From: the human T2T-CHM13v2.0 reference genome, Homo sapiens
Assembly: GCF_009914755.1 (NCBI RefSeq)
Contig: NC_060947.1
Length of the DNA: 64,000 nt
Strand: one strand, 5' to 3'
In this document: positions 1-64,000 of the stretch, piece by piece
Layout of the letters: each line of letters begins with the position of its first letter
Position numbering within the stretch: the first letter of the stretch is position 1
The notes under the pieces: model-generated
The model's database searches: none
What the model was told of the DNA's origin: nothing
The model's input: the letters and a program-made list of their open reading frames with translations, nothing else
Position numbers and translations under genes: made by a program

Positions 1-2413
1 TTCTATAAGAATGTTAAATAGAGGCCCCCAATCTCTTTTGGCTTGAAAGGTTTCTGCTGAGAGGTCTGCTGTTAGTCTGATGGGCTTCCCTCTGTAGCTG
101 ACCTGGCGTTTCTCTCCAGCTGTCTTTAACAGTTTTTTTCTTTCATCTGATCTTGGAGAATCTGATAATTATGTCTTGGAGATGATCTTCTAGTGAAGTA
201 TCTTGCTAAAGTTCTCTGTATTAGCTTAATTTTAATGTTGGCCTCTCTAACTAGGTTGCAGAATTTCTCATGGATGATAACCTGAAATAAGTTTTCCAAA
301 TTGTTTCCATTCTCCCTATCTCTTTCAGGGATGCCAATGAGTTACAGATTTGGTCTGTTTACATAATCCCATATTTCTCAGAGGTTTTTTTCCATTCCTT
401 TCCATTCTTGTTTTTTTATTTTTCTCTGACTGTCATTTCAGAAAGGCAGTCTTCACGCTCTAAGATTCTTTCCTCGGCTTGGTCTATTCTGCTGTTAATA
501 CTTACAATTGCATTATGAAATTCTTGTAGTGTGTTTTTCAGCTGAATCAGTCAGTTATGTTCCTTTCAATACTGGCTATTTTGTCTGTCAGCTCCTGCAT
601 CATTTTATTGTGATTCTTAGCTTTCTTGAATTGGGTTTCAATGTTCTCCTGAATCTTGAGGATCTTTGTTCCTATCAATATTCTGAATGCTATTTCTGTC
701 ATTTCAGTCATTTCCATCTCTTTAAGAAACATTGCTGGGGAACTAATGTGGTCGTTTGGAGGAAAGAAGACACTCTGGCTTTTTGAAATGTCACACTTTT
801 GGCAATTGCTCTTTCTCATCTTTGTGGGCTGATTTTCCTTCAATCTTTGAAGTTGCTATTTTTGGATTTTTTTCCACCTTTTATGCTATTTCATGACCTT
901 AGGGGTTTGATTGTGGCATAAGTTTTTTCAATCAACTGGATTCATTTCTGGACGATTTTAGGGGGCTAAGACTTAGCTCAGGACTCCTAGACTGCATGTC
1001 CTAACTCTGGAGGACTAGTATCAGGCCCTGGCTTTGTTCTCTGGCCACTTAAGTTTAGGAACTTGCTGCACTAGAGGGGCCAAGGTGCTCCTAGAGCACT
1101 AGTCACAACAGTCCAATGGGCGGTGCCAACCAAAGTACTTCCTAGGGCAGTGGCAGCATGATTTATCTTTATTCGCCCATGGCAGGAGTGGCATCAGTGG
1201 CAGCATGATAAGGTGTCCACTTTTCAGCTGCAGTGAGGTGCTAGCAGGTGCCAGGATGCTGGTTGTCATGTGGGCATTTGCAGCAGCAGCATTGGCAGCG
1301 TGTCGTGGGGAAGCAGGGGGCCCCACTGGCATCTTTGTGTATGTTTGTGCTGGTGACAGTTTTAGCATAGTGGTGGGGCCCTGGTGGCCACAGGACTGTG
1401 TGAGCTCTTTGTGTGTGTTTATGGGTGGCGGTGGCTGCTCAGGGCCAGGGCAGGTCTCTGTTCTCTTTGCCTAGTTTCTGGCAGCAGCAGCGTCAACACA
1501 GGGGCAGGGTGCTGGTGGCAGGTAAGGCTAAGGGGCTCCATGTCCTCCAAAACTTCGATGGGAACGGCAGGGGCTGGCAGAAGTGGCATGGCAGGGTGCA
1601 CATCTGCCTGTGCACACACATGCCAGCAAAGTGATTTGGGAGGTGGCCATGGGCTAGTATCTGCAGGCAAGGTACCACTGGGGAGGCTGCAGTGGAAGGA
1701 GAGAATGTGCAGGCTGATATGTGTCTGTGGAGGCTGCTCTGCTGGAGCTCTCTGCTTGTCAGGTGTGGTCTGCCAGCACAGGAGCTATGATGCAGGCCAC
1801 CAAGAGGAACACCCCTTTTGGGCACCGGAGGCTGCACTGCAAGCACCCAGGGAGAGTCCAGCAGGCTGAGGGGTGTTCAGGTTGGACCAGTCCCATCTCA
1901 TGGCCAAGACCACCCTGCAGAGTTCATGTGTGACAATTCCTCTAGGGCTAAGTCTCCTATAGGAGTAAGTTGAGCCTAAGGGAATGGGTGTCCCTGGCTG
2001 TGCTCCACTACAGATGCTCCTGCATGAAACCCTCTGGGCTCCACACTGGCTGGAACTCTGCCCTGACCACTTCTGTAAGCAGCCGTCTTTGCCAACTCAA
2101 GTGTCCACAGTGGTCATGGGGACTCCTCTGGCCAGGATTCCAAAGGCCCATGGTTAGAGCAGGTTGCTCTTTGCTTCTTCAACTCACCCCTTCCCCAGGA
2201 GTTGTTGGGGGCTAGGAATGAGTCCTGGTGCATGGTAGCCCTGTGCAGGGTTCCCAGCTTCCTCCTTCTTTGGCCCGACATCTGTGTCTTCCCTACAACC
2301 GCTCTCAATGCCTTCCCTTTGAAGATCTGCTAAGAGTGCACCAGTCTTCCCAATGTCCCAATCCCTCAGTGGCAGATGTTCCCCCTGGCTGTGTCTAGTT
2401 GACCATCTTGATC
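1..2413 (-). mobile_element. L1 (L1PA15/16-like) 5' UTR and degenerate ORF1; element continues past the window start
   Basis: Minus ORF 547..843 (KSQSVFFPPNDHISSPAM...EMTEIAFRILIGTKILKIQE) matches the N-terminus of old L1PA ORF1p; GC-richer 5' UTR 850-2410; element begins (minus) gatcaagatggtcaactagacacagcc, the CAAGATGG YY1-type L1 start. Confidence 0.85.
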
Positions 2414-2540
2414 ACAGGTCTACTTTGCTCTCATAAACCCTGATAAAGCCTTGTTCCCAGTAGCCTCACAATGAGATGGAGAAGCCTCAGAGAACGCACC
2501 AATGTGGTTACTCCAGGGTGACAGAGGCGTGACTCACTTC

Positions 2541-3535
2541 AATTTTTGTTGTTGTCACAATTGCTTTTGAGGATCTAGCTATAAATTCTTTCCCAAGGCT
2601 GATGTCCAGAGTTGTGTTTCCTAGGTTTTCTTCTAGGATTCTTAAAGTTTGAAGTCTTACATTTAAATCTTTAATCCACCTTGAGTTACTTTTTTATATG
2701 GTGAAAGTTAGGGGTCCAGTTTTATTCTTCTGCATATGTCTAGCCAGCTATCCCAGCACCATTTATTGAAGACTGCTGTTTCCTCACTGCTAACTTTTAT
2801 TGACTTTGTCAAAGATCAGATGGCTGTTGGTGTGTGGGTTTATTTCTCAGCTCTCTATTCTGTTCCATTGGTTTATGTGTGTTTTTGTACCACTATCATG
2901 CTGTTTTGGTCACTGTAGCTTTGTAGTATAGTTTGAAGTCAGGTAGTGTGATGCCTCCAGCTTTGTTCTTTTTGCCTAGAAGTCCTTTGACTATTCTGGC
3001 TCTTTTTGGTTCCATATGAATTTTAGAATAGTTTCTTCCCAATTCTGTGAAAAGTGATGTTGGTCGTTTCACAGGAATAACGTCGAAATCTGTAGACTGC
3101 TTTGGGCAGTATGTCCATTTGAATGATATTGATTCTTCCAATTCATGAGCAAGGAATGTTTTTCCATTTGTTTGTGTCATCTACAACTTCTTTCAGCAGT
3201 GTTTTGTACATCTCCTTGTAGAGCTCTTTCATCTCCTTGGTTAGATGTATTCCTAGGTAATTTTTTTGTGGCTATTGTAAATGGGATTACTTCTTGATTT
3301 GGCTGTCAGCTTGACCATTATTTGTGTATAGAAATGGTACTGATTTTTTACAATGATTTTTGTATCCTGGAACTTTACTGAAGTCATTTATCAGTTCCAG
3401 GAGCCTTTTGGTGGACTCTTTAGGGTTTTTTAGGTATAGAATCATATTGTCTGTGTAGAGAGATAGCTTGACTTCTCTTTCTATTTGGATGCCTTTTTTT
3501 TCTTTCTCTTGCTGACTGATCTGGCTAGAACTTCC
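2541..3535 (-). mobile_element. L1 ORF2 internal fragment (L1PA15/16-like), truncated at both ends
   Basis: Minus ORFs give [25 protein letters not shown] and [35 protein letters not shown] (L1 RT/C-terminal region). Confidence 0.85.
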
Positions 3536-3539
3536 ATTA

Positions 3540-5965
3540 ATTCTGTGTTGAATGTAACAAGATAAGGATGCATATTGTAATCCACACAACAAATAAAAAA
3601 TAATAATATAAAAAGCTATTATTAAAAAGCCAATGGAGAAAACAGAATAAAATACAAAAAAAAAAAAACTCTCAACCCAAATGAAGACACAAAAGAAGGA
3701 TATGTATATAACAAATAACAGAGAGACCAAATAGAAAACAAAAAGAAAGTGGGTACACTTAAACACAGCCATGTCAATAATCCCACTAAATACACATGTA
3801 TTAAACACTCCAACAAAAGACAGAGGTTGATGAACTTGATTTAAAAATCAATATCCAATTATATGCTCTTAACAAATAATGCACTTAAAATACAAAACAC
3901 AGCTAGGTTGAAAGTACCAGGATGGAGGAGATATGCAATGCAAACAGTAGATGAGTATGGAAGAAATAACGGAGCTTCAAAATACATGAAGCAAAATTTT
4001 ACAAAGTTAAAAGAGAAATAGATAAATCCATAATCACAGCTGTAAATTTAAAATCTCTTCTATTAATTATTGACAAATGAAGCAGACAAATAAATTAGTA
4101 AGGATATATGTAGTATTTGAAAACTCCTATCAACCAAATTTGACCGACACCAAGGTAAACCAAATTCTGGGTCATAAAATGAGTTTCTATATATTTTAAA
4201 ATATTTAAATAGTGAAATATGTTCTCTGACCACAAAGAAATTAAATCAGAAACCAATAGCAAAAACATATCTAGAAGATCCCCAATACTTGGAAATTAGG
4301 GACATTCTTCTAAACAATTCATGGTTTAAAAAGAAATTAGAAGTGAAATTAAAGATATATCAAACTGCATAAGAAAACACAATATATCAAATTTTGTGAG
4401 ATGCAGCTTAAGCAGTCCTAAGTGGAAAATTTATAGCTTTATTTTTATATTAGAAAAGAAGAATGGTTTGAAGTGAATAATATAGGATTTCACCTGAAGG
4501 GGCTACAAATTACATTGAAATTGAATAGAAAAAATAAAATAGTAAAGATAAGGAACAGAAATAATTGAAATAGAAAAAGCCAAAATGATAGACAGAAATC
4601 AAGGAAGCTGAAGATAGTTTTTAAAGGAATAAAATTCATAAAAGCCTAGCTAAAAGTAATCAAGAAAAAAAACACAAAACATAAGTTACCAATTTCAGAA
4701 ATTATAGAGGTTGCATCGCTACACATGCTACACGCATTTCAAAACTATGAAGGGAATATTATGTACAACTTTATGCCAACAAATTTGACAATTTAGATGC
4801 AATGGAAAAAGTCTTTGAAAAACAATTTTCCAAAATAACATTAGACTGGACTTTTTGAATAGTGTAAATACCAAAGTTAATTCAAAACATAATAGCTTCT
4901 CAAAAGGAAAGTTTCAGGAATGGATGTCTTCACGGATGACTACTACCAAATACTTAAGGAGGAAACAATACCAATTTTAAACAAATTGAACATTACAAAA
5001 CATTGCAGACATAAATTAAACACCTAAATAAATGAAGAGATATACGTTCAGAAATTGAAGGTCACAAAGTTGTTAAGATTTCAATTCTCCCTATATTGAT
5101 TTATAAATTCAACACCGTCACAATGAAATCATAACAGGCTTTGACATTAATAGAAATGCTGATTCTAAAATTTTTAAGAACGTAGGGAGTGTAAATTAGT
5201 TCAACCATTGTGGAAGACAGTGTGGGGATTCCTCAAGGATCTAGAACTAGAAATACCATTTGACCCAGCCATCCCGTTACTGGGTAAGGATTATGAATCA
5301 TGCTACTATAAAGACACATGCACACGTATGTTTATTGCGGCACTATTCACAATAGCAAAGACTTGGAACCAACCCAAATGTCCAACAATGATAGACTGGA
5401 TTAAGAAAATGTGGCACATATACACCATGGAATACTATGCAGCCATAAAAAGGATGAGTTCATATCCTTTGTAGGGACATGGATGAAGCTGGAAACCATC
5501 ATTCTGAGCAAACTATCACAAGGACAGAAAACCAAACACTGCATGTTCTCACTCATAGATGGGAATTGAACAATGAGAACACTTGGACACAGGGTGGGGA
5601 GCATCACACACTGGGGCCTGTTGGGGGGTCGGGGGCTAGGGGAGGGATAGCATTAGGAGATATACCTAATGTAAATGACGAGTTAATGGGTGCAGCACAC
5701 CAACATGGCACATGTATACCTATGTATCAAACCTGCACGTTGTGCACTTGTACCCTAGAACTTAAAAGCATAATAATAATAAAAAAGAATGTATGAGGGA
5801 CCTAGAATAGCTGAAATGATCTTGTAAAAGAAGAGCAAAGTTGAATGAGCTGGGCTACCTAATTTTATGTCTTAGCATAAAATTGTGACATGACATGAAA
5901 TTAATCATGACAATGTGGTTTTGGCATAAGGATAGGCAAATAGATCAATGGAGCAGAATAGATGA
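3540..5965 (+). mobile_element. Old L1M fragment (inter-ORF/ORF2), interrupted by a younger L1
   Basis: A-rich degenerate ORF2-like sequence (atgttctctgaccaca, tatgccaacaaatttgacaattta, ttggcataaggataggcaaatagatcaatgg). Confidence 0.7.
5185..5785 (+). mobile_element. 5'-truncated L1PA (PA5/6-like) 3' end
   Basis: ORF2 C-terminus (LELEIPFDPAIPLLG...WNQPKCPTMIDWIKKMWHIYTMEYYAAIK), G-rich 3' UTR, A tail, short TSD aagaa(c/t)gta. Confidence 0.9.
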
Positions 5966-6745
<780 letters not shown>

Positions 6746-7089
6746 AATGGAAATTTGTTTGAGGGAAGTGGATTGATTCATATTTTGACTGAGAATTAAA
6801 TAAGGCCACTGTACCTTGGAGGGATTTTAGATAAGACATCTAAAATAGTAGGTCATGGTAAAGGGTGGGAGAGAACAGAATGAACCACTGAATGGGGGTG
6901 GCTGTAGGGAATGCCTTTAAGGAAACACCTTCTCCCTGCTATGTGACCCACCAGAATTGAACATGGGGAAATGATGAGGGTAGCAGGTCATTTTGAAATG
7001 GACCTTCGGGTAGTATTTGGGGTGGAAAAATCCCCTTTCTCCAACCACATTTTGGCCACCCCAGCAACACCACCCCCACAGAGGTATCA

Positions 7090-7243
7090 GCGCTTTGTGA
7101 TGTCCAAGCCACCCCAAGACTACCATTGGATGGGGTGCCCCATTCTGACCAAACAAAGCTGAAGGGTAGGGCTCCTCATTACCCAGGGGTGGGTATACAG
7201 AAGGAGGTCAGGAGCATAGGGTAGATTGTTGGGAGGCTTAAAT
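7090..7243 (+). promoter_or_regulatory. Putative proximal promoter/5' UTR of the two-exon basic-protein gene
   Basis: CRE-like TGATGTCC 7098-7105, inverted CCAAT (ATTGG) 7125-7129, SOX-like AACAAAG 7152-7158, TATA-like TATACAGA 7194-7201, ~50 nt before the ATG. Confidence 0.45.
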
Positions 7244-7387
7244 ATGGCTAAGGAGACCCACACACCAGTGAAGCCTAAAGAAAATATGAAACAACCAATT
7301 CTAAGCACGAAAAAGCCTACCCCAAGAACCAAAGAGAAGAAGGAAAAGAAGAACTCTTCTCAACAAAAGACCAACAAAAATGGCAAG
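7244..7387 (+). CDS. Exon 1 (48 codons) of a lysine-rich spermatid nuclear protein-like gene (CXorf51/transition protein 3-4/CYPT-like)
   Basis: Kozak aatATGG; open frame MAKETHTPVKPKENMKQPILSTKKPTPRTKEKKEKKNSSQQKTNKNGK ending exactly at phase-0 donor AAG|gtcaga. Confidence 0.75.
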
Positions 7388-7575
7388 GTCAGATGATCCT
7401 ATCCTTGTTCCTTCTTTTCTTCCCCCTCTATTCTCTCAAGACCCCTATCCTGTCCTTGCCTAGCACAACTCCCTTCCTCAGCCTGCACTCCTATTCATAA
7501 AGCTCCCCTTCCTATACAACCTCTTTCTCTTCCCCTAAACCAATGTCCTTCTAGCTCACTGTGTTGTGCTTCCAG
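7388..7575 (+). other. 188-nt GT-AG intron
   Basis: Donor gtcaga; abrupt switch from purine-rich exon to pyrimidine-rich sequence; branch-point CTCAC 7555-7559; acceptor tgcttccag|G. Confidence 0.75.
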
Positions 7576-7917
7576 GTGGAGAAGAAAATCATAAAGGTAA
7601 AAAAACCCCTTCAAAGGATTTCAAGAAAAAAAACTCAATCACCTCCTTCCTGCTCCAAAAAGCCTAGGATAACAATGAGACCAACAATATTTGTGTGTCA
7701 CCACAAGCAGAATAAGACACAACATAAAAATCGGAAGAGCAAGCACAAAAGACAACAGAAAATGAAAATCAGAAGAGCAAGCCCAGAAGCCGCTGGCAAA
7801 AGCAAACCATCCCAAGTAACCATCTCTGCTGCCAGTAAATGCAGAGCCTGGATCAGAAACGTACAACTAGCAACAGCAACTCTGGGGAATCACCAATCAC
7901 ATAAAGGCCAAAGCTGA
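7576..7917 (+). CDS. Exon 2 (113 codons + stop) of the lysine-rich two-exon gene; joined product 161 aa
   Basis: In frame with exon 1: VEKKIIKVKKPLQRISRKKTQSPPSCSKKPRITMRPTIFVCHHKQNKTQHKNRKSKHKRQQK...HKGQS*; corresponds to ORF-track 7561..7917. Confidence 0.75.
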   Translation: MEKKIIKVKKPLQRISRKKTQSPPSCSKKPRITMRPTIFVCHHKQNKTQHKNRKSKHKRQQKMKIRRASPEAAGKSKPSQVTISAASKCRAWIRNVQLATATLGNHQSHKGQS

Positions 7918-7950
7918 GCCCAACAGTGTTCCACCCATGCTGATGAATGC

Positions 7951-8003
7951 AATAAAATCAGCACAATGTAAAAGGATGATGTGGATGTTTGTCTGTAGTG
8001 GGG
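7951..8003 (+). terminator. Polyadenylation signal and downstream GT-rich element
   Basis: AATAAA at 7951-7956, 33 nt after the stop; gatgtggatgtttgtctgtagtgg follows at ~7978-8001. Confidence 0.7.
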
Positions 8004-8506
8004 AGGGGGTTAAGGAAGAAAAACTGCTAAGAGGGAGAGAGGCAGGGTCCTGTAAGGTTGGGGGCCAGACCAACAGGTATACAGTTAGCCATCGGGGGAT
8101 AAGGAGTGGGTGAGGACTAAGAAATGAAGACAAATCAACACTTTGCCCCACAGACAAGAAGAAAAAGGGCTTTGGCGTTTCTACATGTACTTAGGGTAGG
8201 TGTGGGTAGCAACATCAAGGTCTAAATTCCCAGAACCCAGTTAGGAGGAGGGTTTTATGTGTGATGTGTGTGGCAATAACACACCCCACAAAAAGACAAT
8301 AAAACCACCTCCAGGTCACCCGTGTCATAGTGGTGTATGTTGTACCCCACACTATGCTATAAGCAAGTAAAGGCCCTCAGGAGGACCCAAAACTCATCCT
8401 ATCAGGAGTCACTTTCAGCACCCTGATAGACAAATAGTAGAGTTTGGAGGCCACAAACCCAGCACTAATTAGGCCACTTTCTTGTTAAGTAGCTTAGGAT
8501 GGAGCA

Positions 8507-9940
8507 GTGTCCTACCAAGTGTGGGGGCAGTGGCAGAGGTCTGCCCACTTGCTGGCCCTAAAGAAAAACATTGTCTGCAGAGAATTTTAATATAAGAATA
8601 ATAAAACCCAGGAAAAGTCAGTCTTTTACTTACTAGCAGCAGATACAAGTTTTCAATTTTTCTCTCCCCAAATCCTCTTTTGATCTGAGTTGTGAAAGAT
8701 TGCTGTGGTTAAATTTAAGCTTGAATAAAATCAATGTAAGGTGCAAATTAGCTGATTTTTAATATTTATGTTTTAATAATCATTTTATTCTACAGGGAAG
8801 TTAATTTGGATAAATCCTTATTAAATAGTTGGTCCGAGACATAGGCTGTTCCTTTCTAAAGTAAGCTCTTAACAATTTGGAATTGTTTTGATGCAGGACA
8901 GGCAAGCCCCACACTTGGGGCTTAGGTGGGAGGGTTCTTGGCTTCACTCAGGAAAGAATTCAAAGGCAAGCCAGTGGTGTTAAACAGCAACTTTAATTGA
9001 AGCAGAAGTGTAGAGAGCAGTAGACGTACTGCTCCTGCTCCTTGCAGAGCAGGGCTGCCCCATACGCAGTGTCCCCAGAGTAGCAGCTCAGAGGCAGTTC
9101 TGCACTCATATTGATTCCCACTTTTAATTATATTCAAATTAAGGAGCAATTTATGCAGAAATTTCTAGGATGAGGGTGGTAACTTCCAGGTTGTCAGGTC
9201 ATTGCCATGGAAAGAGGCAGTAACTCCTGGGTGTTGCCATGGCAACGGTAAATTGACATGCCACATTGCTAGACAAGGCTTAAGGAAAGCTGCTTCTGCC
9301 CTAGACCTGGTTTAGCTAGTCCTCAATTGGGTCTGCTGTCCAAGCCCCGCCTCTGGAGTCAAGTCCTGCCTCCTACCTCAGTTTGAGCTTGCTTTGAGCA
9401 TACTTCCAGACTGCAGTCCCTGTGGTAATATATGACACATATGTCTACACTTTAAAAGTACACGAAATTAAAAATTATAGCATGTGATTATAAAGGCAAA
9501 GAACAACCACCTCAGCTCTGTGATTCTGTGTAATCACTTGCTTTTATTGGTGTCTAAATCGGTGAAACGAAGTGTTAAATTTAAGGAGTAAAATTTGGGG
9601 GGATAAAGACATTTTTATTACATTTGAAAATAAAATATTTTACTGAATTTGAACAATATACTCAAGCATGAAATGTATTCTTTAATTGCTCATTAATACT
9701 ACATAAAAATCAAAATGCTAAAATTTTATATCAGTTGCATATTTTAGTAGTTGCCTACATTTTACTTTTGCTTAATTTTCTTAAAATTGCCTTATGATTT
9801 TTACTATGACAACTATATGCAAAATGTTTTATAGAGAAAATTTACACTTTATTTTCTTTCTGGTTATAATTATTTGTGTTAATTCATGTGTATTACTAAA
9901 AATATTCTGTTGAGGTAGCGGCGTTAAAAATATACCTCAC
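8507..9940. mobile_element. Possible old hAT-Tip100 (Arthur-like) DNA transposon remnant, split by an LTR
   Basis: AT-rich degenerate block ending gcggcgttaaaaat, reminiscent of Arthur1 subterminal sequence; recall only. Confidence 0.3.
8889..9380 (-). mobile_element. ERV1 solo LTR (MER66-like)
   Basis: TG...CA termini, 4-bp TSD gttt (8885-8888 / 9381-9384); minus start tgaggtaggaggcaggacttgactccagaggcggggc. Confidence 0.85.
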
Positions 9941-10027
9941 AACTCAGTGTATATACTAAAAATCATTCAATTATGCACATTTATTAAGTGGTTGTACATT
10001 AAATGAATGAATTGTATGGCATGTAAT

Positions 10028-10090
10028 TATAGCTCAATTAAATTGGCTGTGTGTGTGTGTGTGAGTGTGTGTGTATGTGTGTGTGTGTGT
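10028..10090. repeat. (TG)n microsatellite, interrupted
   Basis: Direct read. Confidence 0.95.
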
Positions 10091-10334
10091 ATCCAGGTGA
10101 GAAGTATATTAATTGTGTCATGGAGGGAAATATTTTTTATGTAAAATCTCTCATAATTTGGCCCCAGTCTCTGGTATTTTTGTTTTTCTTTTTTTCTTTT
10201 TGTTTTAAACAGCTCTATTGAGGAATAATTAACCTACAAAAAAATTGCATGTTTAAAGTATGCAATTTGATCAGTTTCCACATACATAGACTTCTGGTAA
10301 ACCAACACCTCAATTAAAATACTGAACATATTCA

Positions 10335-12195
<1,861 letters not shown>

Positions 12196-12199
12196 CATT

Positions 12200-12740
12200 C
12201 TGTTCTGGTTACATAAAAACCACCCTAAGTCATAGTTGCTTAAAAAAACAACAATAATTTTGTTGTTGTTGTTAATGACTCTGAAATTCGAGTAGGTCTA
12301 AATGGCGAAGGCTGGGCTCGTGTTTCAAGTGGTATCAGTTAGGGTGTCTCAATTGAGACTTGAAAGGCCCACTTCAAGATTGCTCACTCATGTGTCTGGC
12401 AGTTAATATTGGCTGCTGGCTGAGAGTTTAGACAGAATTGAGAGCTGGAGTCCTTGATTCTCTCCACATAGACCTCTACCTGTGACCTGTGATTCTTCAT
12501 AGCATGGTGGCTGGGTTCAAAGGTTGAGGATTCTGAGAGAAAGCCAGGTTGAAACTACTGATTTTTATGGCCTAGACTTGGAAACCACACGGCATCATTT
12601 CTGTCATGCTCTGTTAGTCAAGGTATGCTCAATGGTCTGCCCAGGTTGAAGAGGAGGGAACACAGAGTCTACCTCTGCACAGAGAAGTGGCAAGATTCTG
12701 GAGAAATATGTTGGACAGAACATATCTCTGTGGCAATTCT
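12200..12740 (-). mobile_element. MaLR LTR (MLT1-type)
   Basis: catagttgcttaaaaaaacaac...tgctcactcatgtgtctggcag...agcatggtggctgggttc...tttatggcctagacttggaa. Confidence 0.65.
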
Positions 12741-12896
12741 TGGGAAATAAAATATAGAGTTTACTGCACACCCTTTCTTAGGCAACTATTGGAGAGTGGG
12801 CTACACTCAAATGGGAGTGTAGGCCCAAAAAGTAGATGTGGATCTAAGCAATCAAGAATTCAACACAAGAGAGATGCAAAGAAAATCTCTAGGATG

Positions 12897-13219
<323 letters not shown>

Positions 13220-13763
13220 CTAGATCACAGCTGTTCAGCAGGCCTAGAGCAATGAGTTCAGATTCCAGCAGTCCTGAAAGTTCTGGGAGAGATTTCTTCA
13301 AGAAGATGAAATTGCCAGGAGGAGAATTTGGGGTTGTTTTGGTGGTAAGTACACAGAAAATCAAGTAAGTTTTAAAAATGCTAGGGAAAAATGTGAAGGA
13401 GATGGAAAATAATCATAATGTACTTCATGACTAAGTTGACTATTGTGTCTACATAATCATAATAATGTTAACATTGAATATTGATCTAAAAGTGTAACTA
13501 TATTGAGAGCATATGGATGGGTCGTGGGATGTGTGTGTAAGAGAGAAGCAGAGAGAGAGAGAGACAGGTACAGAGGCTAACTCCTATCTCCCATAGCGTA
13601 AACTCAATCTAAAAAATGCTTCAAGCTGTAAACCCAAGCCCTTTTCATGCAAGCATGGAATTTGGAGAAGTAGCTGTAAATAGAAATATAATCAGCTCAA
13701 AGAACTAACTGAAAGTGGTTGCATCTGGGGAGCAGAATACAAGAAAGGACTGTTGCTTTTCTT

Positions 13764-13857
13764 TTCTTTTCTTTTTTTTTTTTTTGCCATCACGGGGCCA
13801 GAATTTCTCTTAAAAAAAAATTATTTAACTTTAAGTTCTGGGATACATGTGGAGAAC
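13764..13857 (-). mobile_element. Ultra-short L1PA7/8-like insertion with non-L1 3' tag
   Basis: 17-bp TSD ggactgttgcttttctt (13747-13763 / 13858-13874), poly(T), 25 nt unique, then ~37 nt of L1 3' end (ctttaagttctgggatacatgtggagaac). Confidence 0.85.
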
Positions 13858-13950
13858 GGACTGTTGCTTTTCTTAACAGGTCTTATAGATCTAGTTGTCT
13901 CTTTAAACTACATGTGTATATTTATTTAATAAAAAATAAAACTAATTTTA

Positions 13951-15475
13951 TTTATTTTTTATTTTTTTAAATTTATTTATTTATTATATTATACTTTAAG
14001 TTCTAGTGTACATGTGCACAATGTGCAGGTTTGTTACATATGTATACATGTGCCCTGTTGGTGTGCTGCACCCATTAACTCGTCATTTACATTAGGTATG
14101 TCTCCTAATGCTATCCCTCCCCCCTCCCCCAACCCCACGACAGGCCACAGTGTATGATGTTCCCCACGCTGTGTCCAAGTGTTCTCATTGTTCAATTCCC
14201 ACCTATGAGTGAGAACATGCGATGTTTGGTTTTCTGTCCTTGCGATAGTTTGCTCAGAATGATGGTTTCCAGCTTCATCCATGTCCTTACAAAGGACATG
14301 AACTCATCCGTTTTTATGGCTGCGTAGCATTCCATGGTGTATATGTGCCACATTTTCTTAATCCAGTCTATCATTGTTGGACATTTGGGTTGGTTCCAAG
14401 TCTTTGCTATTGTGAATAGTGCCACAATAAACATACGTGTGCATGTGTCTTTATAGCAGCATGATTTATAATACTTTGGGTATATGCTCAGTAATGCGAT
14501 TGCTGCGTCAAATGGTATTTCTGGTTCTAGATCCTTGAGGAATCACCACACTGTCTTCCACAATGGTTGAAGTAGTTGACAGTCCCACCAACAGTGTAAA
14601 AGTGTTCCTACTTCTCCACATCCTCTCCAGCACCTGTTGTTTCCTGACTTTTTAATGATTGCCATTCTAACAGGTGTGAGATGGTATCTCATTGTGGTTT
14701 TGATTTGCATTTCTCTGATGGCCAGGGATGATGAGCATTTTTTCATGTGTTTTTTGGCTGCATAAATGTCTTCTTTTGAGAAGTGTCTGCTCATATCCTT
14801 CGCCCACTTTTTGATGGGGTTGTTTGATTTTTTCTTGTAAATTTGTTTAATTTCCTGTAGATTCTGGATATTAGCCCTTTGTCAGATGGAGAGATTGCAA
14901 AATTTTTCTCCCATTCTGTAGGTTGCCTGTTCACTCTGATGGTAGTTTCTTTTGCTGTGCAGAAGCTCTTTAGTTTAATTAGATCCCATTTGTCAATTTT
15001 GGCTTTTGTTGCCATTGCTTTTAGTATTTTAGTCATGAAGTCCTTGCCCATGCCTATGTCCTGATGGGTATTGCCTAGGTTTTCTTCTAGGGTTTTAATG
15101 GTTTTAGGTCTAACATTTAACTCTTTAATCCATCTTGAATTAATTTTTGTATAAGGTGTAAGGAAGGGATCCAGTTTCAGCTTTCTACATATGGCTAGCC
15201 AGTTTTCCCAGCACCATTTATTAAATAGGGAATCCTTTCCCCATTTCTTGTTTTTGTCAGGTTTGTCAAAGATCAGATAGTTGTAGATGTGTGGCATTAT
15301 TTCTGAGGCCTCTGTTCTGTTCCATTGGTCTATATCTCTGTTTTGGTACCAGTACTATGCTGTTTTGGTTACTGTAGCCTTGTAATATAGTTTGAAGTCA
15401 GGTAGCATGATGCCTCCAGCTTTGTTCTTTTGGCTTAGGATTGTCTTGGCAATGTGGGCTCTTTTTTCATTCCAT
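13951..15475 (-). mobile_element. 5'-truncated L1PA (PA5/6-like), 1.5 kb
   Basis: ORF2 C-terminal peptides in ORF track ([26 protein letters not shown]; [29 protein letters not shown]); TSD ataaaactaatttta 13936-13950 / 15476-15490. Confidence 0.95.
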
Positions 15476-15537
15476 ATAAAACTAATTTTAAAAAGATATT
15501 CCTCCTCCAAATCAGTCCATTAATTGCAGTAGTCTTC

Positions 15538-15856
15538 CTTTCTTTTCTTTTCTTTTTTTTTTTTTTTGAGACAGGATCTCACTCCCATTGCCCAGGCTGA
15601 AGTGCAGTGGTGCAATCATGGCTCACTGCAGCCTCAAATTCTCAGGCTCAGGGGACTCTCCCACCTCAGCCTCCTGACTAGCTGGAACTACAGGCATGCA
15701 CCACCATGCCTGGCTACTTTTTTTTGTATGTTTTTAGTAGAGACAGGGTTTCGCCATGTTGCCCAGGCTGATCTCTAATGCCTGGGTTCAAGTGATCCGA
15801 CTGCCTTGGCCTCCCAAAGTGCTGGGATTAGAGGCGTGAGCCACCACGCCCGGCCT
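15538..15856 (-). mobile_element. AluJ
   Basis: Full dimer, TSD taattgcagtagtcttc. Confidence 0.92.
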
Positions 15857-16104
15857 AATTGCAGTAGTCTTCTAAACTTCCTGCTGAGGCCATGGGCAAA
15901 GCCGGGCTTTTGTAAAAAATCATTTCCCTTGACGATAAGGCTGTGGCATTTTTTTTTTTTTCAGTACTTACCGCTTCCACGGTACTTAGCGTTCCTGCCA
16001 ATAAAAGAAGGTGGGGGGTAATAAGAGATGTTCAACTTCATTAGTAATGGGAAAAATAAATGCAAATTAAAACAATAATAGGTTGGATCAGGAGATATAA
16101 CACT

Positions 16105-16312
16105 GCAGTGGTTAAAATCATGGGCATTGGAACCAGGCTGCCTCTATTCAAATGCAAGCTCTATTGCTTGTAGCTGTGTGACCTTGGACATGTTGCTTTA
16201 GTTCTCTTAGCTTCAGTTTTCACATCTGTAAAAAGGAGTTTATACAGTATTTTCTTCCTATGGTTGTTGTGAGGATACAACGAATTAATACGTACAAAGT
16301 GCTCAGAACAGA
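16105..16312 (+). mobile_element. MIR
   Basis: Core tagctgtgtgaccttggacatgttgcttta...cttcagttttcacatctgtaaaaagg. Confidence 0.8.
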
Positions 16313-16724
16313 GAAAATACTTTGCAAAGTAATCTGGCAAATCTAGTAAACTGGAAAATGCTTATACTTTGTGGCCCAGCAATTCAATTCCTAAGTGTCT
16401 CCCCGAGCAAAACTCTCAGAAGTGGGCACAAAGGGACATGCCACGAGAGCATTTTCTCCAGTACTCTTTGTAATAGCAAAATATAAAATTGAAATTAAAA
16501 AGTGGAAACAACCTAATTATCTCTCAGTTGATGAATGGGTAATTAAGCTGTGATTTACTTATACAGTAGAATGCTACGTAACTGTTAAAATGAATGAACT
16601 AGAGTGAATACTACAGCAACATTAATCAGCATGAATAAGTTTTTAAAAACAATATTGCATAGAAAAAATGAAGAAAAAGAGCAAACATACACTATTCAAT
16701 TTTAAAAATTGTAAGAATACTTGA

Positions 16725-17022
<298 letters not shown>

Positions 17023-17380
17023 TGAAATAATTGCTTATATTCATACATAAGTACAAATATATGCACAAAAGTGATGCATGACAACTGCAGGACAGTGTTT
17101 ACCCAAGGAGAGATATGGATGAAGAGGTCATGGGTTGTAGAGTTTTGCTGTATTTGTAATACATTATTTATTAGAGAGAGCTGAAGCAAATGAAGCAAAA
17201 TGGTAGCGTCCAGTTAATTGCATGGTGATTATAGGTGGCTGTTTTATCATTTTATCAAGTGCAACTTACAATTAATCTGTAGATTTAACTTCTATAAAAT
17301 ATGATTAATAAACTGAAAAACATTATACAAACGTTAGACCACTATCGTTATTCATATGTCATTATTCAGGCAATATATGA

Positions 17381-17803
<423 letters not shown>

Positions 17804-18662
17804 TAGTGAAGACTGATTAACAAAAAATAAAATGATTCCCACCTACTGCTGGAAGTAGCAATGGAGAAAACTTGAAGAAGACCAAACACTGATAAAATTT
17901 CCCATCCTTAAAGTCTGGCTAGCTCTCTCCTCCACTGAGAACCCTTCACTGATCATCCTCCTCCCCAGTCAGAATCCACCTTCTTAGGCTCCTGCAGCAT
18001 TTCATCACAAGCAGTGTTCTCATTAGCTTTCCATGAATTTATCTTCCCCAATAAACTGTGAAACTGAGAACAGAGAATATCTCTATTTCACTTCTTATAT
18101 TCCCTGCTGGGAATATCCTTTCTTACCCACTCGTCAAGCCTCAGGTCCAGAAAACCCTTTCCTGATTCCCCCAATTTGGGTTAATGCTCTTCCTCTGTGC
18201 CTCCATAGTACCCTAAGCCAATTTCTGCTGCAGTGTGTGTCACACCATATTACTGTCATTCCCTGTTTACCTGACACTCCATAGAGACTGTGAGCTCCTT
18301 GACTCAGGGACTGTGTCCCCGCAGTGTTCAACAAAGGACTGGCCTATAGAGGGATTGCAATGATTGCATACTTAAATCAAGAAAACGTACCAATTCTGCA
18401 ATTAAGTCTTATATATGCATAGCAGATGCTCTGGCTTGATTGTAGTCGAAGAATAGCTGGTGTGGAGGATTGAGTTCTAATTGTCATTATTAATCTCATT
18501 GTGAGCATAGAAGCACCGTAAAAACACCAAAACCTAGCTGAGAGTATATACAGGAGTGACACTTTTCAAATGGGCATAATTAACAAGGGAGTGTAACAAT
18601 TTTGTGATGGCCTTTTATGTTCATTTTTCCCAAGCCCCATCTGATCACCTTTTTAGTAGTAA

Positions 18663-19019
<357 letters not shown>

Positions 19020-19046
19020 TAAACTAAATACCATTCTGTTAGCTTT

Positions 19047-19347
19047 TTATTTATTTGTTTTTTTGAGACAGGGTCTCACTCTGTCATATAGGCTGGAGTG
19101 TAGTGGCACAGTGATGACTCACTGTAGCCTTGACCTCCCAGACTCAGGTGATCCTCCCACCTCAGCCTCCCGAATATCTGTGAATACAGGCACATGCCAC
19201 CACACTCAGCTAATTTTTGTATTTTTTGTGGAGATGAGGTTTTGCCGTTTTGCCCAGGCTGGTCTCAAAGTCCTAAGCTCAAGTGATTTGCCTGCCTGAA
19301 CCTCACAAAGTACTGGGATTACAGACGTGAGCCACCATGCCCAGCCC
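19047..19347 (-). mobile_element. AluJ
   Basis: Full dimer, TSD ccattctgttagcttt. Confidence 0.92.
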
Positions 19348-19616
19348 CCATTCTGTTAGCTTTATAATAACATTAACTAACATTTGTTAAGCACTCACTA
19401 AGTTTAAACCAAGATTGATAAACAGTTATTCATGTGTAATTCTTCCCAAAGTATCTTAGCAGTACTATTATTACTCTATGTTATAGGTGAAGAAACTGAG
19501 GCTCAGAAAGATGAAGTAACCTGCCCAAAATCACTCAGCACTTAAACCTGGGTAAGTTGACTACAAAATCAATCTTCTTAAACATCTCGACAATATTTCA
19601 TTTCCTTTTTAAGACA

Positions 19617-20476
<860 letters not shown>

Positions 20477-20839
20477 ACCATTAAAGATACTGCTACAACT
20501 AAGTTATATAAATTATGTGTATTAATATATAAATATTGCAAACACATGAGTTTACTATGTGTCATGCACTATTCTAAGTACATGTATTTACTCCCAACTA
20601 TCATATGAGGTAGGTACCACTATTGCCTCCATTTTCTAGATGAGAAAATAGAGGTATAGATGTTGTCAGTAACTTGGTCACACATCTAGACAATGGTGGA
20701 ACTTAGATTTTTATCCAGGTATTCTGGCATTGAGAGTCTCACTCCTTAACCACTCTTATATTGAATCCAATATAATAATTTCTGAAAAAGATTCACGAGA
20801 GAATGTGGCCATTAAAACTTAATTTATTAACATTTATTT

Positions 20840-21148
20840 ATTTTAATTTGTGCAAATATATAGGGTACATAAATTTTGTTACATGTATATAATACATAGC
20901 GACCAAGTCATGGTATTCGGAGTATCCATCACCCAACTACAATACATTTTTGTTAAGTATAGTCATCCTATTCTATTAGTAAACACTGAATTTATCCCTT
21001 CTATCTTACTGTATGTTTGTATCCTTTAACCCACTTCTCTTTACCCTTCCCCTCCCCCAACACATCCTTCCCAGTCTCTGTTATCTAATTTTTCACTCTC
21101 TACCTCCATGTGTTCCAATTTTATAGCTCTCATATATGAGTGAGAACA
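20840..21148 (-). mobile_element. L1MA-type 3' end, 5'-truncated
   Basis: tagggtacataaattttgttacatg...tttatagctctcatatatgagtgagaacat; TSD atta(a/g)catttattt 20826-20839 / 21148-21161. Confidence 0.8.
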
Positions 21149-21176
21149 TTAGCATTTATTTTGAAAGCATACTATC

Positions 21177-22212
21177 TTTTTTTTAAAAAAATTATACTTT
21201 AAGTTCTGGGATACATGTGCAGAATGTGCAGGTTTGTTACATAGGTATACACGTGCCATGGTGGCTTCGTGCACCCATCAAGCCATCATCTACATTAGGT
21301 ATTTCTCCTAATGCTATCCCTCCCTTGGCCCCCAAACCCCCAACAGGTCCTGGTGTGTGATGTTCCCCTCCCTGTGTCCATGTGTTCTCATTGTTCAACT
21401 CCCACTTATGAGTGAGAACATGCGGTGTTTGGTTTTCTGTTCCTGTGTTAGTTTGCTGAGGATGATGGTTTCCAGCTTCATCCATGTCCCTGCAAAGGAC
21501 ATGAACTCATCCTTTTTTATGGCTGCATAGTATTCCATAGTGTATATGTGCCACATTTTCTTTATCCAGTCTATCATTGATGGGCCTTTGGGTTGGTTCC
21601 AAGTCTTTGCTATTGTGAACAGTGCTGCAATAAACATACGTGTGCATGTGCCTTTATAGTAGCATGATTTATAATCCTTTGGGTATATACCCAGTAATGG
21701 GATTGCTGGGTCAAATGGTATTTCTGGTTTTAGATCCTTGAGGAATCACCACACTGTCTTCCACAATGGTTGAACTAACTTACACTCCCACCAACAGTGT
21801 AAAAGCATTCCTATTTCTCCACATCCTCTCCAGCATCTGTTGTTTCCTGACTTTTTAATGATCGCCATTCTAACTGGTGTGAGATGGTATCTCATTGTGG
21901 TTTTGATTTGCATTTCTCTACTGACCAGTGATGATGAGCTTTTTTTCACATTTGTTGGCCACATAAATGTCTTCTTTTGAGAAGTGTCTGTTAATATCCT
22001 TTGCCCACTTTTTGATGGGGTTTTCTTTTCTTGTAAATTTGTTTAATTTTCTATAGATTCTGGATATTAGCCCTTTGTCAGATAAGTAGATTGCAAAAAT
22101 TTTCTCCCATTCTGTAGGTTGCCTGTTCACTCTGATGATAGTTTCTTTTGATGTGCAGAAACTCTTTAGTTTAATTAGATCCCATTTGTCAATTATGGCT
22201 TTTGTTGCCATC
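21177..22212 (-). mobile_element. 5'-truncated L1PA7-like, ~1.03 kb
   Basis: tttaagttctgggatacatgtgcagaatgtgcagg 3' end; ORF2 C-terminal peptides; TSD gaaa(a)gcatactatc 21163-21176 / 22213-22227. Confidence 0.93.
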
Positions 22213-22227
22213 GAAAAGCATACTATC

Positions 22228-23810
<1,583 letters not shown>

Positions 23811-24364
23811 GAAAAGCATACTATCTTAAAACAGCCACACCTAAAAACAGATGTCATAAGGAAAATCTATTTTCTCTATCATGACTCTATTAAGTAAGGG
23901 CTTTCCAAAGGTAACCATGGAGGATGAGAGGTTGGAATCTAAATAGGTGAAAATTGGAACGAACTCTTGAATAGTTTGTCTTTTCTCATCTGGCTAAATG
24001 CTCTCAATTAGAATAAGATACACTGCAATTTATTCTCAAAATGTTTTAATTAAGTCAGAACACAGAGACCTTGATATTTCCATGATTTCATTTTATTCTG
24101 GAGATAACAACTAAAATAATTTACATATTAGATTCTTGGCAGTTCATATTTAGTAGTAGTGGTTAGCGAAAGAGGAGGGATTTGTCTTCCAAACAAAACA
24201 TTGAGGTTGAAAATAGGATAAAGAGGAGCAACATTAATTTAGAACTAGGAAAATTATTTTCAACATCATTTTTAGCGTGCTATCAATTTTTACCAGAAGT
24301 TAATATATATTTATGCCAATAAACACTTAGTCACCGGAAATAGCATATGTCTGTTTTTAGAATA

Positions 24365-25615
<1,251 letters not shown>

Positions 25616-25624
25616 CTAAAAAAA

Positions 25625-26898
25625 TCCCATAGTATTCCATGTTGTTTATCCATTCATCATTTGATGGACATTTGCATTATTTTCACTTTTGGCTATTATG
25701 GATTATGCTCTTATGAGTATTTGTGTACAAGTGTTTGTGTTGACATAAGTTTTGATTTATCTTGGGTGTATATCTAATAGCAGAATTGCTGGGTCATATA
25801 ATACCTCTATATTTAACTTTTGCAGAACTGCCAAACTGTTTTACAAAGTAGTGCATCTTTTTACATTCTCACCAGCAGTGCATGAGTGTTTGAATTTCTC
25901 TACATCCTTACCAACACTTGTCATCATTTATCTTTTTGATTCTAGGAATACTAGTGGGTATAAAATGTTATCTCATTGGGATTTTGATTTCCATTTCCCT
26001 AGCAACAAATAACAATGAGCATCTTTTGATGTGCCTATTGGTCATTTGTATGTCTTTTTTTTTTTTTTTTGGAGAAATGTGCTGAAATTCTTTGCTTGTT
26101 TTTCAGTTGGGTTATTTGTCTTTTTATTATTTAATTGTAAGTGCTCTTTATATATACAGGATACAAGTCCCTTGCCAGATAAATGATTTTCAAATTTTTT
26201 CTTCCAGTCTGTGAACTATCTTTTCACTTTTTCGATGGTGCATTAGTTACAGGAAAGGGGCCCCAATCCAGACCCCAAGAGAGGGTTCTTGGATCTCATG
26301 CAAGAAAGAATTTAGGGCGAGTCCATAGGGTAACGTGAAAGCCAGTTTATTAGGAAAGTAAAGGAATAAAGATAGCTACTCCATAGACAGAGCAGCCCTG
26401 AGAGTTGCTGGTTGCTCATTTTTATGGTTATTTCTTGATTATATGCTAAATAAGGAGTGGATTATTCATGCATCCCCTTTTTAGACCATATAGGGTAACT
26501 TCCTGGCATTGCCATTGCATTTATAAACTGTTATGGCCCTGATGGGAGTGTAGCAGTGAGGACGACCAGAGGTCACTCTCGTTGCCATCTTGGTTTTGTT
26601 GGATTTTAGCCAGCTTATTTACTGCAACCTGTTTTATCAGCAAGGTCTTTATGACCCGTATTTTGTGCTGATCTTCTATCTCATCCTGTGACTTAGAATG
26701 CCTTAACCATCTGGGAATGCAGCCCAGTAGGTCTCAGCCTCATTTTACCCATCTCCTATTCAAAATGGAGCTGCTCTAGCTCACACGCCTCTGACACTTT
26801 GAAGCACAAAAGTTTTAAATTTTGATCAAGTATAATTAATCTATTAATATTGTTTTTGCTTTCTTTTTTGTGCCATATCTAAGAAATAATTGCCCAGT
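25625..26898 (-). mobile_element. L1MB-type fragment split by an LTR
   Basis: gaattgctgggtcatat...ttacattctcaccagcagtgcatgag...gcatcttttgatgtgcctattggtcatttgtatgtc. Confidence 0.75.
26245..26796 (-). mobile_element. ERV1 solo LTR MER41A-like
   Basis: Minus start tgtcagaggcgtgtgagctagagcagctccattttgaatagg; ccagaccccaagagagggttcttggatctc end; TSD catt/cttt. Confidence 0.9.
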
Positions 26899-27224
26899 TC
26901 AATTGATTTTTGACAAAGAATGAAAAGCAATTCAATGAAGGAAAGATAATTTTTGCAACCAATGATGCTGGCATAATTGGACAACCATGGGGCAAAAAAA
27001 CAAACCTCCCCTAAACCTCACATCATATACAAGAATTAAGACAAAATAGATCATGGATATAAATATAAACATAAAACTCTAAAACTTTACAGAAAACATA
27101 TGAGAATATATTTGGGAAATAGGGCTAGGTGAAGACTCTTAGACATAATACCAAAAGAACAATCTGTATAAGGAACCGTTGACAAGTTGGACTTCATCAA
27201 AATTAAAAATTTTGCACCACAGAA

Positions 27225-27670
27225 CATGGTTAATTTTATGTGTCAACTTAACTAGGCCATGGGCTGCCCAGATCTTTGGTTAAATATTATTTCTCTGTGT
27301 GTCTGTGAGGGTGTTTCTGGATGAGAGCAACATTTGAATCATAGAGTGAATAAAGCAGATCGCCTTCCCCAGTGTGGATGGACCTCATCCAATCTGTGGA
27401 AAGACTGAATCGAATAAAAAGCTAAGTAAGAAAAAATTCATTCTCCCTGTCTGAACTTTCAGCTAGACCATTGGTCTCCCTCTTTCAGACTTGGCCTCAG
27501 ACTGGAGGATATCACTGGCTCTTGTGGGTCTCCAGCTTGCCACCTGCAGATCTTGAACTTTTCACTGTCCCTAATCACATGACCCAATTTTTAATTGTCT
27601 ATCTATCTATCTATCTCTATCTGATCTGTATCTATCTATATTTCTCTCTCTCTCTATCTCTCTATCTATG

Positions 27671-27714
<44 letters not shown>

Positions 27715-27786
27715 ATCTATCTATCGCTCTCTGAATATTGAAAGAAAGATATGGTTTTGTTTTTCTGGAAAATACAGAACAATAAA
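27225..27786 (+). mobile_element. ERVL 5' LTR (MLT2B/D-like)
   Basis: atggttaattttatgtgtcaacttaactaggcca...gtgtctgtgagggtgtttctggatgag; internal TCTA repeat typical of MLT2. Confidence 0.85.
27598..27725. repeat. (TCTA)n compound microsatellite
   Basis: Direct read. Confidence 0.95.
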
Positions 27787-28012
27787 GATTTTGGTACAGA
27801 GTGGTTTCAGAGAAACAGAATTTTAAGGATGAGTTTTGTGAATGGTTCTAAGGTGTCTGGAATTGGCTGTCTAATCTCATTAGATTTAAAGATGCTAATA
27901 ACCATTTCCAGTAGTAAAAAAAAGCACTGATAATCCATGGCACGATCTGGCAACTGAAGTATGCAAAATATTTCAATTGGATATTCCTAATCAACCACTT
28001 ATAAGAAGCAAG
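27787..28012 (+). mobile_element. ERVL internal leader/gag start, truncated
   Basis: gattttggtacagagtgg (PBS-like) then cagaattttaaggatg...ctggaattggctgtctaatctcattag. Confidence 0.75.
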
Positions 28013-30020
<2,008 letters not shown>

Positions 30021-31148
30021 GTGTCCAAGAGGCTATGCCTGGAACTGGGGACCCCAAAAGCCTGCTTGTTGCTCTACCTTATTATGGCTGAGCTGGTATC
30101 TAAGGTGCAAGACAGAGTCCCTTTTACTTTTCCTTCTTTTCTCAAACAGAAGGAGTCTTTCACTTATAGGTGGGAATGTGCTTGGTCACACCTGAAGTCA
30201 GCACATTTCAGAGCCCAAGGCCCATGGCATACTTCTTAGTTATTACTGCTGGCTATTTGGGACCAAGGGCTCTTTAGTCTGGAAGTGATGAATCCTGCCT
30301 TCCCTTCAAGGCAGCAGTTTCCATTTTGGCCCAGGGTGTATCTAGAAACGCCCATGAGCCATGAACTAGAATGTGGGCCTCATGACTCTGCTTGGTGCCC
30401 TATCCTGTGGCTGAGCTGATATCCCACATGCAAGATAAAGTCCTCTTTACTCTTTGCTTTCCTCTCTTTAAGCAGAAAGAATGAGTCACTTTTATTGCTG
30501 CAAGCTGCACTGCCCGGGGTCGGGGAGGTTTGGCACAATCACTCCCTTAGTCACTTCGACTGGTGTCTCCTTAGGTCACATGCCACCCTAGTCTTCTGGC
30601 TCTGAGCCCATCTCAGCACTAGGAATTGCCTAGTAATCATAGTGCTTGTGTCCCAGACAGTCTTTCAAGTTTACCAAGGACCCCAGGGCACTTTGGCCCA
30701 CAGTACGAGGCTTGCCAAGAAACTCAAGTTCCAACTGCTGGGATGGGTGATTCCTCTCCGGCTAGGTCTTGTCCAAATGTTCCCTCCATGCCTGGGTACT
30801 GGCTGAGCCCAGCATGGCTTTGTTCTCCATTATGACAGGCAACACCGAGTTCAATGTAATGTCCCCTAGTCACTGAGCTCTCCTTTTCCAATGCGCACAT
30901 ACTCTCTGCACCACAGGGATGCTGCCAGGGGATGGGGAAGAGGTGGCGCTGGTAATATAAAACTGTCTCTCTGACCCTCTTCAGTACCTCTTTAGCAATA
31001 TGGAGTTAAAAATAGGTATTGTGATTGCTTACCTGATTTTTGGTTATTGTGATGGTGCTTTTCTGTTGCAGACAGTTGTTAAAATTTGGTGTTTCTGTTG
31101 GGGGGACAAATGGTGTAGGCTTCTATTTGGCCATCTTGTTCCACCCTC
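30021..31148 (-). mobile_element. L1M1/L1MA-type 5' UTR, opposite orientation
   Basis: Ends ttctatttggccatcttgttccacc (reverse of L1 start); internal repeated monomer tggctgagctg(g/a)tatc...gcaaga(c/t)a(g/a)agtcc. Confidence 0.8.
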
Positions 31149-31894
31149 TTTAATTTTTAAAGAGATAGTTCTTGTCCTAAAATTTTTCTTTTCTATAACA
31201 TTCTATACTTCTGGTATGAGTAGAATATTTTCTCTTATCTCTAAGGATGACAATGATAATGTTTGAAAGTTTTCTTCTGCCACCTGCATTGCCTGTTTCC
31301 TCAGAATCCCTTCATTTCTGTTGTTTATGTTATTCTTTCTCTTTAGCATTGAAAATTTTTCTGAAAATTCTGATGATTGTAAGCTATTTGTTTATATATA
31401 AGAATGAGATTGGAAGTTCTTTGTGCATAGGTGGGATTGTCTACCAGCAGCCATCTGAAGTTGGGGGAAGATACCTGAGGGGTCCATTATTTGACTTTTA
31501 ACCGTCCTTTTCTATTTTGAACTCTGTGCCTTACTCCTGTTTTCAACTGTATTCCATGCCTTCAAATTCTGGGTCACTCTATGTTCTACAGGGTGACTAA
31601 TTTACCTACTGCTCTTTGTCCCCCTCTGCAGATGCTTGGGCTATAGTGCCCTCTGAGCCCTCCATTCCCTCTCCTCCAGCCGTAAACTGTCTTCACAATT
31701 TCTGTTAAATTTTTTATTTGGCTGTTATTATCTCTCCTGTTTTATTTATTTATGTGAGTATGTTTATGTATTTGTAATTACAAAAGCAACTTTATTTTTG
31801 TCTCCCACTATTTTAAATTTGTTCAGGTTTGGTAGTCTATCCTTTGCCTTTTGTTGAAAACTCAGGCTGTCTCAGTGATTTCCTGATCACTCTT

Positions 31895-32010
31895 TGACAG
31901 TCTCGCAGGGTCTTGCTCTGTCACCCAGGCTGGAGTGCAGTGGTGCGATCATGACTCACTGCAGCCTCGACCTCCCAGGCTCGGGTGATCCTTCCACTCC
32001 AGCCTCTCAG
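31895..32010 (-). mobile_element. AluJ right-arm fragment
   Basis: gggtcttgctctgtcacccaggctggagtgcagtgg...gatccttccactccagcctc. Confidence 0.8.
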
Positions 32011-32044
32011 TATCTACATTACTTTTTAAAATTAAAAATATATA

Positions 32045-32348
32045 TATTTGATTTATTTATTTTCTTTGAGACAGAGTCTTGCTCTGTTGCCCAGGCTGGA
32101 ATTCAGTGACTTGATCTCAGCTCACTGCAGCCCCTGCCTCTCAGGTTCCAGTGAGTCTCGTGCCTCAGCCTCACAAGTAGCTGGGATTACATGCATATGC
32201 CACCATGCCCGGCTACTTTTTTGTATTTTTAGTAGAGATGTAGTTTCACTATGTTGGCCAGACTGGTCTCGAATTCTTGGCCTCAAGTGATCCACCCGTC
32301 TCAGCCTCGAAAATTGCTGGGATTACAGGTGTGAGCCACCACACCTGG
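32045..32348 (-). mobile_element. Alu (Jb/S-like)
   Basis: Full dimer, TSD ctacattactttttaaaat. Confidence 0.9.
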
Positions 32349-32436
32349 TTCCTACATTACTTTTTAAAATACATTATACTAAATGAAAGAAGCCAGACAT
32401 ACATCATAAATTTCACCCATTTAAAGTGTACAATCT

Positions 32437-32600
32437 GGCTGGGCGTGGTAGCTCACGTCTGTAATCCCAGCATTTTGGGAGGCCTGAGGTGGGTGGATTG
32501 CTTGAGCTCAGGAGTTCCAGACCAGCCTGGGCAACATGGTGAAACCCCAGCAAAGAAAGAAAGAAAAAGAAAGAAAGAAGGAAGGAAGGAAGGAAGGAAA

Positions 32601-32666
<66 letters not shown>

Positions 32667-32855
32667 GAAAGAAAGAAAGAAACCAACCTAGGCATAGTGG
32701 CATGCACCTGTAGTCCCAGCTACTCTGGAGGCTGAGGCAGGAGAATCGCTTGAGCCCAGGAGGTCAAGACTGCAGTGCAACTGTGATTGGGCCACTGCAC
32801 TCCAGTCTGGGCAACAGAGCAAGACCCTGTCTCTAAATAAATAAATAAATAAGTA
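32437..32855 (+). mobile_element. AluJ with expanded middle A-rich linker
   Basis: Left arm, ~130-nt GAAA/GAAG repeat, right arm, (TAAA)n tail. Confidence 0.9.
32552..32681. repeat. (GAAA)n/(GAAG)n compound tetranucleotide repeat
   Basis: Direct read. Confidence 0.95.
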
Positions 32856-34590
32856 AAGTGTATAGTTTAATGGTTTTAGTATATTTACAGTTGTGTTATC
32901 ATCACCACTATCTAATTACAGAGCATTTTTATCACCCTAAAATAAATCTCATAATTACTAGTAGTCGCTGCCAACTCCCACTTGCCTCCATTCCCTTGCA
33001 ACCACTAATCTACTTTCTATGTCCAGAAAATGCCTTTTCTGGACATTTTATATAAATGGCATTATACAATATGTGACCTTTCATGTTTGGCTTCCTTCAC
33101 TCAGCATAATTTTTTTAAAATTTTACTTTAAGTTCTGGGATACATGTGCAGAATGTGCAGGTTTGTTACATAGGTATACATGTGCCATGGTTGTTTGCTG
33201 CACCTATCAACCCGTCATCTAGGTTTTAAGCCCAGCATGCATTAGGTATTTGTCTTAATGCTCTCCAACCCCTTGCCCCTCACCCCCTGACAGGCCCCAG
33301 TGCGTGATGTTCTCCTCCCTGTGTCCATGTGTTCCCATTGTTCAACTCCCACTTATGAGTGAGAACATGCAGTATTTGGTTTTCTGTTCCCGTGTTAGTT
33401 TGCTGAGAATGATGGCTTCCAGCTCCATCCATGTCCCTGCAAAGGACATGATCTCATTCTTTTTTATGGTTGCATAGTATTCCATGGTGTATATGTGCCA
33501 GATTTTCTTTATCCAATCTATCACTGATGGACATTTATGTTGGTTCCAAGTCTTTGCTATTGTAAATAGTCACTCAGCATAATGTTTTTAAGGTTCATCC
33601 ATGTCGTAGCATGTATTAGTACTTCATTCCTTTTTATGGCTGAGCAATATCTTATTGGGTAGTTATGCCTTACTTTGTTTTTCCATTTTATCAGTTGGTG
33701 GACATTTGGGTTGCTTGTACTTTTTGGCTATTGTGAATAATGCTGCTGTGAACATTTGTGTACACATATGTTTTCAGTTCTCTTGGGGATATACCTATAA
33801 ATGGAAATACTACATCATATGGTAACTTTATCTTAAAATTATTGAGGAAATGCCAAAATGTTTTCCACATTAGCTGCACCATTTTTTCTTTCTACCAGCA
33901 ACATACAATGATTCTAATATCTTCACATCTTTGCTAGTGCTTGTTTTTTCCTTTTTAAAAATTTTAGCCATCTTAGTGGGTATGAAGTAGTATCTCATTT
34001 TGGTTTTGATTTACATTTCCCTAATGACTAATGATGCTTTTTTTCATCTCCTTATTGGCCACTTGTATGTCTTCCTTGGAGAAATGTCTATTGAGGTCAT
34101 TTGCTCATTTTTAATTGAGTAATTTGTCTTTTCATTATGGAATTATAAGTATTATTATGTATTCTATATACAAGTCCCATATCAGTTATATTTGTAAATA
34201 CTTTCTCCCATTCTATGGTTGTCTTTCACTTTCTTGATAGTGTCCTTACAAGTGTAGAAGTTTCTAATGTTGTTGAAGTCCCATTTATGTATTCATTCTT
34301 TGGGCACTTGTACTTTTTAGGTATTATATCTAAGAAACCATTGCCTAATCTAAGGTCATGAAGATTTATACCAATGTTTTCTTCTGACCATTTTATAACT
34401 TCAGAGTTTTAGATGAGACATTTGGGTCATTGATCCATATGGAGTTTATGTGTATAGTGTGAGTTAAGGGTCCAGCTTCATTCTTTTGCTTCTGCATATC
34501 CAAGTGCCTCAGAATCATTTGTTGAAAAGATTACCCTTTCCACACTGAAGGGTCTTGGCACCCTTGTCAAAAATCAATTGACCATAAATG
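32856..34590 (-). mobile_element. L1MB-type 3' region, split by an L1PA
   Basis: ctggacattttatataaatggcattatacaatatgtgacc; ttggcacccttgtcaaaaatcaattgacc. Confidence 0.8.
33111..33569 (-). mobile_element. 5'-truncated L1PA8-10-like
   Basis: MIDWIKKIWHIYTMEYYATIKKNEIMSFAGTWMELEAIILSKL; TSD tcactcagcataat 33097-33110 / 33570-33583. Confidence 0.9.
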
Positions 34591-36489
34591 TCTATTTTTA
34601 ATGGAAAATTATCTTCATCTTAAAATTCTATGGCAATCCAAACATGCTCATGTTAAATGTTAGAGTAAAATATGCAAGGACTCAAAAAATTCCTCCTATG
34701 AACTCTTCTGGAAGCAATTGGAGGTTTTGCTCTACTAAAATGAAGGAGTAAGCCAAGAAAAAGAAAGACATAGGGTAAGATCCAGGAAACAAGACTCTAA
34801 CTCCAGGGGATGGGAAGGGAGAGTCCCAGGAAGACAGTCATGTTCAAGGCCATGAGAATAACTGGCTTAGTTTGTAGCGGGGGAACAGGGAGCTGCAAAA
34901 GGGCAATCTTTAGGGGGAATATGGAAGCAGCAGATTTTTAGATGAATCAGAGTGTTTGGAAAAATTATTAATAGATATTTTACAGAACTGTTAGAATACT
35001 GAGGGGGGGAAGCATTAGAAATATTGAAATCTCAAATAATAAAATACTGAAGCCATTATTAACTTCAAAAAAAAAACCCCAAAATCTAACAATAATATGC
35101 TAAGACTAACAATAATGTGCTACTTTGCTTAGCAGCAAACAATAATTGCATAGCCATAATCGTGTGAACCTGGCAATGATTTAATCAAGCATTGTGATAG
35201 AAATTTTAAGGGAATTGATGAATCTGGGTGTGCAGTGTGGGGAGGTATAAGAAAGCTAAATTGTCAACTACTGTAAAAGAAAATCAATAGATAGTATCTA
35301 ATATCAATAAATAAATAGCTCTTTAGGCATATTATTTAGATAATATAACGTGGAAATCAGAAGAAACAGCTATTATTGTTTCTTGGGAGGGTGATGGGGA
35401 ATGCTGGGGTAGGGGACTGCTGTTATTTGCTATGTCATGCCTCAATATTATTTTATGTTTATGTGTATGTGTTACTATGAAAACAAAAATTGTTGCTCTT
35501 TAACTCACAAGCCAGCAGGAGGTACAAAGAGACTACCACCTCATAACATGGCTCAACTGGAAACTTAGGCTTCACCTTTGATTATCTGAACTTCGCCTCC
35601 ATGTGGGTGAAGTATGTGGCAGAGACAGAAGGGCCTTGAGCCTTCTAGATGCCAACCTCTGATGATGTGAATTAATGCGTGCAGGTGGCTTTCAACTGGC
35701 CAGCTAATTTCTGCAATATAGGAAATGACTGTAATTTCTGTTTTTGCATCTGGCCTCAAAAGAGAAAGTGGCCCCAATTGCCTATTGAATTTATGGAGAT
35801 GAGATCTCAAGTATCTTAGGATAATTGTTGGATGAAGGGACAGGCTTTGCCAGAAAAGCAATTTTAGTACTTTCCCCTCTCATAAGGTACTCTGAAACAA
35901 TTTTTCTATTTAAATTTTTTAAAGTACCATATCTTCAAAAAATCTCCATTTTTGCTGTGACTGGCATGTTTTGTTAATGCATTTTAGCTCCCATCCTAGT
36001 GTCTGAGGTCACCAAAACAGGGTTCTACTTAGCTAGCTTTCTTTCTTATTTACCCTGCTTTATAGTTATGTGTTTGTCTTACTACCTAGGTCCCAAGTAT
36101 ATCTCCTGTTAGTGATCATGATGGTAGGTTTCTGTGCCCCTTTTTCTGTTCCTTATCTATCTCTTTCATCACCTCCCTAAACCATTTTTTTGTGGCTGTT
36201 TGCTTCGCATTCCCACATTTTTCTTTCCATTGTCCGTTCATTTAAGAAATATTCATAGAGCAGCTATAATATGCATTAAAACATGACACTCCCCGAGGAG
36301 TGCTCTCAACAGTCTAATTGAGGTGACATACAAATGATGAATAGAAATAGTAATTAACTAGAGTTAATGATGTAATGACAAAATTATTTCTAGACACGGT
36401 GAACGCTACGGGATTAAAAAATAAAGGTAATACGTGCTCATTGCAGGAAATTGGCAAAATACAGAAAATATACCAAAAAATATGAAAAT

Positions 36490-36950
36490 TGAGTTGGACT
36501 GTCTAGGTTGGAATCCTAGTACGTGGCCTTCAAATATTTTTTTCTGGCATATGTTGTATGATTCTTAATTGCAGTTTAACATGTTTTTCCTCCATGTTTC
36601 ATTTTTCCTATCTTATTCTTTATTTGCTATGTTTGTCACTGTCATTTCCTATTTCTTTAACATCTATCCTTGTTAGAGATATATCCTTGGGCAAGTTGCT
36701 TAACCTCTCTGAGCCCTACTTTCTTTATCTGTTATGTAAGGATAATAATATTAGAGGGATACAGGAGGCGGAGGTGGTTGCAGTGAGCCGAGATCGCGCC
36801 ACTGCACTCTAGCCTGGCAACAGAGCGAGACTCCGTCTCAAAATAAATACATAAAATAAATCATCATCATCATCATCATAATATTAGAGGGCTAATAGGC
36901 TTACCACAGAGCCTGGTAGACGTAAGTGGTAGTAGTCACAGTTGTCATTA
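36490..36950 (+). mobile_element. MIR interrupted by a 145-bp duplicated segment and a truncated Alu
   Basis: gactgtctaggttggaatcctag | ... | ccttgggcaagttgcttaacctctctgagccc...gataataata. Confidence 0.75.
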
Positions 36951-37115
36951 CCACCACCATCAGTTTTTTGGTACATGGCCTTCAAATATTTTTTTCTGGC
37001 ATATGTTTTATGATTCTTAATTGCAGTTTAACATGTTTTCCCTCCATGTTTCATTTTTCCTACCTTATTCTTTATTTGCTATGCTTGTCACTGTCATTTC
37101 CTATTTCTTTAACAT
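36519..37115 (+). repeat. 145-bp direct duplication (36519-36663 and 36971-37115)
   Basis: Copies align without gaps, 5 mismatches by eye. Confidence 0.95.
36762..36877 (+). mobile_element. 5'-truncated Alu (S/Y-like) with (ATC)n tail
   Basis: TSD ataatattagaggg 36745-36758 / 36878-36891. Confidence 0.88.
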
Positions 37116-37589
37116 TTTCTCTAATTTCTCCTGTTTTTTTTTTCTACCTGTAATATTTCTTTTCTACCATTATTTGGAAATAGTCTGACAGGCAAGAAAT
37201 ATTTACTGAGCTGCTACAAAGTACAGGTACTGTGTTAAGTCTCAGGGAGACTGAAAATAGAAGGTGAAGAAATTTATTCTTTTTCAGTAAATTTGCTTAC
37301 ATAGGGAGTCATTTTTGGCATAGGCAACAAGAGACCTAGGCCCTGGTCCCTAGCTCTGTCACTCTCCAGGTTGTGTGACCTCTTTCACTTTCTAATTTGT
37401 CCAAATGGGTACATTAATGCCTGCCCTGCCATTGTCATTAGGCTGTGGATTATGGAATGTCAATGAGCTTTTGCAAACTAGACATATGGAAAAAAATGGC
37501 AAGTACATACGTTTAGAGAGAAACTCGTTCCTAGCTGCTTTATTAGTGGGCAGCATAGGCTGTTTTTGTTCTTTTTAAAAAATTTCTTC

Positions 37590-37659
37590 TTAGGTTGGCA
37601 CAAAAGTAATTGCCATTCCTTTTAATGGCAAACACCCCAATTGCTTTTGTACCAACCAA
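37590..37659. mobile_element. MADE1 mariner MITE with ~10-nt deletion in left arm
   Basis: ttaggttggcacaaaagtaattgcc...caattgcttttgtaccaaccaa inverted repeats. Confidence 0.88.
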
Positions 37660-39855
37660 TAATTAATCTTCTTACCTTCACTCACTTTGTCAAGAATAGT
37701 TAAATCTCTGGTCAGAATTACCCTGAAGTCAAACTGGTTTAATATACTAAACCAGCTAAATGTTTGATGATATACATAGTTATTACAAAAATAAAATGCT
37801 GCCCTCTGTATAGACTAGATGGAGCCCTCCCCTTCCCCCACCAGCTTGTCCTCCATAGACCATTGAAATTCACTAGCCCTTGGTCTGTACTGAAAAATTG
37901 ACGTATTATTTAGATCAGAGATTCATTATTCTGAGGCATTTTAAAAGCAGCAAGACCAAGTAAAATCAATATTTGCTTGGAATTTGCCAGGTATTAAAAT
38001 TAACTTTTTCTACAGCATTTGAGAAAATCAAATACAACTCCATTATTTTTATAATCATACAAAGAATCATATTCATATACTGCCTTGGATTTTGTTTTAA
38101 AATATACAGACATATAAAATGTTTGGGGGCTATATGAAACAATAATAGCAGAGTTTACAATCACTGAAGCTAGGAGACTGGCCACGGAGACTCGTTACTT
38201 GTTCTCTCTACTTTTTGTATGTTTGAAAATTGGACTTGATGAAGAATAAAAATGAAACAAATTAAAACACAGAGGTCATTTTCACTGTTCATTGTAGTTT
38301 GTTTCTATAGGCATTTTCATGGCCTAATAATTTTGATTTGTTAATTGGGAAATCTATAAGATCATGTGGAATTTGAAACTTTTCCAAGCATTTTGGATTT
38401 GTTTTTATTTCACTGAAAACCCTGTGGGGGGCATGATTACTTTTGTTGTTCTTGTTATGCAGTCAAGGAAACTTTATGGTCAAGTGAGTTGCCCGAGGTG
38501 ACACAACTTCGTAGCACTACAAGATGGGCTAGCAGCTAGGTTTCTTGACTGCCATGCTGAAGCCCTTTTTACACAAACATCAGAGGGCAAAATAATTCAC
38601 AGGTATGTTTGAATAAGCCTTCTTTAATTACTGGGATATTTTGTTAATGTGATGCCAGCAAGTTCTTTTAACGTATAAAATTTTAAGTTCATGAGGCCTG
38701 ATGACAAGTAAGAAATTCCCATTTATCAAGCCAGGCACTGTTTTAAGTGTTTTATATTTAAGTTTTTCCCCAAATCCCTGGGTTTCAGTTATGCATCCTG
38801 CAACTTACTGGCTGTAGGACCTTGAACAACTTAAATGACACCCCTCAGCATCAATTTCCTTATCTGTAAAAGCGGGGTGATCATACCTACCTCATTGGGA
38901 GTTTGGCAGAGTTAATGAGATAACATATATAAAGTGCCCAACACAGTGCCTGGAACATACCAAAATGATTAAAGAGATGATACTGAGAAAACAAAAGGCA
39001 AGGAGGAAGATGCCTATAAGGCTCAGAAGAAAGCACAAATTGTTTAGAAAACTGTAAACCATCTGACATGGCTGCCTCCAAACTCTCCCCCGCTCTGCAC
39101 TACTCTCATTCTACATTATGTGATAGTCACCTTGTTTTAATAATACAGGCATGATTGTGTTAACTCCCCACTCAAAACTCTTAAATGGTCCCTATAATAT
39201 CTCAGCATTCCAGAATCTTTTTGTCAGCAAAATGGAAACCATTTCAAAGTTTACTACAAAATTTGTACTTTTGCAACTCTCCGTGGAGTACAAGAACAAT
39301 GCTGTGTGAAATATATGCTGGTGACAATTTAACAACTTAGGAAGGTAGAGAAGGATAATTTAATAAATGATAAAAAATATATCCTCATATTTCATATTTT
39401 ATATCAACATTAGTTTCAGGTACATACAAATGGAAACAACAAAAATGGGGGCCAAAAATTAAGACCATAACAATGTGAATATTTATTGCACCTCTGTATA
39501 GAGGACATGTTAAGCTTAAAAACGATAGAAGAAAAATCATGAAAGAAACTATTTATATATCTGACTATATAAAAAAAAAGCTTCTACATGCCAAATATAA
39601 TAAAAGACAAAGAACAAACTTGGAAAAATATTTGCCATGTATATAACAGAAAAAGTAATGTCTTGAATAGCTAAAGAGCACATACAAAATAATGAGAAAA
39701 TCCAAAGGCTTTCAGTGGAAAATGACATTAACAAACAAGTCACAAAAAAGGAAAGTGAATGGCTAATAAACATATGAATAAATGTTCACCTGCACTGGTA
39801 ATCAAAAATGCTAATGGAAGCAAGAGCCCAATTTTCACCTATTAATTAACAAAGA

Positions 39856-40238
<383 letters not shown>

Positions 40239-40524
40239 TTAGCCAGAGTAGCATAAGAAAGGGATTCATACATTGGTAATGGGGGCATAAACTGATGCAG
40301 TCTTCATGGAAAGCAATTTGACAACATATTTCAGGAGCTAAAACATCGTCTTATCCTTGACCTGTAGCTCCACTCTTAATATAATAACAATCACTTCTCA
40401 GGAAGTAAGCTGAGGTCCAGACAAAATTTATGCAAAGAGATGCCCATTTATAATAACCAAATTGTCAATCAACCTAAATGTTCAACAATGGGGATTTGGG
40501 TAAATACATTATTGTATAATCTTA

Positions 40525-40719
<195 letters not shown>

Positions 40720-41499
40720 TTATTATATAATGTTGAGAAATACAAAGATGATACATCACTGTACATATATGTTTTCACCTGGGTTAAAAAAACATAGATG
40801 CATGGGAACAAAAGGAAAAACTGTTAATGTGGTAGGTTTCTCAGGGAGGTGAGATTATAGGTGCTTATTATAACATTTGTGGTCATTTTTTCTGTGTTTT
40901 ACAAATTTTTGACAATGGCCATGTATTTTTGTTATTTACAAAAAAGAATATTTAGAATAGACCATGAGAAATGCTGCAGACTACAAATATTCCCCATTAT
41001 CAATATTTAATCACAATTATTATTAGAGCGTTTGATGTCCAGCAGATGGAGCTGCATCCCTTACCATTTGGCTTGCACTCTGGGACTATAAAAACTGTTT
41101 TCATTTGTTTTGTTTTCTTTGAAGCAAATCCCTTGTATCCTCCTAAAGGTTTTGTAAAGCATATGTTCTTTAAAAAAAAAAAAAAGATTACATTTAAAAT
41201 TTGTTTTGAGAATTTTATGAAACCCCTCTGGGGTAATTAGAGGCCCCCTGGGGTGTCACAAAAAGCAGGGCTATGCAATGGATTTGGGGAACTGGGTTAC
41301 TTGAGAGATTAGCTGATTGTGTGGAGCCACAAAAGGAGTCGGGGCAAAGTCAGAAAAAACAAGTTGAGGGTCCCGTTCACTGGGCTTCATTTGTTGAGGA
41401 AAGACAGGGTAGAAAATTGTATTTTGATGTGTAAGTGCACAGGCTTAGCATTTCCGCATCATTCCAGAATTGATGTTTTCATTGGTTCCCAACACATAT

Positions 41500-41752
41500 T
41501 TAGGGTGGTGATTAAAAACACTGGCTTACTTAAGACCTCCATTCAAAGTCAAATTTCACAACTTCCTACCTGTGTGACTTTGGGCAAATCATTTCACCTC
41601 TCTGTGCCTAACTTTCCTCATTTGTAAAGTAGAAATAGTAATACAACCTACTCATAAGGTGTTGTGAGGGTCAAATTATATAATGTATGTAAAAGTGTTT
41701 GCCATAATAATTGGCAAATGGTAAGCACAAAATAAATGTTAGCCATGATTAT
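41500..41752 (+). mobile_element. MIR
   Basis: ctgtgtgactttgggcaaatcatttcacctctctgtgcctaactttcctcatttgtaaa. Confidence 0.8.
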
Positions 41753-42497
41753 AATTCATTCATTTATTCAACACACACATTGGTACCAACTATGTGTCGG
41801 GCAATGGGCTGCGCACTGGAAGAGAAAAAACAGACACGTTCTGCCCTCTGGGAGTTTAGAGGAGGAACAATACCATGCCTAAGAAGCAGTGTGAGAAAGC
41901 TCGGGACCAGGATTTCTGGGTCTCACTCTGGCCTTGGCTTATTTTAGGACCTCAGATATAATAAATTACTTAATCTCCATTTTTCTCTCAGTAAAACAAG
42001 GGATTTGGATGAGATGATCTCTTTCAGCTCTGGAGCATTCTGACTGTATTTCAAAGAACATTGCTGAATGAGATCAAATCAAAGTTATTATCTTTCAAAT
42101 ATATTCACATTATGCAGTCTCTTCTCAGGAGGTGCAAAATTCTCATAATTAGGAAAAGGTCCAAGGGCAAACAGAATGATTACAGCAGAGGCTGGATAAG
42201 ACACCCATATCTGAGACGCCAGAGAAAAGAAAAATCAGTCTTCAAAAAAATACCGAAACAGTGCCTTACAAAAAATATATTTATGGTTACTTTAATTGCC
42301 AAAGAATAAAAATGAGTTAATTTCCATTTCACAAACTTCGTGGGACATCAACATTTGTTTGCTATTTTCAGATTACAACAAAATTGTGTTTTGTTATTAC
42401 AGCACATTTGTGTGTGCGTGCATGTGTGTGTATGAGCATGTCAATGTCTGTGGGTGTGGTTGCTTTTTGCTATCATTATTTTATTCACTTAAACCAT

Positions 42498-42692
42498 CTA
42501 TCAGCAAACATTTTCTGTAACGGACCAGATAGCAAATATTTTAGGCTTTGTTGGCCGTATACCATCTCTGTTGCATATTCTTCTTATGTTTTTAACAACC
42601 ATTTAATGATATAAAAACCATCCTTCAATCCCAGGGTGTACAAAAATAGACTGAAGATTAGATTTGGTCTGTAGTCCAGTTTGCTGACCTCA
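42498..42692 (+). mobile_element. MER58-family hAT MITE
   Basis: tcagcaaacattttctgtaacggaccagatagcaaatattttaggctttg...agtttgctgacc. Confidence 0.8.
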
Positions 42693-45298
42693 TCTTAAAT
42701 CACATTTTCAGCTTCCTGTCTCCATGAGTTAGGTTTCATGGTATGTCTCCACCACCACGCCATCCCACCTTACTCAGTGCACAGGTCGTTTCTTACCCTA
42801 GTCTCTTCTACTTGTTCTCATCTGATTGTGCACAGTCCCTGCTTCCCATCTAATTACTCTAATTCCAGCGACATCCTGGTGTACGATGATGCAGTTCTAC
42901 CAGAAAGCATCACCCCAAAACAAAATGGTAGTTGGTGGTCTGGTCCACGAGATTGACTGCTCCATGGACATGCACCCATCAACATATCTGTCCCATGAAG
43001 CAAATCGCAAGGTTTCCTGGGCCCAGCTCCTTAACCATGGCAATGGCTTTGACTCACTTCTACCTAGAACCAAACTTTTCATTATTCAGCAAATATTTAC
43101 TGTGCATCAATTATATGCTTGGCATTGTACCAGACTCAGGACACAGCAAAGAACAGTGTGGGCATGGCTGTGACCCTCACAGAGCTTACACACCACTGCG
43201 AGGGAAAAAGACATGGAGGCACATCCTTGTAGCAATGCTGGAATTTTTATGTAATATTTCAAGAAGTACAGGGTTTTGTGGGAGCACAGAGAAAGGCATC
43301 TAACCCAGCTGTGGAGGTCAGGGGAGGTTGCCTCCAGAGGAAGTGACACTTAACTCTTTCTACGTGGGAAAGATATATGGAACCCTCTATTAGAGCCGAT
43401 TAGAGCAGCAGGCACCCTAATCTCCTTAGTAAATGGGTCTTGAGCTCTACTTAGAATTTTGGTGACAGTAATCCTGCCAAATCTGACTTTATCCCTTTGG
43501 ACTAAGCTCCTGGTCTTGGTCCTACTTTCAAGGCTTCATTCCCCAGAAACACTGTCTTCACACCTCCTCCCACTGGTCATGCCCTTACATCTACAACACT
43601 GACTCTAACCTAGTCAGTTCACCTCTTCCAGGTAAAGCATTTTTGCTAAAGTGACCTGAATTGAGTAGCCAATTGGCAAGAACAGTGATAATCAGCTTTC
43701 AATGATTAATATTGATATCAGCAATTACTCTTTTCAGATATTGGACATTTGCCTTTTCCAGTGGGCTTGGTTAGTTATGAATAGGCATCCAGGCTTAAAT
43801 GGATATTTTCTATACTCAACATTTTAGGTGTAAATTCTGAATCCCCGGGGAAAATTGGTCAGAAAAGGTCCTCTTACTCTTCATTAACTGTAAAATGAAT
43901 GTAAAGAATCTCTTCCATTTGTGCCCCCCCAACCCCGTGCAGGGGCTTCTTGGGAGGTATGTTAGCCTATTCATATGTTAATTCCGCAGAGCCCTCTATC
44001 TTTTCACAGAGGCCCTGTACAATGATGGGGGAGTCTGCATATTTCAAAAGAGCAGCATATGCTTCTTAAGGTGAACGTGCAATATAACACTGCAGGGGAA
44101 ATACAGTGCATTTTTCTTTGCCGCTTTGCAGAGAGAGTTTACAAGCATCATTTGGAAATGGATGGCATTTTTCTGTATAGGAATTGAGTTTGACAATTAA
44201 CCATGATTTTTTTTCTTTTAATTTAGAGGCCCAGGTCTTCTAAACAACATTCTTTTTCATGTAAATAAAATAAATAAAAGAAAAGAAAATTTTAATTCCT
44301 GGAAAAGCACCAGAAATGCCTTCTCCTGAAGCTGTTTAACTGTTGTTTTGAAAATGCATTCTCCTCAGAAAAAATTCTGAGTTGGGAGGGAAGCAGACAA
44401 TATATATAACTTGATATCTTAAATTTCTCTCTCACTCTCTTTTTTTTCATTCTTAAGCCTAATGCATCCTATCACAAGAGTGCTTAATGTTTAGGTTATA
44501 ATTTCAGATATGCAAATGATTCATTAGTAGAGTATTTGATAATCATATTTCAAAAAACTTCTGATAGACAGTAATTGCGTCTTCTAGAATTATATTCCAG
44601 TGCTCAGTAATGACAAACACTGTGTATTAATTTCACGTATTAGAAATAATGATTAAAGTAAAACCTATTTGATGTAATGACCATTAGTTCAGAGCTGTAG
44701 AACGATGCTTCGTGGCTTAAGATGAATAATAATGGCCCGTTTTTCATCAGACAGATGTTCCATCTTATTGTAAAAAGATGTTACATCACAGAAATAGAAA
44801 ATGTAAAACAACTAGAAAATACTATGTCACCAAGCTTGATTAACCAATTGAACAATTAATGTCTGAAAAGCATTAGCATTTGCAATGCACTGTGTGCTGT
44901 TTTTATCATGTTTTCTATGGGACCAATTTTGAAGAACGTTTTACAAAAGTAAAATTTAAAAATTAGAGAAGAAATATGTAGTAATATAGTTCAAGTTTGT
45001 GTGGACGATGAAATGCTGGGATGTCAAACCACAGTGTTGTAAAAATTAAAAAAAAAAAAAAAGCGTAACTGTTAACGATGGTTGTCCCCTGGGCAGATTA
45101 CTGGGTGGCTGAGGGACAGGAATAGGAGAGATTTTTTTTGGATTTACTTTTTACTCCTTTTTTAAATGTTTTGCATTGTATAGTATATGCATTGTTCAGT
45201 ATTTTTAAATAATTTCATTTTAAACAACAATAACAACTCATAACCATATATTGAAGTGGAGAGGAAGCATGAGAAACTACCATAATAGGCTTCGGGGC

Positions 45299-45348
45299 CA
45301 CACACACACACACACGCACACGCGCACACACACACACACACACACACA
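45299..45348. repeat. (CA)n microsatellite with CG interruptions
   Basis: Direct read. Confidence 0.95.
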
Positions 45349-46062
45349 CTCATTTCCCAATTCTGTTTCTTTCTAGTTATGAGGCCTCGAGAAGGTTGCT
45401 TATCTTTCCTAAACTAAGAGAACCCACCTCATGGGTCTGATAGGAGTATTTAAATAGGTTGTAGAATGACACCTGTCACGTTAAGTGCTTGATAAATGTT
45501 GACTAGCATTATTGTTTATATCATACTAAAAACAGTCTCATCTAATACAGTAGTCCTCCAACATCTATTACTCTTATTTTCACAGTGCCAATTTAAAATA
45601 GTATTTATGTGGCTTGCTTTTATTTATTTAAAGCCTAACCCATTCCATTGAGAAAGAAGTGAAAGATTCATTTTTCTCTTCTCCCTCCCTTCTTTCCTTT
45701 CTACCACAAACTTTTCCTGGGTACCTACTAAGGGCTAAGTGCACAGTGCATACAGAACCTTAGAAATGATCCATACTAATTTTTCGACTGATATAAGAAT
45801 TTATTACTGTCATGTACCTTAAAGGTGACCCAGCTACAGTTTCAACCCTCCATGTAACAAGAGACCTCACTGCTTCCTGAATCATACTTTCCTTTGTTAA
45901 ACAATTCTAATTTGTTAGAATGATCTTTTTCACATTGAACTAAAAATTGTTGTCCCTACGGTTTCCATAGTTGGGTAAACCTCTATAATTTTCCTAACTC
46001 GTCTCTTACTTGCAATTCTTTACTTCTGTCACAGTGCTGGTATCAGAACCCAGATCCCCTGA

Positions 46063-46413
<351 letters not shown>

Positions 46414-47074
46414 TAAAAATCTCTGCCAGCCCAGTTGGCTGCCTTCGATTCCATTGAACACCCTGACCTTGTCCAAAAGACTGACAGTGTTGAGGACTTC
46501 ATTTTAAACACAAAGGAAAAAATTGCGAGAGTGCTTCCCAGGCAAGACCTAGTGCATCCTAGTCAAAGTTCCTCCAATCCAGTGGTTACCCTAGCATCAA
46601 GTATTGTACCAAGGACAAGAGTCTGGTGAGAGCAATTCTTCATGAGTTCTATAGCTGTGCTAGTCAAAAAGTGCTTTCCCTCGGCTGAGAATCACTAAAC
46701 ACAACACAAGCCTCCTTGATATTCTATTCAGTTTTTCAGAGCTTCAAAATTTACTACTAAGTAATTTGAATTGCTCAGTGTTTCCAGTGTTCATTGGGAG
46801 CAAAATACCCTAGTCGCTTTGTCAACTTGCCACTTAATCAATGCAGAGAACAGGTGATCTTACTATGGGTTGTTCAAATGTGCATCTTCTGAAATAGGTG
46901 CCGGTCTCAGAGTCTGGGAAACCTTTGTCAGGGTCAGATGTAAGACAGTCAGGTGAATCATTCTTATTCCTAGATCTGGTGAGTGCGCTAGCTGGGCAGG
47001 CTAGGACTGGGTTTGCAAATAGAAGGGAGGAGACATCTTTCAGTGCAAGTCCCACTGAGACAGGTCCTGAGTTA

Positions 47075-47340
47075 TGCCAGGAGGGGGCAGCAGAGAGCTG
47101 GCCTACTTATGAGCCAGGCGAACCCAGCGGTGAGGGGAGTACAATGGAGAACTCGAAGCTGAAGAGTGTGGGATTGGCGCTGAAGAGTGTGGGATTGTCT
47201 CCCAAAGGCGTAGAAAAGACACTAATCGAGTAAGAGGCCTAGTGAGGGAGTTGCCAGGTGGAGGGAGATAATCACGGAGGAGGCACCTTCGTGAGGGCAA
47301 ATTCACCAACTCAGGAGGCGGGGCCCACCCAATTTAAAGG
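47075..47340. promoter_or_regulatory. Candidate CTCF site plus GC-box/CCAAT cluster
   Basis: CCAGGAGGGGGCAGC 47077-47091; ATTGG 47173-47177; GGAGGCGGGGC 47314-47324; CCAAT 47329-47333; locally retained CpGs in non-repeat DNA. Confidence 0.45.
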
Positions 47341-47505
47341 CGAGCCTGGCTTTGGAATAAAACAAACCGTGGCATGAAACTAGGCCCTGACTTGGGAAGT
47401 CTAACATTCTTGAGCCTCAGTTTCCTCATGTATAAAAGGAGAATAATAGCAGTGCTTACCTCATATGGCTGTTATGAAATACATCTGGCATATACTGAAC
47501 AATTA

Positions 47506-47969
<464 letters not shown>

Positions 47970-48426
47970 TCATACTACTAACTTGCCCCTATTCCTGGTG
48001 TTTTTCAGATTAAAGTCAGCAGATATATCACCATAAAACAAGTCAGTCTTCATAAATATCTGTGTCCAAATACTGTTTCTCAGACTGTCATTTGCAGCCA
48101 GAATTGGCACAAGAACTCCTCTGCTGAACCTTGGATCAGAACTCGTGGTTAGAAAAATATGCCCAGTCTTCAGAGGGGAGTGGTCAGCCAGTGATGGGCT
48201 TGTGGGGGAGCCTGGGTGGGAACTGCTTTAGAGCTGAGCCTCAGATCAGATCACAGCACTGGTGCCACTGAGTTTTCTTTGGGTGTTCCACACCCTGAGC
48301 TCCTTTCAGAGTGCAAACACTCTTGAATTGGATAATAAAATCAAAATAACACACACAGGACTGAAAGCTCTGGGCACAGTGGTGAGGAAGAGGGTTATAG
48401 AGAGTGGGAAAGAAAAGTGAAAGTGG

Positions 48427-48730
<304 letters not shown>

Positions 48731-49867
48731 AAAAGTGAAGGTGGAAAGCTGGGATCACTAAAGTGAACCTGGCTGAACAACCAGCTTTTTTCAAGACTGG
48801 CCAAAAGCCAAAATCTAGAACTCTGTATACATATTCAGTTACTTTCTTTCCAAAAATTTCATCCTAAAAAATAGTTACAGAGTGGTTACCTACGCTTGAG
48901 TAAGATGTTAAAGGAGAAACTTGATACAAGATTTTTAAAAATGGCCCCATCTAGTATTAGAGTGCCTTGAAGAAAAGCACTAAAGAAGACCAAACGAAGA
49001 TATTTGAATGAGAAGAACTTCTTAAGCACAACCGCTTATGGATGTCTGGGGGCTGTATTTGAGGAATTATCCGGATTTTTTTTTTCCCAGCAAGCATATC
49101 AATACAAAGTTCTGGGACCCTTTTTTTAAGGAATTGGGCATCTGCAGAACCAAGGTAGGTGTGGACTCCTACTAGAAAGTTCCAGTACTGTCTTTCCAGG
49201 AAAATGATTCATGGGGATACAAGTTCAATTATAGTTTATTCTTTGAAGTGTGCTAGATATCAGACTAACAATTAGGGCATTATATTTGCTTCATGATAAT
49301 AAATTATTATTTACTTCATCAAACACTGTGTGATAGGATAGTCAGAAAAGCTCCTTTAAATAGTTTAAAGTGTCTAGATGCTTCTACACCTAATATGTGT
49401 ACTATGAGAGCGAGAGAAAGAGAGAAAGAGAGGAGGAGAGGGAGAAGGGAGAAGATATCATATTTTTTAAATTCATTACAGGCCAAGAGCTTATAGGATT
49501 TTTAAAATAAATTTTTTAATTGACAGATAACAATGTATGTATTTAATAAGTCTTTTCCTTTGTCACTTCCTCTGTGAAGCTGTGATATACCTTCCAGTCC
49601 TCTATCAGAGCACTTCTTTTGTATTTAATGAATTATTTATAGGTCCAGTTTACCCAGCTGCTGAGATCCTTGAGGGAAGAAGCTGGGTTTCTTTCCTCTT
49701 TCTGGCCCTAGGGCCCAGTTCTGGGTGTGACAGATAGCAGACACTCAAAATATTAAATGAAAGCATACATGAAATAAGAACATAAAATGTTTCTAGTTCT
49801 TTAGGATAAAAATAAATTATCCACCTAACAGAAAAATTGCATATCATGTTTAATTTTGAGAAGGCCA

Positions 49868-49869
<2 letters not shown>

Positions 49870-49927
<58 letters not shown>

Positions 49928-50213
49928 TTTTTAGATGGAGTCTCACTGTGTCACCCAGGCTGGAGTGTAGTGGCACAATCTCAGCTCACTGCAACCTCCA
50001 TCTCCTGGGTTGAAGTGATCCTCCCACTTCAGCCTCCCTAGTAGCTGGGACTACAGATGTGCACTATCACGCTTGGTTAATTTTTGTATTTTTAGTAGAG
50101 ACAGGGTTTCACCATGTTGGCCAGGCTGTTCTCAAACTCCTGACCTCAATGATCCACCTGCCTTGGCCTCCCAAAGTGCTGGGATTACAGATGTGAGCCA
50201 CCATGCCCCGCCC
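49870..50213 (-). mobile_element. AluS with (TA)n-expanded tail (49870-49918)
   Basis: Full dimer, ~24 TA units before poly(T). Confidence 0.92.
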
Positions 50214-50374
50214 AAAAACATTTGCATAATTTTTTTCTGAGATTAGTCAGATATTACCAAGACTACAAACTATGGCATGGCCTTTCTGTTAAAGGGCAGC
50301 TGGAGGCAAAAGTGTGTGGTGGATGAAGTCCATCATCAATTTCCCTTTTCTGTAGCTTTCAACCATGCTCTTCC

Positions 50375-51140
50375 ATCAACAAGAATTTATTGAGCACTTA
50401 GTATGTACCCAGTATTTTTGCTGGACACCACAACGAAAGATATACAAGTACACAAAAGTCAAGGAGACTAGCTTAACTGACCCCAAACAATTAGGGAGAG
50501 AGACACATGACAAAGGACTAGCTGCAGATGCTGAATCATTCAGGTGCAGATTCTAAATGCTGTAGGAAGTCAAAGGAAAGAAGAGATTGATGAGGGAGTT
50601 ATGTTCTGGGAAGGCTTCCTGAATGAAATTGAACTGAAACTGGATCCCCAAGGATGGAGAGAATTTAGCAAGTAAAGGGCAAGAGGAGATTATTTCAAAG
50701 AGGGGGATCAAGGTGAACAATGGATCAGGAAGCAGGAATGAATGTGCTGTGTGTTTGTATATGCCTTGAGCATCACGAAGTGGCTGTCCACAACAGAGTA
50801 CCTCTTTACTGGTTCAAAGTCAAGGCATGCTGAGGAGGAAGGCAGGCTATGTGTGAAGTGTAGGGAGCACCCTGGCCAAATCGCGGTGAGTTTATCAGCT
50901 CTTTCTACTTCTGTTTTCTATTGTACCTTTGTGTTATCTGTCTTCTGATAGTACAGGAAGATGAGTATAGTGGTTATTAAGTTTTTCACTACAGTAAGGT
51001 TCCTCGTCAGAGGCAGCTCCCTCCCTCAACGCCATGGTGAGCTTGCCGAACACGGGAGGAGATAGGACTGGTTAGAGCTTGAGTTTGGAGAGGTGAGTAG
51101 GGGCCAGATTAGAAAAAGCTCAATATGTTATCAGTAGAGT
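50375..51140 (-). mobile_element. L2 3' fragment, interrupted at ~50757-51060
   Basis: atcaacaagaatttattgagcacttagtatgtacccag; ggaaggcttcctgaatgaaattgaactg; ggagaggtgagtaggggccagat. Confidence 0.6.
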
Positions 51141-51357
51141 TTAGGTGATAGTAATACGTTTTTATGATGTTTTACACCTTACCAGAGTGCTTTCCTGTCA
51201 TTTGTCTCCATTTATTCTCAGGAGAACCCTATAAAGTAGGCAGGGATGACATTTCTATTCCTTTTTTTAACAGATGAGGAAGCTGATCCAGACCAGGAAG
51301 TTTCCAGGTCTGGGTTCAGTGCAGTAGAGAAGTGCAGAGGCCAACATATAGATAGCT

Positions 51358-51683
<326 letters not shown>

Positions 51684-52091
51684 TTAATATGCAATATAAT
51701 TACAGCTCCCTCAAAGAAATGGGGTCCCTGAGCTTTGGTATCTGGGGGCTTAGGATGGGCATAGGAGGAACAACATTTGCCTCGAACTGCAGTGTGTAGT
51801 GCTAAGATGGCCAAATTGAGAGGCAACATTCTTGGGTGGTACCAACTTGAAGCCAGTCATCCAAAGGAGGCATCAATGCAGACAAGCTAGGCAGAGAGGG
51901 AGAATCTGGAGGTGAGCCAATAGGATCAAAACCAGGAAGACCAGACAAGAAAAGGAATGTTTCAACAGAAGGATGAAAGGCAGAACATGGAGATACTCTC
52001 TAAGCTATGGAGGGGAGCTAAAATAGTCATTGCAAAAATCCTTGTGGTCTTTGTTGTTTGTGGTGAGGTATCATTAAAAATTCTGATGGAG

Positions 52092-52538
<447 letters not shown>

Positions 52539-52867
52539 TTACATTTTTCAGGAGCTTGAATTGAAAGTTCTAGCCTTGCAGACATCTCCAGGGAGGCCTG
52601 AGGTGCTTGAGGGGGAGGGGACTCCATGTCGTGTGCTAGACCTGAATTCCTGAAACCCGAGCATTATCAAGGAACCTCCCAATAAAGCTTACACATTTGT
52701 ATAACTACCCTGGCTGGCTTCCCATATCCACCATCCTCTGTGTTTATGTGAATTGCTAGGCCAAATAGCAACAATAATAAAAACAACTTTTTTAGTGAAT
52801 TTAGGCTCCTGGGTGTGTCCAAGCCTTTGCTGAGTCCCACCCCATTTTGTATCCTGGTCCTCAGTCT

Positions 52868-53219
<352 letters not shown>

Positions 53220-53899
53220 TAGGTTCCTTCCTTTTTACTAAAGTAATGATAGTCTCGGGGACTCATGGTGACTCCATGGAATCAACTCTGATTCACAGAC
53301 ATAAGGCATCCCAGTTAAAGAAACCAGTAATCCATGAGGCCATCATTAAGATGGGTGTGTATCTAGCATCCCATTAGTTGTGCTGTCCATGACACACTGT
53401 TCCTGCTTCCTTTTGGTCTTTGTCTTCTTCTGCCTTGAATCCCATGAGATGACTTTGTCATGGAAAAATAAAATCCTATATTTCATGCCACTTTTCTGCC
53501 AACCACATTGCTGGTGCCCCTAGCAAATACTACCTCATGTAATAGCCCTAAGCTAAAGGTCTTAGGCAAGTCCCCAGTTTATGATAAAATGTTTTCAGGT
53601 GTGAAAGTGGCAATGGCACTTCTCCATCACCACTGTGATTCGGCAGTAGAACTGAGACTAAGATGGCTTTGACTTACTATGCAAGTTTATTCTCACACAA
53701 TGTGTGGAAAGGTTTCCTCAGTTCTTCTACCACCCCCATGGGTAATCTGCTGCTCTCTCTGAGCCTCGCCTTCTTGGATCAGCTCTGGGAGATTCAGTTC
53801 CTTACACAATTCAACCATGGAGACCATATAACCTCATCCTTAGCAGCAGGTGGTTAAAAGGAGATGCTTTCAGGTTTTGGAACAAGACCTCTTACCAGC

Positions 53900-54162
53900 C
53901 ATAATGATGTTTTTGTTGTTTCTCGAACATCCTATACTCCTACTCACCCATGGAGCCTTTGCACTTGCTAGTCTCTTGATCTGAAATACTCTTTCCTTCT
54001 ATCTTCACATGGCTAGCTTCTTATCTTCATTCAGGTCTCTGCTCAGAGAGGCCTTCTTTGACTACCCAAATTAACATAGCCTTCCCCCCATCACATCCTC
54101 ACTGTCTTTGTACTTACCTCCCTTAACTTTCTTTCACAACACAGCACCTCAACCTTATATAT

Positions 54163-54197
<35 letters not shown>

Positions 54198-54370
54198 CAC
54201 ACACACATATATATATATATATATTTCTTTTTTGGTCCTTGTTCATGGTCTGACTATACAATACAATATAAGTTATGTGAGGTCAGGAACTTTGTCATGT
54301 ATGAACTGTTCCCAGCACCCAGAATGGTGCCTGGCACATAGTAGGCATTTAATACATTTGGCAAGAATGT
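53900..54370 (+). mobile_element. L2a 3' end with internal (CA)/(TA) repeat 54156-54222
   Basis: gcctttgcacttgct...ctcagagaggccttctttgactacc...cccagcacccagaatggtgcctggcacatagtaggcatttaatacatttg. Confidence 0.8.
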
Positions 54371-56399
54371 TCTAAATTTACAGTTATTATTATAATTATT
54401 TTTATCATTGTTATCAACCAGGCTGAAAAGAAGGTACTAAGGAATGGAAGTCACAGTGAGATTCTCCCCATCACCACTGACTGCTATCTCCCATCCCTGA
54501 GGACCATGAGGAAGAAAAAACAAAAACAAAAAATTTGAGCCCCATATAGTAGCTTCGGGTTGTCACATGCAGGCCGAAATAGAATTCTTAGAGTTATGGA
54601 TGCCCACCTTCCTCCATGGGACTCACTGGGACGCTGCCTCCCCAACCCTGTGAACCAGCTACTTCTACCATGCTTCAATCACTCCCTTCAAATCATCTGG
54701 AATTCACACTGACTGCTTAACCAATTCACCTGTAAACTCAACCCTTTCCTAAAACAGTCTTTTCATGACTTAGCCTTAAGTGAAACCTAGTTCCTCAGTA
54801 AAGAGACCATCATTCCAGCTGCTTCTTGAGCTGCCTACACGTCATGTTCCCACACTTCATGGGCCAGCAGGGCTAGTTTTTTCCTCACTCTCCAAACCCA
54901 TTTACAGCTCCTCCACCCTCTTTTAAGCAAAGACAAGACTCAAAACCAACAACAACAAAAAACAAGGCCCAAAATTTCTGCTCCTTTGGAGACGTATGCC
55001 TCAGTTGAACTGCTCTTTAACCTTCCCTGTCACCATCATCTATGGGTCTCCTAGACTTACCTCTGTATTGATGAAACACTTTGGCAGTAGGCCCACTCTT
55101 TCCCCATGCCAAGTCTTACCACACATTCTGGGCAAAGTCAACAGCTTATGTGAGCAACCTATCTGACACCTTAATCTTGAAGCTGCTTGACTTCCACCTC
55201 AGCCACCCTCATCTCCTATCTCACCTCGTAATTTTTTAGCACCCCAGAATTGTTCCATCTCTAAGACCACGACTTCTGACATTCCTTTCTGACCACAACT
55301 TCCTAGCCCTTTAGTTTGCATAGTCAGTCCCTGCCACTCCCACTACCCCCAACCCCCGACCCCACTGCCTCATCCCTCTACTTTCCCCTATTTTGACTTT
55401 CTTCTCCTTCCATCTTGCATAACATGGCTCTTCTTTTGCTCTTTTGTCAATATTCTTCACAACCAGTGAGCCTCCCCCCACCTCTTCTTCCCCCTACACA
55501 AAATATAAGGGAGCATACATTCTCTGGTGCCAAACCCACACTTGTATGATCCTAAGAATGAGTGCCTCCTTACATTCTGTGCCAGGGAAGGGGGGTGTGG
55601 GAAGGAGGCTCAATCAACTCAACCTACTGTCTAGGAAATCCTCAAATCTGGATTAACTCAAATTATCTGCTTTTTTTTTTTTAATACCTTTCCTGGGGTA
55701 GCTGAGCACTACCAGAAAAAGTCACACAACAAGATAAATTCATTCCACTGCGCATTCATGATTGTTCACCTCAAGTGGTCCTTAAACCTAGCCTAGTAAT
55801 TCACTCATTGCCACACACTGTACAATAACTATTTTAAATCTTTTCCACTTTCCTCAAACCTTTGACCCTGCTACCTACTTCCATCTCCACTCTTAGACAA
55901 CGACTCAGGTCTCTTCTTAGGGAAAATAGAAGTCATCAGATACAACTTACTTCAATCTCCTCCACCACATTTATAATCCTAGCTGCATCCTTTTTCTATG
56001 TCAGATGAGGTATCATCTTGCCATGATCTACTTGCCTTCCTGCTGCCTTTTCTGGCATCTTGCCTGATTTAGTAATATCCTGTCTTTCTTCCTCTATTGA
56101 AAATCTCTTCCCTACTATCAACTTCTCATCAGCATTTAAACATGCACCCATCTTTAAAATACATCTTTCTTTGGTCACATGTCTCCCTGCCAGACTACTG
56201 CCCTGTATCTCTCTTGACCTTCACAACTAAACACCTTTAAAACAGTTCCCACATTTTCTCATTAACACTCCTCCATCCACCACAATATTTTTTTCTGTTT
56301 CCTTACTCCTCCCATCATGAAACTGCTCTCACTAGTGATCTCTTTGTTGCTAAAGCTAATGGAAACTTTCAAGCATTCAATTACCCAACTGTTTAGTAG

Positions 56400-56781
<382 letters not shown>

Positions 56782-56949
56782 TGTATTTTTTCATTTTTCT
56801 CTGGATGTTCTTTTTTCAGTCTTTGTGTTGGATTTTTCTCCATCTGCCCCAAATATTTTCATCCACTCAGTCTTTTACTGGATATCTCTACTTGGATGTC
56901 TTACAGGCAACTCCAACTCAGTATGTTCAAAATTGAACTCATCTCCCTC

Positions 56950-56951
<2 letters not shown>

Positions 56952-56993
<42 letters not shown>
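56952..56993. repeat. (CA)n microsatellite
   Basis: Direct read. Confidence 0.95.
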
Positions 56994-56994
<1 letters not shown>

Positions 56995-57416
56995 AGCTTC
57001 TGTGCAGTGTTCTCTATTTAGGTTAATGTCATCAAATAGCAAATCTAGAAACCTGAGACATCTTTTCAACGTTGGCTCTGCTTTTCTCTCTTTCTTTTCA
57101 TAGCTGGGTAATCAATAAGTCATGTTGCTCTAGCCTAAACCAGTCTTATCAACATTTTCTCAAGGGCACACTTATCAGAACCTGGTTCTCTCTAACCAGC
57201 TGCAAGGAGCTTAGAAAAGGATGGTTCTGGAAAGCAATGACCAGTCAAAGTACCCCGGCTGACCCAAGATTAGCCCAGTAACCTCAAGGACATGATGAGA
57301 TCAGTAACCTCAGCATGCATGTAACTCTTATATAAGATAAGGAAGCTACTCAGTGTGTGGTCTATGCACTAACAGCACCTATATCACTCAAGAGCTTATT
57401 AGAAATGCAGAATTTC

Positions 57417-57765
57417 TTTTTTTAAAATTATACTTTAAGTTCTGGGATACATGTGCAGAACGTGCAGGTTTGTTACATAGGTACACATGTGCCATGGTGG
57501 TTTGCTGCACCCATCAACCCGTCATCTACATTAAGTATTTCTCCTAATGCTCTCCCTCCCCTTGCCCCCCACCCCCCGACAGGCCCTGGTGTGTGATGTT
57601 CCCCTCCCTGTGTCCATATGTTCTCATTGTTCAACTCCCACTTATGAATGAGAACATGCGGTGTTTGGTTTTCTGTTCCTGTGTTAGTTTGCTGAGAATG
57701 ATGATTTCCAGCTTCATCCATGTCCCTGCAAAGGACATGAACTCATTCTTTTTTATGGTTGAAGA
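57417..57765 (-). mobile_element. 5'-truncated L1PA7-like inserted in a MER5A-like MITE (57340-57830)
   Basis: L1 3' UTR; TSD atgcagaatttc 57405-57416 / 57766-57777; flanks gagcttattagaaatgcagaat / tgaatcagaatctgcatttt. Confidence 0.9.
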
Positions 57766-58003
57766 TGCAGAATTTCAATCCAGTGTACTTCCTACTACCA
57801 ATTGAATCAGAATCTGCATTTTAGAAGATTGGTAGGAAAAAGAGAGGGCAAGGCTTGGACTTACATGTCTGGGGCAGAGCCTGGAGGTGTTTGGGAAACT
57901 CTGGACAAAAGCATTTCATTTTCACGTAATATATTTACCCATCTTAAAAATTTACATTTTAAAAATGTACTTTTACATTTACAATTAAAAGTGATTGGCC
58001 GGA

Positions 58004-58648
<645 letters not shown>

Positions 58649-59254
58649 TCAATTATGTGATTTTTGCTTTTGTGGCTACAGTTAGAGAATCTAGTATAGG
58701 CAGAGGATGCTTTTACGGTATGACGTATGACATGCTCAGGCAATGCTCAGGCAGACATTGCAGTGTTTATTATTATACGTTAACGTAGAGTAAAGTTGAC
58801 TTTTCAATGAGGTTTTCAAAATAGTTGAGCCCATTTTCATTTAGGTGGCTGTAACTTTACCATCTACCTTTGCATAGTGCTTAATAATTGGCAGAGTTTA
58901 GAACTTCATTGGTCTCATAAAAGCTCCTTAAGGTGAGTACTTCAAGTTTTATTGCCACCTTTCACAGAGGAAGAAACTGAGTCTTTGGGAGTTCGAAGAA
59001 ATGTATTTTCCTCATGATTACTTGGCCTATCAGAACCTGAGACTGGGATCTGATCATCCTCTCTCCCAACATCCATCACAAGTATTGCTATTGTGGATGT
59101 TATAGTAATTATTGGGTCTAGGTCAGTTCTGCAAATGTGTGTCACTTCACTGAGATGATACTGAAAATTGTGGTTTCACAGGGTAAAATAGGGGTAAGAA
59201 TCCCTGCTTATGCTCTTCTCTTAGATATGAGAAGCATGCAAAGCCCTTCAACAT

Positions 59255-59485
59255 CAAGCGTGCATTCTTAATAGGGTGATATAATCTCCAAAGTGGGAAG
59301 AATATTGGTTCTTGGGTGACAGAAAATTTCGATTTATACAAAGCACAGATATACATACAGTACATAAACAGATATAGAGTATATCTGTGGTATTAAAATT
59401 TCAAAAGGGGGCAATTAGGAAAAAAGGTCTAAAAAGACTCCTGGAGGTGGGAGAGCAATAAGGAAAATGAAGGTTGAGGGACTGA
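59255..59485. mobile_element. hAT-Charlie MITE (MER112-like)
   Basis: acaaagcacagatatacatacagtacataaacagatatagagtatatctgtggtattaaaatttc. Confidence 0.65.
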
Positions 59486-60950
59486 CATAGAGAGCTAGAG
59501 GAGCTCTGTCTTTCAGAAATGCTTCAGAAAGACCCAATGTAAGTCAGTACTTTATATAACTTAGTTAGCCCCATCACGCCTTTGAGACATAGTTGCTATG
59601 AAGAACATAAGCAGGGAAGTGGTGCCGCAGAGTGCCAAAAAGAATCAGATATGGATTCAATATTTTCTGTCCTACAGCTACAGATTTCACACTGGGCAAA
59701 TCATTCCAGGCCTGGCTAAAGGACCAAGGCTAAGGGCTCAGGTCTGAGGAAGGTTGCCTGGTATTCAATCCTAGCTCTGACATCTACCATATGGGGTCCT
59801 TGAGGTTGGGCAAAATGTTGGGCCGCCCTGAGTCTCACTTTGCTCATCTACAAATGTGGCTCTTTAAAGTACCTACCTCCTAGGGTTCTTGTGAGAATCC
59901 AGTGAGTTGATGTCTGACAAGATAGTAAAGCAGTGTCTGGTACTTGGTAGCTACTGTCTAAGGGAGCATTGCCTGGTGCATTGTAACTACTACCCAAGTA
60001 GTTGTTAAGTAAATGAACAGTCTAGGGAAGCCATTCTCCCACTGAGCACATTTTATGCCTGCTATATTCAAGGCACTGATACATGTGTGAGGTACATGCA
60101 GACATGTCAGAAGTAGACCCTACCTTCAGGGACTCTACTGTCTTTCAGGTGAAGCAATAAGAGTATGGAATAACCAGGACAGAAAGTAGTGCATGTATAG
60201 TCAGAGTCATGAGTGGTAACTAGTACTTTATAAATACAGACAGGGAAGACATCATGTACAGCAGGGATGATGGAGAAATCCTCCACTAAAGAAGAAGGAT
60301 TTCATTTGGGTCTTAAGGAAGGCATTAGATATTAAGGTATATGGTAATTGCTGGAAATGTGGTGGCAAAATATTAGCAGAGTGGAGAATATGTAAAAAGG
60401 CTTGGAGGAGGGAAAGCCCAATGTAGGTTTAGGAGAAGGTGATTAATCCACCTTCACTAACGCATAAGGTTTGACGGTGGGAGTAGGATATAAATCCAGG
60501 GGTGAAGACAGGAGCCAATAATGCTTTCTGTAATGCTTTGATAGTAATTTCTCCTAGATAGAATGCAAGCATTAGGACATCAGGGTCTGTGTCTGTCTTG
60601 CTCTGTGCTTTATCCCCAGTGCCTAGCACAGTACTTAGCAAAGAGTAGAGTCTCAGTAAGAATATGTTAAAAAATGAATAAATTAAAGAAACAAATAGGT
60701 TTCAAGAAAAGAATTTTCTAAAAAAAGATTTGGAATCATTGTGTCAATAGAGAGAAGCTGCTGAAGGAGACAAAGATGTAAGATTAAATGTCATGGAAGT
60801 TGGTCAGGTCTTTGGCCATCGATACACATGCATCAAAGAACAGAAGAATGTGAATATCCATTGCACAGGAACCTGAGTCCAAAATGAGTTTCTTAACCAA
60901 AATCCACAAGTCAGAAGTAAAGGAAAGTTGGAGGAGACAAATGTGGACAA

Positions 60951-61337
60951 TGTATTACTCCACTTTCTATTGCTAGAACTGAATACCACAGACTGGGTAA
61001 TTTATAAAGAATACAGGTTTGTTTAGCTCATAATCCTAGAGATTGGAAAGTCCAAGATCAAGGGGCCAGTGCCTGGTGAGGGCTTTCTTGCCACATCATA
61101 ACATGATGGAGGACATCACATGGTGAGAAAGCAACAGTGTGCCAGCTCAGGTCTCTCTTCCTCTTCTTATAAAACCACCAACCCCACCTTTGACTGCAGG
61201 GTGAGGGGGTGGGGCTCAACCTGATGACCTTATCTAGCCCTAATTTGGAGGTTCCACCTCCAAATGCCATCAGCATATGAATTTGAAGACTTAGTTTCCA
61301 ACACATAAAATTCAGGGGGCACATTCAAGCCACAGCA
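60951..61337 (-). mobile_element. MaLR solo LTR (MSTC/MSTD-like)
   Basis: TG...CA termini, 5-bp TSD gacaa/gacag; taccacagactgggtaatttataaaga...tccaagatcaagg. Confidence 0.85.
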
Positions 61338-62310
61338 GACAGGCAGCTGTCTCTGAGATAATTGAGCTGCTGAAGGCCTTTTTTTCTCTGCAGCACATAG
61401 GGGTAGGGTTGGTAGGGGGACAGTGCAGGCCTCAAAGACATTGGTGGGCATAGGACTGATTTTTCTGCGTGGAGGCAGCAGGAATTGAAATCTAGGAATC
61501 TGGAAGTCCTCAATAAAGCTTGGGGCCAGGCCAGAGGGCCTTCTTAGAGAGTGATGTGCATGGGCCTAGTGGTGACCCCAGCAAAGTCCACCACCATCAG
61601 GCCACCAGACACATGCTGGCCTGAAGACATGGAGCAATACACTGGGTGTTCAGTAGTGTTTGGATTCTGAAGATGAAAGACTGGGCAGAGAGCATTCTGC
61701 CTTTGAGTACATTGCTGTCCCTGTTGTTTCTTGACCTGGTAACAAGAAGGTTCCTAATGTATCATCATGTCTGAAGTTGGAGTTATAAACACATTGTATA
61801 CCAGAATTTTATGTAGCCTGCTGGGAACTTGAAATGACCACATAGACAGGTGCTCTGGAGGCAGAAACAGACCAGATTTGTGTCCCAGTTCTTCCACCTC
61901 CTAGTTCTTACCTCTGGGACCTTGGGCCAGGCCCTGAGTCATTCTTGCCTCAGTTTCTTCACGTATAAAATGGCATCTATCTCATAGGCTTCTTGGGAGG
62001 ATTAAATGAAGTAATGTTTGGAGTATGCTTGGCACATAGTGATTAAGATCTGACCTCAATTCACAAACCTCCAAGAAAGCTGGTCTCCAGGACAAAAAGG
62101 ACAGGTCCACTAAGCCTTATCTGAAATCCCATGAATAGCGCAAAAGCACCATTTATAAAAGGGAAACTATAAACTATACCTCATTAAAATCAGGACATGC
62201 AAAAAAGGTGAAAAGACTATGAGAAAATATTCACAAACCATATATCTGACAAAAGACTAGGACCTAAAATATTAAAAAAAAACTTGCAAACTCAAGAAAC
62301 AAATAATTTA

Positions 62311-62538
<228 letters not shown>

Positions 62539-62864
62539 GCAAAAAAATTTTAAATGGTGTTCCACATCAATACCTCAACATAAGGAAAATGCAGATTAAA
62601 ACTACAATGGGATGTCACTATACAGCTATCAAAGAGAATGGTTGAAATGAAAAGTAGTGATAATAACAAATGCTGCTGAGGGTATGGAGAAACAGAATCA
62701 CTCATACATTGCTGTGGGAATGTGAAATGGTAGAGTCACTCTGGAAAATCATTTCTTTAAAAAGTGAACATGCAACTGCTGTATGACTGACAATTGCACT
62801 ACTGAGCATTTGTCCCAGAAAATGAAGACTTGTGCTCATGCAAAATTGTGTACATGAATATTCA

Positions 62865-63203
<339 letters not shown>

Positions 63204-63432
63204 AAGGGAAAACAAAACAAAACTTGGAAACAGCTCATATGTCTTATAGTAGGTGAATGGTTAGAGAAAAATACTGTGGTATATCCACCACCACAGATAT
63301 GACCCAGCCATGAAAATTAGTGAACTGTTAGTACACACAACAGTCTAGATGGCTCTTCAGGGAATTATGCTGAATAAAAAGAGCCAATCCATAAGGTTAC
63401 AGACAGTAGGATTCCCTTTATATAATATTCTT

Positions 63433-63575
63433 TTTTATTATTTATTTCTTTATTTATTTTAAACTTTTATTTTAGGTTCAGGGGTACATGTGCAGGTTTG
63501 TTATATAGGCAAACTCATATCGCAGGGGTTTGTTGTACAGATTATTTCGTCACCCAGGCACTAAGCCTATTACCC
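63433..63575 (-). mobile_element. Short L1PA15/16-like 3' end
   Basis: ttttaggttcaggggtacatgtgcaggtttgttatataggcaaactc. Confidence 0.85.
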
Positions 63576-63582
63576 TATATAA

Positions 63583-63881
<299 letters not shown>

Positions 63882-64000
63882 CTATAATATTCTTGTAATG
63901 ACAAAATTATAGAACTGGCAAACAGATTAGTGATTACCAGGGATTAGGGATGGGTGCTGGGGTCTGGGAGGGAGGTACATGTGATTATAAAAGGAAAAAT

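What the first reader, a model, noticed from the sequence alone, without database searches (positions are those of the whole stretch)
7244..7956. Hidden intact two-exon gene encoding a 161-aa lysine-rich spermatid nuclear-type protein
Seen: in the only sizeable repeat-free island of the first 20 kb there is a complete gene grammar. It has Kozak aatATGG at 7244, a 48-codon exon, a phase-0 GT-AG intron of 188 nt with branch point and pyrimidine-rich body, a 113-codon exon, TGA at 7915-7917 and AATAAA at 7951. The joined protein has 35 Lys + 11 Arg against 6 Glu and no Asp (hand count). The ORF track shows only exon 2. From recall: the MAK-T--P-KP start and the K-I-KVKKPLQR-SRKK-QS----SKK block resemble human CXorf51A/B, pig/sheep spermatid transition proteins 3/4 and mouse CYPT, which are fast-evolving basic spermatid proteins. 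CXorf51 and most Cypt genes are X-linked. Inference: a coding paralogue that could be unannotated or filed as a non-coding RNA, with a possible role in spermatid chromatin or perinuclear theca.
Basis: partly seen in the sequence, partly recalled or inferred. Interest (0 to 1): 0.88.

Follow-up and report, generated by a model that had tools for sequence, protein, structure and literature searches.

The report
Likely missed human spermatid protein gene
A human X-chromosome gene filed as non-coding RNA, together with a nearby mirror-image twin, carries an intact reading frame for a very basic 161-residue protein related to CXorf51 and the "transition protein 3/4-like" sperm proteins, so it is probably an overlooked protein-coding gene.

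Summary
ATG is at 7244 and exon 1 has 48 codons. A 188-nt GT-AG phase-0 intron follows, then 113 codons, TGA at 7915-7917 and AATAAA at 7951. The protein has 35 K, 11 R, 6 E and 0 D. The splice sites equal those of the annotated lncRNA LOC728660.

The frame is real. Gorilla, siamang, langur, marmoset, capuchin and titi orthologues are deposited as proteins with the same exon join. A 25-residue C-terminal block is almost invariant while the rest evolves fast.

Profile searches and a profile-profile comparison (99%, E 2.6e-18) place it with proteins named CXorf51A-like or spermatid nuclear transition protein 3/4-like. Promoter, exon 1, intron position and intron DNA align with human CXorf51. In a tree it forms a separate, unnamed subfamily.

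New here:
- An intact inverted twin lies 198 kb away.
- The promoter and exon 1 also align with SPAN-X loci.

Not tested: testis expression, translation, DNA binding and the mouse CYPT link.

Verdict: probable unrecognised protein-coding gene pair, a new member of a known kind.

The parts
7092..7243 (+). Promoter and 5' leader shared with CXorf51 and SPAN-X loci. It holds ccattgg (7123-7129), ctgaccaaacaaag (7145-7158) and a TATA-like tataca (7194-7199).
   Evidence: Local alignment of the 200 nt upstream of the ATG: CXorf51 103/147 identical (z 34), SPAN-X locus at 139.898 Mb 91/125 (z 32), SPAN-X locus at 142.025 Mb 93/138 (z 23). In each case 0 of 1000 dinucleotide shuffles reached the score. 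Multiple alignment A6.
7198..7387 (+). Annotated exon 1 of LOC728660. The coding part is 7244-7387 (48 codons, Met1 to Lys48).
   Evidence: Hub annotation for the exon.. The first AUG of the RNA is the ORF start.
7388..7575 (+). Phase-0 GT-AG intron of 188 nt, homologous in place and in sequence to the CXorf51 intron.
   Evidence: A genome DNA search with 7140-7600 found four further X-linked loci, matched mainly or only over the intron at 70-77% identity.
7576..7917 (+). Coding part of exon 2: 113 codons (Val49 to Ser161) plus TGA at 7915-7917.
   Evidence: The orthologous proteins join K48|V49 in the same way.
7804..7878 (+). Codons 125-149, a constrained C-terminal block (KPSQVTISAASKCRAWIRNVQLATA). 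It overlaps the only predicted helix (residues 135-151), which carries the invariant Cys137 and Trp140.
   Evidence: 1 amino-acid change in 25 columns against 67 in 124 columns elsewhere on an 8-row primate tree; Poisson P 2e-5. Invariant K136, C137, A139, W140, R142 and A147 in 11 sequences. AlphaFold2 helix 135-151, mean pLDDT about 57-61 in that stretch.
7918..7967 (+). 3' UTR with AATAAA at 7951-7956, 11 nt before the annotated transcript end.
   Evidence: hub annotation.
7597..7710 (+). Possible in-frame alternative intron inside exon 2 (GT at 7597, AG at 7709-7710, 114 nt). It matches the 38 residues missing from the siamang isoform X2.
   Evidence: P0009 compared with P0004; sequence. 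It is a predicted isoform in another species only.
1..10349 (.). Arm A of an inverted segmental duplication of about 16 kb. It begins 5858 bases before the window. Arm B is chrX:138525573-138541318 and carries the intact twin gene on the minus strand: exon 1 at 138528672-138528529, exon 2 at 138528340-138527999.

Best explanation
LOC728660 is a real protein-coding gene, one of an inverted pair, that is mis-filed as lncRNA. Each copy is a compact two-exon X-linked gene. It has a SPANX/CXorf51-type promoter, a 46-nt leader as annotated, a 161-codon ORF from the first AUG, one short phase-0 intron and a canonical poly(A) signal.

The product is an 18-kDa protein with pI 11.4. About 120 N-terminal residues are lysine-rich, fast-evolving and predicted to be disordered. 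They are followed by a strongly constrained C-terminal helix that bears an invariant Cys-Arg-Ala-Trp motif.

The gene belongs to the eutherian X-linked family that databases label PF27987 (CXorf51A-like, spermatid nuclear transition protein 3/4-like). Within that family it sits in a separate, so far unnamed subfamily.

Most likely mechanism (inferred, not shown): it is transcribed after meiosis in spermatids from the shared promoter. The basic tail carries it into the nucleus and binds DNA or chromatin electrostatically during the histone-to-protamine transition. The conserved Cys/Trp helix gives a specific contact, either DNA stacking, a protein partner or a disulfide/zinc link.

My odds: coding and family membership about 0.8; spermatid expression about 0.75; DNA or chromatin binding about 0.5.
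For: Shown here:
1. The gene grammar is exact and equals the annotated splice sites (hub).
2. An ORF of 161 codons or more arose in 2 of 5000 shuffles of the spliced RNA, and the ORF starts at the first AUG.
3. Six non-human primate proteins of 144-161 aa share the same exon join. All 6 carry the precomputed label PF27987.1. A carnivore homologue (Gulo, 146 aa, 44% identical) keeps the same blocks.
4. There were 72 amino-acid changes on an 8-row primate tree and no premature stop within the first 151 codons (three monkey proteins end at residue 151). This CDS would predict 4.2-4.9 nonsense changes for that many missense changes, so P is about 0.01.
5. Constraint is strongly uneven: 1 change in 25 columns of the C-terminal block against 67 in 124 elsewhere, P 2e-5.
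6. The human twin, diverged 1.7% over about 9.9 kb, is also fully open. Its CDS differs at 2 of 486 bases, against 5 of 188 in the intron.
7. Other human family loci inspected carry stops: chrX 151.07, 149.77, 151.50, 143.57, 138.79, 139.94 and 11.48 Mb, and chr12 0.27 Mb.
8. Family link: profile hits, named hits, hhalign 99% with E 2.6e-18, and a DNA alignment with CXorf51 running from the promoter to mid exon 2.
9. The promoter and exon 1 align with SPAN-X loci.

From the literature:
- CXorf51 is called a testis-expressed family and sits in palindrome P17 (PMC8327919, passages).
- CXorf51 is named among transcripts of a human round-spermatid RNA survey (PMC3627604, passage).
- CXorf51A is disordered by NMR (PMC8481210, abstract and Biological context section). 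This matches the low-confidence AlphaFold2 model here, mean pLDDT 57.
Against: - RefSeq curators file the human gene as lncRNA (hub).
- I saw no positive expression or translation data. In the two papers that give values, LOC728660 was not detected in fibroblast, iPSC, retinal-organoid or motor-neuron RNA-seq. That fits testis restriction but does not show it.
- Outside the C-terminal block the protein changes at about the rate I would expect for unconstrained DNA. Copy A differs from gorilla at 8 of 161 residues and copy B at 6 of 161. Identity to New World monkeys is 76-79%.
- The window's copy has Ile63 where copy B and all 6 other primates have Asn. It also has Arg101 where copy B and the same 6 have Gln.
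- The low CDS divergence between the twins may reflect gene conversion, not selection. The arms are patchy, with 0 differences in 1496 aligned bases at window 3001-4500.
- The orthologue set is ascertained from protein databases, so species with broken copies would not appear.
- The C-terminus is unstable: 3 of the 6 non-human primate proteins end at residue 151.
- The local Pfam copy lacks PF27987, so the human protein was never scored against that model.
- Deletions removing one CXorf51 copy are common and are not associated with azoospermia or oligozoospermia, so family members may be dispensable.
Confidence: 0.62

Rival explanations
1. In humans the locus is only a transcribed relic: an lncRNA or a gene on its way to becoming a pseudogene. 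Its frame is still open because too little time has passed, or because gene conversion between the twins keeps restoring it. No functional protein is made.
For: - The RefSeq class is lncRNA (hub).
- Amino-acid divergence from gorilla is near neutral: 8 of 161 for copy A and 6 of 161 for copy B.
- Copy A has a derived Ile at the otherwise invariant Asn63.
- There is evidence of gene conversion between the arms.
- Most other human family loci are already broken.
- No expression or peptide evidence was seen.
Against: - Both copies are open over 161 codons.
- The frame is kept in every primate protein recovered and in a carnivore.
- The C-terminal block is almost invariant across about 8 primate rows.
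- The ORF starts at the first AUG and fills 84% of the RNA.
- The promoter blocks shared with CXorf51 and SPAN-X are intact.
Confidence: 0.2
2. The gene is coding and spermatid-expressed, but the protein is not a chromatin or DNA-binding transition protein. It acts instead at the nuclear periphery, in the perinuclear theca or nuclear envelope, as reported for SPANX and CYPT proteins. Another option is that it is a nucleolar or RNA-binding basic protein.
For: - The promoter and exon 1 are homologous to SPAN-X loci.
- The sister subfamily (P0024, P0045) scores just under the Pfam SPAN-X cut-off: 19 bits against 22, E 0.002. It gives hhalign 94.9% with SPAN-X exon 2.
- The three cysteines are invariant in primates. 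This could serve disulfide cross-linking as in theca proteins (inference).
- The locations of SPANX and CYPT proteins are recalled, not from a call.
Against: - The nearest named relatives carry transition-protein names.
- The composition, 29% Lys+Arg with pI 11.4, is typical of DNA-binding sperm basic proteins.
- The LOC728660 subfamily itself shows no significant profile match to SPAN-X: hhalign 5% and no Pfam hit.
- It lacks the acidic C-terminus seen in the SPAN-X translations.
Confidence: 0.25
3. The open frame is a chance product of A-rich, T-poor sequence, and the similarity to basic proteins is compositional only.
For: - The RNA is 43.5% A and 14.6% T, which lengthens random ORFs. The mean longest ORF in shuffles was 50 codons and the maximum 165.
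- Lys-rich low-complexity sequence can inflate profile scores.
Against: - Only 2 of 5000 shuffles reached 161 codons.
- Homology is also seen in non-coding DNA, where composition cannot explain it: the promoter (z 20-34) and the intron.
- The intron position and phase are identical.
- The conserved, non-basic C-terminal block is shared with a carnivore.
Confidence: 0.02

Closest known systems
Human CXorf51A/CXorf51B (108-aa basic disordered protein; testis-expressed inverted pair in X palindrome P17)
   Same: - Both are two-exon X-linked genes with a phase-0 intron at the homologous place.
- Promoter, exon 1, intron and the first half of exon 2 align at the DNA level.
- Both exist as convergent inverted duplicates.
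- Both encode basic proteins predicted or shown to be disordered (PMC8481210).
- hhalign between the LOC728660-type alignment and the CXorf51A/transition-protein-like alignment gave 99%, covering residues 1-103.
   Different: - LOC728660 is 161 aa and has an extra C-terminal module with the constrained Cys-Arg-Ala-Trp helix, which CXorf51 lacks.
- The core motif reads F-V-C-H-H-K instead of the F-G-H-Y-H-R-L type.
- The two fall in different clades, with 97/87 support for the split.
- The twin copies lie 198 kb apart and are about 98% identical. The CXorf51 pair is about 4.5 kb apart.
- CXorf51 is annotated as coding; LOC728660 is not.
Spermatid nuclear transition proteins 3 and 4 (isolated from boar and ram spermatids; names recalled, and seen here as automatic '-like' names and 'spermatid nuclear transition protein 3 [Equus caballus]')
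   Same: - Proteins with these names were returned by the family profile, and all of them carry PF27987.1.
- They share the N-terminal MAK-type start, the basic middle and the R/K-P-x-hydrophobic...H core.
- Boar TP4 is cited as a DNA-topology factor (Akama et al. 1999, seen only in reference lists).
   Different: - All named TP3/TP4-like proteins fall in the CXorf51-type clade, not the LOC728660 clade.
- I could not obtain the boar or ram sequences themselves, so direct comparison with the biochemically isolated proteins was not done.
- Rat 'TP4' is an unrelated HMGB4-like protein (PMC5036535, abstract in listing).
SPANX (SPAN-X, PF07458) genes of Xq27
   Same: - The upstream 125-140 nt, the leader, exon 1 and the donor site align (67-73% identity).
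- Both are two-exon, X-linked and occur in inverted or segmental duplications.
- The sister subfamily gives a near-threshold SPAN-X match.
   Different: - The LOC728660 protein does not match the SPAN-X model or profile (5%).
- SPAN-X loci start translation further downstream, or have lost the upstream ATG.
- SPAN-X exon 2 encodes an acidic tail, whereas LOC728660 is basic throughout.
Mouse CYPT (cysteine-rich perinuclear theca) family
   Same: These are X-linked, spermatid-expressed, fast-evolving small basic proteins. They are reported to share a promoter with SPANX, VCX/Y and CSAG (Hansen et al. 2008, seen only as paraphrased and listed in PMC8327908; the paper itself is not held).
   Different: No Cypt sequence could be reached with the tools, and none of the 44 hits is named Cypt. 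Relationship not tested.
Classical transition proteins TNP1/TNP2
   Same: Small, very basic spermatid nuclear proteins (established knowledge).
   Different: No Pfam match to any family, including the TNP models, at E up to 10. TNP1/TNP2 are autosomal and unrelated in sequence (recalled).

Membership tests
PF27987-labelled family (CXorf51A-like / spermatid nuclear transition protein 3/4-like) | Match to the family's Pfam model | not testable with these tools
   The local Pfam copy has no PF27987, and the single human exons hit nothing. Indirectly, 6 of 6 primate orthologues (76-95% identical to the human protein) carry the precomputed label PF27987.1.
PF27987-labelled family (CXorf51A-like / spermatid nuclear transition protein 3/4-like) | Significant profile similarity to named members | tested here: met
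   A primate-only profile hit P0020, P0022 and P0024 at E 7e-7, 2.8e-6 and 1.2e-4 in 1.84 billion proteins; these three carry PF27987.1. hhalign of A4 against A5 gave 99.0%, E 2.6e-18, over 96 columns.
PF27987-labelled family (CXorf51A-like / spermatid nuclear transition protein 3/4-like) | Same gene build: two coding exons with a phase-0 intron after the ...GK/IK codon near residue 44-48, and alignable intron and promoter | tested here: met
   Human CXorf51 locus read; DNA alignments.
PF27987-labelled family (CXorf51A-like / spermatid nuclear transition protein 3/4-like) | Core motif with invariant Pro and His (R/K-P-x-I/L-F/L-x-x-x-H) | tested here: met
   P84 and H91 are the only invariant columns in the 14-sequence alignment A2. 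The human exon 2 has RPTIFVCHH.
PF27987-labelled family (CXorf51A-like / spermatid nuclear transition protein 3/4-like) | X-linked and highly basic | tested here: met
   The window is on chrX (hub). The protein has 35 K + 11 R in 161 residues and pI 11.4.
PF27987-labelled family (CXorf51A-like / spermatid nuclear transition protein 3/4-like) | Testis or spermatid expression and presence of the protein in spermatid nuclei | not testable with these tools
   No expression data are reachable. The papers naming LOC728660 list it only as lncRNA or as not detected in somatic cells.
SPAN-X (PF07458) | Match to the Pfam SPAN-X model over its cut-off (22 bits) | tested here: not met
   No hit for the human exons or the 6 primate orthologues at E up to 10. 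hhalign of the LOC728660 clade against SPAN-X exon 2 gave 5%. Only the sister subfamily comes close, at 18.8-19.1 bits.
SPAN-X (PF07458) | Shared promoter, exon 1 and donor site | tested here: met
   91/125 and 93/138 identical, z 32 and 23, with 0 of 1000 shuffles reaching the score. Alignment A6.
Mouse CYPT | Sequence or profile similarity to Cypt proteins | not tested
   No Cypt sequence is available through the tools, and none of the 44 hits is named Cypt.
TNP1/TNP2 | Match to their Pfam models | tested here: not met
   No such family was reported at E up to 10.

The most novel reading that the evidence does not exclude
LOC728660 and its inverted twin are two unrecognised human protein-coding genes. 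They found a distinct eutherian subfamily of spermatid basic proteins, built from a lysine-rich disordered DNA-binding tail plus a constrained Cys-Arg-Ala-Trp helix. Through its shared promoter, exon 1 and splice site, this subfamily links the boar and ram 'transition proteins 3/4', CXorf51 and SPANX into one X-linked superfamily that diversified by swapping or rewriting exon 2.
Probability: 0.45. Interest if true: 0.68.

Novelty: new member of a known kind. Interest (0 to 1): 0.58.

Why it matters
If the frame is translated, the human protein catalogue lacks two genes. The second copy may not be annotated at all.

The minor transition proteins TP3/TP4 are usually treated as boar and ram curiosities. 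This gene would show that they have a wider human counterpart family than CXorf51 alone.

The gene sits in the SOX3 regulatory domain at Xq27.1, a hotspot for disease-causing insertions. Its class therefore affects how structural variants there are read.

The 98%-identical twin means that short reads and peptides map to both copies, which may explain why the gene was missed.

The promoter and exon 1 homology with SPAN-X offers a concrete route to trace how fast-evolving X-linked spermatid genes arise from a common 5' module.

Tried and rejected
- Pfam on the two human exon translations and on 6 orthologues gave nothing usable. There was one Presenilin hit at E 4.9. The family model named by the database (PF27987) is absent from the local library.
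- ESM Atlas with the gorilla orthologue and with P0023 gave no usable feature hits. Structure neighbours had TM 0.37 or less and were all unrelated bacterial or other families.
- AlphaFold2 on an 11-sequence alignment gave mean pLDDT 57 and pTM 0.15. There is no fold to search, so no fold search was run.
- Rfam over 6500-8600 gave only four plant-miRNA matches far under their cut-offs (23-28 bits against 62-75). They are caused by the purine-rich end of exon 1 pairing with the pyrimidine-rich intron start. Rejected as chance.
- The weak exon-2 hit at chrX:139655444 (E 0.3) was not recovered by any family protein at E up to 0.01. Treated as chance.
- The twin comparison as a test of selection: the CDS has 2 differences in 486 bases, against 1.7% overall. 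The arms also contain a 1.5-kb tract with no differences, so gene conversion cannot be separated from selection. I do not rest the case on this.
Hansen et al. 2008 is not held.
- Literature: LOC728660 occurs in 4 papers, always as a listed lncRNA or array probe. PF27987 occurs in 0 papers. NR_148935 brought no further paper. Of the 6 papers holding both SPANX and CXorf51, the 5 listed look like gene lists from their titles and abstract openings. I read a passage of only one, PMC3627604.
- Supplementary tables were not opened, and they may hold expression or ORF calls for this gene.
Full report
**Observation**

- ATG at 7244 sits in aaatATGG.
- There is a 48-codon first coding exon.
- A 188-nt GT-AG intron follows at 7388-7575.
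- The second coding exon has 113 codons and ends with TGA at 7915-7917.
- AATAAA is at 7951-7956.

Joined in a script, the protein has 161 residues, with 35 Lys, 11 Arg, 6 Glu and no Asp. Its pI is 11.4 and its mass 18.4 kDa.

The hub's annotation shows that the same two exon borders are those of the curated transcript NR_148935.1 of LOC728660, which is classed as lncRNA. The spliced RNA is therefore already known, and only its coding status is open.

The ORF begins at the first AUG of that 582-nt RNA and fills 486 nt of it. An ORF this long arose in 2 of 5000 dinucleotide shuffles.

**Is the frame real?**

A search of a named protein database with exon 2 returned six non-human primate proteins of 144-161 residues: gorilla, siamang, François' langur, marmoset, capuchin and titi. 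A shorter siamang isoform also came back. All six join exon 1 to exon 2 at the same K|V point, and all six carry a precomputed Pfam label, PF27987.1.

A profile of these six also found a wolverine protein (146 aa, 44% identical). In an exhaustive HMMER search of 1.84 billion representatives, the profile found 13 proteins at E up to 0.001. Five further database proteins (P0011, P0014, P0017, P0018, P0021) are gene predictions that read through the intron. I left them out of alignments.

On an 8-row primate tree (two human copies plus the six) there are 72 amino-acid changes by parsimony and no premature stop within the first 151 codons (three monkey proteins end at residue 151). From the ratio of stop-creating to missense single-base changes in this CDS (73:1081), 4.2-4.9 nonsense changes would be expected, so P is about 0.01.

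The changes are very unevenly spread. Residues 125-149 (KPSQVTISAASKCRAWIRNVQLATA) have 1 change in 25 columns, while the other 124 columns have 67 (Poisson P 2e-5). In the 11-sequence alignment that includes non-primates, C89, H91, T130, K136, C137, A139, W140, R142 and A147 are invariant.

This pattern is what a protein under selection shows. It is not what I would expect of a neutrally drifting RNA.

The limits are these:
- The orthologues come from protein databases, so broken copies would be invisible.
- Outside the block the protein changes at roughly the pace I would expect without constraint: 95% identity to gorilla and 76-79% to New World monkeys. The neutral expectation is my estimate, not a computed value.
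- The last ten or so residues are unstable, and 3 of 6 non-human primates end at residue 151.

**A twin**

The human assembly holds a second copy of exon 2 at chrX:138528002-138528340 on the minus strand. It lies in an inverted duplication with arms of about 16 kb: 138316142-138332349 against 138541318-138525573. About 193 kb lies between the arms, and they differ at 1.7% of 9855 aligned bases.

The twin gene is complete, with the same start, splice sites, stop and poly(A) signal. Its protein differs at two residues. At both, the twin has the residue found in the six other primates (Asn63, Gln101), and the window's copy has the derived one (Ile63, Arg101).

The CDS differs at 2 of 486 bases and the intron at 5 of 188. 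However, the arms also hold a 1496-base stretch with no difference (window 3001-4500). Gene conversion is therefore at work, and the low CDS divergence is not clean evidence of selection.

**Family**

The wider profile (14 sequences) returned 44 proteins, of which 40 bear PF27987.1. The other four are a siamang short isoform and three unnamed metagenome-derived reads. Sources name many of them 'CXorf51A-like', 'spermatid nuclear transition protein 4-like', 'spermatid nuclear transition protein 3-like' or 'spermatid nuclear transition protein 3 [Equus caballus]'.

Because that profile already contained three CXorf51-type rows, I made two disjoint alignments. One held 11 LOC728660-type rows and the other 16 CXorf51/TP-like rows. 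hhalign gave 99.0% and E 2.6e-18 over residues 1-103.

Evidence that does not depend on basic composition comes from the DNA. The marmoset CXorf51-type protein locates the human CXorf51 pair at chrX:145069023-145069533 (+) and 145074054-145074564 (-). That gene has the same build: exon 1, a phase-0 intron that starts gtgagatgatcc where LOC728660 has gtcagatgatcc, then exon 2. Promoter, exon 1, intron and the first half of exon 2 align with LOC728660.

A maximum-likelihood tree of 36 rows splits the family with 97/87 support.
- One side holds all CXorf51A-like and TP3/TP4-like names.
- The other holds the LOC728660 type (100/99) and a small sister group, mouse lemur P0024 and wolverine P0045.

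No protein in the LOC728660 clade has a descriptive name.

The gene is nevertheless a distinct subfamily whose mark is the C-terminal block. The local Pfam copy lacks PF27987, so the human protein itself was never scored with it.

**Other human family loci**

The following human loci resemble the family but contain stops. They show what unconstrained copies look like.
- chrX 151.07, 149.77 and 11.48 Mb, and an intronless copy at chr12 0.27 Mb.
- chrX 139.94 Mb.
- chrX 138.79 and 151.50 Mb.
- chrX 143.57 Mb.

**Link to SPAN-X**

A review passage cites Hansen et al. 2008 for a promoter shared by VCX/Y, SPANX, CSAG and mouse Cypt (PMC8327908). The paper itself is not held.

I located SPAN-X loci with the Pfam model and compared their upstream DNA with the 200 nt before the LOC728660 ATG.

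| Compared with | Identical / aligned | z |
|---|---|---|
| SPAN-X locus at 139.898 Mb | 91 / 125 | 32 |
| SPAN-X locus at 142.025 Mb | 93 / 138 | 23 |
| CXorf51 | 103 / 147 | 34 |

In each case 0 of 1000 shuffles reached the observed score.

The multiple alignment runs from a ccattgg box, through ctgaccaa(a/t)caaag and a ggtataca box, across exon 1 to the donor site at the same place. In two SPAN-X loci the ATGGCTAAGG start reads ATAGCTGTGG, and their ATG lies a few codons downstream of the Met15 codon of LOC728660 in the alignment.

At protein level only the sister subfamily approaches SPAN-X: Pfam 19 bits against a cut-off of 22 with E 0.002, and hhalign 94.9%. The LOC728660 clade does not (5%).

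I read this as a shared 5' gene module and a likely common origin, not as membership of SPAN-X.

**Structure and mechanism**

AlphaFold2 on the 11-row alignment gives mean pLDDT 57 and a single helix, residues 135-151, which is the conserved block. This agrees with NMR evidence that CXorf51A is disordered (PMC8481210).

What is shown:
- an intact, conserved, first-AUG ORF;
- family membership by profile and by gene structure;
- a promoter homologous to those of CXorf51 and SPAN-X.

What the literature adds: CXorf51 is called testis-expressed (PMC8327919) and is named among transcripts of a human round-spermatid RNA survey (PMC3627604).

What is inferred:
- post-meiotic transcription;
- nuclear import and electrostatic DNA or chromatin binding by the Lys-rich tail;
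- a specific role for the Cys/Trp helix.

That boar TP3/TP4 are biochemically isolated spermatid nuclear proteins is recalled. Only the title of Akama et al. 1999 was seen, in reference lists.

Points against:
- Curators class the gene as non-coding.
- No expression or peptide data were available to me.
- Common CXorf51 deletions show no link with azoospermia, so such genes may matter little individually.

**Known or new**

In the searchable papers LOC728660 appears four times, always as a listed lncRNA or array probe. PF27987 appears in none. Of the 6 papers holding both SPANX and CXorf51, the 5 listed look like gene lists from their titles and abstract openings. I read a passage of only one, PMC3627604. 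Supplements were not opened.

The family and the primate orthologues are already in databases, so this is a new member of a known kind. It is a probable mis-classified human gene with an overlooked twin, and it belongs to a subfamily nobody has described.

**Verdict**

I give coding status and family membership about 0.8, spermatid expression about 0.75 and chromatin binding about 0.5.

Noticed in passing
window 1-10349 (arm starts 5858 bases before the window) and chrX:138525573-138541318: An inverted segmental duplication of about 16 kb per arm with a spacer of about 193 kb. Overall divergence is 1.7%, but it is patchy: there are 0 differences in 1496 aligned bases at window 3001-4500, which points to recent gene conversion. 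Arm A also has an extra stretch of about 470 bases at 6203-6672, inside a masked repeat.
   Followed up: partly
chrX:138527999-138528672, minus strand (loci L002, L028): An intact twin of the gene. It keeps the residues shared by other primates (Asn63, Gln101) where the window's copy has Ile63 and Arg101. I could not see whether it is annotated.
   Followed up: partly
loci L017, L018, L019, L020, L021/L030, L029, L031, L032: Decayed relatives of the family with in-frame stops at chrX 151.07, 149.77, 139.94, 11.48, 138.79, 151.50 and 143.57 Mb, plus an intronless copy at chr12 0.27 Mb. The 138.79 Mb and 11.48 Mb relics resemble each other closely.
   Followed up: partly
window 7383-7577 against L029, L030, L031, L032: Among paralogues the short intron is the part best kept at the DNA level. 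A genome DNA search with 7140-7600 matched four other loci mainly or only over the intron, at 70-77% identity. I have no explanation for this. It might reflect a regulatory or splicing element.
   Followed up: no
window 7092-7243; L034, L042, L043: The promoter, leader, exon 1 and donor site are homologous to SPAN-X loci. Two SPAN-X loci have ATA where this gene has its ATG, and they start translation at an ATG a few codons downstream of this gene's Met15 codon in the alignment.
   Followed up: yes
window 7194-7199 against annotated transcript start 7198: The conserved TATA-like box overlaps the annotated 5' end of NR_148935.1. If the box is used, the true start would lie about 25-30 bases further on and the leader would be only about 20 nt.
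   Followed up: no
window 7597-7710: A GT...AG pair inside exon 2 would remove 38 codons in frame. It corresponds to the predicted siamang isoform X2 (P0009).
   Followed up: partly
window 7321-7440, minus strand: Sub-threshold Rfam matches to plant miRNA hairpins. The cause is the purine-rich end of exon 1 pairing with the pyrimidine-rich start of the intron. Taken as chance.
   Followed up: yes
protein P0012 (217 aa, 12 member sequences, no name): A database 'protein' from short unnamed contigs. It is this human-like locus read straight through the upstream region, exon 1 and the intron, with TGA read as Trp. It is a prediction artefact, not a gene product.
   Followed up: partly
window 22229-23424: HNRNPA3P3 pseudogene (hub annotation). 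Not examined.
   Followed up: no
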